From: Candidatus Latescibacterota bacterium
Lineage (GTDB): Bacteria; Latescibacterota; UBA2968; UBA8231
NCBI GenBank assembly: GCA_965197905.1
Contig: CBDAOB010000005.1
Coordinates: forward strand, 2,048,001 to 2,112,000
Length of the DNA stretch: 64,000 bases
Direction: 5' to 3'
Shown piece by piece: positions 1-64,000 of this stretch. Below the pieces are notes generated by a model. It was not told the origin of the DNA and did not search any database. It was given only the letters and a program-made list of their open reading frames with translations. How positions within the stretch are numbered: position 1 is the first letter of the stretch; every line of letters starts with the position of its first letter. A program made the translations under genes and the position numbers.

Positions 1-1996
1 GCTCAGTGGGGGTATCGACCGCTGACGTGGCCTCATCGAGGATGAGGATTCGCGGGTCGTGCAGGATGGCGCGCGCAATGGAGATACGTTGGCGCTCTCC
101 GCCAGACAGCTGGGCGCCTCGCTCACCCACCCGCGTGTCATACCCGTCATTCTTTGCAACGATGAACTCGTGGGCGTTGGCGGTGCGGGCGGCCGCGACG
201 ATATCCTCGAAGGTAGCGTTGACGTTGCCGTAGCCGATGTTGTCAGCGATACTGCCGTTGAAGAGGAAGCATTCCTGAGATACAAGACCAATCTGCGACC
301 GCAAATCTCCTAGTCGCATACCGCGAATATCGCAGCCATCTATCTCCAAAACTCCCCCGTCGACATCGTAAAATCTGCAGATCAGGTTGATGAGCGTCGA
401 TTTGCCCGCCCCCGATCTGCCTACCAGACCGATCATCTCTCCCGGCTCCACGGTCAGGTCTATCCCTCTCAATACGGGTTTTCCCGGGTTGTACGCAAAG
501 GAGACCTCTTTGAAGCACACTCCCCCCTGAATTCTCGGCATCGGCCTCGCTCGTGGTTCGAGGAACGGCTCCGGCTGGGCATCTATGATCTCGAACACCC
601 TTTCCGCCCCGGCGAATGCCATGGTGAGAAAATTATTTATCGTGCTGAAGAATTGCAGCGGTTGGTAAAACATCCAGATGTAGCTGATGAACGCCATGAG
701 CAAACCAAGGGACAGCTCCTCCGAAAGGATCTGTCGCCCGCCGACGTACCATACCAAGAAGAGCCCCGAGCTCATGATCAGATTCATGCCGGCGTAGAAA
801 ATCGACCACACGCGCTCGGCATTCGTTCCCGCTTCGCGCAGCTGGTGGTTGCGCACGTCGAAGCGGCTCGCTTCGTGTTCTTCCTGGGCGAAGGACTTTA
901 CCTCCCGGATGGAACCGATGGACTCGTTGAGGTGGGTAGAGAAATACGACCACTTTACCGAGTAGCGGCCCCAGTAACGCCGCAACTTCTCCCACTTCGT
1001 GATACCGCCCCACGCGATCACCGGCACCGGTAACAGCACGTAGAGCGTGAGTTCCCAGTTCAAATAGAACAGTAGCCCCAGGATCCCGAAGAACATCAGC
1101 ACATTATTGACGATGAACGGTACCCCCATGAGCAGAAACATTTCCAGGCGGTCCGAATCGTTGAGGAATCTCGAAATCAGATTGCCGACCTGGCGCTTTT
1201 CGTAGAACCTCAGGGGCAAGAATTGCAAGCCCTGGTATAAGGCAGAGCGGATGTCCCGCAGCGAACCGGTGGCTATGTCGGCGCGCAAGAGACCGTTGAT
1301 CAACGACAATCCCCAGCTGACCAGTCGCGCCCCGAGGAGGCCGAGGGCAAACCACAACAGCAAGTCGATGCCGGATTTGGGTGTTAGCACGTCATCGATG
1401 ATCAGCTTGACGACGTATGGCGGTATCAGCTCCAGCAAGGTGGTCGCGACGGTAACGAGAATCAACATCACGACCTGCGCCTTGAACGGTTTGAGAAACG
1501 AGGCTATACGTTTTATCGTCTCCCATTTCTTTATGCAGAACGGGCAGATCCCATCCTTCTCCGGAAGCCAGCGGCCGCATTGCCGGCAGCGCGTGCGCTC
1601 CACAGAGGCTGGCAGATCGTTTTGTTTCCCCGCCGCGATCCGCTCGATGCCACGTGCAACCTCGGCGAACTTCGGAATCTGGCCCCCGGAATAGTAGATG
1701 CGCAGAGGGGTGCCCCCCTCGACGCGCTTCACCTCTAAACGGGCCCCACCTACGAGATCGTCTGTGCTGACTTCGCTCACACTTGAGATGGGGATATCCA
1801 CGTCGGCGTTGGGAGAGTCCGGAGGCAACACGAGGATGCGTTCGTCCGTCACGACGAGCCACCGCTCTCCATAGCTGAATGCGTCGATCATATCGGATGC
1901 CACTTGAATCTGTATCGCATCCGGCGATCCGTTTGCAGCCTTCAACCTAGCCGACACCGCGGGAGGCAACTCTTCAATGAAAGGTTGGTCAGCCAT
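1..1996 (-). CDS. ABC transporter permease/ATP-binding fusion with N-terminal extension (3' end truncated by window edge)
   Basis: Absent from ORF track because it runs off the edge. ATG at 1996 (MADQPFIEELP...) is in the same frame as Walker A GLVGRSGAGKST (~400-430), signature LSGGERQR and Walker B ILILDEATS (~20-50). N-terminal domain contains CRQC...CPFC. Confidence 0.9.
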   Translation of the reverse strand, partial: MADQPFIEELPPAVSARLKAANGSPDAIQIQVASDMIDAFSYGERWLVVTDERILVLPPDSPNADVDIPISSVSEVSTDDLVGGARLEVKRVEGGTPLRIYYSGGQIPKFAEVARGIERIAAGKQNDLPASVERTRCRQCGRWLPEKDGICPFCIKKWETIKRIASFLKPFKAQVVMLILVTVATTLLELIPPYVVKLIIDDVLTPKSGIDLLLWFALGLLGARLVSWGLSLINGLLRADIATGSLRDIRSALYQGLQFLPLRFYEKRQVGNLISRFLNDSDRLEMFLLMGVPFIVNNVLMFFGILGLLFYLNWELTLYVLLPVPVIAWGGITKWEKLRRYWGRYSVKWSYFSTHLNESIGSIREVKSFAQEEHEASRFDVRNHQLREAGTNAERVWSIFYAGMNLIMSSGLFLVWYVGGRQILSEELSLGLLMAFISYIWMFYQPLQFFSTINNFLTMAFAGAERVFEIIDAQPEPFLEPRARPMPRIQGGVCFKEVSFAYNPGKPVLRGIDLTVEPGEMIGLVGRSGAGKSTLINLICRFYDVDGGVLEIDGCDIRGMRLGDLRSQIGLVSQECFLFNGSIADNIGYGNVNATFEDIVAAARTANAHEFIVAKNDGYDTRVGERGAQLSGGERQRISIARAILHDPRILILDEATSAVDTPTE

Positions 1997-2001
1997 TCCT
2001 C

Positions 2002-4284
2002 TTAGGCACCGATAGCCATGACGGATGACACCTGCTGTTGCAAGCGCACTAATTCGAAGAAAGCACCCTCGCGGGCCATCAATTCTTCGTGAGTTCCCTC
2101 TTCCGAAACCTGCCCGCCGTCGATCAACACCAGACGGTCGGCATTGCGCAGGGTGGAAAGACGGTGAGCGATTGCAAGGGTCGTGCGTCCTCTCACCAGG
2201 CGTGATATCGCCAGCTGAATCTGCTTTTCGGTTTGCACGTCCACCGCGGACGTAGCCTCATCAAGGATCAGAATTCTGGGATCGTGCAGAATCGCCCGCG
2301 CGATCGCGAGTCTCTGGCGTTCGCCGCCGGACAATCCGGTACCTCGTTCTCCCAGCCGGGTGTCGTATCCGTCCGGCTTGGCGATAATGAAATCGTGAGC
2401 AAAGGCGGCGCGGGCGGCGGAGACAATTTCCCTGAACGAAGCCCCGGGATTCCCGTAACTGATGTTTTCGCGAATCGACCCAGAGAAGAGAATCGGATCC
2501 TGAGACACGATGCCAATCTGGCGGCGAAGATCGTTCAACTTGATATTGCGAATGTCTAGCGAGTCGATCTCGATACAGCCATGGTCCACGTCGTAAAAGC
2601 GGGCCACCATGTTCACCGTGGTCGTCTTTCCAACACCGGAACGGCCCACGAGCCCAACCATCTCTCCCGCTCGTACATGCAGATTCAGATCGCGCAAGAC
2701 CGGTTTGCTCTTGTCGTATCCGAAGGTGACGTTGTCAAAACGGATGTCGCCGTCGATGCGCGGCACAGAAACGGCATCGCGGTTCTCATACTCCTCCGGC
2801 GCCGTATCGATCACCTCAAAGATTCGTTCCGCGCCGGCGAAAGCCCTGGTCATCCACGAATTTACTTGCGCGAACCATTCTACCGGCCCATACACCAACC
2901 AGGTATACGCGTAGAAGGCCAGCAACGTCCCGAGGGTTATCCGCCCTTCCAGCACCCCGATCCCCCCGAAGAACCAAACGACAATGATACCCATGCCGGT
3001 AGCCAGACCCATGGTCGCCCAGAGCATGAACCAGTTGCGCGCGGTTTTGCGGTTGATCCTCCATAGCTTCTGATTCTGCTCTTCGAATGTGGCTAACTCC
3101 CGTTCCTCCTGCGCAAACGCCTTGACGATCCGGATACCGTTCAAGCTTTCCGATAAGCGGGCGCTGAGCATGGCCCAACCGTGGCCGTATTTTTGGAACA
3201 TTCGCCGCATGCGGCGCCAGAACAGAGCGCTCCAGAGGACGATCAAGGGAATGGGAATCATTAGAAGCAGAGTGAGATACCAGTCCATGGAGAACAGAAA
3301 CCCAAGGATTCCGATAATCATCAAGCCATTGATAACCATGTAGGGTAAGCCGTCGATGAGGAACTCCTGCAACATGCTTGCGTCTCGGGCGACGCGGGAA
3401 ATAAGTCCGCCTACTCGTCGTTTGTCATAGAACTGCATGGACATCATTTCCAATTGGCGATACAGGTGGCTGCGGATGTCGGCCGTCACTCTGGCCCCCA
3501 ACCAAGCTACATACCATCCATGGAGGAGCTCAGCGCCCCAGCTGCACATCCTCACCGCAACCAGCCCGAGCACCAGCATGCCCAGCAAGAGCAAGCGAGC
3601 ATCCATATCAGCCAGGCCGTGCTGAACCGGAACCAGCACCTCATCGACGAGCCGTTTGGTGATCAACGGTGGGATCAGCTCTGCGCCGGTCGTGCACAAC
3701 GAGGCGGCAGCGAGCACGGCAGCTTTGCTCTTGTGCGGTTTCATGTAGGCGGCAATGCGGCTCAGAGTGCGCAACCTACGCACGCACGCCGGGCAGATGC
3801 CGTTCTTCTCTGGGAGCAGGCGGTTGCACTTCTCGCACCGAAGGCGATCGAGCTCGGCGTTTATCCTAAGAGGCAGTTGTTGGGCGAGTTGGTCGATTCC
3901 CCGGGCCACTTCCGAGAACTTCTGCGTTTCGGTGTCGCTGTATGCCAGTAGCACCTTTGGTGCCGCGCGACGCTCTATCTCCAGCTGGGCGCCCCCAACG
4001 AGAGGTTCGTTGCTAGCGCCGCTTATCTCTTCTATGGGAATCTCCTGAAGATCGCCGGCACGTTCTTCGGAAAGAAGCATCACCCGCTTCGACGACACCG
4101 ACAGCCATCGCCCTTCGAACCGGTGATTCGAATCGAGATCGGCCCTCACCCGGATCAGTTCCTCTTCACCGGGAGCGAGCGATTCGAGAATCCTCGAGGT
4201 AACCGCCTGCGGGGCAGTTTCAATCAGTTTCATGGGCCTAACGGGAACAGGCCACCGGGTTCCTCGCCCCGCGGCCTGTTTCAT
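2002..4284 (-). CDS. ABC transporter permease/ATP-binding fusion (exporter type) with N-terminal soluble domain and Cys4 motif
   Basis: GRSGVGKTT, LSGGERQR, ILDEATS, IAHRLST and a TM region are present, plus CEKC-x11-CPAC. Paralog of the downstream gene. Start may instead be 4233 (MKLIETAPQ). Confidence 0.92.
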   Translation of the reverse strand: MKQAAGRGTRWPVPVRPMKLIETAPQAVTSRILESLAPGEEELIRVRADLDSNHRFEGRWLSVSSKRVMLLSEERAGDLQEIPIEEISGASNEPLVGGAQLEIERRAAPKVLLAYSDTETQKFSEVARGIDQLAQQLPLRINAELDRLRCEKCNRLLPEKNGICPACVRRLRTLSRIAAYMKPHKSKAAVLAAASLCTTGAELIPPLITKRLVDEVLVPVQHGLADMDARLLLLGMLVLGLVAVRMCSWGAELLHGWYVAWLGARVTADIRSHLYRQLEMMSMQFYDKRRVGGLISRVARDASMLQEFLIDGLPYMVINGLMIIGILGFLFSMDWYLTLLLMIPIPLIVLWSALFWRRMRRMFQKYGHGWAMLSARLSESLNGIRIVKAFAQEERELATFEEQNQKLWRINRKTARNWFMLWATMGLATGMGIIVVWFFGGIGVLEGRITLGTLLAFYAYTWLVYGPVEWFAQVNSWMTRAFAGAERIFEVIDTAPEEYENRDAVSVPRIDGDIRFDNVTFGYDKSKPVLRDLNLHVRAGEMVGLVGRSGVGKTTTVNMVARFYDVDHGCIEIDSLDIRNIKLNDLRRQIGIVSQDPILFSGSIRENISYGNPGASFREIVSAARAAFAHDFIIAKPDGYDTRLGERGTGLSGGERQRLAIARAILHDPRILILDEATSAVDVQTEKQIQLAISRLVRGRTTLAIAHRLSTLRNADRLVLIDGGQVSEEGTHEELMAREGAFFELVRLQQQVSSVMAIGA

Positions 4285-4338
4285 AACCGACTATCGACGT
4301 CTTTTAGCGCGAGTTGGAGCTATCCTCGGACCTCAGAC

Positions 4339-4367
4339 AAGTTACCGGCGAATATGCATAGCGTCAA
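4339..4367 (-). promoter_or_regulatory. sigma70-type promoter candidate for the ABC pair
   Basis: TTGACG-N17-TAACTT on the minus strand. Confidence 0.5.
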
Positions 4368-4401
4368 CGGCTATACACATTCTAAATCCATCGCAGATCC
4401 A

Positions 4402-4735
4402 CTATTCATAGAATTTGCTTCCCCACATCACCAGCTGCCCATTCTCGAAAAACAAGGAGGTGCGCTCCGTTTTTCCGTTGTCGCCGGCCGTTGCCGCCGG
4501 TGCAACGTAGTGAAATACGAGAACAGGCGATCCGTCTAGTGATTTATAGAATTCACTCCCGCCGGGAGGACCAAGGAGCTGACGAACCTGAGTTTCGTCC
4601 AGACCCATCCTCAATCGGCGCAGAGCTTCCTGGTAGGTTTGCGTCGTTTCGTCGCTGGGTGAAGATCCCGCATGCATCGCGCACCCCCACGCTGAACAGG
4701 ATCAAACCGCAGACGACATGGAACACCGCCTTCAT
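4402..4735 (-). pseudogene. small lipoprotein (BamE/DUF3192-like) interrupted by +1 frameshift in a G5 run; possibly a sequencing error
   Basis: SD AGGGGG and ATG at 4735 give MKAVFHVVCGLILFSVG. Removing one G at 4684-4688 gives lipobox SVG-C fused to AMHAGSS...LRMGLDETQVRQLLGPP...LFFENGQLVMWG. Confidence 0.7.
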
Positions 4736-4930
4736 GTCGTTCCCCCTAGCTCTGTTTTTCCATATATAACGCCAAGTCTCAGTAATCACAAGCGGATACC
4801 GAGGCGCAGCAGTAGATACTGGGAGCAACACGTGGGCGAATGAGCTGTTATGGCCAACCGCCGCGCGGCAGTTGTGGTCAATCCAGGGGGTTAAAACGCG
4901 GGCGCGAGCAGGACCGGAACCTGCGAGGAT

Positions 4931-5470
4931 CTATGGTGCACTGAGCCAAGTCAACAACATGAGCAGGCCGACGACCGCTACCAAGCCGCCCATCATGGCG
5001 AACCACCAGTTCTGCCGGAGTCCCGCCGCCTCGGTGACCTCCTCCGACTCTTCCGGCTGCTGCGACCTGAACCTGCGGCCTTCGAGCCCGACGAGGCCTA
5101 GTACTGTGACAACGGTTATGAGACCAAATCCGCGCGCGAGAAGCACATCTTCCGCGTGCATCGTTTGGAGTAGATTCAAGCTGTATACGAAAGGCAGACC
5201 GTTGCAAAGTAACCACCACTTCCGCGACACAAGCCCGCCCATGGTCAATCCCAGCGACATGCCTCCAAGCCCGATGTGCCGCAAAGCTACGGGCACCTCG
5301 CCCGTGAGCGAATAATACAGCCCCGCCGCCCAGTATCCGCTGACCCACCAGATCACCGCGCCGAAATAGGCGTAAAAGATGTACGGCTGCGAAGCCGGCA
5401 GCTCGACGAACAGGCGTGCCGCGAGGTAGCGCGGGAAGGTGCTAAGGGTGTTTGAACGATCTATAGCCAT
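4931..5470 (-). CDS. hypothetical integral membrane protein
   Basis: Several hydrophobic segments from MAIDRSNTLS. The longer ORF call overlaps the Rieske gene, so the start was trimmed. Confidence 0.7.
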   Translation of the reverse strand: MAIDRSNTLSTFPRYLAARLFVELPASQPYIFYAYFGAVIWWVSGYWAAGLYYSLTGEVPVALRHIGLGGMSLGLTMGGLVSRKWWLLCNGLPFVYSLNLLQTMHAEDVLLARGFGLITVVTVLGLVGLEGRRFRSQQPEESEEVTEAAGLRQNWWFAMMGGLVAVVGLLMLLTWLSAP

Positions 5471-5531
5471 ATCAAACCATGCCGCGGACAAGCAGCAGTA
5501 TACAGAAACCTGCCGCGGCCAGCAATTTCGC

Positions 5532-5897
5532 CTATCCCAATTCCACGATGACCCGACAGTCTTCCACGGTGGCGGGATACGTGCGCACTTTGGCCCTGTC
5601 CGGATCGACGATAGAGCGCCCCGTCCTCCCATCAAACTCCCAACCGTGCCATGGGCAGACGACAATCTCCTGTTCCCTGCCGTAGGAAATGGGATTCCCG
5701 GGCAAACAGGGCAAGGTAGTGCCCTGCAACCAGCCATCAGACAACCTAGCGCCTTGATGAGGACAGGCGTCTCGCATCGCAAAGAACTGGTCATCGCGGC
5801 GAAAGAGAACAAAACCACGTCCATTTAGTTCGATGCGGTACAGCCTGCCGGGCGCAAAGTCGTTCAATGCACCGACATCGTAGCGACTAGAGGGCAT
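5532..5897 (-). CDS. Rieske [2Fe-2S] ferredoxin
   Basis: CPHQG and CPWHGWEFD motifs. Start overlaps the upstream amidohydrolase stop. Confidence 0.92.
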
Positions 5898-6987
5898 AAA
5901 GCTGTTGGGCATTCTCGCTGAAAATACGCTCTCGCAGGGAAGATCCGATGACCGCAGGGATAGCCCGATTTGGGGCGTCAAAGTCCCAATGGGGATAGTC
6001 GGTGGCAAACATCAGGAAATTGTCCGCACCTATCATCTCCATCATAGCCGTCAGATGCTGGGGATTCCCCGGTTCCTCCATCGGCTGCGTCGTCGCTCTA
6101 AAGTGCCCGACGATATACTCGCTGGGCAACTTCAGCAGCCATGGCACCTCGCTCCGAAGTCCCCTGTAGTTCTTGTCCAGCCGCCACATCAACGGCGGCA
6201 GCCAAGCGAATCCCCCTTCTATGAGCACGACAAACAAACCGGGGAACTCCTCGAACAGCCCTTCGCATACAAGGCTTACCACCTGGGCTTGGAAGGCTTG
6301 TGCCATGTTGGTGTGGTCCTCCAGATAGTACGACGGCCACCCACACGCCGCCGACGGACTCCCACTGCCGCCGAAATGGATCCCGACGGGCAAGTGCATC
6401 TCCGCCGCCGCGGCGAAGATCGGTCGGAATTCACGCCGACCGTACGGGGCATGTGAGCGCACGAGCAGCAGAACCTGCACGAACCGATCGTCCCTCGCGG
6501 CGCGACGGATCTCTTCCGCAGCGGCCAGAGGATCGCGCGTATTGACTACCAGAGAACCCCGCCACCGAGGATCGGCATCGAGCCAGATAGCCGCAGTCCA
6601 CTCGTTGACCGCCCGGGCGAGCGAATTGGCAAAATCGAGGTTGTGCACAGCAGGTGTGTTGTAGAGCGGGTTGAGAATGGCGCGGTGGATATTCCAGGTA
6701 TCGAGCAGCTGTGCGCGGGAGAAATCTTGATCGCTTCCCGGTTTTCTTCCGCTCGGAGGCCAGGCGTCCCGCCGCGCCGCCATGGCAAATCCCTTGGGGT
6801 ACGAGGGTCCTGGCGGACCTGTGAATCCGGACTGAGAGATATAGGCGCACCACCGCCTGGAAAGGAAAGGCTCGAGTTCAGAAATGGAATCCGGATAATT
6901 ATGAACGTCGCAGTCGATCAATCCTTGCTGAAGAGGTCTGATGGCATCGATCTCTTCAACAGGTGCGGGCGCGGTGTCGGCTGTCAT
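5887..6987 (-). CDS. amidohydrolase_2 TIM-barrel protein (PtmU3/AibH-like dinuclear oxygenase-type motifs)
   Basis: [30 protein letters not shown] and [11 protein letters not shown] motifs. Confidence 0.88.
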
Positions 6988-7016
6988 ATCTACCTCCTAC
7001 GTTGTCTGCTTCATGT

Positions 7017-7949
7017 CTATGCTGAGGTTTCGCCATACACCTGAAGGGCGGTACCCCCCAACACCATCTGTTGATCCTGCTCGGAGAGAAATCGAATGTG
7101 CCGGCGACCGAGCTCTATAAGCTGGGGTAAGCTCAACTGGCTAAACAGGCCGGGTTGGTCGGAACCCCACATCAGTTTTCCGGCGCCGATGCGATCGACC
7201 GCCAGTTGCAGGTATCGCTCCACGCTGGGATATGGATAACCTTCGTCGACCACCTTCGCGGGCAATGCTGAGGTGTCGAACCAGACGTTGTCATGTCTTC
7301 CCAGATCGATCTGCTGCTCCCAGCAGCTCCAGAGTTCGGTATCAGCTTCTGCTGCCAACGTGGGTTGGCCGAGGTGGGCGACCACAATGCGCAGCGTCGG
7401 ATGGGCCGAAGCGATTGCGTCGACGGCATCACTTTGGTAGGACGCTGTTCCAATGGTTCCCAAATCGAGCACGAGCACGAATCGGTCCTCCTCCATGCGC
7501 GTCCACAACCAATCCAGATCCGGTGTGTCGAGCCGAGCATCGGGGTGGAGACCACACAATCCCGATTCCACCGCAAACTCGAGCTTTATTGCGCGGAAGC
7601 GACCCATGGAGAGAATCCGTTCGTACGCCTCCGGCACCTGCGATTCCCACGGATCGAGGTAGGCTGCACCGGTCAACCGTCCCGCTTCCCTCTCCAAGGT
7701 TTGCGCCACATATTCGTTGCACTCACCGTAGGTCGGCCCTTGCAAAAGCATAGCGCGATCGACGCCCGCCCATTCCATATTGGCAAGCAACATCTCGGCA
7801 GTAAACTGGGTCTCCTTCTGATACGGGGGCAGGAACTGAACTTCGCGCCGGCCGATGCTCATGCGTCCGTAGGACAGACTTCGGGTTTCGCCGCCCTGGG
7901 TCCGGCCGCGGAATTCACGGCAGATATGGGCATGGGCGTCGACGATCAT
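7017..7949 (-). CDS. amidohydrolase_2 family protein (lactonase-like)
   Basis: DAHAH, VVAHLG, WFDTSAL and MWGSDQP motifs. Confidence 0.88.
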   Translation of the reverse strand: MIVDAHAHICREFRGRTQGGETRSLSYGRMSIGRREVQFLPPYQKETQFTAEMLLANMEWAGVDRAMLLQGPTYGECNEYVAQTLEREAGRLTGAAYLDPWESQVPEAYERILSMGRFRAIKLEFAVESGLCGLHPDARLDTPDLDWLWTRMEEDRFVLVLDLGTIGTASYQSDAVDAIASAHPTLRIVVAHLGQPTLAAEADTELWSCWEQQIDLGRHDNVWFDTSALPAKVVDEGYPYPSVERYLQLAVDRIGAGKLMWGSDQPGLFSQLSLPQLIELGRRHIRFLSEQDQQMVLGGTALQVYGETSA

Positions 7950-8467
7950 TTCGCGCCGCCTGGAGATAAACGGCTGTACCCGCCTGCATAGAACAGAAGC
8001 GGGGCCCCCTCGTTAACCTCGCCGGCCGTCATCTCACCTATGAACATGTCGTGATCGCCGCTGGCCACCACTTGCCTAATCCGGCAATCGGCAAATGCCA
8101 GAGCGTCGACTATGATAGGTGCGCCTGAGGTGGCTGTCCGGATCCGGAGATCGGACAGGTTCTTCGGTCCCGGCTGCGCAAACCGTTGGGACAGATCCTC
8201 ATGTTCTTGCTGCAGTATACTTACCGCGAAACATTCGCTGCGCATCAACAGACGATGCATTTGCGAATCGCGTTGGACCGACACCAAAATCAGCGGTGGA
8301 TCGAGGGAGAGGGAGAGAACCGCATTCGCCGTCATTGCGCTGGTTTCATCCCCTACTCGGGTGGTGACCACCGTTACGCCGGTCGCTAAACGGCCCATAA
8401 CCTCCCGCAACTGGGTCGAATCTACTGCCACTTCAGATCTCTCTTGCCCAGACGGCGAATCGTTCAA
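7946..8467 (-). CDS. flavin reductase (HpaC/Flavin_Reduct family)
   Basis: LATGVTVVTT, TANAVLSLSLDPPLILV and GDHDMFIGE motifs. Start may be the GTG at ~8431. Confidence 0.9.
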   Translation of the reverse strand: MNDSPSGQERSEVAVDSTQLREVMGRLATGVTVVTTRVGDETSAMTANAVLSLSLDPPLILVSVQRDSQMHRLLMRSECFAVSILQQEHEDLSQRFAQPGPKNLSDLRIRTATSGAPIIVDALAFADCRIRQVVASGDHDMFIGEMTAGEVNEGAPLLFYAGGYSRLSPGGAK

Positions 8468-10239
8468 TCGCGGTACTCCACCTCCACAGCGGCTTCATGC
8501 AGTTGGCGCCATAACGGCTCCAGCTCTGTTTGCACGGTGGTCAATACATCGCCCAGCGGAACGTCGCGGCGTTCGTCCTCCGAGCGCAGCTTCAACTCCA
8601 CGTTTCCGTTCTTGAGGGAACGCTCGCCGACAGTAATTCGAACGGGAATACCTATCAGATCGGCGTCGTTGAATTTGACCCCGGGGTTTTTAGCGCGATC
8701 GTCCAGCAACGTATCAATCGACGCCTCAGTCAACGCCGCATAGATCTCCTCGGTGGCCGTGGCTGCAGCTCCTTCACCTTTTGCCAGGGAAACCAGGTGC
8801 ACGCTGAACGGAGCTACCGAGATGGGCCAAACAAGCCCGTTATCGTCGTTGTGCTCTTCGGCGATACAGGCAAGCATCCTACCGATGCCGATGCCGTAAG
8901 ATCCCATAATCACCGGTTTGTTCTTGCCTTCGGCGTCGAGAAAGTTGCAGCTCAGGGCTTCAGTGTATCGGGTTCCAAGCTGAAAGATGTTGCCCACCTC
9001 CACACCTCTGGAGATCCGCAACGGTGTATCACATTCGACGCACCCGTCCCCCTCTTGCGCGGCTGCAATGTCACACACCATGTCGACCTTATAGTCGCGC
9101 CCGTAGTTGACGTTTTTGAGGTGGAAACCGTCTTCGTTGGCCCCCGCCACCAGGTTCGGCGACAACGGAATCACATCATCCGCCACCACAAGAGCACCGC
9201 TGATACCGACTGATGAACCGTACCCGGAAACCGCACCGACAGCGTGTATTTCGTCGCTTTGTGCCGGCCTGAGTTCCTTTGCCTGCAGGGCATTGGTCAG
9301 CTTCGTTTCGTTGACTTCCATGTCCCCCCGCACGATGGCCAGCACGAACTTCTGCTCCTCCTGCTCCGCGTCTTCCCCCTGGACCTTGGCTACCATAAAG
9401 ACCGCCTTGGCGGTGCGGCTCTCCGGGACTCCCATGAACTTCGCCAAATCGGCGATGGTAGTGCAATCGGGAGTAGCCACTCTTTCCAGCTCCTCCGGCA
9501 ACTCGTCTGGTACGTTGTTCTTTTTGAACCGCGCCACCTGACGATTGGCGGCGTATCCGCAGCTGTCGCACAACACCAGTGAATCTTCTCCGATGGGCGT
9601 CAGATACATGAATTCGTGGGCCGCACTCCCGCCCATCATACCGACGTCAGACTTGACCGCCAACGCCGGCAACCCGCACCGTGCAAAGATGTTGAAATAG
9701 GTCTGATAGTGGGCCCGATATTGCCGTTCGAGTCCTTCCCAATCCGCATCCAGGCTATAACTGTCTTTCATGGAGAACTCCCGCACGCGAATGAGCCCGG
9801 CGCGCGGGCGCGGATCATCGCGCCATTTCGTCTGGATCTGGTAGATCAGCTGAGGCAGTTGCCGGTAAGATTTGATCTCGCGTCGCACCAGATCGCCCAC
9901 GACCTCTTCGTGGGTCATGGCTAATACCATGTCTCGATTCGACTTGTCGAGAAATCGCCCCATCTCCGATCCGATCTGATACCACCTGCCGGTCTCTTTC
10001 CAGATATCCGCTGGATGAACGACCGGCATGGTCAACTCCTGCCCATCGATCGCCTCCATTTCGGCGCGTATGATCGCTTCGATCTTGTTCAAGGATCGCC
10101 GCGCCAACGGCAGGTAGCTGAATATCCCGCTGGCAAGCTGGCGAACAAAACCGGCACGTAGGAGCAGATCGTGGCTGGTCACCTCCGCGTCCGCCGAACT
10201 CTCGCGAAGGGTTTGACTGAACAGTCTACTCATTCTCAT
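8464..10239 (-). CDS. proS: proline--tRNA ligase with editing insertion domain
   Basis: THEE, QTKWRDDPRPRAGLIRVREF, VEVGNIFQLG, MGSYGIGIGR and GVKFNDADLIG motifs. Confidence 0.97.
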   Translation of the reverse strand: MRMSRLFSQTLRESSADAEVTSHDLLLRAGFVRQLASGIFSYLPLARRSLNKIEAIIRAEMEAIDGQELTMPVVHPADIWKETGRWYQIGSEMGRFLDKSNRDMVLAMTHEEVVGDLVRREIKSYRQLPQLIYQIQTKWRDDPRPRAGLIRVREFSMKDSYSLDADWEGLERQYRAHYQTYFNIFARCGLPALAVKSDVGMMGGSAAHEFMYLTPIGEDSLVLCDSCGYAANRQVARFKKNNVPDELPEELERVATPDCTTIADLAKFMGVPESRTAKAVFMVAKVQGEDAEQEEQKFVLAIVRGDMEVNETKLTNALQAKELRPAQSDEIHAVGAVSGYGSSVGISGALVVADDVIPLSPNLVAGANEDGFHLKNVNYGRDYKVDMVCDIAAAQEGDGCVECDTPLRISRGVEVGNIFQLGTRYTEALSCNFLDAEGKNKPVIMGSYGIGIGRMLACIAEEHNDDNGLVWPISVAPFSVHLVSLAKGEGAAATATEEIYAALTEASIDTLLDDRAKNPGVKFNDADLIGIPVRITVGERSLKNGNVELKLRSEDERRDVPLGDVLTTVQTELEPLWRQLHEAAVEVEYRD

Positions 10240-10315
10240 GTGCCACTAACTCCGTTCATGATCGGTTCATCACCGGCAGCCAAGGTATAATAGGGTCCTC
10301 TCCCATTCAACCGTT

Positions 10316-10999
10316 TCACGCTCTGCGAACGAGCGCTCGCATCGCTCGGTACATGAATGCCAGCGACAGCAATACCCAGACTGCGGCAATCGGGTAGGCG
10401 AGCCAGCGGTAACCCCAGTAGTTGGCGAGAATACCGGCGTCCGTAGCTTCCGCCTGGCCTCCAAGATCGGTGTAGAAATCGAACAGGCTGTAGAGGCATA
10501 GCATCGTGCCCATCCAGACCGCGGCCGCCTTGGCGGTCGGCGGTGAGTAGAGTGCGGCTACCACTAGGGCTAGTCCACCGAAAATGCCGAGATAGAAATC
10601 GAGACCACCTACCGGCGTGTACCACATGGTCATGCCCATGCTCGAAGCACCCACCAAAAGCAGAGCGAAACGCTGCAGCAATGGCGCGATCGAGGTATAA
10701 ATAAGCAGCGCGCCCGCTGCCGCGGAACCTACATACCCTGCCGCACTTATGAGCGGAAAATATCCCCCTTGCGTAAGCGTGTGTCCGCCCTCGTCCCAGT
10801 TGGTTCTCATTTCCAATACTGCTCCGCCGGTCAATAAAGCCGTCCCGGCGTGACAAACCTCGTGAACGACGATGACAAAGAGGCGAAACGGTTTGATGAA
10901 TATGCTATCCCAGAGAACGAGCGCGATGAAGGCGGCACCGAGATAGAATCGGAACTTCCAGAAGATTCGAAAAACGTAGACGGCACGGTGGAACGCCAT
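10316..10999 (-). CDS. M50B-like membrane metallopeptidase
   Basis: HEVCH in a hydrophobic context, plus AGY and TDA motifs. Confidence 0.85.
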   Translation of the reverse strand: MAFHRAVYVFRIFWKFRFYLGAAFIALVLWDSIFIKPFRLFVIVVHEVCHAGTALLTGGAVLEMRTNWDEGGHTLTQGGYFPLISAAGYVGSAAAGALLIYTSIAPLLQRFALLLVGASSMGMTMWYTPVGGLDFYLGIFGGLALVVAALYSPPTAKAAAVWMGTMLCLYSLFDFYTDLGGQAEATDAGILANYWGYRWLAYPIAAVWVLLSLAFMYRAMRALVRRA

Positions 11000-11021
11000 A
11001 CAAAAACTCGTGAAAACCGGA

Positions 11022-12944
11022 CTATATCAACGCCTTCGAGGAGATCTTTTCCGCCACCAATCCAACGGCATCCGTAACCGACATGGGATCGAGATTCTCG
11101 CCGGTTCGCTGCCTAATCGTCACTTCCCCGCTCTCGGCTTCGCGGTCACCGAGTACGAGCATATAGGGCACCTTGTGAACCTGGGCTTGGCGAATTCGAT
11201 AGTTGAGGGTGGCGTCGCCGTGCAGCTCGGATCGGACGCCAGCATCCAGAAGCTTTCTGTGCACCGAGTCGCCATACTCGCCATGGCGTTCGGCGATGGG
11301 CAACACCACCGCCTGTACGGGCGCCAGCCAGACCGGGAACGCCCCGGCGAAATGCTCAATCAGAAAACCTATGGTGCGCTCGTGGGTACCTAGCAGAGCG
11401 CGATGGATACAGATCGGGTGTTCCTCCTCCCCGGCCGAGTTGGTGTAAACCAACCCCAGCCTTGCCGGAACGGCGAAGTCCACCTGGTTTGTCGAGAAGG
11501 AGAACTCGCGTCCAATGGCGCTCCAGACCTCCACATCTATCTTCGGGCCGTAGAATGCCGCCTCACCTGGAGCCTCCGTGTATTCTATGCCGCCGTTTCC
11601 CATGGCCTGGCGAACCATCTCTTCGGTCTTTGTCCAGAGTTCGGGTTCGTCCACGTACTTTTTCCCCAGCTCTTTGGGAGCATGGGTGCTAAAACGCATT
11701 ACGTACTTCTCGATGCCGAACAACTCGAAGTAATCCAGGTACAACCTGCACACCGCTAGGAATTCCTCCTCGAATTGATCCAGCGTGCAGTAGATATGCG
11801 CGTCGTTCATCTGCATCGAGCGCACCCGCATGAGCCCGAACAATTCGCCGGATTTCTCGTATCTGTAGCAGGTACCGTACTCCGACAGTCGCAGCGGGAG
11901 ATCGCGATATGAGCGCGGCACCGACCCGTAGATCTTGTGATGATGGGGACAGTTCATCGGCTTCAGATAGTACTTGACCCCCTCCAGCTCCATCGGCGGG
12001 TACATCGACTCCGCATAATACGGCAGGTGCCCCGTGCGCTCGTAGATGACATCCTTGCAGATGTGAGGTGTCCGCACCTGTTTGTAGCCGGCCCTGCGCT
12101 CCACCGCCTTGGCCAGATTCTCGAGCTCTTCGATCAGCACCGTACCTTTGGGTTGCCAGAGCGGTAAACCAGGTCCGATCTCCTCGTCGAAAAGAAACAG
12201 TTCCTGTTCCTGACCCAGTCGCCGGTGGTCCCGTTTCTTGGCCTCCTCGAGCATGTCCAGGTGGTGGTCCAGCGCTTCCCTGCTGGAAAAAGCGGTACCG
12301 TAGATACGTTGCAGCATCTTGTTCTTCTCGTCGCCCCTCCAATAGGCTCCGGCGACGCTCAGCAGCTTGAAATAACGTGCTTGACCCGTTCCCAAGATGT
12401 GCGGCCCGCGGCACAGATCGCAAAAATCACCATCCCGATAGAACGACAGGCGCTCCTCCTCTCCGATGCCCTCGAGAATCTCTAGCTTGTACGGCTCGTC
12501 CTTTAGTAGCTCTCGTGCATCTGCGGCCGGCACCTCGAAACGCTCGAACCGGTGGTTCTGTTTTACCACTCTCTTCATCTCCTTCTCGATGCTCTGCAGA
12601 TCATCCGGGGTGAACGGATTCTCGGCGTCGAAATCGTAGTAAAACCCGTCCTCGATCGCCGGGCCGATCGCCAGCTTCGTTCCCGGAAACAGTCTGAGCA
12701 CGGCCTGCGCCATGACGTGAGAAAGACTGTGCCGGAAAATCCATGGGGCATCCTCCGCCTTCCATTCGATCAACTCCACGTCGGCATCTGCTGCAAGCTC
12801 GGTGTGAAAATCGATCCGCTCGCCCTCCAATCGCGCCCCTATGCAGGTCTTTAGCAGGGTCTTGTCGGTCTCCACAAGAACCTCCTTGAGCGAAGCGCCC
12901 GCTTCAGAGTAGAGAGTTTCTCCATCGGGTTTTCTAATATTCAT
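11022..12944 (-). CDS. thrS: threonine--tRNA ligase
   Basis: HSLSHVMAQA, DLCRGPH, GAYWRGDE, KPMNCPHH, AAFYGPKID and IHRA motifs. SD AGGAG before ATG 12944. Confidence 0.97.
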   Translation of the reverse strand: MNIRKPDGETLYSEAGASLKEVLVETDKTLLKTCIGARLEGERIDFHTELAADADVELIEWKAEDAPWIFRHSLSHVMAQAVLRLFPGTKLAIGPAIEDGFYYDFDAENPFTPDDLQSIEKEMKRVVKQNHRFERFEVPAADARELLKDEPYKLEILEGIGEEERLSFYRDGDFCDLCRGPHILGTGQARYFKLLSVAGAYWRGDEKNKMLQRIYGTAFSSREALDHHLDMLEEAKKRDHRRLGQEQELFLFDEEIGPGLPLWQPKGTVLIEELENLAKAVERRAGYKQVRTPHICKDVIYERTGHLPYYAESMYPPMELEGVKYYLKPMNCPHHHKIYGSVPRSYRDLPLRLSEYGTCYRYEKSGELFGLMRVRSMQMNDAHIYCTLDQFEEEFLAVCRLYLDYFELFGIEKYVMRFSTHAPKELGKKYVDEPELWTKTEEMVRQAMGNGGIEYTEAPGEAAFYGPKIDVEVWSAIGREFSFSTNQVDFAVPARLGLVYTNSAGEEEHPICIHRALLGTHERTIGFLIEHFAGAFPVWLAPVQAVVLPIAERHGEYGDSVHRKLLDAGVRSELHGDATLNYRIRQAQVHKVPYMLVLGDREAESGEVTIRQRTGENLDPMSVTDAVGLVAEKISSKALI

Positions 12945-12970
12945 TGTTCGACTCCTGTGCCTCAAACATC

Positions 12971-13001
12971 AAAAACGCCCCCTACCGGGGAGGCAGCGGG
13001 C
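12971..13001 (-). terminator. intrinsic terminator (attenuator) in the thrS 5' leader
   Basis: Minus strand GCCC-G-CTGCC tcccc GGTAG-G-GGGC followed by GTTTTT, about 27 nt before the thrS ATG. Confidence 0.75.
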
Positions 13002-13026
13002 TTCGGAAGATCGATTTGCTGCTGAT

Positions 13027-13143
13027 CTAAAGCAGCGAGACCCGCACGGAAACATCGGTTGACTCCTCCGTAGTGAGATGTGCGGAGGGTGCCAAAGCGG
13101 TGCGCGGGGTGCCGGGTTCGATTGCCAACATTTCTCTGCTCAT
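13027..13143 (-). CDS. putative thrS leader peptide (38 aa, 5 Thr including Thr-Thr)
   Basis: MSREMLAIEPGTPRTALAPSAHLTTEESTDVSVRVSLL*, lying between the promoter and the terminator. Alternative start at 13131. Confidence 0.55.
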   Translation of the reverse strand: MSREMLAIEPGTPRTALAPSAHLTTEESTDVSVRVSLL

Positions 13144-13171
13144 CGTCGCGATTACCGTTTCAACTAGCACG

Positions 13172-13201
13172 AAATTAAGCGGCGGCTTGCGACCATGTCA
13201 A
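13172..13201 (-). promoter_or_regulatory. sigma70-type promoter for the thrS leader
   Basis: TTGACA-N18-TAATTT. Confidence 0.65.
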
Positions 13202-13245
13202 GAGCGGTTCCTCGAGTAGAACGCGGCCCAAACGCGAGGACGCTC

Positions 13246-14418
13246 CTAGTGCGGTGCGGCCTGCCGAACCGCTTCGGCGATGCGTGGGGCCACCGATTTG
13301 TCGAGGGGGGCAGGCAGGATCTTCTCCGGCTCCGGGGTCTCCACCGTATCTGCAAGCGCGTGGGCAGCGGCGAACTTCATCGCCGGATCTATGGTCGCCG
13401 CTTCAGCATCGAGCGCTCCGCGAAAGATCCCCGGAAAAGCGAGGACATTGTTTACCTGGTTGGGAAAATCACTGCGACCCGTCCCCACAATGGCGGCTCC
13501 TCCACGGCGCGCGCGGTCGGGCATGATCTCGGGCTCCGGATTCGCCATGGCCAGAATCACCGAGTCTGGGGCCATGCTGCGGACATCGTCTTCGTCCAGA
13601 AGGTTTCCCTTGCTGACCCCGATAAAGACGTCGGCTCCCTCCAGCACCTCTCGTAAAGTGCCAGTTCGATCGGCATGGTTGGTATAGGAGAGAAGCGCCT
13701 TCTTCTCGGTCGAGAGTCCATCGCGGCCGCGATGCACCGCGCCCTTGGAGTCGCAGATGACCACATCCTCCACCGATTTGCATACCGACGGATCGTACCC
13801 CACACATCTCAGCATGCGGGCGATCGCGGTGCCTGCGGCCCCGGCGCCGCTGATCACGACTCTCATTTTGGTTATCTCGCGATCCAAAACCCGGCAGGCG
13901 TTGATCAGGGCGGCCAGCAGCACGATGGCAGTACCATGCTGGTCGTCGTGAAAGACCGGAATACCCAGATCCTGCAGCTGATCTTCTACCTGAAAGCAAC
14001 GTGGAGCGGCAATGTCCTCCAGATTTATGCCTCCAAACACAGGAGCAATGCGGCGCACCGTGTCGACGATTTCATCGGGGTCCTGAGTGTCCAGACAGAT
14101 GGGCCAGGCATCGATGCCGGCGTATTCCTTGAAGAGCAGGGCTTTGCCCTCCATCACAGGGATGGAGGCCAGAGGACCTATGTTTCCCAACCCTAGAACC
14201 GCCGAGCCATCGCTCACGACGGCTACCGAATTTCGTTTGATGGTGAGGTGTTGCGCCTGGCTCGGATCGGCCGCGATCAACTCGCAAGGCCGGGCAACGC
14301 CCGGCGTATAGGCGATAGAGAGATCGTCCTGGGTTTCGATCGGAATCTTGTTGACGATCCCGATCTTACCGCGCAATTGTTTGTGAATAATAGCTGAGCG
14401 CTCGTAGAAGTCGGTCAT
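13246..14418 (-). CDS. NAD(P)-dependent malic enzyme (short bacterial type)
   Basis: YTPGVA, VMEGKALLFK, INLEDIAAP, FHDDQHGTA, GAGAAG and TGRSDFPNQVNN motifs. Confidence 0.95.
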   Translation of the reverse strand: MTDFYERSAIIHKQLRGKIGIVNKIPIETQDDLSIAYTPGVARPCELIAADPSQAQHLTIKRNSVAVVSDGSAVLGLGNIGPLASIPVMEGKALLFKEYAGIDAWPICLDTQDPDEIVDTVRRIAPVFGGINLEDIAAPRCFQVEDQLQDLGIPVFHDDQHGTAIVLLAALINACRVLDREITKMRVVISGAGAAGTAIARMLRCVGYDPSVCKSVEDVVICDSKGAVHRGRDGLSTEKKALLSYTNHADRTGTLREVLEGADVFIGVSKGNLLDEDDVRSMAPDSVILAMANPEPEIMPDRARRGGAAIVGTGRSDFPNQVNNVLAFPGIFRGALDAEAATIDPAMKFAAAHALADTVETPEPEKILPAPLDKSVAPRIAEAVRQAAPH

Positions 14419-14423
14419 GGTGC

Positions 14424-14439
14424 TGCTAGTGTCCTGTCG
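14424..14439. repeat. solo copy of the MITE terminal repeat
   Basis: TGCTAGTGTCCTGTCG is identical to 19334-19349. Confidence 0.6.
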
Positions 14440-14448
14440 GGAAGCAAT

Positions 14449-16083
14449 CTATTTCGGGCACACGAGCTCCTTGTCCAGCAGCGATTGATTGCCCGAGTAA
14501 TCCACCGGGATGTCGATCAGGTGGACACCAGGACTATCGAGACACTCCTGCAGTTTGGGGAGGAGTTGCTCGGTCTTCTCGATGCGGTGCCCATTGGCAC
14601 CGTAACACTCCGCGTATTTGACGAAGTCGGGATTGGTGTAGTCGAGTCCCCAGTTCTCGAACCCCATATCCGCCTGTTTCCATTTGATCATACCGTAGCC
14701 TGAATCGTTCAGGACGAGGACGAGAAGATCCATCTTCAGGCGAACCGCGGTCTCCAATTCCTGCGAGTTCATCATGAAACCGCCATCCCCGCATATGGCG
14801 ACCACCTTCTTGTCTGGACTGACCAACCGTGCCCCCATGGCCGAAGGCAGGCCGGCGCCCATGGTGGCCAACGCGTTGTCGAGAAGCACGGTATTCGCCG
14901 CGTGCGCTTTGTAATTGAGCGCGAACCAGATCTTGTACACCCCGTTGTCCAGGCAAATGATGCCATCGTCCAGAACCGCGCGCCGCACGTCTGCAACGAA
15001 ACGTTGCGGGACGATCGGGAAGGATTTGTCATCGATCCCTTTCGCTCTCTCCTCATCGATCCACTTCTTAACCTTCATGACGTAGGAAAAATCCCATCGT
15101 TTTTGCTTGTCGGTTCGCAGCATCAATTGCCAAATGCTGTTCCCGATATCACCGATCACTTCGAGTTGCGGGAAGTAGACGGGATCGACAGAGGCCGATA
15201 TGAAGTTGATATGAATTACCTTCAAACCGTCAGCTTCCATAAAGAACGGTGGCTTTTCCACAACATCGTGCCCCACGTTGATGATCAGATCGGAGCGTTG
15301 GATGGCACAATGCAATCTGTCGTTGGCCGACAGGGCAGCGTTGCCCAAAAACAGCGGGTGACGTTCGTCCACGACCCCTTTTCCCATCTGCGTGGTGAAG
15401 AATGGGATACTCATGTCGTCGATGAAGTGACGGAGCATCTTGGAGGTCCGTTTGCGGTTGGCCGCGGCGCCGATGAGAAGCAGGGGGCAGTCTGACTCCT
15501 CGATCATTCGCGCCGCTTTGGCCACTGCTTTCTCTTCAGGTACCGGCCGGCGAACCTTGTCCATTGGGTAGAGAGGGGTGTCGGACTCTTCGTCGGCAAT
15601 GTCCTCGGGAAGTTCCAAGTGGACCGCGCCAGGCCGCTCCTCTTCCGCCACGCGCACCGCCTCGCGAACATGGGAGGGTATGTTGCCGCCGTTGACGATC
15701 TGACGCGTGTATTTGGTCAATGGTCGCATCATGTCGACCACATCCACGATCTGGAACTGACCCTGCTTGCTCGATTTGATCGGTTTTTGACCGGTCAACA
15801 TGAGCATCGGCATCGCGCCCAACTGCGCGTACGCAGCTGCGGTCACAAAATTGGTGGCCCCCGGACCCAGCGTTGACACGCATACTCCGGTCTTGCCGGT
15901 CAACCTGCCGACCGTCGCCGCCATAAAACCCGCCGCTTGCTCGTGACGCGTCAGAATCAGCTTGATCTTCTTGGAATGTCGCAGAGATTCTAGAAAATGG
16001 AGATTCTCTTCACCTGGAATTCCGAAGATGTACTCGACCCCTTCCTCCTCCAGGGCTTTCACAAACAGGTCAGACGCTTTCAT
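14449..16083 (-). CDS. acetolactate synthase large subunit-like ThDP enzyme
   Basis: FGIPGEEN, RHEQAAGFMA, TLGPGATN and the GDGGFMM...N ThDP motif. Confidence 0.92.
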   Translation of the reverse strand: MKASDLFVKALEEEGVEYIFGIPGEENLHFLESLRHSKKIKLILTRHEQAAGFMAATVGRLTGKTGVCVSTLGPGATNFVTAAAYAQLGAMPMLMLTGQKPIKSSKQGQFQIVDVVDMMRPLTKYTRQIVNGGNIPSHVREAVRVAEEERPGAVHLELPEDIADEESDTPLYPMDKVRRPVPEEKAVAKAARMIEESDCPLLLIGAAANRKRTSKMLRHFIDDMSIPFFTTQMGKGVVDERHPLFLGNAALSANDRLHCAIQRSDLIINVGHDVVEKPPFFMEADGLKVIHINFISASVDPVYFPQLEVIGDIGNSIWQLMLRTDKQKRWDFSYVMKVKKWIDEERAKGIDDKSFPIVPQRFVADVRRAVLDDGIICLDNGVYKIWFALNYKAHAANTVLLDNALATMGAGLPSAMGARLVSPDKKVVAICGDGGFMMNSQELETAVRLKMDLLVLVLNDSGYGMIKWKQADMGFENWGLDYTNPDFVKYAECYGANGHRIEKTEQLLPKLQECLDSPGVHLIDIPVDYSGNQSLLDKELVCPK

Positions 16084-16237
16084 CAATTATCCCTCAATCG
16101 TTGCCTGCTATTCAGACAGCAGCCGGTCTGCATTAGGGAAAAACCCATACAGTATAACAAAAAGTGCTGGATCGAAAAGTCTGGGGCCCTGCAGGAGCGG
16201 GATCGTCAACCGTGCAGAATTCCCTCCGAGAACCAGC

Positions 16238-17494
16238 CTAGTGGGCAAAATCTGCTTCCAGTTCCGAAGCGACTCCTGCGATCTCAAGGAATAAATCTTT
16301 CTGCGCGGGACTCATTTCTCGGTCGCGCCTACGACCGGCCCTTTGTGCCACTTCTACTCCCTTGGCGGGGTCATACCGCTCTTCCCGATCTTCGTCTAAC
16401 CAGCTGAAGCTGGGCACGAACTTCGGGCTGCGCGACCTGAAGACGCTGCTGCAGAATCCAACAACCGCCCCCGTCGGGAACGTGACATTGATGCCGATCT
16501 TGGCATGATCTCCAGCGAAGAGGCCGACAAACTGCTCATTCGTTTCCACAGGCCTGCCGTTTATGGGCACGGACACGGTTCCATAGGTGTTCTTGAGATT
16601 GCTGTTGCTCGTTCCAGCGCCGATGTTGACCCATGCACCCAGGTAGCTGTGTCCGAGGAAACCGAGATGTTGTTTATTGGAACACTCGTGCATGATGCTG
16701 GCCGCGATTTCCCCCCCGACCTTGCAGGTTGGACCTACGGTACTCCCCTCCCGAAGAAGGGTTCCGGCTAACAGCTGGGAACCGTCTCCCACGCATGCCG
16801 GACCCTGCAGATAGGTGTTGGCGAAGATATGCACATCGCCGCCGATCCACACGGGTCCGTTGCGCGCATCTATGACCACACCCGGGTCCAGCACGCTCCC
16901 ATCTCCCACAAATACGGCGTCTTCCCCTAAAATGCGGCATCCGCTGTCGACGTCACCGAGAACCGCGGCAGAGTGTCGGTGCCGGATCCAGTCTCCTTCG
17001 ATGGCATCGCCGTTGGCTTTGACCAGGTCCCAAGGCCACTGCATCACATTGACGAGATCGTCGACCGGTTTGGCTGGCAGATCGTTCAACAGCTCCGCTA
17101 GACCGCTTTCGTCCAATAGTATCGCGGGGTTGAGTCGCTCGGCGAGACGATCGTCGGCGTATACGCAGGCGACGTCGTTTTGCTTAGTTGTCCCCACCCA
17201 GGCAGGTTCGTTGGCGTCCACGGGGGGCAGGCTTTTCCAACGCCCCCTTCCGTTGAGCAGCAAGGCGCCTCCGGTGAGTTCCTGGTTGATCTGCAGTAAG
17301 GTCTCTTCTTGCGTAACGGCGTCGATGTGTGGACGGCACCAGATCTCCACCTGACCGTCCCCGGCTTCTGCCACCAACCATTGGACCGCGTGAAGCAGAT
17401 CGGAAATTCCGCACACCAACCGGCAGGTTGGGCGTGCATACACGAGGGGCGTAAAATTGCGCCAGCGGGAATCCTCGAAAACGATCACCCGCAT
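16238..17494 (-). CDS. putative sugar nucleotidyltransferase / GlmU-like hexapeptide-repeat protein
   Basis: PLVYARP N-terminus, hexapeptide repeats and SNKQHLGFLGHSYLGAWVNIGAGTSNSNLKNTY. Immediately downstream of glmS. Confidence 0.85.
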   Translation of the reverse strand: MRVIVFEDSRWRNFTPLVYARPTCRLVCGISDLLHAVQWLVAEAGDGQVEIWCRPHIDAVTQEETLLQINQELTGGALLLNGRGRWKSLPPVDANEPAWVGTTKQNDVACVYADDRLAERLNPAILLDESGLAELLNDLPAKPVDDLVNVMQWPWDLVKANGDAIEGDWIRHRHSAAVLGDVDSGCRILGEDAVFVGDGSVLDPGVVIDARNGPVWIGGDVHIFANTYLQGPACVGDGSQLLAGTLLREGSTVGPTCKVGGEIAASIMHECSNKQHLGFLGHSYLGAWVNIGAGTSNSNLKNTYGTVSVPINGRPVETNEQFVGLFAGDHAKIGINVTFPTGAVVGFCSSVFRSRSPKFVPSFSWLDEDREERYDPAKGVEVAQRAGRRRDREMSPAQKDLFLEIAGVASELEADFAH

Positions 17495-17501
17495 CGAGCT
17501 G

Positions 17502-19334
17502 TCATTCTACGGTAACGCTCTTGGCGAGATTCCGGGGTTTGTCCACATCATGGCCGCGGAACACGGCTGCGTGATAGGCGAGAAGCTGCAGCGGTACGGT
17601 GGTTACCAGCGGTGAAAGAATGGGCAAGGTTGAGGGAACGTAGAGAACCTCTGTCGCGATCCTCTCCAAGCGGCTATCTGGTTCGGTGGCGAAAGCGATC
17701 ACCTGCCCCTGGCGACCGCAGACCTCCTCAATATTTGCCAACACCTTCTCGTAGGTGTGATCTCGCGAAGCGACGACGACCACCGGCATATCTTCGTCGA
17801 TCAGCGCGAGGGGTCCGTGTTTCATTTCGGCTGCCGGCAAACCCTCCGCATGGATATAACTGATTTCCTTGAGCTTCAGGGCACCCTCGATTGCCACCGG
17901 ATAATTGACGCCGCGTCCCAGAAACAACCAGTTGTCGCGTTCGGCGAAACGCGCCACCAGGCCCTTGACCTCGTCCTCCAGCTCCAGTGCCTGTTCGATT
18001 TTCTCCGGTATAGCGGACAGTTCGGTGATGATCTCGCTGGTGCGCTCTGCCGACAAATGACGATGGCGGCCAATATCGATCGCCATCATCGCCAGGGTTG
18101 CGAGTTGCCCGGTGAAGGCCTTGGTGCTCGCTACCCCTATTTCCGTCCCTACGTGGAGATAGACTCCGGCGTCCGTCTCACGAGCGATGGTCGAACCCAC
18201 CGCATTGACGATCCCCAGGACGGTAGCTCCCTTGGTGCGCATCTCGTGCAACGCGGCCAGGGTATCCGCTGTTTCGCCAGATTGGCTAATGAAAATCGCC
18301 ACGGTGTCGGCATCAACGATTGGATTCCGATAACGCAGCTCACTGGCGTACTCGACTTCCGTCGGAATTCGAGCCAGTTCCTCGAACAGGTACTCACCGA
18401 TGAGAGCCGCATGCCAGGCGGTACCGCACGCCGTCAGGATCAGCCGGCGACAATCGTTCCATTGCCGCTCCACCGGGTCCAGTCCGCCGAGGCGAATGCC
18501 GCTTGAAGCCGCATCCACCCTGCCTCGCATGGTGTCGCGCAGCGCCTCTGGTTGTTCGAAAATCTCCTTCAACATATAGTGGGAGTACGCCCCCAGCTCA
18601 AGTTCGTCCAGCGTCATCTCCAGCACGTCCACATCCTTCTGTACCGGCTCCGCGTCGATGGTGCTGACGTGCATCCCGTCGCCGTCCAGAAGGACAAGCT
18701 CATTGTCGTGCAGATAGACTACCTGACTCGTGTGCTCGACGATGGCGGTACCGTCGGAGGCTACCAGATACTCCCCTTCCCCAATGCCGACAATGAGCGG
18801 GCTGCCTCTGCGAGCGGCAACTAGAGTGTCGGGGCGGTCGATGCAGAGTATTGCCACACCGTAGGTCCCGATCACGTCGCGCAGCGCTCGGCGAATGCTT
18901 TCGATCAGCTCTTCACCCTGCGCGTAGAAATATCCGATCAGCTGCACCAAGGCTTCGGTATCGGTTTCGCTCTTGAAAGGCACCCCTTCGCCCTCCAGAA
19001 AAGAGCGGATCGCGTCGTGATTCTCGATGATGCCGTTGTGAACCAGGGCGATGCGCTCGCTTGCATCGAGATGCGGGTGAGCGTTGCGCTCAGTGGGCCG
19101 GCCGTGGGTCGCCCACCGGGTGTGTGCAATGCCGAGAGGTCCCCGGAGCGGCTTATCCGCCACATCCTTTCCAAGAGTGCTCACCTTGCCAGCTTGGCGC
19201 CGTACCTCAATCGCATCACCATCGATGATCGCTAAACCCGCCGAATCGTAGCCGCGGTATTCGAGCCGTTGAAGACCGTTCAACAGCACATCCGTAACCG
19301 GCTTCGATCCCAGATAACCAATGATTCCGCACAT
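17502..19334 (-). CDS. glmS: glutamine--fructose-6-phosphate transaminase (isomerizing)
   Basis: MCGIIG, LEYRGYDSAG, HTRWATHG, SQSGETADT and C-terminal KPRNLAKSVTVE. Confidence 0.98.
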   Translation of the reverse strand: MCGIIGYLGSKPVTDVLLNGLQRLEYRGYDSAGLAIIDGDAIEVRRQAGKVSTLGKDVADKPLRGPLGIAHTRWATHGRPTERNAHPHLDASERIALVHNGIIENHDAIRSFLEGEGVPFKSETDTEALVQLIGYFYAQGEELIESIRRALRDVIGTYGVAILCIDRPDTLVAARRGSPLIVGIGEGEYLVASDGTAIVEHTSQVVYLHDNELVLLDGDGMHVSTIDAEPVQKDVDVLEMTLDELELGAYSHYMLKEIFEQPEALRDTMRGRVDAASSGIRLGGLDPVERQWNDCRRLILTACGTAWHAALIGEYLFEELARIPTEVEYASELRYRNPIVDADTVAIFISQSGETADTLAALHEMRTKGATVLGIVNAVGSTIARETDAGVYLHVGTEIGVASTKAFTGQLATLAMMAIDIGRHRHLSAERTSEIITELSAIPEKIEQALELEDEVKGLVARFAERDNWLFLGRGVNYPVAIEGALKLKEISYIHAEGLPAAEMKHGPLALIDEDMPVVVVASRDHTYEKVLANIEEVCGRQGQVIAFATEPDSRLERIATEVLYVPSTLPILSPLVTTVPLQLLAYHAAVFRGHDVDKPRNLAKSVTVE

Positions 19335-19335
19335 G

Positions 19336-19503
19336 CTAGTGTCCTGTCGCAGAGATGAGTTGACAAAATTCGGCTGCCGAGGCGCACGGGTCGCAAGGCG
19401 CCTGAGCAAGTCGTACTAGTGGAGTACGGCGAGCGAAGGCAACGCCGCGACCCGGGATGGAGCGGCGGCAGTATGTTGACGGATTTCTGCGACAGGACAC
19501 TAG
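19336..19503. mobile_element. MITE-like palindromic element with 18-bp perfect terminal inverted repeats (outer CTAG included)
   Basis: CTAGTGTCCTGTCGCAGA (19336-19353) pairs with TCTGCGACAGGACACTAG (19486-19503). Internal stems are CGGGTCGC/GCGACCCG and GTCGTACT/AGTACGGC. No transposase gene. Confidence 0.8.
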
Positions 19504-19520
19504 GGATTCACCTCGCATAT

Positions 19521-20039
19521 TCAATCTCTGAGAGAAGATATGGCCCATGTCACCTCCGTATCCTCAACGCTCATGCCATGGATACCGCCCGAAATGTGCG
19601 ATTGAAGATCTAGATAACTCTGCTGTCGCTCGCTGTCGGGATAGACCCAGTCGTGCAGGAAATAGACCGCCTTGACCTTCGCCTGTAAGAGCTCCTTGGA
19701 GCAGCCGAAACAAGGCCTCATGGTTGAATATAGAGCGGCCCCTTCGGTGGCGATGCCGAACCTTGCGGCCGACAACAGGGCGTTTTGTTCCGCGTGAACG
19801 CAGATACAGAGATCGTAATCCTTGCCCGACTCGTATTTGGTTCGATTGCTACAACGTTCGCACCCACCGTCCATGCAGTTGACCATATCGCTAGGTGTTC
19901 CGTTGTAACCGGTCGAAATGATTCGATCGTCGAGCACGAGCACGGCACCCACCCGGTTCCCTATACAGTTTGCCCGAGTGCGTACAGCGAGAGCGATGTG
20001 CATGTAATACTCGTTCCAATCGGGTCGACTCGTTCGCAT
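19521..20039 (-). CDS. dCMP deaminase (ComEB-like)
   Basis: RPDWNEYY, STGYNGTP, HAEQNAL and PCFGC motifs. Confidence 0.92.
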   Translation of the reverse strand: MRTSRPDWNEYYMHIALAVRTRANCIGNRVGAVLVLDDRIISTGYNGTPSDMVNCMDGGCERCSNRTKYESGKDYDLCICVHAEQNALLSAARFGIATEGAALYSTMRPCFGCSKELLQAKVKAVYFLHDWVYPDSERQQSYLDLQSHISGGIHGMSVEDTEVTWAISSLRD

Positions 20040-20289
20040 TTTCACTTTCGTCGGGGTTTTTGGCACTTTTCGGCCAGTAAACATATATACACCTGCCCAA
20101 CTGAATCGCGCAACCTGCGGGTGAAATCCCGTTCGGCGAAGACGCTCGTTGCCGCTTTCTTATTCTGCGGTTTCGGGTGAACAATGTCTAAGAAACCCAC
20201 CGGGAGCGGGCCATCAAAGTCAGTCGCAGTCAGGACCGGGCTGGGATTCGCGAGCTGGATTGTTGACCTCGGCGTACGGCGCCACGACT

Positions 20290-20320
20290 AAAGGGCGCCC
20301 CTTTTCGAGGGACGCCCCTT
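20290..20320 (-). terminator. terminator-like hairpin downstream of ssb
   Basis: Minus strand GGGCGTCCCT-cgaaa-AGGGGCGCCC followed by TTT. Confidence 0.65.
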
Positions 20321-20351
20321 GTACCCTATGGGGTGGGGAGTGGGAAGTGGG

Positions 20352-20783
20352 TTAAAGCGAGGGTTGTAGGGTCATTTCGAAGGTGGCGTCGGGATCTCCA
20401 GTGTTGGACGGGGCGATCTCGTCCATCGGTTCATCGAGAAGGGCGCGGTTGGCTCCGAGCAACTTTAGATTGCTGACTACGATCTCTGTCACAGAACTCT
20501 TGCGTCCCCGGGCATCGTGCCAAACCCGAGTGTTCAATTTGCCTTCGACATATACCCGATTGCCCTTTCTCAGGCGCTGTTTCGCAGACTCAGCGGTACG
20601 ACGCCACATGACCAGCCGATGCCATTCGGCACGCTCACATACCTTGCCGGCTTGGTCCACCCATGATTCCGTAGTGGCCAGACTGCAGGTCGCTACGGCA
20701 GTTCGACCCGGCGTGAAACGCAGGTCTGGATCACTTCCCAGATTTCCAACGAGAGTGACTCGGTTCAAGCAACCTTTTGCCAT
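20352..20783 (-). CDS. ssb: single-stranded DNA-binding protein (atypical C-terminus)
   Basis: LNRVTLVGNLGSDP, EWHRLVMW and KGNRVYVEGKLNTRVW motifs. Lacks the acidic DDxPF tail. Confidence 0.9.
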   Translation of the reverse strand: MAKGCLNRVTLVGNLGSDPDLRFTPGRTAVATCSLATTESWVDQAGKVCERAEWHRLVMWRRTAESAKQRLRKGNRVYVEGKLNTRVWHDARGRKSSVTEIVVSNLKLLGANRALLDEPMDEIAPSNTGDPDATFEMTLQPSL

Positions 20784-20807
20784 GGCTACTTCCTCCTGCT
20801 GCTGGGT

Positions 20808-20999
20808 CTAGTTCCGGTCCCACATACGCTGCTGATCTTCGAAAGACCGTATGCGGCGATTTTTAGGGGTGTCGATACCATAATGCCGACACAGACGCCC
20901 AAAGCTTCCGGGGGCTATGCCGAGTGCCAAACCGGCGTCGGTATTACTCGCATAGATTCGGGCCGCTCGTTCGATCCTTTCGCGGGCGATTTTTGCCAT
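20808..20999 (-). CDS. small basic HTH-like hypothetical protein
   Basis: Strong SD (AGGAGGAGGAGG). The pattern DAGLALGIAPGSFGRLCRHYGI resembles Fis-type HTH. Confidence 0.7.
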   Translation of the reverse strand: MAKIARERIERAARIYASNTDAGLALGIAPGSFGRLCRHYGIDTPKNRRIRSFEDQQRMWDRN

Positions 21000-21053
21000 C
21001 TCCTCCTCCTCCTGAATTTCTGTGTGGTATTGGGAACCTCGAGCCTCAATAAC

Positions 21054-21090
21054 TGCACAAAAGTATACTGCTTTTTTGTACAGCTGTCAA
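21054..21090 (-). promoter_or_regulatory. near-consensus sigma70 promoter overlapped by palindromic operator(s)
   Basis: TTGACA-N17-TATACT (21090-21062). The inverted repeat CTGCACAAAA...TTTTGTACAG spans it. Confidence 0.75.
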
Positions 21091-21155
21091 GGGGTTTTTG
21101 AGGCCGCCTCACAAACCAACTTAAGCCAGCTCGTAACCTGTTGATCGTATGTGCC

Positions 21156-22622
21156 TTAGCGTACGGATACAGGGGGGGAGTAGAGGCCCAGTAACCGACG
21201 TTTCCACCAGATCTTAGGGATGAGAGATCCGCTTTTATACTCAAAATCGTACTCGTAGAAGACGGCGCGTATAACCGAGGGCGGAGCGTCTGGAAACGGA
21301 TTCGATTGCAACAACGACACCACCGAGGAACTGCCTTGAAGTAGTCGGCCGAGAAATGGCATAAACCATGGGGTGGTATCGTAGGTTCTCAACGCAGCAA
21401 ACCACATCTGCCAATCCAACCGCGGCATGTGGGGCTGGACAAACGCCGGAGGCGCTTCCGGATCCCCAGGTTTCCATGGAAACTCGTACGCCTTCCAGGA
21501 CTGGCCATCTGCCGAACCCTCCACGACAATCTCTCTTCGTTTGGTCGTCATCACAGCGAAAAGACCATACCCGTTGACCAGGCGAAACGGCATCAGCGCC
21601 TCATGCGTTCGGGAAAGAAATCGGGGCCAGGAAGCTCTCCAGCGAAAGGCGTGAGCCATTTGGATCCCGCTCAAGGCAAGGACGAGAATCGCGATAGCGG
21701 TGGTGAGCCATGTTGGCGCCCGCCCTGAGGCTGTCGAGGGGGGCTGGGGGAGCCGGAATCTTCCGACGAGGGCAAGGTGGTCGTCATCCAACAGAGTCAC
21801 GCATAGTGCGATTACCAGGAGGTTAAAAAAACCATAGTTGCCTGTTGCGCCGATCAACACCTGCAGCACCACCAACAGAAGGGCACCGATCAATCGAACC
21901 TTTCGCGGTCCGAGGATGGCGAACGGCACCAACAGTTCGATCACAAACATCGCACCTACACTGAACGTCTGGATCCACAAAGGCAGCTGGTGAGCGTACC
22001 AACTTGCCCACGTCGGGAGTGGTTGGGTCAGGTAATGGTAATCGAGGGCCCTCAGCGAAGACCAGGTGGGGTCGCCGCTCGACAGCTTGACGACGCCCGA
22101 GGAGAACATGACGCGGAACAACAAGAGCCGGAGCAGCCACAGCGCGATGATAGATGGCTTCCCGGGCCAGATCCAGTGGCGCCGAAGCCGGTGCGGCGCC
22201 AGGAGAATAGCCAGGAAACCGCACTCTAGAAGCAAAGCATCCCACTGGAAGGAGAGGAAGTCGCGGCCGGCAACCACCAGAGACAGGTAGAGCACCCACA
22301 ATCCGGCAAGCGCTAAACCGGGCGCATATCCGAGACACAACAAGACCGCAAATGCCACCCCCGAACCACACATGAGCTGAATCGTAGAATCACTCTGGTC
22401 GAGCCACAGAATCGAAGGCAGCCGCACCCATGCCTCGGCACCCAGGCGGTCTTCCACCGCTGGGAAGAACTCGACGACCGGAAGGATGCCGTTGCTACCT
22501 ATGAGTCCGTCGATCTGCACCCATAGTGATAGGAAAGCAATCCCGTACACCAGACCTAAAAGTCGCAGAAACAGTGCTCTCACGACCAGGTGAGAATGTG
22601 AGTCGATAAGAACCGGTATCAT
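21156..22622 (-). CDS. lipase maturation factor (LMF1) family membrane protein
   Basis: FQWDALLLE, YHYLTQPLP, YGLFAVMT and PHMPRLDWQMWFAAL motifs. Confidence 0.92.
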   Translation of the reverse strand: MIPVLIDSHSHLVVRALFLRLLGLVYGIAFLSLWVQIDGLIGSNGILPVVEFFPAVEDRLGAEAWVRLPSILWLDQSDSTIQLMCGSGVAFAVLLCLGYAPGLALAGLWVLYLSLVVAGRDFLSFQWDALLLECGFLAILLAPHRLRRHWIWPGKPSIIALWLLRLLLFRVMFSSGVVKLSSGDPTWSSLRALDYHYLTQPLPTWASWYAHQLPLWIQTFSVGAMFVIELLVPFAILGPRKVRLIGALLLVVLQVLIGATGNYGFFNLLVIALCVTLLDDDHLALVGRFRLPQPPSTASGRAPTWLTTAIAILVLALSGIQMAHAFRWRASWPRFLSRTHEALMPFRLVNGYGLFAVMTTKRREIVVEGSADGQSWKAYEFPWKPGDPEAPPAFVQPHMPRLDWQMWFAALRTYDTTPWFMPFLGRLLQGSSSVVSLLQSNPFPDAPPSVIRAVFYEYDFEYKSGSLIPKIWWKRRLLGLYSPPVSVR

Positions 22623-22674
22623 TGAGGAATGCCAGGGATGCGGACGCGACCGTGACCTTAAGTCCGGGTGCTTA

Positions 22675-23733
22675 TTATCGTCGCACGTAGGTCTGGTTGA
22701 GATACCATGCGATCTGATCCAGCTCGGCGACCGATACCTCCAGCCCGTTGTCTACCATCCGAGTCAAGAGCTCGCCCACGTCCCCCGCGGATTGCATCGG
22801 ATACTGCTCCACCTCATCCAGCTCGTGACACTGGGTGCAGCTGTCGTTGAAGAGCTGTCGGGATGGTCCCACTTCGTACGCCCCTACCGGTCTTGCCTCG
22901 CCGGTGGTAGATATCACGGTGAGCAAGGTCTTCTTCGATTCCGCTGCTTCCAGGGATTGCTCCCGACGCCGTTTCGCCGACATTTGCAGGTCGGGTGAAA
23001 TGGCGATCAGATAGCTGGCAACCGCCCACTGCTCGGGCGGGGCGATCGGATTGCCGAAGATCGGTCGTTTCGCCATCCGCTCTACGGTGCGCACCCAGTT
23101 GCTGGGTGTTCGCGGCTTGGTGAGGACCGTCTTCAGGTCGTGGCAAGTGACGCATCGAGTCAGCAATACTTCCCGTCCATTCTTTAGACTCGATTCCGAA
23201 CCGAGCTCGTGCATCGGCGCGTCCGAAGGGAACCCCGCGCTGGGTAACAGCTGGCGTATGCGCTCCAGATTCGCCTCGCTGTAGACGCTGCCGCCTACCG
23301 CAGTCTGGCTCCAGTATGTTTCGCGATAGGCAAACGGCGCCGAAAGGCTGATCAACAGCACCGTACACCATAGGATTCCCAATCCCAGATAGGGCAAGAG
23401 GAAGCGGAAGTGAGCACAAGACCGCAGGACGAAAAGCTTGACCACAAGCAAAAAACCGACGCTGACTCCCAGGAGGAGATGGGCAACGGTTCGCGCCGGG
23501 AGCTCGACCTGGTAGTGGAACAGCCTGGGCACCATTTGAAACATCATGAACAGATATATCAGGAGGAAAACCAGCCCGACGATTCTATGGGTGAGCACCA
23601 ATGAGGGCGGAGCGGTTCCGACGTTGCGCTCGGCGTCAAACGGATAACCGTAGATGCGGAACATGAGAAACACCCCCAGAAACCCGAGGGTCAGAAAAAG
23701 TAAGCCCAGCAACATGCTGATTGAGGCATCCAT
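22675..23733 (-). CDS. membrane protein with two c-type heme motifs
   Basis: Four N-terminal TM segments, two containing His, then CVTCH and CTQCH. SD GGGGAG before ATG 23733. Confidence 0.85.
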   Translation of the reverse strand: MDASISMLLGLLFLTLGFLGVFLMFRIYGYPFDAERNVGTAPPSLVLTHRIVGLVFLLIYLFMMFQMVPRLFHYQVELPARTVAHLLLGVSVGFLLVVKLFVLRSCAHFRFLLPYLGLGILWCTVLLISLSAPFAYRETYWSQTAVGGSVYSEANLERIRQLLPSAGFPSDAPMHELGSESSLKNGREVLLTRCVTCHDLKTVLTKPRTPSNWVRTVERMAKRPIFGNPIAPPEQWAVASYLIAISPDLQMSAKRRREQSLEAAESKKTLLTVISTTGEARPVGAYEVGPSRQLFNDSCTQCHELDEVEQYPMQSAGDVGELLTRMVDNGLEVSVAELDQIAWYLNQTYVRR

Positions 23734-23911
23734 TGGTTTTGTCTCCCCTAATCTTGTGCAGCAGTGACAGGATAGAGCCTTGACGAAGGTCGAAAATCTT
23801 GACACCAGGTATATAAGACTTTAATCCAATCCTTGGCTATACGGCGGTGAAGACGCGCCGCCCGAGGTATGAACCCAACAACAAATCCACCGCACACGAG
23901 CGAAACAACAC

Positions 23912-24601
23912 ATGCCTACCCAGCGACAAACGGTCGACGCAGCCTTCGATCTCTACATTCAGCGTGCTACCACGGAGGCACACTGGCGAGACCGAATACG
24001 GCGAAGCATTGACCGCGTCTTGGAGGAGTTGAGCGAAGCGGAACGGAGCAGATTCTTCGATTACGTCAATGGCTTCGACCTAGGCTCGGCTTTGTTTCCA
24101 GTAAGACGGATCGCCGAGATCTATACGCTCTGTTTGCACGAGAGCGTGGACGATTCATTGAGGGGCCGCAGGAAAGAGTCGGCGCAGACGCGAATGACGC
24201 GATTTCGAGCTGATTTCCTGACCCCTCCTCCCGGTCAGGAGGAGGGCCGACTGCCACAGGATGCTCCGCGCGCGACCTTCCACGCGGCCTTGCGGCAGCG
24301 TCAGGGGGTTGCGGACACCCCGGCGGAATTCCGCGAGATGATCGGCGCTACGATCCACATGGTCATGGACTCATTCGAGGAGCGCGACCGAGATCAACTG
24401 GATGAACTATTCGAACGCCTCCCGGTCGGTGCCGTTGCCGGCGCCATGCTCACCTGGACATGGGGGGGAGGAGACGAAAAGCTGAAGCCAGAGATCGCGC
24501 GGAGACAGTTCGACCGCTGGCAGCAAACGGACGACGTATCGGTTTGGTGGCAAATCCGCATCGCGCCGCGACAGGAAACACCCGTTTGGATCTATTTCTG
24601 A
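23912..24601 (+). CDS. hypothetical protein
   Basis: 229-aa ORF filling the gap between minus-strand genes. No recognised motif. Confidence 0.65.
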   Translation: MPTQRQTVDAAFDLYIQRATTEAHWRDRIRRSIDRVLEELSEAERSRFFDYVNGFDLGSALFPVRRIAEIYTLCLHESVDDSLRGRRKESAQTRMTRFRADFLTPPPGQEEGRLPQDAPRATFHAALRQRQGVADTPAEFREMIGATIHMVMDSFEERDRDQLDELFERLPVGAVAGAMLTWTWGGGDEKLKPEIARRQFDRWQQTDDVSVWWQIRIAPRQETPVWIYF

Positions 24602-24942
24602 ACGTGATCCGCCAGATCGAAAACCTGTTCCATCGACGCCCACCACTCCCCTTCCCCCGCCTCGGCGGCAGGCTCTTGAAAGCTGTTCATCAGCCGATTC
24701 CATTCATCACACTTGGGATGACTCTCCGGCTCTCCTTTCGCCTTTCTTGACGGATCGTAGTCATCCGTGGTGGTCATGTACATAAACATGCGCCGATCGC
24801 GAAGGAATATCTTCATGTCCAGAATACCCGAGCGGCTAATCTGCTCAACCACTTCCGGGAACGGGTTCCGATGGTACTGTTTGTACCGCTCTATGATCTC
24901 TTCGTCATCTTTCAGATTGATGGTCAACGCAAACACCTTCAT
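24592..24942 (-). CDS. L-rhamnose mutarotase family protein
   Basis: YKQYH..FPEV, GILDMKIF and W...MEQVF motifs. Confidence 0.85.
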   Translation of the reverse strand: MKVFALTINLKDDEEIIERYKQYHRNPFPEVVEQISRSGILDMKIFLRDRRMFMYMTTTDDYDPSRKAKGEPESHPKCDEWNRLMNSFQEPAAEAGEGEWWASMEQVFDLADHVQK

Positions 24943-26267
24943 CGGTGAGTCTCCTTTCGTTCATCCGTTGCCTCCGATCGGTAGGCGTCGGCCAACAAGC
25001 TCACCGGATGGCGGACGGCAACGCCGGAGGATTCGCGCCGCAGGCCGTGCAGCAGTTGAATGGCGCATCCCGGATTTCCGGTAGCCACGACGCCGGCCCC
25101 CGTGGCAGCTACATGCTTCATCTTCCTCGACAGCAAGCGCATCGACATCTCGGGTTGCGTAATATTGTAGATCCCCGCACTGCCACAACACCAGTCTGAC
25201 TCGGTCAGTTCCGTCAAACGAAGCCCGGGTATCGACTTGAGCAGCTGGCGCGGCTGGCGGTGAACTTTCTGCCCATGGCGCAGATGGCAGGAATCGTGGT
25301 AGGTCACCTCCATATTCGCACCTTCGCCCCGGGGCGGGCGAAATCCGATCTCCACCAGAAACTCGTGAATGTCCCGCACCTTTGCGGACCAACACACGGC
25401 GCGCGCGGAGTACTCGGATAAATCTGCCAGAAGGCGGTCGTAATGGCGCATGTGAGAACCACATCCACCGGAATTGACGATGATCGCGTCGAGGTGCTCA
25501 GCATCGAAAGCTTCGATGTTCTTGACGGCCAGAGATCTGGCCAATTCCGGCTCACCGTTGTGACCGTGCAGCGACCCGCAGCATTGTTGCCGGCGCGGAA
25601 GGACAACCTCACACCCGTTCTGCTGCAGCACGTAGATCGTATCTCGATTCACCTCCGAGAAAGCCAGATCTTGAATGCAGCCGCTCAGCAACCCTACCCT
25701 GTAGTCGGGGTTCGCAGGATTGCGGCCGCTCGAGTAATGCTGACGTGTCGTGCGCCACTGAACGGTCGGTGTCAGCGGAAGAAGATCGTGCAGTCTCCGC
25801 GAGAATAAACGCAGGACGCCGCTGGCGTGCAGCATCCGCATCAGCCCGCTCCTTTGCATCACGAACAACCCACGCGCGAGCAAACGCAACCGAAAGAGAG
25901 AGACGAACAACATCTTCAGCGCCACTGTCCGCACAAGTGATCGAACGCTGCTGCGCAGGAGGCCGGAGCGCTCGATCTGCGCTCGGGACTTTTCGAAGAG
26001 GGTGGTGTAATCCACTCCGGCGGGACAGGCTGACTCGCAGGCAAGGCATCCGAGGCAGAAGTAGAGCTCTTCGGCGAACGACTTGCCGATCTCCAGGCGG
26101 CCGTCGGCGATCGCCCTCATCATGGCGATACGTCCCCGCGGCGAGGATCGTTCATTGAGGGTGGCGTCGTAGGTCGGGCAGGCCGGCAGACACATGCCGC
26201 AGTGCATACACTGCTGCAGCACTGAGTAGTCGAGGCCGCGCAACAGGTTTTGCGACTCGTTGCTCAA
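24939..26267 (-). CDS. glcF: glycolate oxidase iron-sulfur subunit
   Basis: Two CxxCxxCxxxCP ferredoxin motifs, SPRGR, two CCG domains and YHDSCHL. Confidence 0.9.
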   Translation of the reverse strand: MSNESQNLLRGLDYSVLQQCMHCGMCLPACPTYDATLNERSSPRGRIAMMRAIADGRLEIGKSFAEELYFCLGCLACESACPAGVDYTTLFEKSRAQIERSGLLRSSVRSLVRTVALKMLFVSLFRLRLLARGLFVMQRSGLMRMLHASGVLRLFSRRLHDLLPLTPTVQWRTTRQHYSSGRNPANPDYRVGLLSGCIQDLAFSEVNRDTIYVLQQNGCEVVLPRRQQCCGSLHGHNGEPELARSLAVKNIEAFDAEHLDAIIVNSGGCGSHMRHYDRLLADLSEYSARAVCWSAKVRDIHEFLVEIGFRPPRGEGANMEVTYHDSCHLRHGQKVHRQPRQLLKSIPGLRLTELTESDWCCGSAGIYNITQPEMSMRLLSRKMKHVAATGAGVVATGNPGCAIQLLHGLRRESSGVAVRHPVSLLADAYRSEATDERKETHR

Positions 26268-27639
26268 TCGAAGATCTTTCCCGGATTCAGGATTCCGTTT
26301 GGGTCGAAACTACGTTTTACGCGCTGTAGCAGCTCCATGCCGACCGGACCCAAAGCGGCGGGTAGAAACGGCTTCTTGGCCAATCCCACTCCATGCTCCC
26401 CAGTGATAGTTCCGCCAAGTCTTACAGCGCACTCGAACACCTCTTTCATCGCCAGCTCTACCCGGTTCATCTCGGCTTCGTTGCGTTCGTCGGTGAGAAA
26501 GGTCGGGTGCAGGTTGCCGTCACCCATGTGTCCGAAGGTGCCAATGCGCAGGTCGTGACGGCTGGCGATGGTTTGTATCTCACCCACCATACGCGCCAAC
26601 TCGCTGCGTGGCACGGTCACGTCCTCCAGCACTACCGTAGGAGCCAGGCGGGCCAGGGCACTGAACGCCGTGCGCCGGGCCGACGCAGCTGCGAAGCCTC
26701 TTCTTCACTACGCGCCAACCTGACCTCTTGAGCTCCCCGGGCCCGCGCAATGCCGACAATCGCAGCAGCCTGCTCCTCGACTTCGGCGGCGTGACCATCC
26801 ACTTCCATCAACAGCAACGACGCCACGTCCAGGGGCAGGCCGATCTTGGCGAACTGCTCGACGCAGCGAATGGTCGTGCTGTCCAGAAACTCCAACGTGC
26901 ATGGTATGATCTTCGATTCGATGATCTCGGATATGGTGCTCGCCGCCGCCGTCATGCTGTCGAAGGTCGCCAGCATCGTTTTTTTGGCGGCAGGTTGGGG
27001 AATGAGTTTCAGGGTGATCTTGGTGACTACTCCGAGACATCCTTCCGATCCCACGAAGAGATCCTTCAAGGTAAATCCCGCCACATCCTTCACGCACTTG
27101 GTTCCAGTCTGCAGGACCTGTCCGTCTGCCAACACGACCTCCAACGCCATGACATAGTCCCGCGTTACGCCGTATTTCAGACCGCGCAGTCCGCCGGAGT
27201 TGTTGGCGACGTTGCCGCCGATTGTTGAAATCTTGATCGAGCCAGGATCGGGAGGATAGAACAAGCCTGCCGCTGCCGCCTGCTGGGATATCTTTTCGGT
27301 GATGACCCCGGGCTCCACTGTCATCGTCAGATTCTGGCCGTCCAGCTCTAGAATGCGATTCAAACGCACCAGACAGAGCACCAGCGAGTCGGGGGCGGGG
27401 ACCGCGCCGCCGGCCAAACCGGTACCGGACCCGCGGGTCACCACCGGAACCCGTCGGTCATGGGCGAGCGCAAGAATGGCCGTCACCTGCGAAGTATCTT
27501 CCGGCAGCAGAACCGCCGCGGGCTCTTGACGCAGCGTGGCCGTACCGTCGAAGGCGTAGACGCTGAGGTCTTCGGGGCTGGTAAGAAGCTGATCCGGCCC
27601 CAAGATACGGGACAGCCTGTTTAGGATATCGGAATGCAA
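26264..27639 (-). pseudogene. glcD: glycolate oxidase FAD subunit GlcD split by a 1-nt deletion near 26686; possibly a sequencing error
   Basis: N-half has RGSGTGLAGG, YPPDP and KYGVT. C-half has EDVTVP, GHMGDGNLHP and GEHGVG. Adding one G (CTG GCG) restores ...SQLASARRTAFSALARLAPTVVLEDVTVP. Confidence 0.85.
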
Positions 27640-27643
27640 CGGA

Positions 27644-28342
27644 TCAGGTGATGAGATCTTCGCTGAGATGATCGACGCGATTGGTGTGGCGGACGGTGAT
27701 CAAACCCTCGGGATGATAGTCGAGTCGAGTAATGGAGGTGTTGTAGTGTTCATAATGCAACCCGGGGTTGGGCAGGTGAAGTCCGATCGCTTTGAGCAGG
27801 TAGCTCATGAAACCTCCGTGTGAAACCAGGCCGATGCGTTGGTGCTCCATCGCTCTGTCCCGCAGCGCTTCAGCCACACCGATAGCCCTGCCCTGACTCG
27901 AGTGTGCCTCTTCCTTTTCCTTATCCCACCACCCTCTCTCACTCAGATCTCCGGGTAGGATATACCCCGGGAACCGATCCGTGATCTGCTGACGGGTTTG
28001 TCCGGGGTACCCCACCACCCCGCGATCCTCGCCGTGATCTAGGAAGATGCCCCCAACCTCGTGAATATCGATCCATACTTCGGGGGTTACGCCCATCTCG
28101 CGAGCTACGGACTCGACGGTTTGCAGCGATCTCAGCATCGGACTGCAGTAGAGGTAGTCGAAGTGTGGTCTTTCCGTAGAGCGCTCTCCAGGCATCAGAT
28201 GCCCGCCCGCTGCGAGAAATTCTGCCACGACCTCGGCCTGGCGTTCTCCAATATCGGTCAGGGGGGGGTCCATGTCGCGTTTACTGACATCCTCGAGAAT
28301 GTTGTTGGCCGATTGGCCGTGGCGGATTATGAATAGCTCCAT
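27644..28342 (-). CDS. histidine phosphatase (phosphoglycerate mutase-like) family
   Basis: IIRHGQS, CSPMLRS and LVSHGG motifs. Confidence 0.9.
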   Translation of the reverse strand: MELFIIRHGQSANNILEDVSKRDMDPPLTDIGERQAEVVAEFLAAGGHLMPGERSTERPHFDYLYCSPMLRSLQTVESVAREMGVTPEVWIDIHEVGGIFLDHGEDRGVVGYPGQTRQQITDRFPGYILPGDLSERGWWDKEKEEAHSSQGRAIGVAEALRDRAMEHQRIGLVSHGGFMSYLLKAIGLHLPNPGLHYEHYNTSITRLDYHPEGLITVRHTNRVDHLSEDLIT

Positions 28343-28352
28343 GGCAACTTTC

Positions 28353-28381
28353 TTGACAGTCGAATGCGGTGAATCTATACT
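28353..28381 (+). promoter_or_regulatory. sigma70-type promoter of pepA
   Basis: TTGACA-N17-TATACT, 31 nt upstream of the TTG start, which has SD GAGGTG. Confidence 0.75.
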
Positions 28382-28412
28382 TCGCGCTTCTTGAAAAAAG
28401 AGGTGGGATATC

Positions 28413-29912
28413 TTGAATATCGCCGTCGAACAGGGCGAAGTACAGAAAAAGACCGACGCTGCCGTCATTGTCAACCTCTTTGAAGGAGTGCGCCCCGCTG
28501 GAGCGACCGGGGCCGTCGACAAAGCCCTAGGCGGCCAAATACGAACCGCTATCGGACACGGAGACTTTGCCGGAAAACGGAACGAGCTCCTGTTGCTGTA
28601 CGGCAGCGCGGGTGTGGCTGCAAAGCGAGTTCTGGTCGTTGGTTTGGGACCGCGAAAGAGTTTTAACCTGGAAGTGGTCCGCGAAGCGGCTGGTACCGCT
28701 GCCCGTCACCTACAGAAGATGGGGCTTCCGTCGGCGTCGACGATTCTCCACGGCGCCGGAACCGGCAAGTTGAATGCCGAACAGGTCGCGGAAGCGATAG
28801 CCGAAGCCAGCATCCTCGCCTGCTACCGATTTGAAGCCTTCAAGACCAAAGAAAAATCCAAACCGATCCTCAAGAAGCTGACCATCGTCGAGTTCGATCG
28901 CGGACTCGTGACCAGCGCTCGCCGTGGTGCGCGAACGGGCAGGCACATTGCCGAAGCCACCTGCCTCGCCCGCGATCTGGCAAACCAGCCTGGCAACACA
29001 GCTACTCCTGCGTATCTAGCCCGGACCGCACGCTCGATCGCCCGGACCCGCGGCTTGAGCTGCCAGGTGCTGGACGAAACTCGGATGCGCAGATTGGGAA
29101 TGGGTGCGTTGCTTGCGGTGAGTCAGGGCAGTGCGGAGAAAGCTCAGTTCATAGTGCTCGAGCACAACAAACGAGCGGCGGGAAAACCACTCGTTTTCGT
29201 CGGCAAGGGAGTCACCTTCGACAGCGGCGGTGTCTCCATAAAACCCGGCGGCGGCATGGAGGATATGAAATTCGACATGTGTGGCGGGGCCGCCGTTATC
29301 GGGGCCATGCAGGCGGTCGCGGCGCTTAAACTTCCCGGTCGCATAGTGGGCATCGTGCCCGCAACGGAGAATCTGCTCGATGGGCAGAGTTTCAAACCCG
29401 GAGACATTGTGAGGACCCTGTCCGGCAAAACGATCGAGATCCAGAATACGGACGCGGAAGGCCGGCTGATACTCGCGGACGCACTGGCTTACGCCGCCCG
29501 TTTCAAACCGGCCGCCGTCGTCGACTTGGCGACCTTGACCGGCGCCTGCGTCGTCGCCCTGGGCCATCACGTCAGCGGCATGATGGGAAACGACGACAAG
29601 CTCGCGGAAAAGGTGAAAGCGGCCGGCGAGGCCACCGCTGAACGGGTATGGCCACTACCTCTCTGGGACGAATATCGACGGCAGATCCGCAGCGACTATG
29701 CCGACATGAAGAACACCGGAGGTCGAGCCGGCGGCGCCATCACCGGAGCTGCTCTGCTGGAGGAGTTCACCGAGGACTACCCATGGGTTCACCTGGACAT
29801 CGCCGGGACCGCGTGGAGCTCCAGAACGCGTCCCTACATTCCGAAAGGGGGTGTAGGGATCGGTGTGCGACTGCTCACCCACCTGGCACGGCACTGGAAA
29901 AAGAAGGCCTAG
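28413..29912 (+). CDS. pepA: leucyl aminopeptidase (M17)
   Basis: VGKGVTFDSGG, MKFDMCG, NTDAEGRL, DLATLTGA and HLDIAG motifs. Confidence 0.96.
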   Translation: MNIAVEQGEVQKKTDAAVIVNLFEGVRPAGATGAVDKALGGQIRTAIGHGDFAGKRNELLLLYGSAGVAAKRVLVVGLGPRKSFNLEVVREAAGTAARHLQKMGLPSASTILHGAGTGKLNAEQVAEAIAEASILACYRFEAFKTKEKSKPILKKLTIVEFDRGLVTSARRGARTGRHIAEATCLARDLANQPGNTATPAYLARTARSIARTRGLSCQVLDETRMRRLGMGALLAVSQGSAEKAQFIVLEHNKRAAGKPLVFVGKGVTFDSGGVSIKPGGGMEDMKFDMCGGAAVIGAMQAVAALKLPGRIVGIVPATENLLDGQSFKPGDIVRTLSGKTIEIQNTDAEGRLILADALAYAARFKPAAVVDLATLTGACVVALGHHVSGMMGNDDKLAEKVKAAGEATAERVWPLPLWDEYRRQIRSDYADMKNTGGRAGGAITGAALLEEFTEDYPWVHLDIAGTAWSSRTRPYIPKGGVGIGVRLLTHLARHWKKKA

Positions 29913-29979
29913 CGGACACCCCTCCCGTTTGCACAACTTCAGCTAGCGCGGTTCAAAGGTTGCCGCGGGACATTCATGC

Positions 29980-32877
29980 ATGGTCCCATTCGAACCCATC
30001 CGCAGGCGTTTGAAGCGCCGGTCCTGGCAACTCGATTTCTGCCTGGCATCCACCGCCATTTGTCTCTGGAATCTGCTCAACGCGCTGGATATTCGGCTCG
30101 GGTTCGGGTTCGACTCGTTGCATTTCGCCCTCGACATTGGCACGCTGAAGAGCACCTGGCCCTGGACACCATGGGTGATGTCGACCCTTGGCTTGATTGG
30201 CGCTTTTCTTCGCGCACGGCGCGATGATCCTGGTCGCGAGTCGATCCAACGCGTCCTGCGGGGCGTGACCAAGCTGTGCACAGCGCTGATCCTCTTGCGC
30301 CTGTTCTCGTTGTGGGAAGTGGCCGGAGATCTGCTCCCATACGCGAGTCTGCTCTGGTCACCGCACGCCAATTGGACCTTGAACACCCTCTTCCTATTAC
30401 CCCTGCTCAATGGTTTTGCTTCGACCTGGGCGCGCTACCTGCGGTGCCTTCCCAACCGCGGTTTGTGCGCGGTCACTTTCCTGGTTAGCGCCGTGCTGTT
30501 CAGCGGCTACACCCTCTACTTCTGCCAGATCACCATGTTGCACGGGGACGAGGGTCAGTACCTGCTGGTGACTCAGAGCCTGATTCGCGACGGTGATATG
30601 GATCTGACCAACAATATCGAACCCGAGAACATCCGGGAGTTTCACGTCATCGATTCGTTTGGCCTCCACAAGGCTCCCGGTGCGCCCGCAGGCAAGATTC
30701 ATTCGGTGCATCCGATCGGATTGTCAATTCTCCTGGTTCCGCCCTATATGGCCGGGCTCGATCTGTGGCAGAACCCACGACTTGCATGCGCTTTGACCAT
30801 GGCACTGATGGCCGCCGGTTGCGTCGCATTGATGCTCGCCTGGTTGCTGCGCCTCCAGATTGCCCCGTGGGCTGCGCTGGCGGCGGCGGCCATAGCCGCG
30901 AGTACCGGACCTCTTTTTCTCTACACCACCCAACTCTTTCCCGACCTACCCGCACTGTTCATCTCACTGATCGCTCTGTGCGCCTTTGCCCACTGGCAAG
31001 TGCCCGGCGGGAGTTACCGATCCTGGGGCCGGCTGGAGCCGATCTGGTTGTCTTCGTTGAGCGCGGCCCTGGCTTTCTTGCCGTTCCTGCACGCCCGCTT
31101 CACCCCCATCGCCCTGCTGGCCGGCGTCGGCATCGTTTTGCAGATCCGGAGCAATCCCAAACCCAAGCTTGCCTTGGCTCCGGTGGTCGCGGTGTTCGTA
31201 GTCGGACTCATATTGTTGCTGCAATTCAACCTCGCCTTCAGCGGCGATTGGTTGGGACCGTTCAAACCGGGCAACGCCTGGGCAGAGGGCGCCCTTGATG
31301 TGGAGACCTGGTGGACCTCCCTGCCCGGGCACTGGCTGCATGGGGGTGTAGGTTTGGTGAACAGTACGCCCATCTATCTGTATTCCCTGTTGGGATTGGC
31401 GCTGCTGGCCAAGAAACGCGACCGGCGGCTTCTAATCGGAGCCGCGGTATACATCGCCACCGCTGTCGTCAACGGCATGCACCCGGACTGGAAATTCGGC
31501 TTCTGTTTGCCGGCGCGATTCCTGGTTACGTCGCTTCCCTGTCTCGTATTGGGTTTCGCGGTAGCGATGAGTCCGATCGTCCGCAATCCCGGCTTGGCTT
31601 TCATCGCGCTCTTCGCGTTTTGCGTAAGCGCTGACAGCATCTGGATGAATCTGGTACTGACCGAAGAATCCTACGTAGGAGACAACCTTTTCGCCCGTTC
31701 CGTCAACCACTATTACCCGTGGCAAGCCCATTTCAACAGCGATGAGACCTTGGGGTTTCTAACCGAATCCTTCTTTGTCATCCTGTTGCTTGCCGGCCTC
31801 TTTGCCCGCCATCTAGTAGCGCGCCTGGGAACGGGCTGGACGGGATGGGCCCTGGTTGGCGCCACCGCCCTGATCCCAACAGTATGGGGTCAGATGGAGA
31901 GCTTGACCTCTCGTCTGAAGACGACGACGTCGCACTTCATGAACCGACTCGATGCCGAGGGCGGCGTCGGCACCCGCAAGATGGTGGGGTACGACCTCAA
32001 TCTGAAACCCCTCTCCGTTCCACGGCAAAAGGATGGGAGCATTGAGGCTGTGGGGGGCAGACACGCACCCGGGCTGGTTGCCCGCGCCTACATGCCGCTA
32101 CTCGAGCCCGGATCCTACGTCTTGAAACTTCCCGATCTCCAGGCGCAATCGACCGCAGAGGGTCTGGCACCAGGACATTTGCTGATGCTGAAACGCGAAA
32201 CAGTCCATGCAAAATCGATTTGGGAAACGAGATTTGTGTTGCCCTTGATCGCCGACCGTGACCACAGCGAAATGATCTTTCACATCAATCGAACCGTTCT
32301 CGGGTTCACCTACCTTCATTTCTCTGGCTCCGGATCACTCCTGCTGCGACGCGCCCGGCTGCTCCATTCCCCCGGATTCGGGAACCTCCGGACCCGTGAG
32401 ATTCATCGCGCTGAAGGTGGCGCTCGTTCTTCGAGTGAGATACCGCTGGCTCATGTGGCAAGATTCCCCAACGTGAAACCTGGCGGTTACGCCGTCACCG
32501 CAGAGTTGAGCGGAACGACCGCCCACACCCTGGTAGATCGAGCCGCTTCACCCGTCGTGATGGCGGTCTTCTTGGAAGAAGGGGAAGCGGCGGGAGGAGC
32601 CATGGAGAGAGGGATCCGATCCTGGTTCGGATCCAAACGCGACCTGGTTTCGGTGGCTCAACAGGGCAGACCGGTATTACCCCTCATCGAAACCATCCAA
32701 GCGCCCTGGTGGATGGCTATACCGGTCCTGGGGGCGGACAAATACCAACTGGATTTCTCGGTTTTCCAACCAGGAGATGTCTGGGTAGCGTTGAAGTATG
32801 GGGGTCCGTTGGACATCGCGCTGGACCAGTTTGTGCTGAAGCAAATCGAGCCGGCACATCGAAGGCCGGTTGATTGA
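29980..32877 (+). CDS. large polytopic membrane protein, GT-C glycosyltransferase-like, with C-terminal soluble region
   Basis: GDEGQYLLVTQSLIRDGDMDL loop after the first TMs, more than 12 TM segments and a PARF motif. Confidence 0.7.
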   Translation: MVPFEPIRRRLKRRSWQLDFCLASTAICLWNLLNALDIRLGFGFDSLHFALDIGTLKSTWPWTPWVMSTLGLIGAFLRARRDDPGRESIQRVLRGVTKLCTALILLRLFSLWEVAGDLLPYASLLWSPHANWTLNTLFLLPLLNGFASTWARYLRCLPNRGLCAVTFLVSAVLFSGYTLYFCQITMLHGDEGQYLLVTQSLIRDGDMDLTNNIEPENIREFHVIDSFGLHKAPGAPAGKIHSVHPIGLSILLVPPYMAGLDLWQNPRLACALTMALMAAGCVALMLAWLLRLQIAPWAALAAAAIAASTGPLFLYTTQLFPDLPALFISLIALCAFAHWQVPGGSYRSWGRLEPIWLSSLSAALAFLPFLHARFTPIALLAGVGIVLQIRSNPKPKLALAPVVAVFVVGLILLLQFNLAFSGDWLGPFKPGNAWAEGALDVETWWTSLPGHWLHGGVGLVNSTPIYLYSLLGLALLAKKRDRRLLIGAAVYIATAVVNGMHPDWKFGFCLPARFLVTSLPCLVLGFAVAMSPIVRNPGLAFIALFAFCVSADSIWMNLVLTEESYVGDNLFARSVNHYYPWQAHFNSDETLGFLTESFFVILLLAGLFARHLVARLGTGWTGWALVGATALIPTVWGQMESLTSRLKTTTSHFMNRLDAEGGVGTRKMVGYDLNLKPLSVPRQKDGSIEAVGGRHAPGLVARAYMPLLEPGSYVLKLPDLQAQSTAEGLAPGHLLMLKRETVHAKSIWETRFVLPLIADRDHSEMIFHINRTVLGFTYLHFSGSGSLLLRRARLLHSPGFGNLRTREIHRAEGGARSSSEIPLAHVARFPNVKPGGYAVTAELSGTTAHTLVDRAASPVVMAVFLEEGEAAGGAMERGIRSWFGSKRDLVSVAQQGRPVLPLIETIQAPWWMAIPVLGADKYQLDFSVFQPGDVWVALKYGGPLDIALDQFVLKQIEPAHRRPVD

Positions 32878-32893
32878 AGCCGGTTGCTTCCGG

Positions 32894-34396
32894 CTAAGGA
32901 TCGAGGTCGTAGAGACGGCCGAATTTTTCGTTCAGATAACCCACGAACGGCCCGATTTCCAATCCTTTCCCAGCAACCTCCCGCACCAACTCCCCCGCCT
33001 GAAGACGGGAACCCCGTTGGTGGACCTTTGCGTTTAGCCATGATTTCAGCGGCATGAGCTCTCCCCTGGTGACCTGCTCGTCTAGATCGGGAATATCGCG
33101 GACCGCGCTGTCGTACAGCTGAGCGGCATAGAGATTGCCCAGCGTGTAGGTGGGAAAATACCCGAACAAACCGAGGGACCAGTGGACGTCTTGCAAAACC
33201 CCGAGAGCGTCGTTGGGAGGTCGGATACCCAGATAGTCCTCCATGCGTTGATTCCAGGCTTCCGGAAGCTCGGCCACCGACAGCTCGCCCGCCAGCAGCT
33301 CCCGCTCTAGCTCGAAGCGCAGCAGGATATGGAGATTGTAGGTCACCTCGTCCGCTTCGACTCGTATCAGGGAGGGTTCGACCCTGTTGATCGCGCGGTA
33401 GAAAGCGTCCAAATCAACCCCGTCCAACTGGGTGGGAAAGAGCTCTTTCAATGCCGGCAGATAGTGCGACCAGAGCCGCCGGCTGCGACCGATCATGTTC
33501 TCCCACAGGCGCGACTGGCTTTCGTGAATGCCAAGGGAAACCGCCCTTCCGGCCGGCAGGGTTTCCTGGTCGGCCGGGAGCCCCTGCTCATAAAGGCCAT
33601 GCCCCGTTTCGTGAATGATTCCGAACAGGGATTGGGTGAACCCGTTTTCATCGTATCTGGTGGTGAGCCTCACGTCTTCAGGACCGATCCCGCTGCAAAA
33701 GGGATGTACCGATATGTCCAGACGGCCGGCCTCGAGGTCGAATCCCATTTCCTCCATGATGCGGCGCCCAAATTGTTCCTGCAGCGCCACCGGAAACGGA
33801 CGCTCGAGCGCGTCAAACGGTGGCCGGTCCACAGTGGCGATCTTCTCCACCATGCGCACCAAGTGCTGGCGCAATTCCCCAAACACTGGACCGATCTCTT
33901 CCGCCGTCGCATATGGTTCGTACTCATCCAGCAGGGCGTTGTAGATCGAACCCTCGAAGCCGACGTTGTCGGCCACCTGCGTCTTCAGGTGGAGCATCTT
34001 TTCGAGCCATGGCCGGTAGTGGGCGAAGTCATCGTCCGCGCGCGCCTTGACCCACGCCTCGTGACTCAAAGAGGCCGTTTCACTGAGCTCGACTATCAGT
34101 TCTCGCGGAATCTTGCGGGCTCGAGCCTGCTCACGATCCAGCTGCCGCAAGTTTACCGCTTCGTCGCCCGCCAAATCTGCCTGTTTCAGATCCTCTATCA
34201 GATCGACGAGGGACTGCATGGTGAGTTTGTCGTGATAGATACCCGCCAGAGTGCCTAGACTGCGGGCGCGCATCCGCGCCCCCTTGGGAGGCATGTTGGT
34301 CTCCTGATCCCATCCCATCAACGCCTGGGCATGAGCGATATCCGCCAACTGGGACATGACTTCGAGCAATCGGGCGTAGCCGTTCTGCCCCGTCAT
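32894..34396 (-). CDS. carboxypeptidase M32 (Taq-type)
   Basis: HPF, HETGHGLYEQ, HESQS, IRVEADE, QDVHW and GYFPTYTLG motifs. Confidence 0.96.
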   Translation of the reverse strand: MTGQNGYARLLEVMSQLADIAHAQALMGWDQETNMPPKGARMRARSLGTLAGIYHDKLTMQSLVDLIEDLKQADLAGDEAVNLRQLDREQARARKIPRELIVELSETASLSHEAWVKARADDDFAHYRPWLEKMLHLKTQVADNVGFEGSIYNALLDEYEPYATAEEIGPVFGELRQHLVRMVEKIATVDRPPFDALERPFPVALQEQFGRRIMEEMGFDLEAGRLDISVHPFCSGIGPEDVRLTTRYDENGFTQSLFGIIHETGHGLYEQGLPADQETLPAGRAVSLGIHESQSRLWENMIGRSRRLWSHYLPALKELFPTQLDGVDLDAFYRAINRVEPSLIRVEADEVTYNLHILLRFELERELLAGELSVAELPEAWNQRMEDYLGIRPPNDALGVLQDVHWSLGLFGYFPTYTLGNLYAAQLYDSAVRDIPDLDEQVTRGELMPLKSWLNAKVHQRGSRLQAGELVREVAGKGLEIGPFVGYLNEKFGRLYDLDP

Positions 34397-34444
34397 TTCA
34401 ACCCGCCGTTCCGCCTAGGTTGGCGATGGGTGCTTGGCATCCCA

Positions 34445-35449
34445 TCATCTCTCCATGTCCGGGTAACCGGTCAGTTGATAGCCGATGTCGACATAATCCA
34501 GTAGCCGAGTTAGGACTCTAAAAGCAACTCCGAATCCGTCCACGCCGCTGTACCCACCGAACTGCCCGCCACCACGCAGATGCGGTTCCAGATCGAGAAA
34601 GACGCCGGGCACGCCCTGCCGTCGCAGTTTGCGGGTCAGCGCCGGTAAACGACGACGGAAATCCCGCAGGATCTTCTCATGTCCCGAATCTCCCTCATCG
34701 GCGGGCACGAAATTCTTGAGGCGCTCCTCGTCCACATGCCCATCCCACTTCAAAGCGGGATCGATCCGGTAGTCTTTGATATGCATCCAGCCTATCCCGC
34801 TCTTCATCGCCGAGTACTCCGCGAAGGTCCGTTCGGCAGGGAAGTTTTGACTTGCGAGATTCCCCCCATCGAAGATGAGGTAGAGATTCGGACTGTTTAC
34901 ACGTCGCTGCAGCGCCCGCAGGAGATGACCGTCTTGCCCGATCAGGTTGGCTTCCACCTCGAGCCCAAACAGGATGCCGGCAGCGGCGCACCGATCGACG
35001 ATCTGACCCAGACGATCGGCGGCTTCATCGACGAAAACGGTGGGATCGGTCCCCCGCGGATGGTAGAACGAAAACCCGCGGATGCAGCGGGTCTCCAGCT
35101 CGGTCGCCAGTGACACCGCCCGTTCCACATCCCGGCGCAGATAGGTCGAGAATGGCAGGAAGACGTTGCTCGTGCCATCCTCGACATCGCGCAGTTTGAC
35201 CTTACCGATAGGAGACCCCAGGGAGGAGACCCGAACCCCGAATTCACCGTGCAGGCGTTTCAACCGACGGACTTCCGCCCTGCTCAAGGTCATGGCGTTT
35301 TTGACGCCGTCACCCATATCGACGAAGCGCAGGCTATAATACGACAGTCCGAGTGCTGAAAGCATGGTGAGCTGGCTCTCGACGCGTTTATCCGCAGGGC
35401 CCTCGTCGGCGAATCCAGTGATAATCACTTCCGGCTTACGGAGCATCAT
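34445..35449 (-). CDS. sugar phosphate isomerase/epimerase-like TIM barrel (AP endonuclease 2 family)
   Basis: ITGFADE, GSPIGK, LEVE, FDGGN, MHIKD and DLEPHL motifs. SD GAGGAG. Confidence 0.85.
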   Translation of the reverse strand: MMLRKPEVIITGFADEGPADKRVESQLTMLSALGLSYYSLRFVDMGDGVKNAMTLSRAEVRRLKRLHGEFGVRVSSLGSPIGKVKLRDVEDGTSNVFLPFSTYLRRDVERAVSLATELETRCIRGFSFYHPRGTDPTVFVDEAADRLGQIVDRCAAAGILFGLEVEANLIGQDGHLLRALQRRVNSPNLYLIFDGGNLASQNFPAERTFAEYSAMKSGIGWMHIKDYRIDPALKWDGHVDEERLKNFVPADEGDSGHEKILRDFRRRLPALTRKLRRQGVPGVFLDLEPHLRGGGQFGGYSGVDGFGVAFRVLTRLLDYVDIGYQLTGYPDMER

Positions 35450-36062
35450 TGGTCTCCTCGACGATGTCGCTGATGCGGATCCGTCCCGAGGAAAGATCCA
35501 GCAGTCTCTGGCGCGTTTCTTCAACTCGGTGCTCCTCGACCAGGACTCGCAGCCGCACGTCGGCCCCGTAGTTCTCCTTGTCTATCAGTCCCGCTTCCGA
35601 CACTGTCGATTTGCAGAGCTCGAGATACTCGTACGGAGCCGCGATATCCAATGCCACGCGACTCACCTTGAGCTCGGTCGGCACTGCGGCGAGAACTTCC
35701 TGGGCGGTCTCGGTGTAGGCTCGGACCAAACCACCAGTTCCGAGCTTGGTGCCGCCGAAATAACGCACCACCACAACCACCACGTCCCCGATATTGCTTC
35801 CGGAAAGAACGGCCAGAACCGGCCGGCCGGCGGTACCCGACGGCTCGCCGTCATCGCTCATGCCGTGGGTTACGGTGGCTCCGTGACCCACGGCGAAGGC
35901 GTAGACATGATGCGAGGCATCGGGAAACTGCTCGCGCGTCCGGCGGAGAAACGCCTGGGCCTCTTCGACGCTGCCGGCGCGATCGGCAACGCCGATTAAT
36001 TTCGAATTCTTGAATCGCAGATCCACCCGCGCCGCACGGGCGGGGATCGCGTAACCGGTCAT
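35436..36062 (-). CDS. YigZ/IMPACT family protein
   Basis: DASHHVYA, SDDGEPSGTAG and RYFGGTKLGTGGLVRAY motifs. Confidence 0.95.
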   Translation of the reverse strand: MTGYAIPARAARVDLRFKNSKLIGVADRAGSVEEAQAFLRRTREQFPDASHHVYAFAVGHGATVTHGMSDDGEPSGTAGRPVLAVLSGSNIGDVVVVVVRYFGGTKLGTGGLVRAYTETAQEVLAAVPTELKVSRVALDIAAPYEYLELCKSTVSEAGLIDKENYGADVRLRVLVEEHRVEETRQRLLDLSSGRIRISDIVEETNDAP

Positions 36063-36183
36063 GTGGATGTCGCACCCCGCAGGAAAAAGGATAAACTAAG
36101 GTAGGTGGCCGGGAGACGCTATTTGTTGCGCGAATGGCTCCAGCCTGTTTTTTCATTACCCTATATCCGACAATGGAGATCAG

Positions 36184-36987
36184 ATGACCAAGTACAGCTA
36201 CATGATTTTCGAGCCGCTCTCTAGCCAGGAGCCGAACCGACTGCGCGCGAGCCTGGAACAGATCGCCCAGTGCGGTTATGAAGGAGCGGAGTTGAACCTG
36301 GTTCACCCAACAGCCGTCGAGCTGGGAACGCTGGAGGCCTGGCTTCGAGATCTGGACCTGGTCATCCCCTCCTTTCTAACCGGAGCGGTCTACAGTAGCG
36401 ACTGCTGTATGGCCTCGAAGGAGGCCGGCGCGCGCCGTCGGGCCGTTGAACACCTGTTCGACTGTCTGGAAACGGCGGCCCGGTTCGGGGCAATTATCGT
36501 CGTCGGATTGCTACAGGGGCAGCGCAGCGATGAAAGCGACACGCACACCGCACACCCGCGAATCGTCGAATGTTTGCGAGAGGTTGGAACACGCGCGGAC
36601 GACATGGGAGTCACGGTGGTGATCGAACCGATCAATCACCTGCAGGTCGGCTTCAACCACTCGGTGGCGGAGGTGCGCGGGCTGGTCCGTGATGTGGGCT
36701 GTTCGGCGGTGCAGCCCATGGTGGATACGATCCACATGAACATCGAGGAGAAATCAGTCGTAGAACCGATCCTTGATTGCGGTGCCGAGCTCGGTCACGT
36801 GCATCTATGCGAGAGCAACGGGGCTTTGTTGGGCAGCGGGCACGTGAATTTCCGAGCGGTACTGGAAGCGTTAAACACCGTGGAGTATACCGGTTTCGCG
36901 TCCGTGAAGGATTATCGTTCCCCGGATCTGGCGAAATCGGCCAGATCCTGTTTGCAATTCCTGCAGAGTGTGGCGAAACCGAGTTAG
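36184..36987 (+). CDS. sugar phosphate isomerase/epimerase (ketose 3-epimerase/IolO-like)
   Basis: IEPIN, DTIHMNIEE, HVHLCESN and GSGHVNF motifs. Confidence 0.88.
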   Translation: MTKYSYMIFEPLSSQEPNRLRASLEQIAQCGYEGAELNLVHPTAVELGTLEAWLRDLDLVIPSFLTGAVYSSDCCMASKEAGARRRAVEHLFDCLETAARFGAIIVVGLLQGQRSDESDTHTAHPRIVECLREVGTRADDMGVTVVIEPINHLQVGFNHSVAEVRGLVRDVGCSAVQPMVDTIHMNIEEKSVVEPILDCGAELGHVHLCESNGALLGSGHVNFRAVLEALNTVEYTGFASVKDYRSPDLAKSARSCLQFLQSVAKPS

Positions 36988-37889
36988 GTTTTGGAGGTGT
37001 CGAGCAGCGACCAGTCCAATTCGCGGACCTCGAGATCCAGTTCCTTCCAGTAGTACTTCAGGTCGCTGTCCCCCCAGCCCTCGTAGACCTGTTCCCAGGT
37101 CAACAGCCCTACGTGAGGCAAAAGGGAGGTGCTGTCGACGGTGGGCACGGAAAGCGGTTGATATCGGAAATCCACCGAAAGTCTAATCCGGTTCTCGGTC
37201 AGATTCGGCAAAGACCGGTGCACCGTCTTGCTGTGGAAGATGATGGCATCTCCCGCCCGCAGGTCCCCCTCAACCCAGCTCTCCTCGCAGTCATCCAGAA
37301 CCACGGTGCGATGTCCCGCACCGTCAGCATCGCGAACCTTCAGGATCTCGCGTTCGTGGGTACCGGAAAGGATGGTTAGCCCACCGAGTTCCCGCGGACA
37401 ATCTCCCAGGGAGAACCAACAGGTGTAGGTCGACTCGGAGCCCTGCACATAGATGAAATCCTGATGGGCGGGCGTTGGAGGCGCATCCCGATGGGGCGCC
37501 ATCAAACGTGCGATGTGGCGCGGGTGTACGAATACGGGTTCGCCGAACAGCTTGGCGAACAGGCCGACGATGGCAGGGTGGTGGGCAAGGCGGTGGAACT
37601 CCTCAATCCGGTAGAGATCCTGATACGCCTGTTTATCGACGCCGTTGGAGGCGTAACATTCCACCTCGTTTATGCAGGGATCGATGATGCCGTCCATGAG
37701 CTCGCTGCCCTCGAGAAGCCAACCCCGACGTTGGAACAGCTCGAGGATTGTTCGCCGCATCTCGAGAATCGGCTCCACTGGAATCAGGCCGCGGAAAAGA
37801 CCGAAGCCGTCCTTCTCAATCTGTTGCCTGAGTCCCCCCTCATCGTCGGCCAGCACGCTTAGATCACAGAATTCCGTGGGGTCGGCCAT
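36984..37889 (-). CDS. phytanoyl-CoA dioxygenase (PhyH) family Fe(II)/2OG oxygenase
   Basis: TPAHQD, GDAIIFHSKTVH and RLSVDFRYQ motifs. Confidence 0.9.
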   Translation of the reverse strand: MADPTEFCDLSVLADDEGGLRQQIEKDGFGLFRGLIPVEPILEMRRTILELFQRRGWLLEGSELMDGIIDPCINEVECYASNGVDKQAYQDLYRIEEFHRLAHHPAIVGLFAKLFGEPVFVHPRHIARLMAPHRDAPPTPAHQDFIYVQGSESTYTCWFSLGDCPRELGGLTILSGTHEREILKVRDADGAGHRTVVLDDCEESWVEGDLRAGDAIIFHSKTVHRSLPNLTENRIRLSVDFRYQPLSVPTVDSTSLLPHVGLLTWEQVYEGWGDSDLKYYWKELDLEVRELDWSLLDTSKT

Positions 37890-37913
37890 GGTCCCGATTT
37901 CTCCTCGAAGGTT

Positions 37914-39302
37914 CTAGAACTCTTCTTCCTGCTCGATGCGAAACTCGGGCGCCATGTTTTCAAAGCTGGCACTTTCCGGATTCCACATCAGATGCAGAGA
38001 GCCGGTCGGCCCGTTTCGCTGTTTCCCGATAATGACCTCCGCATGCCCCTCCAGGCTACCTCCCTCAGCTGACCGCAGTCCGTATACCTCGGGGCGATAG
38101 ATGAACATCACCAGGTCGGCATCCTGCTCCAGGGAACCACTTTCCCGCAGATCGGAGAGTTGCGGGCGGCGATCGGTGCGGCTTTCAACCGCCCTCGACA
38201 GCTGAGAAAGGGCAACCACCGGCACATCGAGTTCCTTCGCCAAACCCTTGAGGCCCCTAGAGATCTGGGAAATCTCCTGCTCTCGGCTGTTCACCTGAGT
38301 GTGACTGCTCATCAACTGGAGGTAGTCTATGATGATCATACCGACGCCGTAGTCGCGTTTGAGCCGGCGCGCCTTGGCCCGCGCCTCGAGGACGTTGATG
38401 CCCGGCGTATCGTCGACGAAGATCTGGGCTTGAGCGAGCTTGCCCACGTGGTGGGTTAGATTGAGCCAGTCCTCCTCCCGCAATCTGCCCGTCCGCAACT
38501 TGTGGAGATCCAACCGAGTTTCGATGCACAGGAGTCTCTGAGCCAGCTGCATCTTGGACATCTCGAGACTGAATATTCCAACCGGGACGCCGGCCTCCAC
38601 GGCGGCATTTCTTGCCAGGCAAAGCGCCAGAGCGGTCTTTCCCACGCTGGGTCGAGCCGCCAGGATCAACAGGTCACCGTTTTGAAATCCGGAGGTCATC
38701 TCGTTGATCTCGGCGAATCCGGTCTCGACCCCAGAGACGATGCTGTATTGTCGGTGAGCGTTCTCTATCTGTTCCAAGGTGCTTCCCAGCACCGTTTCCA
38801 AACGCTCGAACCCGTCGCTCAACCCGCGCTCGGTGAGGGCGAAGATATTTTGCTCGGCCCAGCTGATGAGCTCCTGCACGTCGGTGGACCCTTCGTATGC
38901 CTTCGCCGAAACCTGTGCCGATGTTTCGATCAATTTCCTTCCCAGCGCCTTCTCCAGGACAATGCGCGCATGGTAGTCGATATTGGCACTGGAGCTCACC
39001 TCGGTGGCCAGGGAAGCCAGGTAGACGACGCCCCCAACCTTCTCCAGCTGGTTCTCACGTCGCAGCTCTTCGGCGAGGGTGAGTTGATCCACCGCCTCGT
39101 TGCGCTCGTAGAGGCGCAGCATTGCTGCGTAGATCTGGCCGTGAGGAATATGATAGAAGCAACTCGAGTCGAGCAGCTCGATACCTCGACCGATGGCGCG
39201 GGAATCGATCATCATGGCTCCCAGAACGGCACGTTCAATCTCGACCGCTTGCGGCGGCATGCGTTCCACGTCTCGGCCATTCCCTGGTGCTCCCCGATTC
39301 AT
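37914..39302 (-). CDS. dnaB: replicative DNA helicase
   Basis: AARPSVGKT, FSLEMS, IDYLQLM, LSQLSR, DLRESGSLEQDAD and KQRNGP motifs. Confidence 0.97.
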   Translation of the reverse strand: MNRGAPGNGRDVERMPPQAVEIERAVLGAMMIDSRAIGRGIELLDSSCFYHIPHGQIYAAMLRLYERNEAVDQLTLAEELRRENQLEKVGGVVYLASLATEVSSSANIDYHARIVLEKALGRKLIETSAQVSAKAYEGSTDVQELISWAEQNIFALTERGLSDGFERLETVLGSTLEQIENAHRQYSIVSGVETGFAEINEMTSGFQNGDLLILAARPSVGKTALALCLARNAAVEAGVPVGIFSLEMSKMQLAQRLLCIETRLDLHKLRTGRLREEDWLNLTHHVGKLAQAQIFVDDTPGINVLEARAKARRLKRDYGVGMIIIDYLQLMSSHTQVNSREQEISQISRGLKGLAKELDVPVVALSQLSRAVESRTDRRPQLSDLRESGSLEQDADLVMFIYRPEVYGLRSAEGGSLEGHAEVIIGKQRNGPTGSLHLMWNPESASFENMAPEFRIEQEEEF

Positions 39303-39371
39303 GCTGTTTCCTTCATGTCGATAACCCGGTTTGATCCCCAGGTGAGCCGCTCCCGATGGTGGCAGCCCGGC

Positions 39372-40076
39372 TCAAAGCTGGACGCCGTCGTATTCGCGCC
39401 GGAGCCATTTCATATCCTCCCAAGTTCCCCGTTTCCACTGAGGGTTGCGCAGCAGGGCTGCCGGATGGTAAGTAGCGATGAGAGGTATGCCTTCATATTC
39501 GTGCAACATGCCGCGCAATGAACGCATCGGGGCGCTGGTCTTGAGGAGCGCCTGGGTGGAGATCCTTCCCAGCGTACAAATGATCCTCGGTTTTACGATC
39601 TCGATCTGGCGCTTGAGATACGGCTCGCAGGTGGCGATCTCTTCCGGCTTCGGATCGCGATTTCCCGGCGGCCGACATTTCAGGACATTGCAGATGTACA
39701 CCTGATCGCGGCGCAGTCCCATGGCCTCGATAATCTTGGTCAGCAATTGCCCCGCCTTGCCCACGAACGGCAACCCCTGTTGATCTTCGTCGGCTCCAGG
39801 CGCTTCCCCGATAAACATGATGCCGGCGTCGGCACTTCCGCTGCCGAAAACAAAGTTCCTGCGCGTCTGTCCCAATGGACAGCTCTGACACTCGCAGATC
39901 TGCAGTCTATACGCCTCCAGGCTCGCCGACGATTCAGCTTCTGCGGCCGCCGAGCCCACCGGCGCTGGTGGCACGACGCCGGGTGGTAGAATGAACTGCT
40001 CGCCTTCGTACGCCTGTAAGTCTTCGAGCACGCGACGAACCTGGGAAAACTCGTCATGGTTCCGGGCCTCGTTCAC
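39372..40076 (-). CDS. uracil-DNA glycosylase family 4 (4Fe-4S)
   Basis: CQSC, GEAPG, PFVG, KCRPPGNR and TYHPAALLR motifs. Confidence 0.94.
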   Translation of the reverse strand: MNEARNHDEFSQVRRVLEDLQAYEGEQFILPPGVVPPAPVGSAAAEAESSASLEAYRLQICECQSCPLGQTRRNFVFGSGSADAGIMFIGEAPGADEDQQGLPFVGKAGQLLTKIIEAMGLRRDQVYICNVLKCRPPGNRDPKPEEIATCEPYLKRQIEIVKPRIICTLGRISTQALLKTSAPMRSLRGMLHEYEGIPLIATYHPAALLRNPQWKRGTWEDMKWLRREYDGVQL

Positions 40077-41281
40077 GGCCGAGTATCCTGGGGCAGCAAC
40101 GCCTGCACGCGATCTAGGATCTTACTGGCCACCTCCAGCTTGCTGAGCTTGGGCAGGGTGCATGCCTCGCCTTCGGCGTCTATGATGGTGACGATATTGG
40201 TATCTACCTCGAACCCCGCGCCCTCCTCGAGGAGATTGTTCAGAATCATCAAGTCGCAGTTTTTCTCATCCATCTTGCGTCGGGCTCTGGGCACGCCTCC
40301 ATCTGTTTCCATGGCAAAACCGACGAGTACTTGACGCTCCTTGCGACGACCCAGGTGGGCAGCGATGTCCGGATTCTCCACCAACTCGAGGGTCAGCGCG
40401 TCGCCCCGCCGCAGCTTCTGCTCCGACGAATCCCGCACCCGGAAATCTGCCACGGCAGCCGCCATGATAGCCATGTCCATCTCCGGGAACAACACCTCAC
40501 TCGCAGCGAGCATCTCCGCGGCAGAGCGCACTGGCTGCGATGTAACTCCGGGAGGCAGTGGCAGAGAGGTGGGACCGTTTACGAGCCACACCGCCGCACC
40601 CCTGTTGACCGCCTCTCGGGCAATAGCGTACCCCATCTTGCCACTGGAGCGGTTGGAAATGAAACGTACGGGATCGATGTCCTCGACCGTTGGTCCGGCG
40701 GTTACCAGCAGCTTGCGCCCCTTGAGGTCGGTCTGACGTTCCCACAAACCGGCTACCTGGGAAGCGATATCCTCCGGTTCGGCCATGCGACCCTTCCCCG
40801 TCTTACCGGATGCCAGTGCACCGAATCCGGGTTCGACCGTCTCAGCTCCGCGACCGCGTAGCGACTCCAGGTTCTCCACCACCGCAGGGTGCTCGAGCAT
40901 ATTCTGCTCCATGGCGGGGGCGAGCACCATTGGTACCCGGCTGCTCAACGCCACCGCCGCAAGAAGATCATCAGCCTGTCCGTGCGCCAGCTTGGCGATG
41001 GTGTGGGCGGTGGCGGGTGCAATCAGCAACAGGTCTGCCCAATCGGCGAGACCGACGTGAAGAACTGGAAACTCATCAGATGGTTCGAAGATATCCAGAT
41101 AGACCCTGTGCCGGGTGAGTGCCTCGAGGGTTGTTGGCGTGACGAACTGCTGCGCCGCCGGCGTCATAACGACGCGCACCTGAGAACCCGCGGCGATAAG
41201 CATGCGGACGAGAACCTGGGTCTTGTAAGCCGCAATCCCGCCGCTTATGCCGATCAAGATCTTCTTCCCATCAAGTGGCAT
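40073..41281 (-). CDS. coaBC: phosphopantothenoylcysteine decarboxylase/ligase
   Basis: GGIAAYK, APAM, TAGPT..DPVRFISNRSSGKMG and GFAMET motifs. Confidence 0.96.
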   Translation of the reverse strand: MPLDGKKILIGISGGIAAYKTQVLVRMLIAAGSQVRVVMTPAAQQFVTPTTLEALTRHRVYLDIFEPSDEFPVLHVGLADWADLLLIAPATAHTIAKLAHGQADDLLAAVALSSRVPMVLAPAMEQNMLEHPAVVENLESLRGRGAETVEPGFGALASGKTGKGRMAEPEDIASQVAGLWERQTDLKGRKLLVTAGPTVEDIDPVRFISNRSSGKMGYAIAREAVNRGAAVWLVNGPTSLPLPPGVTSQPVRSAAEMLAASEVLFPEMDMAIMAAAVADFRVRDSSEQKLRRGDALTLELVENPDIAAHLGRRKERQVLVGFAMETDGGVPRARRKMDEKNCDLMILNNLLEEGAGFEVDTNIVTIIDAEGEACTLPKLSKLEVASKILDRVQALLPQDTRP

Positions 41282-41834
41282 CGTGGCCTTGGGACGCGAT
41301 ATCCGCCTGGATCTGGTCGGCGCATTCAGCGGGGCTATAGCGCCCGCTGTCGATGACCTGGTGGTAGATAGACAGGTCGGTCAGATCGATCTGGTATATG
41401 CTTGCGTAGCGTGTCGCTTCGGACTGTTCGCGAGCAAGCATCTCGCGGATGGCTAGATCCAACTCCTTTTCCTCCCGATCGGCGACCCTACGGGCCCGCA
41501 CCTCCCGCGGCGCATCCACCCACACCCGATGCGCGGCCAGCTGATGCCGCAGCGTCATCCACCCTGTAATCCGGCCCTCCAATATGACCCGGTTGGATTC
41601 CCTCGCGCCGTCAATCATGCGCTTGTCCAGCTCCCGGTCGATCTCGTCGTTCGATTCCGCCCGCCGACCTAATTCCTGTAGCGAGATTCCCATTTGCTCC
41701 GCCATCTGCCGGAACACATCTCCCGTATTCATGAGATCCCATTGCAAGCGCGCTCCGAGTTCACGACATAGAGTGGTGGTACCGCTTCCCGGAAGTCCGC
41801 TAATGGTCATAATCTGGAGATCGCCTGCCATCAT
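41271..41834 (-). CDS. cmk: cytidylate kinase, archaeal-type
   Basis: ITISGLPGSGTTT-type P-loop (here MTISG), GDVFRQMA, IDRELD, EGRITGW and RARRVADRE...RYASIY.ID motifs. Confidence 0.82.
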   Translation of the reverse strand: MMAGDLQIMTISGLPGSGTTTLCRELGARLQWDLMNTGDVFRQMAEQMGISLQELGRRAESNDEIDRELDKRMIDGARESNRVILEGRITGWMTLRHQLAAHRVWVDAPREVRARRVADREEKELDLAIREMLAREQSEATRYASIYQIDLTDLSIYHQVIDSGRYSPAECADQIQADIASQGHDAT

Positions 41835-42715
41835 GCCAGGTTTTGCACCTGCTCCCGCAGGCGTTCCACCTCCTCCTTGATCTCTACCACCAGGTGAGTA
41901 ACCCCGATGTCGCTGCTTTTGGAGCTGATGGTGTTCGCTTCCCTATTTATTTCCTGGAGCAAGAAATTCAACCGCCGGCCGACCTCGCCACCCTTGTCCA
42001 GCGTGGCCAGGAATTGCTGGTTGTGGCTCTCGAACCGAACGATTTCCTCCGTAATATCGGAGCGCTCGGCCACCAAAACGACTTCCATCGCCAGACGACT
42101 CTCATCAACCTCTCCGGGCCGCAACAAAACTTCCAGCCGTTCTCTCAAGCGGGATTCGACCTGTTCGCGCGTTGTTGCCCCCGCCGCGCGAATCTCACTC
42201 AGATTGCGATCGAGAGTGGCAATTCTATCGCGCAGGTCGCGCGTCAGAGCCACACCCTCCTCGGCCCGCATGGCGATAAGGGCGTCGAGCGCACCGCCAA
42301 TCGCCTTGGCAACCAGCGTGTCTAAATCGGCAGGTATGGACTCGGTCGTCGACTTGAATAGCCCGGGCAAACCGCTCACGTGTTGCAGCTCGACCTCGCC
42401 ATTCGCTGCACCCAGGTCCCGAAGCTTCTGCAACTGCGCTATATAGTTTCGCGCCATTTCCTCATCCAGCTGCGGTAGCTGGGTACCGCCGCGCTCGTCC
42501 AGCACTTCGATGGTAGCGTTGATCTTTCCACGGCCGATACGTTTCTGTATCCGCTCCTTCACCCCGCGTTCGAGCTCTTGCAGCAATTGAGGACAGCGCA
42601 GCTGAACATCACAGAACCTGCTGTTAACCGAACGCAGCTCCACCCTCACAGATACCTCCGCACCTTCGGCGAGGCCGCTGCCGTACCCGGTCATGCTGGT
42701 TACCATCGATGCCAT
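41831..42715 (-). CDS. yicC: YicC/YloC family endoribonuclease
   Basis: SMTGYG, SVNSRF, DITEE, GRRLNFLLQEINREANT and REQVQN motifs. Confidence 0.94.
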   Translation of the reverse strand: MASMVTSMTGYGSGLAEGAEVSVRVELRSVNSRFCDVQLRCPQLLQELERGVKERIQKRIGRGKINATIEVLDERGGTQLPQLDEEMARNYIAQLQKLRDLGAANGEVELQHVSGLPGLFKSTTESIPADLDTLVAKAIGGALDALIAMRAEEGVALTRDLRDRIATLDRNLSEIRAAGATTREQVESRLRERLEVLLRPGEVDESRLAMEVVLVAERSDITEEIVRFESHNQQFLATLDKGGEVGRRLNFLLQEINREANTISSKSSDIGVTHLVVEIKEEVERLREQVQNLA

Positions 42716-44008
42716 TCAGATCCTTTCCCTGTTCCGTGGATGCACGGCGACGTGGCGGGCGGAGGAAAATCCGGTCAGGCGAGACAGAATCTCCCCCTCC
42801 CTGGTGACCTTCCAGAGCCCTACATGGGAAACGATCCATACCCGCCCATGCGTTTCATCCACGGCAATACCGACCGCACGTTCCACCAGCTTCTCATGAA
42901 AAATCATGTTTCCGTCGCCCGAAAAAGCAGTCAAATCGGCATCGCCGGCAACCCAGCAATCTCCTGTTGTCCGATCCACATCCAGGGCCACCGCCGTAGG
43001 AAACGGCAGCGCGACATCAGTAGTTTCACCGTCGCCGGTTAACCGCAGCAGCCGGTTGCCCCGACGGTCCAAGAGCCACGCAGTCGCGTCGCTGGCTGCC
43101 ACAAGCGCTAGTGGATCCTCCAAATCGGCCCACTCCGATCGGCTCTTGTCGGCCGGTGCGTAACGCAACACCCTCCCCTCCTCGCGATCGAGAATCCAAC
43201 ACCCTCCATCGGCCGCAGCCAACGCCGCCGGATCGCTGAAACGTGCATCAACGCCGTTTACAATGAGAGAGCCGCTATCTTGTTCATCCAGCGAAAACCA
43301 GAATACGTCTCGCGTTTCTCGATCGACGACCCATCCGAGTCCACTCGCCGAATCCAGGGCGAGAGTTCCCGGCCAGACAAGAGGCTCCGACAGGGTTTGC
43401 ACCTCACCGGCGGGACTGATCCGAAACAGCCCTCCGCGTCCCGCGCTCAACCAGCAGCTACCGTCCAGATGGTCGACATCCAATGCATCAATAAAGGGAA
43501 AGCGCCCCTGCGCAAACAAGGCGTCTCGGCCATCCGGACTTATCCGCCAAACCAGACCGCTCGCCGGATCCCCGATCCAGGTGAACTCCTCCCCTGGCGT
43601 CGCCCTGCGAACCTTCGCTCCGGAGGCAGCGGGACGACCATCGCCGACGAACAGTTCGCCTTCGCCCTCCACCAACAGCGCCAGCTGGTACTCATAGGTA
43701 ATCTCGTTAACCAGCTGTGAATCGACAAAAGCGGATTCGGCCACCCCCAGGGGAGAGGCGCCATGAAGGAGAAATTCTCCCGTGGCGATCCGGCGATATA
43801 ATTGCACGCCCGACAGGTCGTCGAAACGGCTGTAGTCCCATCTGAGGGTCACCTGCCGGTCCCCTGCAATGGCTTCCAGAGGCGCTGACGACAAGGCCGG
43901 ATTCAAGGTCTCCGGATCGAGCGGATTACGATGTTTCCGGTCAGAGCATCCGGGCGAACCCAGGATTGCGGCAAGGAGGACGAGGAGACCAACGACAACG
44001 CTGATCAT
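42716..44008 (-). CDS. lipoprotein with FN3-like domain and beta-propeller repeats
   Basis: Signal peptide ending SPG-C, then NPLDP, VTLRW...YRR...YEY, and repeated P.AL.VD...G.CW units. Confidence 0.75.
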   Translation of the reverse strand: MISVVVGLLVLLAAILGSPGCSDRKHRNPLDPETLNPALSSAPLEAIAGDRQVTLRWDYSRFDDLSGVQLYRRIATGEFLLHGASPLGVAESAFVDSQLVNEITYEYQLALLVEGEGELFVGDGRPAASGAKVRRATPGEEFTWIGDPASGLVWRISPDGRDALFAQGRFPFIDALDVDHLDGSCWLSAGRGGLFRISPAGEVQTLSEPLVWPGTLALDSASGLGWVVDRETRDVFWFSLDEQDSGSLIVNGVDARFSDPAALAAADGGCWILDREEGRVLRYAPADKSRSEWADLEDPLALVAASDATAWLLDRRGNRLLRLTGDGETTDVALPFPTAVALDVDRTTGDCWVAGDADLTAFSGDGNMIFHEKLVERAVGIAVDETHGRVWIVSHVGLWKVTREGEILSRLTGFSSARHVAVHPRNRERI

Positions 44009-44448
44009 GGACTCTCGCTCTCCGGCGCGAATACGGCGAGGTAAATAGTGATCGCTAGACCGGCCTCCATCCCCAAGAATGCGGCTCCGGCAATGCGATC
44101 GTAGCGCTCGGCCCGTTGAAACAACTTTCGTTGGCGCCGCACGCTGGCCGCACCCAGGTACGCCTTATACGCGTCGTCGGCCTCGCGTTTGGTCCAGTAG
44201 GCCACCAATCCCGATCCAACCGCGAGGATGGCGGATGCGTAAAGCCTGCTGATACGGCGTCGACCCCGGTCCAAGGCGCGCGAGTCCGCCGCTTTTGCGT
44301 CAAGATTGCGCATGACTGGGGGTGCCTCCACATGAACCCGGGGCGAAACACGCGCGAGATCTATTGAATCTGCGCCGGATTGCATGGCACCGGCGATCAA
44401 AACGAAAGCGGCGCAGACCAGCCGCGCGCTACCGCTGGGCGAATCCAT
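44005..44448 (-). CDS. hypothetical protein with hydrophobic hairpin
   Basis: Overlapping junctions with both neighbours, and ADDAYKAY between hydrophobic segments. Start uncertain (44448 or 44475). Confidence 0.6.
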   Translation of the reverse strand: MDSPSGSARLVCAAFVLIAGAMQSGADSIDLARVSPRVHVEAPPVMRNLDAKAADSRALDRGRRRISRLYASAILAVGSGLVAYWTKREADDAYKAYLGAASVRRQRKLFQRAERYDRIAGAAFLGMEAGLAITIYLAVFAPESESP

Positions 44449-45517
44449 AGAGGGTCTTTTTCTCGCTGGCAACACTGACGATCTGGCGGCCGACCAAGAC
44501 CGGGGTCACGGCCGGCCCGTCCAATCTGTACTTCCATACAACTTTGCCCGAGTCGATTTCAAGCGCATATATGTGATAGTCCGAACCGGCGCAATAGACC
44601 GTCCGGTCCGTCGCCGTTGGGCCTCCGATAAACACACCTTTGCTCTCGAACCTCCATTTAATGGCACCGGTGGAAGCATCAAGGCTGTAGACCCCGCGAT
44701 CGGACGACCCAACCATCAGGTAACCTCTGCTCAGCGCCATAGCGCGGGTGGGCAACCCTTCGATACGTTGCTGCCAAACCACCACTCCGTCCGTTGTCAG
44801 CGCGGCGATCTGCCCCTGACCGCTGGCAACGAACACCATCGTGTCCGATATGACCGGACGGGATCGGGCACCGGCATCCAATCGATGCCTCCACAGCACC
44901 GCGCCGCTTCCCGCATCGATCGCCACGACGCCGGACTCCGTGCCGATGATTGTTATCCCATCGCCTGACGCGGGAGCTGTCCGCAACCGGGCCCCAACTT
45001 CGGCACGCCAGAGCTCAGCCCCGTCGCCGAGCCGCAACGACCACAGGGTGCCCTCATCCTCGGCTGCGAGTACTGTGTCGGCACGGACGCTGGGCGGAAG
45101 ACAGCTGTTCAACCTCCGAGACCACAGACGCTTTCCACTTGTCGCATGATGCGCCTGAAGTTTCGGTTTGCCGCCCAGCTGAGAGAAGATGAAGACGGAG
45201 TCGGCCACAACCGGTGTCGCGCAGGAGGGATCTTCGTGTCGGCGTCGTCCGCGCAGCTCACCCGTTCTTCGATCAAAAGCGAACAAGGAGGGTTCGGTGG
45301 TGAGCTGCAACAAGGTATTGCCGTGGAGCATCGCGCCGCCCAGAGGCGCACCATCCAGCTTCGCGGTCCAGGCCAGCTGCAAGGGAGGATCAACAGCGTC
45401 CCTTCCTGCGAAACCTCCCGCAGCGAGCGCGACGCCCGGTTCCGTCGCCATGCGGAACGCTCGTTCGCTGCAACCAGCGAGCCAGATGGACAAGACGAGT
45501 GACAGTATTGACGCCAT
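44429..45517 (-). CDS. PQQ-like beta-propeller lipoprotein (BamB-like)
   Basis: Lipobox LAG-C and repeated A.D..TG...W blades. Confidence 0.85.
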   Translation of the reverse strand: MASILSLVLSIWLAGCSERAFRMATEPGVALAAGGFAGRDAVDPPLQLAWTAKLDGAPLGGAMLHGNTLLQLTTEPSLFAFDRRTGELRGRRRHEDPSCATPVVADSVFIFSQLGGKPKLQAHHATSGKRLWSRRLNSCLPPSVRADTVLAAEDEGTLWSLRLGDGAELWRAEVGARLRTAPASGDGITIIGTESGVVAIDAGSGAVLWRHRLDAGARSRPVISDTMVFVASGQGQIAALTTDGVVVWQQRIEGLPTRAMALSRGYLMVGSSDRGVYSLDASTGAIKWRFESKGVFIGGPTATDRTVYCAGSDYHIYALEIDSGKVVWKYRLDGPAVTPVLVGRQIVSVASEKKTLYGFAQR

Positions 45518-45533
45518 AGAGGCTCGTGGGGTG

Positions 45534-48350
45534 CTAGTAGTCCCAGCCGAAGAAAAAATCCCACTGCGTGTCGTTCTCGACCGACTTGAAATCGGTTCTC
45601 CGAGAGGCGTCAAGGCGAAGAACGAAAAAACCTCCTAACGCAACTCGAGTACCTGCACCAATACTGCCCTTGATTTCGTCGAACTCTCTTGACCAGGCGT
45701 TTCCGGCGTCGACAAACAGGGCGCCTCGCAAGGCGCTGAGTTCCATGCCTCCTATCGGAAGGTCGAGACGGAGACTATGCAGCAACGGAAAACGCAGTTC
45801 GGCGTTGGATAGCAGCAGCTTGCTCCCCCACAACGATCTCCAGCCGTATCCGCGAAGGGTCCAGCTGCCGCCCATCGAGAACAGTTCGGGGACATCACCG
45901 TCGCTGCGACGGGCCATTAGCCGCAGCGCCAAGGCGCTGGTGCGCGATAAACGTAGATAGTGCCTGAGATCCCCGAAAAGGGTGACGTTGAATCGTCCGG
46001 AACTCTTGAAATCCACCGTTTGCGCCAAACCAGCGCTGTATCTGGTCCCTGCGAGAGGTCCGGTCGGAATCCAAAAACTGCTGTCGTGCGTGAAGCTGAT
46101 GAAGTTAGTCGCCAGCCAGCCTTTCAACGGTCGCCCTTCGAAGTCTCGATCGATATCGGCGTGCCGCAGAGACAATCGGGTATCCAGTCGGTCGAACTTG
46201 GTGAAGGGATAACTGATCTCGAGATTGCCGCCTACCCTCTTCTCCCGCACGAACCGTCCGAAATTGCTGCTGAAACGGTCGTTTAAGCGAAAGAGACTCC
46301 AGGTTACGTTGACCTGGCGACCCAAATGCTGGCGTCCCAACGCTAGATTCATACCACTGAACAGATCGCTGTTTCCGGAAATGTGGGAAACGATTAGGAA
46401 GAACCGATCATTTCCGAGAACGTCGCTCATACCCAGCTGAATACCGCCGGAGGTGCCGAACTCCGGATCCTGCGCGATCTGGCTCTGGGCGATATCGAGG
46501 GACAGGCTCCTCTTGTACTCCCTTGCGAGAAGACCGCCCGCGCTCAGTGACTCCAATCTCCAGGGCTCGGGATCGAGGGAAGGTTGTGCAGCAGGAGGTG
46601 TGCTATCGTTGACAGCAACCTGCTGCCGGTAGATGTGGAAACGTCCGCTTTCGAACCCGGAGAAAAAGACGCTGTTCCCGTCGGGTGACCAGACGGGATC
46701 GAAGAGCCCCGTGAGGGTGCGGGTCAACCGTTGGGTAACGAACCCATCCTTGCTTCGGGACGCACCCTCCAGGGAGTAGAGATTGAATGCTCCGTCGCGG
46801 TCAGAGCTGAAGACGAGCCGCTCGCCGTCCGCGGACCAATCTGGGAAGAGATCGTTTTGGGAGCCGTTCGTGAGGTTGCGTACCTCGCCCGCCTCGAAGT
46901 CGTATGCGAACAGGTTGTACAGACCGTCCCGTCCCCCGGGCCAGCGGTCGGAGCTGAAAGCGATCCACCTGCCGTCGGGAGACCAGTCTGGATCCCGATC
47001 GTGGAAGATATCGTCGGTAAGATCAGAGCACTCTCCGGTTTCGACATGAACGATGAAGAGATCGGCTTTTCCGCCTTCCCTGGCACCGGAAAAAACAATC
47101 CGATCTGCCGTTGGCGACCAGGTAGGAGAGGTTATGGAAATGACACCGTCGAATCCCAGGCTTTTGATCTGTCTCCGGTTAACGAGATCCCATATGTAGA
47201 GCCGGTCCCGTCCGCCGCTCTTTGCGGAAAAGGCCAGCAGGTTGCCGTCGGCAGATACCGCCGGTTTGGTGACCAGAGGATGCAGCGCCTCGAATTCTGC
47301 CGAGCGTTCTCCTTCGACCACCACGTGCAGTTCGCTTCCGTCTGTGGAGACCGACGCGATTTCCGTAAACCCTTGATGATTCCTGAAGAAGACGAGGCGG
47401 AGGTTCTCTTCGTCGCGCCCGACAATCTGTGGTTTGACGTTGAATCCGCTGCGAGTGATCGGCGTCCCGGTTTGGCTCGGCGGATCGCTGGAGGCGATGT
47501 CCGGCAGGTACTCCTTCTCGGTACGATAGCGCCAATCCTCGTCCAATTTACTCAGGGGATCTCCGGTGGTCAGCTCGAAGACCGCGGCGAAACTCTCGTT
47601 GCGCCACCAGTTCTCCAGCAGGCGATTAAAAATGTCTTCTCCGTACGCTTCGGCCATGTAGGCACAGATCGACTCCCCTTGCTTGTAGAGCTGAAAGGTG
47701 CCATGCAGAATGTGGATACGCTGCAGCGGAGCCAGGCGGCGGGAGAACAGAGCGTCTCTGACGATCATTTCCCCGTAGCTGTTCCACGAGTCAGACCAGT
47801 ACTCGGCAAGACCTTCGGAGAACCACAACGGCGCCGGCCAGAAGTCGGAAATACCGTGCCGCCGACTCACCTGTTGGATCTTGTCGAAGGTGAACACGTG
47901 AACCAGTTCGTGGCGCAGGACCCGTTCAAATTCCGGGAACGAACCGCTCAATGGCAGCACCACCCTGCCCTTGAGGAACTCGGTAAACCCCGCCACTCCC
48001 TCCGGAAGGAGATTCGGAATGATATTGGTCTGCTCGAAGTATATGTGAGAGGAATAGAGTATCAGCGGAATCCGACGCTGCACCGTGTGACCCAGCTTGC
48101 GCTCCAGCTCCACGTAGCCGAACTCCGCCATCTGTGCCGCGTATCCCGCCAGCTCCACCTCGGACTCGTAGAAGTAGATGTCGAAATGCTCCGTCTGCAT
48201 CTCGAGCCACTCGAAGTGGGCGTACTGCACCTTGTTCTTGCCGAAGTGATAGAACTGACCGCCGGCGGTGTCGACGAAAAGCAGGCTCGCCAACACCAGG
48301 AGGGTGAGAGGAGGAGCAGACGAGATCGCGGGTCGTGCGCTTTTCCGCAA
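45534..48350 (-). CDS. Omp85/BamA-TamA family outer-membrane protein with N-terminal HEXXH peptidase-like domain and PD40/TolB-like propeller
   Basis: FGKNKVQY, HELVH...WFSEGLAEY, repeated P.WSPDG..I.FSS, MGG...LRGY, FVDAGNAW and a C-terminal aromatic (FGWDY). Confidence 0.88.
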   Translation of the reverse strand: MRKSARPAISSAPPLTLLVLASLLFVDTAGGQFYHFGKNKVQYAHFEWLEMQTEHFDIYFYESEVELAGYAAQMAEFGYVELERKLGHTVQRRIPLILYSSHIYFEQTNIIPNLLPEGVAGFTEFLKGRVVLPLSGSFPEFERVLRHELVHVFTFDKIQQVSRRHGISDFWPAPLWFSEGLAEYWSDSWNSYGEMIVRDALFSRRLAPLQRIHILHGTFQLYKQGESICAYMAEAYGEDIFNRLLENWWRNESFAAVFELTTGDPLSKLDEDWRYRTEKEYLPDIASSDPPSQTGTPITRSGFNVKPQIVGRDEENLRLVFFRNHQGFTEIASVSTDGSELHVVVEGERSAEFEALHPLVTKPAVSADGNLLAFSAKSGGRDRLYIWDLVNRRQIKSLGFDGVISITSPTWSPTADRIVFSGAREGGKADLFIVHVETGECSDLTDDIFHDRDPDWSPDGRWIAFSSDRWPGGRDGLYNLFAYDFEAGEVRNLTNGSQNDLFPDWSADGERLVFSSDRDGAFNLYSLEGASRSKDGFVTQRLTRTLTGLFDPVWSPDGNSVFFSGFESGRFHIYRQQVAVNDSTPPAAQPSLDPEPWRLESLSAGGLLAREYKRSLSLDIAQSQIAQDPEFGTSGGIQLGMSDVLGNDRFFLIVSHISGNSDLFSGMNLALGRQHLGRQVNVTWSLFRLNDRFSSNFGRFVREKRVGGNLEISYPFTKFDRLDTRLSLRHADIDRDFEGRPLKGWLATNFISFTHDSSFWIPTGPLAGTRYSAGLAQTVDFKSSGRFNVTLFGDLRHYLRLSRTSALALRLMARRSDGDVPELFSMGGSWTLRGYGWRSLWGSKLLLSNAELRFPLLHSLRLDLPIGGMELSALRGALFVDAGNAWSREFDEIKGSIGAGTRVALGGFFVLRLDASRRTDFKSVENDTQWDFFFGWDY

Positions 48351-48360
48351 GATGTTACTT

Positions 48361-49428
48361 CTATTTGAGAAAACCGCCGAACGGTTTGCTGTCAGCTGCT
48401 ATCGGTCTTCGTATTTCCACTTCGCGTCCAGCACTCAAGCCGTCGGAGTAAGCGACGCTCGAGCGGACGCCGCGTCCATAGCTGGTTACGACTCGGGGAT
48501 TGATGTGGCGATAGAACTGTTTGAGCCGGTCATCACCTTGCCAAACCAGAGCCTGCTCCCCACACCTCTTCCGGTTCTGCTCGACCAGCTTGTGGTAGAA
48601 CCCTTCGAGCACGCCGGCGTAATACCTTTGACGCTCTCTGTTGCCGTTGAGTTGCTGATCACAGCGGTACTGCTGCCACAGTCGGTCGATAAGCTGGCTC
48701 AGATATGCGTAGACGTAGGCCGCCATTTCGAGATTGGTAGGCGTGCCATAGACCTGCAGCACGGTTCCACTCTTGTCCCGCCCCGCATCGTAGGTTTTCG
48801 CCCACAACACCTCCACGAAAAAGAACTCGTGTAGAATCATCGCCATCCATAGTTCGAAGGAGGCTCGACGTCCCTTGATCGGACCGAGACTGCGCACTGC
48901 AAAGTTCCGATCCCGATCGAGCTCGACCATATCGATGTTGTACTGGAGCAGAAGCAGCTGCGCCTTTTTTACGGCACTCTCTGCTTCGTGTTCATTCGGG
49001 CTGGAGGTGAGCGACAGAATCTTCTTGAGCACGCGGAGCACGCGCTCGTCTTGCGCCCCTGCAATGGAAAGACCCGCTCCATCTGGGTCGCAGCGCAGCT
49101 GGTCGCATGCCGCCGCGAAGGTCGCTCCATGTGGTTTCGCGCGAACCGGGCGCAGATGCTCGTCGACGTACTGGTGGGCCATCTCGTGGCGCAAGGTCTC
49201 CATGACCACCAGCCATGGCTCGCTTTCGATATGGGGGGCGGAGATGCTCAAGCGGCGGGTTCGAGGTTCCCAATGACCCCACTCGGAGGAGGCGATGCTA
49301 AGCGAGATGAGCGGCGGACGCAGGACCCCGTCTAGGTACTCCTCATTGTAGTGGCGCCACCAGACAGCAAGCTTGCGTACCCATGCGGTGTGCAGCTGCG
49401 CGCGCAGCTCTTCCCCTTCGGACCGCAT
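48361..49428 (-). CDS. SprT-like HEXXH metalloprotease with DUF2786 domain
   Basis: TLRHEMAHQ and HG..F, then KKILSLTSSPNEHEAESAVKKAQLLL. Confidence 0.82.
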   Translation of the reverse strand: MRSEGEELRAQLHTAWVRKLAVWWRHYNEEYLDGVLRPPLISLSIASSEWGHWEPRTRRLSISAPHIESEPWLVVMETLRHEMAHQYVDEHLRPVRAKPHGATFAAACDQLRCDPDGAGLSIAGAQDERVLRVLKKILSLTSSPNEHEAESAVKKAQLLLLQYNIDMVELDRDRNFAVRSLGPIKGRRASFELWMAMILHEFFFVEVLWAKTYDAGRDKSGTVLQVYGTPTNLEMAAYVYAYLSQLIDRLWQQYRCDQQLNGNRERQRYYAGVLEGFYHKLVEQNRKRCGEQALVWQGDDRLKQFYRHINPRVVTSYGRGVRSSVAYSDGLSAGREVEIRRPIAADSKPFGGFLK

Positions 49429-49430
49429 TC

Positions 49431-50303
49431 TCAACGCATGGTTTTTATGAACGATCCACTGAACGTTCCGCGGGCGACTTCGGCGACAGGCCCCTGCATC
49501 GTCAGGTTGAACTGTTCGTCCAGGTCGATATGCAGGGTTCCTCCCGGGGATTTTACCGCCACCGGTCCACGGACGAGGCCGAGCCTCACCGCAGCGCTGG
49601 CGGCAGCGCAAGAGGAGGAACCGGACGCTTGGGTTTCACCCGCTCCGCGCTCCCAGATCTGGATAAAGATTGACCTGGGACCCACGGGAACGGCGAGCTG
49701 AACGTTGATTCGCCGCGGGAAGTAAGGATGATTCTCCAGCTGCGGTCCTAACCTGAGCAACTCGTCCCTGCTCCATCGGGCTCCTTTTGGCCGAAAGATC
49801 ACGCAGTGGGGATTGCCCACGCTCACACCGGTAAAACGAAACTTCTCGCCCCCTGTCTCGATCGGTTGATCGATCAACTCCGGAACCCTGAGTACACAAG
49901 GTAGATCGGGTGGGGCAAACGATGCGGTTCCCATGGCTACTGTCGCACTACTGGGCTCGTCGTCGTCGTCGAGGTGCAGATCCACGGCCACCATCCCACC
50001 TTTGGTTTCAACGGTGAATTGACGGCGACGGGTCCGACGGGTGGCGAACAGAAAACGTGCGAAAATACGTAACCCGTTTCCCGACTTTTCCGCTTCGCTC
50101 CCATCGGGATTGTAGATACGCAGTCCGAAATCCGCCCGCCGAGATCGGTTGAGAGCCAGTATCCCGTCACTTCCCACGCCCCAGTTGCGGTCACAGATCT
50201 TGCGAATGTTCCCGGGTGTCAGGCGGAACTCCAACTCTTCGGGATCCACCGCGATATAGTCGTTGCCCAGTCCGTGACCTTTGAAAAATCGGTTATTCGC
50301 CAC
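49431..50303 (-). CDS. dapF: diaminopimelate epimerase
   Basis: KGHGLGNDY, GVGSDG, NPDGSEAEKSGNG, GNPHCV and WERGAGETQASGSS. Both catalytic Cys positions read Ser in this copy. Confidence 0.88.
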   Translation of the reverse strand: MANNRFFKGHGLGNDYIAVDPEELEFRLTPGNIRKICDRNWGVGSDGILALNRSRRADFGLRIYNPDGSEAEKSGNGLRIFARFLFATRRTRRRQFTVETKGGMVAVDLHLDDDDEPSSATVAMGTASFAPPDLPCVLRVPELIDQPIETGGEKFRFTGVSVGNPHCVIFRPKGARWSRDELLRLGPQLENHPYFPRRINVQLAVPVGPRSIFIQIWERGAGETQASGSSSCAAASAAVRLGLVRGPVAVKSPGGTLHIDLDEQFNLTMQGPVAEVARGTFSGSFIKTMR

Positions 50304-50338
50304 TCCCCTACACCTCGTGTTTCAACTTGATTTCTTTG

Positions 50339-50366
50339 AACTTAGAAAGATGCCGACAACTGTCAA
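50339..50366 (-). promoter_or_regulatory. sigma70-type promoter candidate for dapF
   Basis: TTGACA-N16-TAAGTT. Confidence 0.5.
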
Positions 50367-50509
50367 CTGTTTTCCAAAGTCACTAATCACATATACTTAT
50401 GAAAGGGAGGGAATGCATACGAACGTGTTCCCCTACCGGAGAGAAAAGCCATTTCATGGATCTTCGTTCGTCTGCATTCTGTCAGATGCACGTCAGATGT
50501 TAGCGACGC

Positions 50510-50670
50510 TCAATTGCTCATTGAGCGATTCACAGCCGCCGCATGATCGTCGGGAAACAGATGAGAGTAAATGTCCAGCGTCATTGAGGCCGTGGCATGT
50601 CGCATCTGCTTCTGGACAGCTTTGACATTCTCCCCCCGCGAGATCATCAAGGATGCGGTGGTGTGACCGG
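50510..50670 (-). pseudogene. C-terminal remnant of a phage-type tyrosine integrase
   Basis: HTTASLMISRGENVKAVQKQMRHATASMTLDIYSHLFP matches box II with the catalytic Tyr. The upstream HxxR and the N-terminal part are missing. Confidence 0.8.
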
Positions 50671-50842
50671 TGACATGCTGCCGGACGCGTCGAGCTCGAC
50701 GATCCCTTTCAGCGTTTTCAGGGAATTCGATTCGTGGCAATTCTTTGTGCGCGGGCTTGTGGATTCACCGAGTTTGGGCGCGTGATCTTGAGACGCACGT
50801 CGATAAAATGGTCGCGAAGGCGAACTTCAGTAACAGCAAATA

Positions 50843-51952
50843 TTATTCGGCCTGTTGTGGTCTATTTTTTCTGATTGTGACCTGACCAGTAAAGCCGCCC
50901 GCAATCAGCTTGTCTGCAAGGGCCTGAGCTGAATCAGTTGGTAAAGCTGAGTTTTGACTGACTACCAGGTCACCTCCGACGCGGGTGAGAGTACTCAATG
51001 CCGTCAAGGAAGTCAGAGCGGCATTGATCCTGACTACCAGGTCCCTCCCCACGCGGGTGAGACTATTCAGGCCTTCCAGGCTGGTCAGAGCGGGATTGAT
51101 TCTAACTGCCAGGTCCCCTCCGACACTGGCAAGATTATTCAAACCTTCCAGCGTACTCAGAGACGCATTGTTCTTAACTACCAGGTCCTTCCCGACGCGG
51201 GTGAGGTTGTTCAGGCCTTCCACGCTGGTCAAAGCACGATTGAAGTCGATGACCAGATCCCCCTCAACGCGGGTCAGGTTACTCAACGCGGCCAGATTCA
51301 CCAGACCTTCACCGGACTCGACTACCAGGTCCCCTCCGACGTGGCTGATATTGTCCAATCCTTCCAGGGTGGCGAGAGACCCATTGAAGCGAATAGTCAG
51401 GCTCTGGACGCGGGTGAGGTTGCTCAAACCCGCCAGATTCCTCAGTGCAGCATGGCCGCTGATTCTCAGGTCTCCACCGACGTGGGTGAGGTTACTCAGC
51501 GCCGACAGACTCTTCAGCGCAGCATTGTTCGCGATTGCCATGTACCCCTCGACGCGGGTTAGGTTGTTCAGGCCTTCCAGGCTGGTCAGAGACCCATTCC
51601 AGCGAATGGTCAGGCTACGGACGCGGGTGAGGTTGCTCAACGCCGACAGGCTGGTCAGCGCGGCATTGCGGTCGATGACTAGGCTTCCGACGTTGGTGAG
51701 ATTCTTCAAACCGGCCAGCGTGGTGAGAGGAGAGTGCTCCACTGTCAGGTTGCCCGCGATGGCAAAGGACCTATCTCCAGCAGCAGCGATCAGCCCGTCG
51801 AGATCCTCTTGAGAACAAAGCGTGAAGTCGCCCTCCAGGACTACTACCTCAACCTGACTCCGCGCCGCCTCGAAGTCGGCGTTTTGTGCCCATACCGAGG
51901 CGCTGTGCACACCGCTCAGCAGCAGGGCCATTAGCCACCGTTTTATCTGCAC
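50843..51952 (-). CDS. secreted leucine-rich-repeat (receptor L-domain-like) protein
   Basis: SD AGGAGG with GTG start, signal peptide ending VWA, and 11 repeats of about 23-25 aa (LTSLEGLNNLTRVGGDLVI..N). Confidence 0.88.
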   Translation of the reverse strand: MQIKRWLMALLLSGVHSASVWAQNADFEAARSQVEVVVLEGDFTLCSQEDLDGLIAAAGDRSFAIAGNLTVEHSPLTTLAGLKNLTNVGSLVIDRNAALTSLSALSNLTRVRSLTIRWNGSLTSLEGLNNLTRVEGYMAIANNAALKSLSALSNLTHVGGDLRISGHAALRNLAGLSNLTRVQSLTIRFNGSLATLEGLDNISHVGGDLVVESGEGLVNLAALSNLTRVEGDLVIDFNRALTSVEGLNNLTRVGKDLVVKNNASLSTLEGLNNLASVGGDLAVRINPALTSLEGLNSLTRVGRDLVVRINAALTSLTALSTLTRVGGDLVVSQNSALPTDSAQALADKLIAGGFTGQVTIRKNRPQQAE

Positions 51953-52050
51953 TTCCTCCTGAACATCAGGTTCTCATCCTCTCGACCCCCCAAGCGCTGT
52001 CGTTGTCAATAGTTGTTAATATAACAAAGGCTTTTGGTGCGTTTTGACCT

Positions 52051-52866
52051 TTGGCGGCGGACACTGGATCGAACGAGTCGAAGGGTAGAGTAATGGTGCA
52101 CGTCTGGTGTGAAGTGGGACTGAAGGATTGGGTTCCTTCCTACGGCTTTGGGGTTTGTCTCACGGATTACGACAACGACGGCGATCCGGACATTTACGTC
52201 GCCAATGACATCCATCAGAATTTTCTCTACCGGAACAACGGGGACGGGACCTTTAAAGAGGTGGGGGCACGCATGAGCGCAGGGCGCTCCTGGCACGGGG
52301 TAGCGCAGGCAGGTATGGGAGTCGATGCGGGCGACTACGACAATGATGGAGATTTCGATCTCTTCGTCACCAATTTTGCCAATGACTATTCAACCATGTA
52401 CACAAACCAGGGCAAGTACTTCGACGACATCACCCCCGCGACCGGTTTGTGGAAAACCACGTTTACTACCCTCGGCTGGGGGACTTCGTTTTTCGACTAT
52501 GACCACGATGGGGATATCGATATCGCCGTGTTCAACATCGACGATAAGCCCAATCTTCTGCGCAACAATGGAGGCAATGACCGCCACTGGCTGCAGGTAA
52601 AGACGGTGGGCACAAAGAGCAATCGTTTGGGCATCGGGGCCCGCATCCGGGTCCGGGTGGACTCACTGGTGCAGCTGCGGGAGATTCGCTCGGGGTCGAG
52701 TTATCTGTCGCAGAACGGTAGGAGCGCCCACTTTGGGCTGGGCTTGCGGACGCGGGCGGACACGGTCGAAGTGCGCTGGCCCTCAGGGACGGTGGACCGC
52801 ATCGCCGATCTGTCTGTGGATCGTCTACTGATCGTCAAAGAAGGGCGCGGAGTCGCCCAGGATTGA
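52051..52866 (+). pseudogene. truncated CRTAC1/ASPIC-UnbV FG-GAP repeat protein
   Basis: DYDNDGDPDIYVAND, AGMGVDAGDYDNDG and C-terminal GIGARIRV...SYLSQ...HFGLG...VEVRWPSG. No signal peptide or N-terminal half, and apparently an internal deletion. Confidence 0.75.
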
Positions 52867-54225
52867 ATTCGCCACGCGGATGAAGTTGCCTCCGATGATC
52901 TTGCGCACGTCGTCGTCCGAGTATCCGCGCACAACCAGAGCCAACGTGATGTTGTAGGGACAGGCGTAGGTGCTCAGGGCGTTGGGCTCCATCAGAAAGT
53001 CCCAGGCCTCCCGGTATTTAAAGGCCCTGAAGTGGGGACCGGGGCCGGCGTGGGGATGGGCTTCGCAAAAAGACCTGAGGTTGTCGGGCTTTAGAGCCTC
53101 GATCCACTCTCGCGGAGCGAAGCTCAACATGGAGACGTAGTCGCTGGACCAGGCCACGTTTTCGGCGCCCAGCAGCTGGACGGCGTGGTCGACGTGGCGC
53201 ATGAATGCCTCGATCGAGTACCCGCCGGTGAGGGTCGGGGTGCAGCAGATGCCGATGAGCCCGCCGGCATCGACGATGGCTTTCATCACCTCATCATCGC
53301 AGTTGCGCCAGATCCCCAGGCCGTGGTCCACGGCGCGGCAACAGATGTGGCTGGCAATGACCGGTTTGTCCGAGGTCCTGGCAATGTCGATGGCTGACTG
53401 CGGCGAGCAGTGGGATGTATCCACGATGATGCCGAGCTTGTTCATCCGCCGCACGATGGCCCGCCCCAGGTCCGTCAGTCCCATCTTTGGGTCGCTTCCC
53501 TGACCGCCGCAGTACTCGTTGCCCCTGCCGTGGGTGAGCAGCGACCAGCGCACACCCCACTGGTAGAGCAGATCCAGATTCTCGAACGCATCCCGCTTTT
53601 CATCCACTACCGGGCGGCCGTGGCAATTCCAGAATGACCCGTGCCTGTCGTTTTCCTTGAGCTCTTCGACGCCCTCCAGGTTTACGAGTTTCTCCAGAAA
53701 ATCGACTTCATCGAAGACAAAATTCCACACGGCCAGCGTATCCAGTACTCGATCCTCCGGGACAGCCGCCCAATCCATGTCGTTGACGCCGACATCCACG
53801 CCCTGCGCCGCAAGAAGCGCCTGATAGTCCTGCGGGATGTCGTCGGTGCCGCGGACCACTTCATAGGCTCGCGCCGCTCCGACCGAGTCTTTCTGAGACC
53901 CAGCCACGAATTGGCGCTGCAGCAGTTGGTCAGCCAATCTGCCTTTCTCTTTTTCGTTGGCCGCGCCGCTCAACTGATGGGAGATCTGGTCTTCCATGCC
54001 CCGGGTGTAGAAAGCGCCGAACAAGGTCCATACCTCGCGGGCGTATCCGCCCATGATGTCGCATACGATGGACTCGTGGTGGAGCGCCAGGCCGCGCTCG
54101 ATCTGCTGCGGGGAAGGATTGATCTCGGCCAGGGCCGCCTTTCGCGCCCGGCGGATGCATTCTGCAACGCGCGGGGAAGCGGCTAGGTCTTCCGGCTTCC
54201 AGTCCGCCCAGTTTGCCGTGCTCAT
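52825..54225 (-). CDS. M19 (membrane dipeptidase) fold amidohydrolase, paralog 1
   Basis: GLTDLGR...MNKLGIIVDTSH, PVIASH, RN.DD..KAI...GG.IG, HVDHAV and KIIGGNF.RV motifs. Confidence 0.88.
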   Translation of the reverse strand: MSTANWADWKPEDLAASPRVAECIRRARKAALAEINPSPQQIERGLALHHESIVCDIMGGYAREVWTLFGAFYTRGMEDQISHQLSGAANEKEKGRLADQLLQRQFVAGSQKDSVGAARAYEVVRGTDDIPQDYQALLAAQGVDVGVNDMDWAAVPEDRVLDTLAVWNFVFDEVDFLEKLVNLEGVEELKENDRHGSFWNCHGRPVVDEKRDAFENLDLLYQWGVRWSLLTHGRGNEYCGGQGSDPKMGLTDLGRAIVRRMNKLGIIVDTSHCSPQSAIDIARTSDKPVIASHICCRAVDHGLGIWRNCDDEVMKAIVDAGGLIGICCTPTLTGGYSIEAFMRHVDHAVQLLGAENVAWSSDYVSMLSFAPREWIEALKPDNLRSFCEAHPHAGPGPHFRAFKYREAWDFLMEPNALSTYACPYNITLALVVRGYSDDDVRKIIGGNFIRVANSILGDSAPFFDDQ

Positions 54226-54231
54226 CCGGTG

Positions 54232-55662
54232 TTAGGAGCTGTAATACCCGTCTGCCAGGGGGCCTGCGTGCAGAGGTTTGCCCAGGATGGAATTCGCCAC
54301 GCGGATGAAGTTGCCGCCGATGATCTTGCGCACATCCTCATCCGAGTAGCCGCGCGCAACCAGAGCCACGGTGAGAAAGTAGGGACAGGCCTGCTTGCTG
54401 AGCGCATTGGGCTCGGCGAAGAAATCCCAGGCCTCCTTGTATTTAAGCGCCCTGAAGAGAAAGGGGCCCGCGTGAGGTGGCGCTTCGCTGGACGGGATGA
54501 GATTGTCGGGCTTGAAGGCCTCCACCCAGTCTCGCGGGGCAAAACTCATCATGGTACCGTAGTCACTGGACCAGGCCACGCGATCGACGCCCACCAGCTT
54601 CACCGCGTGGTCCACGTGGCGCATAAAGGCCTCGATCGTATAACCTCCGGTCAGCGTGGGCGTGGAGCAGATGCCGATGAGCCCGCCCGAATCCACGACC
54701 GCCTTTATCACGTGGTCGTCGAAGTTGCGCCAGATTCCCAGGCCGTGGTCCAGGGCGCGGCAGCAGGTGTGGCTGGCTATCACCGGCTTATCTGAAATGC
54801 TGGCGATGTCGATGGCCGATTGCGCCGAGCAGTGACTGGTGTCGACGATGATGCCCAGCTTGTTCATGCGCTGTACGAGCACCCGTCCTAGATCTGTCAG
54901 TCCCATCTTCGGGTCGCTTCGCTGCGCTCCGCAGTACTCGTTGCCTCGGCCGTGGGTCAGCAGGGACCAGCGCACGCCCCACTCGTAAAGGAGATCCAGA
55001 TTTTCGAAGGCATCCCGCCGTTCGTCCACTACCGGGCGTCCGTGGCAGAGCCAGAGCACCCCGTGTTTCCCCTCCTGCTTGAGCTTCTCCACCTTGTCCA
55101 GGTTTACAATCTTTTCCATGAAGTCCACTGCGTCGCACACCAGAATGCTCACCCCCAGAATGTTCATTAGCCGCTCGGGTGGGATAGCTGCCCAGTCGTT
55201 ACTGAGTATACCTACGTCCACGCCCTGCGCGGTCCGGAGTGCCTCGTAGTCCTGCCGGATCCCATCCGCCCCGCGCAGCACCTCGTACAACCGCGCGGCT
55301 CCCTGGCCATCCTTGTGACACCCCTGGAGATCCGCACGTCCGCCGATTTCACTCTGGAGCAGTTCATAGGCCAGCTTGGACCTTTCCTTTTGGTCGGCCG
55401 CCCCGCTCAGCTGCCGCTGGATGCGATCTTCCATGGCCCGGGTAAACATGCCGCTCATCGAGCTCCAGAATTCTTTGTGATATCCACCCATGAGATCGCA
55501 GACAATGGACTCGTGGTGGAGCGTGAGGCCGCGCTCGATCTGCTGCGGGGAAGGATTGATCTCGGCCAGGGCGGCCTCTCGCGCTTTGCGAATGCTTTCT
55601 GCAGCCCACGGCGATGCGGCGAGTTTCTCCGGCCTCCAGTCTTTCCAATTCTCAGTGCTCAT
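54232..55662 (-). CDS. M19 fold amidohydrolase, paralog 2 (tandem duplicate of paralog 1)
   Basis: Same motifs. Long near-identical DNA stretches shared with 52825-54225. Confidence 0.88.
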   Translation of the reverse strand: MSTENWKDWRPEKLAASPWAAESIRKAREAALAEINPSPQQIERGLTLHHESIVCDLMGGYHKEFWSSMSGMFTRAMEDRIQRQLSGAADQKERSKLAYELLQSEIGGRADLQGCHKDGQGAARLYEVLRGADGIRQDYEALRTAQGVDVGILSNDWAAIPPERLMNILGVSILVCDAVDFMEKIVNLDKVEKLKQEGKHGVLWLCHGRPVVDERRDAFENLDLLYEWGVRWSLLTHGRGNEYCGAQRSDPKMGLTDLGRVLVQRMNKLGIIVDTSHCSAQSAIDIASISDKPVIASHTCCRALDHGLGIWRNFDDHVIKAVVDSGGLIGICSTPTLTGGYTIEAFMRHVDHAVKLVGVDRVAWSSDYGTMMSFAPRDWVEAFKPDNLIPSSEAPPHAGPFLFRALKYKEAWDFFAEPNALSKQACPYFLTVALVARGYSDEDVRKIIGGNFIRVANSILGKPLHAGPLADGYYSS

Positions 55663-55710
55663 TTTGAATGCTCTTTCTATTTGGTTCCCACCGACGATCT
55701 GTTCGAGGTC

Positions 55711-56733
55711 TTATTTGCGAAGACTGCCGATCACGTCGTCGTCGTAGTGATAAATCGCCGGCACCCCGCCGGTGTGCACGTAGAGCAGATTCTGACGCGA
55801 GGAGAATCGTCCCTGTCGCACCAGATCGATCAGGCCGGCCATCGCCTTGCCGCTGTAGACAGGGTCCAGCAGGATTGCCTCACTGTGGGCCAGGAGTTGG
55901 ACGGCTTCGGCCATCTCCGGTGTCGGAATGGAATAGCCCGGACCAACGTATTCATCGCAACAGATGATCGCATTCTCATTCACCGAAGAAGGAAGCGAAA
56001 GCAGTTCGAGGGTGTCTGCAAAGAGGCTGATGACGCGGTCGGATTGCGTTTTCGTATCGGCACCGGTGCAGATGCCGATGATCTCGGGTGTCTGCTCCAA
56101 TGCGCCCAGGCCGAGGAGTAGTCCCGCCTGCGTGCCGCCGCTACCGCCGCTGGCGTGTAAAATCGCATCGAAGGCGATATCCATCTGCTGCGATTGGGCG
56201 ATGATCTCGTTGGCGCAATCGACATATCCGAGCGCCCCTAAAGGCATGCGGGCCCCCACCGGGATCAGATACGGTTTTCTCTCCTCGCCACGCGCCTGCT
56301 CGGCCATCTTCTCCATCGCGGCATTCATGTCTGTGCCGCCGGGGACCACTTCGAAATGCTCCACGCCCAGCAGGCGATAGAGGAAGTTGTTCCCCGAGGC
56401 GTCGGGATCGTAACTGCCCGGCACGCGCTCCTCCAGCACGAGCCGGCACTCGAGTCCTTCGAGGCTGGCGGCCGAAGCGGTGAGCCGGCAGTGGTTCGAC
56501 TGTATGGCTCCGCAGGTTATTAGGGTGTCGGCGCCTTGAGCCATCGCGTCGGCCACGACGAACTCGAGCTTGCGTGTTTTGTTGCCGCCCCCCAGCAAGC
56601 CCAGGCAGTCGTCGCGCTTGATGTAGATGTTGGGGCCGCCCAATTCCGCCGAGAAACGTTCGAGTGCGATGAGCGGGGTCGGCCCGTCGGTGTAGCGGCG
56701 TCGATCAAAACGAGTCAGATCGATCGTGTCCAT
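55711..56733 (-). CDS. dcyD: D-cysteine desulfhydrase family PLP enzyme
   Basis: KRDD..GGNKTRKLE, QSNHCR, LLDPVYSGK and HTGG motifs. Confidence 0.85.
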   Translation of the reverse strand: MDTIDLTRFDRRRYTDGPTPLIALERFSAELGGPNIYIKRDDCLGLLGGGNKTRKLEFVVADAMAQGADTLITCGAIQSNHCRLTASAASLEGLECRLVLEERVPGSYDPDASGNNFLYRLLGVEHFEVVPGGTDMNAAMEKMAEQARGEERKPYLIPVGARMPLGALGYVDCANEIIAQSQQMDIAFDAILHASGGSGGTQAGLLLGLGALEQTPEIIGICTGADTKTQSDRVISLFADTLELLSLPSSVNENAIICCDEYVGPGYSIPTPEMAEAVQLLAHSEAILLDPVYSGKAMAGLIDLVRQGRFSSRQNLLYVHTGGVPAIYHYDDDVIGSLRK

Positions 56734-56776
56734 GGACAAGCTCCATCGATTTGATTGTTGGCCATTCCTATAGTTG

Positions 56777-59143
56777 CTACGACTCACAATTCACTAGCAG
56801 CACCTCATGCAGTTCCACCTTGGGAACGATGACTACGGCAGGATCTCCCGTCGGCTCGAGAGAGATATCCTGCAGAGGCAACCGTGCAGACCTGACCCTG
56901 AAGTCATTGAACTGTATACGGACATCATGGACTGGGTTCACTTCCTGAAGCGCAAAAAAAGTGGTGACGTCCTCCCGCGTTCTGTCGCCATAGCTGTCGT
57001 CAAAAACGTCCAGAGGCAGCATGGGTGTAGGGTGGTTGAGGAGGTGCACCATCAACTCGCACGCCGCTCGTCTGGCGGCGGTCACCTCGATGGCCTGGGG
57101 CGCTTCGACCTCTAGGGGGGGCCTGTTCTTCTTAACCAGACTGGCGACGAAACGCTTGAGCGGCGGATAGGGAGTGTGTGCGTAGCCGGCCCCGACATTG
57201 CCGCTGACGTATATGGCCTGGCCCTTGCCGTAGCGATGAAGGGTCACCGCGGGTTCGGAGGAATCGTAATTCGAAGCGGGGTCGAAATCGTTCAGGGGTT
57301 TTCTTGCCCTTCGCCGGTTTTCCAAGGCGAACTCCCCCCTCAGACGGCTCCGGGTGCAGAGAAGCTCCACGTCGGCGCCCGCTCTAACAGCCACCCGTGA
57401 CTCTTCTGCGGCGAAGCAGATGACAGGGCCGAACTCCAAGGCGAACTCCCCCCTCAGACGGCTCCGGGTGCAGAGAAGCTCCACGTCGGCGCCCGCTCTA
57501 ACAGCCACCCGTGACTCTTCTGCGGCGAAGCAGATGACAGGGCCGAACTCTTGTTGGAGACCATCATCCTGGGGTACATAGACCACCCCTTGTATGCCCC
57601 CGGCGTCCCGCGTGCCCTTGTAGTCGAGTCCAAGAACAGCGCTTAGACCGAAATTGTCTCGCTGCCTCCCCCATTCGTCCAGCGTTGAGGTCTCGTGGGC
57701 GGCGATGAGGGTGCCGCCTTCACTGACATATTTGCCGATCTCCTCGCACTGGGCATCGGAAAGACAGGTACTGTCGGCGAGGAAAAGAACGGGATATGGG
57801 GACAGATGGTCGCGGGTGAGTTGCCCGTCCAGGACGATGTCGACCAGCAGGTGCGACCTGTTGAGCAGTTCATAGGCGCCCAGCACCTCCTTCTGCCCGA
57901 TCTCCATGTAGTGTTTCTTCAGGGTGTTATTTGGCCGTTCCGAGGGACGGAAGTCTCTGTTCTGCTGGGAGCTGTGGAGGGCCACATACTTGATCGTGTC
58001 GCCCTCGATGTAGTCCGCGCGTTTTTTCAATTCGGAGAACACCTGCTTCATCACGCCCTTGCCCAATTGTAGCGGCCCGGCGAAGTTGCCGAAGGCGGGA
58101 GCGCCTCCGTTCACCATGGCCGAGAGGCCGTGCATGAGTGCGGGGTAGGGCTCGGGACAGGGAGCGGAACCCGTGGCGCACTGGGAGAGCGTCTGGAAGG
58201 TGTTGCGCCAGATGCCGAAGGGGGTGCCCAGAGCCCTTCCGACTTTTCCTACGAAGCCGGTCTCACGCCGCGTGCGATGCGCTTCAATGAAGTAGTGACC
58301 TCCCACCTCGTTGAAACGAGGGGGATCGTGAGGATGGCCCTCGTCCCACATGGTGGTGGGTCGAGCATAATACTGGAAGTCCATAATGGCGGCCGGATGT
58401 TTCGCTTTGACGTGGCGGGTGAGGTAGAGCATGAAATCCACCACCTTCTCGTACCGCCAGTTGATGAACTGTCTGAAGTCGAATGAATCGAAGTCCACTA
58501 TCTTCGGGATCTGCAGCCCCGTTTCCTTGTGGAAGAGCTTCTCGCAATAGCTGCAGCAACAGCCGCGGTAGTGGGGCCTGCTGTCCCCGAGACAGGGCCG
58601 GTTGCCATCGAAGAAGAACCCGTCGATGTCCAGATTCTCCATACATTCGATGAGGTGGTCCGCCGTCCACTCGCGAAAGGGCGAATTGAGGCAGGGCCAT
58701 CCGATGTTCTCGATAGGAGGTCTGCCATCGTCCAGCGCTACGCTCAGCCATTCGGGATGGAGCTGTTTGAAGGGTAGCCGGGTTCGGGTGCCCCAATACG
58801 CTACGGCCAGGATGCCCTTGCGATGCAGCCTCTCCAGATAGAGGGGCAGGGGATCGCGGTCGATGGCGTGATGGGGTTCGAGCATCTTCGAGTGGAAGCG
58901 CGGGGGCCCTTTGTTGAAGACCACCGGCACTACCACCATCTCCACCCCTGCTTCACTCAAGATGTCGACCAGCTCGATAACGGGTTGGTCATCGAGCTCG
59001 GCAAGCGCCAATTCATCATGGGCCCAGGGCGGATAATACTCCAGACGGCACACCCGTTTTTCGTAGGGCAGCTCATGGAGTCTCTGGGCGATGGAGCCCA
59101 CTCGTTCCACCGCGCGTGGCGGTTCGTCTGCTACGGTGTGCAT
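56777..59143 (-). CDS. glycoside hydrolase-like protein (GHL6-like TIM barrel plus GH42-type trimerisation domain) with 38-aa internal duplication
   Basis: HPEW, CLNSPF, IDGFFFD, CCCSYC...F and L..YPVLFL...CLSD.....I..YV..GGTLIA..ETS..DEWG motifs. Confidence 0.78.
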   Translation of the reverse strand: MHTVADEPPRAVERVGSIAQRLHELPYEKRVCRLEYYPPWAHDELALAELDDQPVIELVDILSEAGVEMVVVPVVFNKGPPRFHSKMLEPHHAIDRDPLPLYLERLHRKGILAVAYWGTRTRLPFKQLHPEWLSVALDDGRPPIENIGWPCLNSPFREWTADHLIECMENLDIDGFFFDGNRPCLGDSRPHYRGCCCSYCEKLFHKETGLQIPKIVDFDSFDFRQFINWRYEKVVDFMLYLTRHVKAKHPAAIMDFQYYARPTTMWDEGHPHDPPRFNEVGGHYFIEAHRTRRETGFVGKVGRALGTPFGIWRNTFQTLSQCATGSAPCPEPYPALMHGLSAMVNGGAPAFGNFAGPLQLGKGVMKQVFSELKKRADYIEGDTIKYVALHSSQQNRDFRPSERPNNTLKKHYMEIGQKEVLGAYELLNRSHLLVDIVLDGQLTRDHLSPYPVLFLADSTCLSDAQCEEIGKYVSEGGTLIAAHETSTLDEWGRQRDNFGLSAVLGLDYKGTRDAGGIQGVVYVPQDDGLQQEFGPVICFAAEESRVAVRAGADVELLCTRSRLRGEFALEFGPVICFAAEESRVAVRAGADVELLCTRSRLRGEFALENRRRARKPLNDFDPASNYDSSEPAVTLHRYGKGQAIYVSGNVGAGYAHTPYPPLKRFVASLVKKNRPPLEVEAPQAIEVTAARRAACELMVHLLNHPTPMLPLDVFDDSYGDRTREDVTTFFALQEVNPVHDVRIQFNDFRVRSARLPLQDISLEPTGDPAVVIVPKVELHEVLLVNCES
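57321..57550. repeat. perfect 114-bp in-frame tandem duplication
   Basis: Units start at 57321 and 57435 and encode EFGPVICFAAEESRVAVRAGADVELLCTRSRLRGEFAL twice. Confidence 0.95.
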
Positions 59144-59188
59144 CGATTACTCTCCTGAAAACTGCATTTCGGGCACCGGTTCGCGGCG

Positions 59189-60580
59189 TTACGATCCGAG
59201 AACGGTGCGGGCAACTCGGAGAAAGTTGCCCCCCAGCATCTTTTCTATCGCGTCGTCCGCGTAGCCCCGCTGCACCAGCGCCACGGTTACCCAGTAGGGG
59301 AAATTGCAGCAGGCAAGGGCATGGGGTCCTGTATAGATCTTCCAGGCTGCTTCGGAGGGGTTGCCCATCCAGGCGTGCTGCTCACGGGTTTCGCGGGTCA
59401 GATTCCACGGGTTGGCACTGTTCCACTGCTTTGGTTTCGAGGCTTCGACGAGTTCGGGCGGTTCCAGGGCCATGCCGACATTGGCGTCCGTGCTGAAGCC
59501 GATGTGGTCGGTGCCGATCAGCTGGGCGGCGTGATCCACATGCCGCATGAACATCTCGACGCTGTTCTCCCCAATGAGGGTGCGAACACTGCAGATGCCC
59601 ACGACGCCGCCTTTTTCGGCCACGGCCTTCATGGTCTCGTCGGTGATGTTGCGACCACTGCAATAACCCGGGTGCACGGCCATGCAGCCCACGTGACTGA
59701 CGACGGGGGGCTGCTCGGAAGCCTGAACGGCGGCAAGGGCGGATTGGGGCGCGGAGTGGCTGGTATCCACGATGATACCGAGCGCGTTCATGCGCTGCAC
59801 GGCGTGGCGGCCCATATCCGTGAGGCCGCGTTCGGGTTCCCACTGCTTGCCGCCGAAATCACTGTGCCACAGCTGCGCCCAGCGGATGCCCAGGCCGTAA
59901 AGGACCTCCAGGTCATCCACCGGGGTGCCCGGTCCCTCCAGCAGGCGCCCCGCGTAGTGGTCGCGCGAAAGGGCGAGGTGACTGATGCGGCCGTCCGGCT
60001 TGCGGATTACTCCCGCGCCGGCCTGAGCGGCCTCGTGGGCGTGGTAGATGAGGCCGCGGCGGTTCTCCTTTTTCAGATGCTCGACCTGGTCTACATGCAC
60101 CACCTTTTCTATGCAGTCGATCTCGTCAAAGAGATAGACGCTTTGCGCCATTGCTGCGATGGTGTTGGGCTTGGTGGTGACGACCCCCAGGTTCACGCCG
60201 CTGGCTTGCTCGACGGCCCAGTAGTCCGTTCGTAGATCGGTGTTGCCAACCAGTTCGCGTGGCAAGAGGGTGGCGACCTCCTGTCGGATTTCACCGCAGG
60301 CCGCAAAGTCGTCCGCCCCGGTTTCGGACAGCCGGCGGCGAATGAATTCTTCCAGGGCTGGGGAATAGATCCCGCCGCCACCCATGCTGCCACCCATGAC
60401 ATCGCAGACGATCGAATGGCGGTGGAGGTCGAGCCCGCGTTCGATCTCCTGCTCCGAAGCCTGCAATTCAGCGAGAACCGCCTCGCGGCAGCGGCGCAAG
60501 TAGGTGCGTACCCGTTCGCTCGAGGCCAGCTCTTCCGGATTTCTAAGGGGATCTTTCATTGCAAGCTCTTTCGATAGCAT
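59189..60580 (-). CDS. M19 fold amidohydrolase, paralog 3
   Basis: IERGLDLH..SIVCD, GLTDMGR..MNALGIIVDTSH, SHVGC, HIGFSTD and KMLGGNF motifs. Confidence 0.88.
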   Translation of the reverse strand: MLSKELAMKDPLRNPEELASSERVRTYLRRCREAVLAELQASEQEIERGLDLHRHSIVCDVMGGSMGGGGIYSPALEEFIRRRLSETGADDFAACGEIRQEVATLLPRELVGNTDLRTDYWAVEQASGVNLGVVTTKPNTIAAMAQSVYLFDEIDCIEKVVHVDQVEHLKKENRRGLIYHAHEAAQAGAGVIRKPDGRISHLALSRDHYAGRLLEGPGTPVDDLEVLYGLGIRWAQLWHSDFGGKQWEPERGLTDMGRHAVQRMNALGIIVDTSHSAPQSALAAVQASEQPPVVSHVGCMAVHPGYCSGRNITDETMKAVAEKGGVVGICSVRTLIGENSVEMFMRHVDHAAQLIGTDHIGFSTDANVGMALEPPELVEASKPKQWNSANPWNLTRETREQHAWMGNPSEAAWKIYTGPHALACCNFPYWVTVALVQRGYADDAIEKMLGGNFLRVARTVLGS

Positions 60581-60632
60581 TCGGCCTCACGCCGACATTG
60601 ACGCCAATGATGTCTCCGCAACTCGAATGGGC

Positions 60633-63563
60633 CTATAGCAAACCGCCATACTGGGTGAAACCGATCAACGCGCGTACGAAGAACGTCCATTCATCGAAGT
60701 TGCCGGCTTTGCCGAACCGGTCGTCAAACTCCATCTGATCCTTATTGAACCCCACGATCGTGAACAGATCGTAGCCGAAATAGCTCGACCTGTTCGTCGC
60801 CGTAGCGGTCAACGTGCGCCGTTCAAAGCTTTGGTGCTCGCGCGCCCTGTCCTCAAATCGATAGGGCAGTGGACCCGAACCCTGCACCCCGGCTCGAAGC
60901 GTTGTGCGACGCATCAGCGGATAGGTCAGCTGCACTATCGGAATCAGTTCGAACTCGAAGCGCACGATTTGGTCCGCCTCCTGGTCGACGAAACGGAGGA
61001 AGAGGAATTTGGACTTCGGCTGCAGGCTCAGCTTGCCCAGATGCCAGGTGTAGTCGACCATGCTGACCCCGGTCCAATGATCCAGCCGCCGTTGACGCTG
61101 GAAAAGACCGTTGTGTAACCGGCCGCCTTGCTGCCAGTTGATCCGCAGGCGCAGCTTGTGCACAAGATTAAGCGTGGACCACGGGCGTAGTCTGGTCTCC
61201 AGGTAACTCTCGTTGACATAGCTGTCCTGGTAAAGCAGCGGATCGGGGCGCAGCTGGCCCAGATAAACGCGAGGCGAGTCGTAGACCCCATGTGAGATGT
61301 GGCGCCAGACGCCCAAATTGTGTCGCCCTTGCGCCAACATATTGTACTCGTCGGCGATATCGTCCTGCACCCGGCGCACGTGGTTTTCGAAATAGAGCCG
61401 CCTGAGGCCAGCTACCCCCTCCCGTCGATAGGTCAGCAGCCCGTAAGCGGAATGGTTGCGCCCGGTCCCGGCGATCTCCTCGACCGCATAGCGGCCCGCA
61501 CCCAGCGACCAGCGCTGCGTCAGATCTACCTGCGCGAATAGATGAAAGCCGCGCTGGTCCGGGTCGTAGGGATGGTCCACGTCCGGGTCGTCTTCGCGCT
61601 GATCGGGCTCGTCGTTGTTGTTGCGGTCCAGGCCGTAGACGTACTCGTTGGGTTCCACCGCGTACATCAGAAAGGGTTCGGTGTGATCGGGCAGACCGTT
61701 CCGGTTGCGGTTGGTGTCCGGAAAGCCGTCGTTGTCCTCATCCTGGTTCAAATAAACCCCATCCGAATCGATGCCCCCGACTTGGTTGTACGCAGAGCGG
61801 CCGAGAATGAGACCGATCTGTTTATCGGGAAAGGCATCGCCGTCCTCGTTGTCCTGCACCAGGTCCCAGTAGATCGTCTCGTTCGTCAACCCGTTGATCG
61901 TGCTGCGACGGTAGGTAACAGCCCTATCGTGGGGTACGAAACTCTGCATCGTGGTCTTGAAACCTGGATTCATGGCGAAGTACTCCGCGCCCAGGTTCCA
62001 GTGCCCGAACCAGCGGGTGGCATTGATGAAGTAAGCCGAGCCCCGATCCGCATAGCGCGGACTCCGACCGAAGACCGGCTCTCCCTGCAGCTGCGCCGGG
62101 TAGCGGCCGTACACCGCTGAACGCGCGTATTCGCCGCTGACCTCCAGACCGGCCAGCTGCAGATTCAGGTCGGCGCTGTAGGTGAAGATGGCCGTGCTCT
62201 CGCCCACATGAAAACGGACGCGCTTCAGGTTCGACAGGTCCTGCACATCGCCCGCGGCGCGCAGGACCGTGCGGTAATAAGTGCTTCTCAGACGCGTCTC
62301 GTAGGCCCCGCGTGAATTCTGCTCGGACAGGGTCGCCACCTCTACGCGGTAGTCATTGCCCACGACCGCCTCCACCTCCACCGATTCAACGTAGTGCTCC
62401 TGCGACACGTCGAAGAGGTAGACCAGTTGCTCTTCCCCATCTACGCGCTGAACGGCTTCCGGAGATTCCAGCACAAAATGCTCCACCAGCCCGCTCAGGT
62501 TGGTGTTCTTGCTCACATCGATTCCGGTTTCGTGGTCCAGGCGATAGAGGTAGTCGGCAAACGCGGGAAACTCTTCTCTCCCGCGGTAAAAAGGACGATA
62601 GCCCGGGTTTGGCTGGTAGTACGGCCGCGGCGTGAAGGCCCCGGTGCGCTGGGATATGGTCCCCACCTGGAAACTCACATCTGCCCGGTGCCGGATTGCC
62701 CCGCGGCTGAGATCCGGACGCGCCTCGCCGTTGACGATGAGCTGCACCTCTTGTACCACAGCCCCATCGCGACCATCGGCCGGAGCGTCGTCGGCAAAAC
62801 GCACGATGACCCACTCCGTCAGACGCTGCCTGGAACGCAGCGCCCCTTTGACGCTGTTGCCGGGCCGCGTGCTCTCATACACGTGCAGGTTCACGCCGTT
62901 CAAGCCCAGGCGAAGTGTCCCGAGGTCGGTCTCCAGACGACTGCCCAGCAGCAGGCTGGAGTCGGTGGCAAATATGGTGCCGTCGATGTAAAGCGGATCC
63001 TCGACACTGTACCAATCTCGAAGGAAGTGCGGCCGTTCTATGCGGGAACCCAGCGCGGTAAACTTCACATGGGGTACGGCCAGATCGAACCGCATCCCAT
63101 TGAAATCCACCATGGATAGGGTGAGCGGCGTGAAGCGCGCGATGAGCCCGTCGCCCACGAGGGCACTGTAGTTCCAGCTGCCGTAGCCATCTCGCCCCAT
63201 TACGAGGTAGCTCATGGCATCGTCCCAGGCCATTCGCTCCTTATAGATGGAGCTGCCCCATTCCAAGCTCGGCATACGCTGCTCCGTCCAGTTGTAGAGT
63301 TCATAGCCGGTGATGAGGTAATCCCCGGTCGAGCTGTAGTGAGCCAGGGGCGCATCGGTATAGGGAAAGGCGTGGTTCGGGAAGTTGCTGAAGTTCTGGA
63401 AAGCGTAGTTGCGATAGGCAGGTTGCTGGTGTCGCAGGAAGGTAGTTTGGGGAAGTACTTCGGGTATACCCACCTGGGCGTGTTCCTCGGCACTGCCTTC
63501 CGCCGTCCAGGCTACGAGCGCCGACATAATGAGTCTGCACCTACGGCGCGGCAGATATCTCAT
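60633..63563 (-). CDS. large secreted, probable outer-membrane protein with Asp/Asn-rich TSP3-like repeats
   Basis: Signal-like N-terminus, DNEDGDAFPD / DEDNDGFPDTNRNRNGLPD / DRNNNDEPD, and amphipathic aromatic-rich strands at the C-terminus. Confidence 0.75.
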   Translation of the reverse strand: MRYLPRRRCRLIMSALVAWTAEGSAEEHAQVGIPEVLPQTTFLRHQQPAYRNYAFQNFSNFPNHAFPYTDAPLAHYSSTGDYLITGYELYNWTEQRMPSLEWGSSIYKERMAWDDAMSYLVMGRDGYGSWNYSALVGDGLIARFTPLTLSMVDFNGMRFDLAVPHVKFTALGSRIERPHFLRDWYSVEDPLYIDGTIFATDSSLLLGSRLETDLGTLRLGLNGVNLHVYESTRPGNSVKGALRSRQRLTEWVIVRFADDAPADGRDGAVVQEVQLIVNGEARPDLSRGAIRHRADVSFQVGTISQRTGAFTPRPYYQPNPGYRPFYRGREEFPAFADYLYRLDHETGIDVSKNTNLSGLVEHFVLESPEAVQRVDGEEQLVYLFDVSQEHYVESVEVEAVVGNDYRVEVATLSEQNSRGAYETRLRSTYYRTVLRAAGDVQDLSNLKRVRFHVGESTAIFTYSADLNLQLAGLEVSGEYARSAVYGRYPAQLQGEPVFGRSPRYADRGSAYFINATRWFGHWNLGAEYFAMNPGFKTTMQSFVPHDRAVTYRRSTINGLTNETIYWDLVQDNEDGDAFPDKQIGLILGRSAYNQVGGIDSDGVYLNQDEDNDGFPDTNRNRNGLPDHTEPFLMYAVEPNEYVYGLDRNNNDEPDQREDDPDVDHPYDPDQRGFHLFAQVDLTQRWSLGAGRYAVEEIAGTGRNHSAYGLLTYRREGVAGLRRLYFENHVRRVQDDIADEYNMLAQGRHNLGVWRHISHGVYDSPRVYLGQLRPDPLLYQDSYVNESYLETRLRPWSTLNLVHKLRLRINWQQGGRLHNGLFQRQRRLDHWTGVSMVDYTWHLGKLSLQPKSKFLFLRFVDQEADQIVRFEFELIPIVQLTYPLMRRTTLRAGVQGSGPLPYRFEDRAREHQSFERRTLTATATNRSSYFGYDLFTIVGFNKDQMEFDDRFGKAGNFDEWTFFVRALIGFTQYGGLL

Positions 63564-63591
63564 TAACCCTATCCTTGTTCGGTTAGATCCT

Positions 63592-64000
63592 TCAGTGCCC
63601 GAGGATGCCCGGGGCGACCCGCATGAAGTTGCCGCCAATCATCTTTTGTATGTCGTCGTCCGAATAACCCCGCTGCACCAGCGCCACGGTCACGTTGTAG
63701 GGCCAGCAGCACTCGGAGAGGGCATGAGGCGCCGTGTAGATCTTCCAGTTCGCTTCGTTGGAATTTGCCATGTGGGCGTGCTGCGATTGGGTCTCCAAGG
63801 TGAGGTCCCACGGGTTGGCGGTATTCCACTGGTCCGGCGTGATGGCCTCGATCGTCTCGGGCAGTTCCAGGGCGAAGCCGGGACCGGCATCGCTGGCGAA
63901 GCCGATGTGGTCGGTGCCGATCAGCTGAGCGGCGTGATCCACGTGGCGCATGAACATTTCGATGCTGTTCTCCCCCAGCAGGGTAAAGATGCTGCAGATT
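63592..64000 (-). CDS. M19 fold amidohydrolase, paralog 4 (5' end truncated by window edge)
   Basis: MFMRHVDHAAQLIGTDHIGFASD and TVALVQRGYSDDDIQKMIGGNF. Closest to paralog 3. Confidence 0.85.
   Translation of the reverse strand, partial: ICSIFTLLGENSIEMFMRHVDHAAQLIGTDHIGFASDAGPGFALELPETIEAITPDQWNTANPWDLTLETQSQHAHMANSNEANWKIYTAPHALSECCWPYNVTVALVQRGYSDDDIQKMIGGNFMRVAPGILGH

Follow-up and report, generated by a model that had tools for sequence, protein, structure and literature searches.

A probable ribosome-stalling attenuator upstream of thrS in the window's genome and its conserved counterparts in a family of Candidatus Latescibacterota

The leader element upstream of thrS is real and is conserved across a family of Candidatus Latescibacterota, as seen in its anatomy, in the order and spacing of its parts, in its conservation at 64 of 75 thrS loci, in the in-frame enrichment of threonine codons and in the covariation of its terminator. 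We propose that the copy in the window (the whole 64,000-nucleotide stretch of DNA that was analysed) is a transcription attenuator that acts on thrS by ribosome stalling and responds to scarce charged tRNA-Thr, and we put the probability of this at roughly 0.85; that the element of the family at large is a threonine attenuator we hold with greater confidence still. The window by itself is near chance and it is the family comparison that shows more than chance. A first-pass annotation of the window had arrived at the same interpretation, which is supported here with corrections: the observation is partly confirmed, in that the parts lie as placed and one helix (1:2) was misassigned, the covariation expected of the antiterminator is not significant, and there is a prior candidate in Streptomyces lividans.

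Results

The thrS leader of the window

The gene at 11022..12944 on the minus strand is thrS, encoding a threonine--tRNA ligase of 640 amino acids, an identity proposed in the first-pass annotation and borne out by a TIGR00418 match of 643.7 bits (cut-off 383.65). Its Shine–Dalgarno (SD) sequence, AGGAG, lies at 12956-12952, and upstream of the leader is a malic-enzyme-like gene that ends at 13246. All leader features given below are on the minus strand. The promoter has a −35 hexamer, TTGACA (13196..13201), recognized from its sequence and, after a spacer of 18 nt, a −10 hexamer, TAATTT (13172..13177), recognized from its sequence and from the spacing in the family; both had been placed correctly at the outset. 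Transcription is predicted to start near 13166. The promoter fell below the threshold of a generic promoter scan of the window (0 found).

The leader ORF (13027..13143) begins with ATG, encodes 38 amino acids and, as first reported, contains five threonine codons (12, 15, 24, 25 and 29). Codons 24 and 25 form the Thr-Thr pair ACT-ACG (13069..13074), 23 nt ahead of segment 2, which is the predicted main stall site and at which ribosomes would be expected to pause. Segment 2, the 5' strand of the antiterminator (13036..13045), has a GCGGG core at positions −16 to −12 relative to the stop codon. Segment 3 (12992..13005) serves both as the 3' strand of the antiterminator and as the 5' arm of the terminator, and the helix claimed between 13045-13036 and 13005-12996 does have nine of ten pairs, with one G-U pair and one C-A mismatch. 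We predict that the inner arm of the antiterminator junction is a small hairpin around the leader stop codon (13018..13036), which is present in the minimum free energy structures of L001 and L002 and, in a shorter form, of L003.

The intrinsic terminator, a hairpin followed by U5 (12971..13001), was matched by a terminator scan and lies ahead of the thrS SD as claimed; it is conserved in the family and covaries. In the window its hairpin (13001-12977) is worth about −19 kcal/mol and is irregular, with a G.G mismatch in the stem and one G ahead of the U5 tract (12975-12971). The leader is also found in contigs of two public DNA runs with 0 and 1 differences, so that an assembly error is an unlikely source of the odd terminator bases, although the assembly may itself have been built from these runs.

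One part of the first-pass scheme had to be replaced. A helix 1:2 between 13085-13077 and 13056-13042 can be drawn at −8.6 but has a pair probability of 0.00, and neither congener has an intact 5' arm for it; it was therefore rejected. A competing helix joins 13108-13102 to 13047-13041 (−10.5; pair probability 0.95–0.99 in the window), and 13102..13108 is accordingly our predicted segment 1, the anti-antiterminator. This helix is identical in L002 and absent in L003, and is thus present in two of the three members of the genus.

A second uORF (uORF2, 12969..13055), confirmed as threonine-free, is led by a strong SD, GGAGGAG at 13069-13063 (−9.5 kcal/mol). This SD comes directly after the Thr-Thr codons, and a ribosome stalled on them would cover it.

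Taken alone, the window is statistically unremarkable. Its threonine content of 5 in 37 residues (p=0.04) justifies the caveat, raised from the start, that threonine density is modest. Folding of the whole leader is uninformative (z = −0.27), and the energy with which the terminator arm is captured does not stand out from shuffles (p = 0.19). The locus ranked 28th of 37 in a genome-wide screen for uORFs with terminators, a screen that is insensitive, as it missed the tyrS leader described below.

Conservation of the leader across the family

A thrS match was found in 75 of the 76 family genomes, and the upstream regions of all 75 loci were compared. The same, sequence-conserved terminator is present at 70 of them (68 found by script and two added by hand) and absent at five. 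A −35-like box, TTGAC(A/T) or TTGCAC, stands upstream of every one of the 70 terminator-bearing loci, and a −10-like box follows at a spacer of 17–18 in 64 of the 68 found by script. Leaders longer than 100 nt occur at 66 of the 75 loci, nine being without a leader, and in 64 of these 66 the longest ATG ORF, a choice blind to codon content, reaches at least 14 amino acids. The leader peptides mostly have 23–58 residues, and in 56 of the 64 the stop codon lies 23–37 nt ahead of the terminator arm.

At least three threonine codons are present in 61 of the 64 leaders, so that the main check suggested by the first-pass annotation, whether relatives keep the uORF and its Thr codons, is passed strongly. 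Thr-Thr pairs occur in 53 of the leaders and runs of at least four in 27, from five genera, the longest run having 12; the number of threonines per leader ranges from 0 to 14. Over 16 genera threonine makes up about 14% of leader codons in frame, as against 2.7–2.8% off frame and 5.1–5.2% in the proteome. With one leader per genus the counts are about 85/622 in frame and 36/1275 off frame, and the worst binomial p against the proteome rate over 200 draws was 7e-12, a value to be read with the kinship of the genera in mind, as they are not independent. The rate exceeds both the background and the off-frame rates in 15 of the 16 genera. Threonine is the most enriched leader residue (2.7× background over the 16 genera); Ser (2.0×), Pro (1.9×) and Ala (1.5×) are enriched more weakly and Ile is not enriched (0.64×). 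The threonine runs mix ACT, ACC and ACG, and since neighbouring codons are identical in only 25 of 174 cases they are not a simple repeat. Their commonest codon is ACT, which is otherwise rare (10.6% of genomic Thr codons).

Leader-less and threonine-poor forms are scattered over a thrS tree of 46 fragments, consistent with repeated loss. At four loci (L014, L115, L116 and L121) the leader has been deleted and the terminator hairpin retained 32–36 nt past the −35 box. Three of them (L115, L116 and L121) have an interruption in the U-tract, and L014 has an intact one together with a short duplication. Five others (L111, L015, L008, L126 and L152) have the terminator with a leader ORF that is broken, missing or threonine-poor, through either decay or assembly error. 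The ThrRS match splits near residue 318–324 in G008, G010, G013, G014, G015, G016, G023 and G024, which points to an insertion of about 30 amino acids in several genera.

Among the 80 named matches listed, the closest thrS proteins (71–74%) belong to Ca. Latescibacterota, and two of these closest matches, L038 and L039, carry the family's leader or terminator. With these two set apart, no Thr-rich uORF with a terminator was found at thrS outside the family, among 15 loci of the same class and 78 of other lineages; the thrS start estimate is rough for many of these loci, where the match begins late in the protein. In other families of the class (L016–L019 and L022–L030) thrS follows a promoter and a leader of about 125 nt with a hairpin and U-tract, and a possible antiterminator can be seen by eye; no Thr-rich ATG ORF, conserved frame or Rfam match was found there. 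These leaders are possibly a different, undescribed attenuator. A stretch in the same-class loci resembles window positions 13078-13065 at 11 of 14 nt, and the next genes at L018 are presumably infC and rpmI.

Terminator, antiterminator and modelled switching

Covariation was assessed on an alignment of 23 of the 64 leaders, with an outcome that differed between two of the three helices that the first-pass annotation had proposed for this check. For the terminator, 97% of cells are paired, there are 15 double changes and none of 500 shuffles scored as high; its loops vary across the family. For the antiterminator (helix 2:3) the signal was not significant, with 88% of cells paired, seven double-change cells and 39–62 of 500 column shuffles scoring as high.

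The antiterminator is conserved in position. Its strand lies at the 3' end of the leader ORF or straddles the stop codon, and in 36 of the 64 leaders the sequence that best complements the arm of the terminator without gaps falls between −26 and +12 relative to the stop (15.4 expected, for an interval chosen after inspection); most g13 leaders have an equally good complement of the arm further upstream. Fifteen leaders from five genera share a register of exactly −21, and 25 g13 leaders one of −4. The window's GCGGG (−16 to −12) takes the position that GGTGG has in g5, g8, g11, g15 and g18; compared with those genera, antiterminator pairing in the genus of the window is shifted in register by one base.

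In the proposed mechanism, which follows the classical attenuation model for coupled translation and stalling (PMC1183508), a ribosome would translate the leader close behind RNA polymerase. Were it to stall at the threonine codons, segment 2 would be left free to capture the 5' arm of the terminator, giving read-through into thrS; were it to reach the stop codon, segment 2 would be covered and the terminator could form, ending the transcript near 12971. Low levels of charged tRNA-Thr would in this way raise thrS transcription. The single RNA run listed, with a share of 0.05, matched the leader with 0 records, a result that weighs neither for nor against this mechanism.

Switching was modelled by masking the RNA under the ribosome and confining the folding to the stretch from the ribosome to the polymerase. 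In the window the terminator arm is captured at 0.67–0.68 with the ribosome at Thr24, Thr25 or Thr29 and at 0.01 with the ribosome at the stop codon, and the E. coli thrL control (L171) gave 0.86–1.00 and 0.00 at the stop. A switch in the same direction was modelled in 59 of the 64 leaders, a count to be read with the bias of this test to a positive result, as more free upstream sequence favours pairing; when arm capture was compared with shuffles, p was at most 0.05 in only 9 of 28 tested leaders. Duplex energies compared with dinucleotide shuffles were mostly weak. A ribosome stalled at one threonine codon of L003 would leave segment 2 unavailable (0.24). An earlier form of the model that permitted pairing across the ribosome gave little contrast in the window (0.69 vs 0.69) and was replaced by this downstream-window model. 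At equilibrium the terminator is the favoured fold for almost all ribosome positions; E. coli thrL behaves alike, so we do not count this against the model.

Leader starts and alternative readings

A further helix (the AUG helix) is predicted to join the region of the leader start codon to a strand some 20 codons further on. RNAalifold analysis of 20 SD-led leaders, chosen after the pairing had been seen (L004–L006, L007, L010, L012, L112, L114, L117, L119, L123, L124, L153, L159–L161, L163, L164, L166 and L169), gave 90.6% paired, 12 double changes and a score above 500 of 500 shuffles. The helix may close behind the first ribosome and block re-initiation. Most g13 leaders and two of g18 are likely to be leaderless, as no more than 2 nt separate their ATG from the predicted start site.

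The genus of the window is represented by three sequences, L001 and its congeners L002 and L003, and stays at three, as a search of metagenome contigs for the exact terminator pattern gave 0 matches. An alternative specific to this genus, to which we assign a low but real likelihood, is that the threonine attenuator of the family has decayed or been rewired there, leaving a leaky constitutive terminator or one set by uORF2, from which a ribosome would pass through segment 2 and on through the terminator. Each leader of the genus has only 4–7 threonines, the AUG helix of other genera was not found, the window's terminator is imperfect and decayed leader copies are known elsewhere in the family. 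The SD of the leader ORF is weak in the three members (−3.0, −3.0 and +2.4 kcal/mol, the window's being −3.0) and that of uORF2 strong (−9.5, −9.5 and −8.0), with an ATG, GTG or TTG start in one register common to all three. Past this start, however, the uORF2 frames diverge, and it is the leader ORF that has been kept: it is open, its stop position is maintained in both congeners (with Thr at 4/38 and 7/34) at 25–26 nt ahead of the terminator arm in all three, and segment 2 is retained. The ACT-ACG site is kept in L002 and replaced by spaced Thr codons in L003, and threonine is the top-enriched residue in the genus (15% vs 3.6% off frame). The SDs of the trp and tyr leaders in this genome are just as weak (−2.7 and −2.2), so we treat the weak thrS leader SD as a caveat and not as a refutation. 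We therefore retain the attenuator reading for the window, which is likely to be a threonine-poor member of the family that needs a deeper threonine shortage than its poly-Thr relatives.

It is very improbable that stalling acts mainly through translation initiation, mRNA stability or a general stalling peptide (S-A-P-S-T) and not through threonine-specific termination. The enrichment of Ser, Pro and Ala and the four loci that retain the hairpin after loss of the leader would fit such a scheme; but the S-A codons fall on the 3' strand of the covarying AUG helix, so that the conserved S-A-P-S-T-like motif is explained at the RNA level, the hairpin is followed by a U-tract and the thrS SD lies outside it.

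Slighter still is the chance that the hairpin simply ends an upstream transcript, or is bound by a protein or a tRNA (as a T-box or an E. coli-type ThrRS operator would be), with an incidental uORF: the window on its own would allow this, and the stretch from the malic-enzyme-like gene to the promoter was found to contain no U-tract terminator, but promoter, uORF and terminator stay with thrS while the sequence further upstream differs among genera, in-frame poly-Thr runs of mixed codons strongly disfavour an incidental uORF, there is no T-box match in the leader or genome, and the terminator loops are variable, as by eye are those near the thrS SD, with only about 26 nt from the U-tract to the AUG.

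Leaders on other genes of the window's genome

Nine Pfam searches gave 19 synthetase-family matches in the genome of the window, and their upstream regions were inspected. Upstream of the tyrS gene (G000:C5 about 295240-295070, minus strand; L183 and L201, with relatives L202–L221) come a promoter and a uORF that contains Tyr-Tyr-Tyr and has a G-run ahead of its stop codon, and then a C-rich terminator with U9. This terminator is present at 15 of 19 family loci and at 0 of 11 loci outside the family. A fixed rule found the leader ORF at 11 family loci, with 38/203 Tyr in frame vs 2/406 off frame and a G-run near the stop in all 11, and a looser ORF rule added two further Tyr-rich leader ORFs. 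On contig C4 (G000:C4 1908807-1908950, plus strand; L185) a leader with two Trp codons and a terminator precedes a 717-amino-acid gene that, from its N-terminus, we take to be trpE(G). That tyrS and trpE of the same genome have leaders with cognate codons and terminators favours the attenuator reading of the thrS leader.

A candidate serS leader (G000:C5 about 1170570-1170690, plus strand; L184), with two Ser codons and a weak hairpin with a U-tract, was rejected as it was not found in 13 relatives. Near 41478 on the minus strand of G000:C1 a hairpin with U7 ends about 20 nt before a presumably pyrG-like gene, and is either the terminator of the upstream gene or an attenuator.

Discussion

The control of thrS is a textbook case of one gene governed in differing ways: in E. 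coli the protein binds a translational operator in an autoregulatory circuit, and in Firmicutes the gene is under T-box control. Ribosome-stalling attenuation in Latescibacterota, a phylum without a cultured model, is a well-supported third way, and it is accompanied in the same family by a parallel attenuator on tyrS. The T-box (on thrS and tyrS of Firmicutes) and the E. coli thrS operator act on the same genes and respond to a signal of tRNA charging or supply; the sensor predicted here differs, being a ribosome on a uORF. The T-box model RF00230 was not found in the window's genome, which is 91% complete, in a search whose control was positive in 5 of 14 known genomes.

We lean somewhat towards the view that this family, in which the window's genome shows no detectable T-box, independently placed thrS and tyrS, both classic T-box targets, under ribosome-stalling attenuators, the thrS leaders having an AUG-helix gate for one ribosome in many genera, leaderless starts in others and threonine runs of 1–12. 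If so, the tyrS element would be a tyrosine-codon attenuator without a match in the literature searched, the leaders would form a natural dose series of sensors, and transcription and translation would be tightly coupled in an uncultured phylum. The roughly 60 natural variants (0–14 Thr, SD-led or leaderless, intact or deleted) could show how codon number sets sensitivity.

Of the known systems, E. coli thrL (RF00506) is alike in having a Thr-rich uORF, segment 2 at the 3' end of the ORF, an intrinsic terminator and the same behaviour in the mask model. Its antiterminator core, GCGGG/CCCGC, is identical to that of the window's genus, probably through convergence on a common terminator sequence. 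It differs in controlling thrABC and in its 21-residue peptide rich in both Thr and Ile, whereas the Latescibacterota leaders precede thrS, mostly encode 23–58 amino acids, show no Ile enrichment and are not RF00506. Neither the whole window nor the leader (to E=10) nor seven related loci gave an Rfam match, in line with the absence of T-box and Thr_leader matches in the leader when this suggested check was run, and Thr_leader RF00506 was over its cut-off in 0 of 76 family genomes, with sub-cut-off matches only. The abstract of Lopatovskaya et al. 2010 is said to list thrS among genes with predicted attenuators.

The first-pass annotation knew of no attenuator of this type on thrS in this lineage, and none was found for Latescibacterota; a candidate thrS leader has, however, been published for Streptomyces lividans, and the present one therefore adds to a known mechanism. 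There thrL, upstream of thrS, has 18 amino acids with two Thr and, according to its authors, no U-rich terminator (PMC8079986). It shares with the present family a Thr-codon leader directly before thrS and a leaderless start, as in most g13 and some g18 leaders. Set against that one genome, the family described here lies in another phylum and has a covarying terminator, a positioned antiterminator and up to 14 threonines.

Leader-peptide attenuation of synthetase genes is itself familiar. By its annotation, pheM-pheST of E. coli is such a case. A cysS leader, uORFC-8-2, has been described (PMC8632094), and leader-peptide control is known or predicted for hisS paralogues in Bacillus, as attenuators (PMC2965389), and for trpS, leuS and alaS in Streptomyces (PMC1262725; PMC8079986). 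All of them share a cognate-codon uORF and a terminator that sense the product of the synthetase, and they differ from the present leaders in amino acid, lineage and RNA sequence; an AUG-sequestering helix and a paired tyrS attenuator were not met in the available parts of the literature on other synthetase-gene leaders. In full-text literature, with subscription journals, databases and supplements outside the scope, we found no attenuation in Latescibacterota and no Tyr leader on tyrS. The mechanism is classical and attenuators of synthetase genes were already known.

Downstream of thrS in the window lie an ORF of 227 amino acids and then proS (10999-8464 region). The ORF starts 22 nt past thrS and has no NCBIfam match; proS begins 76 nt beyond it and no promoter pattern was found in front of proS. 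It may be that proS is under the same threonine attenuator as thrS.
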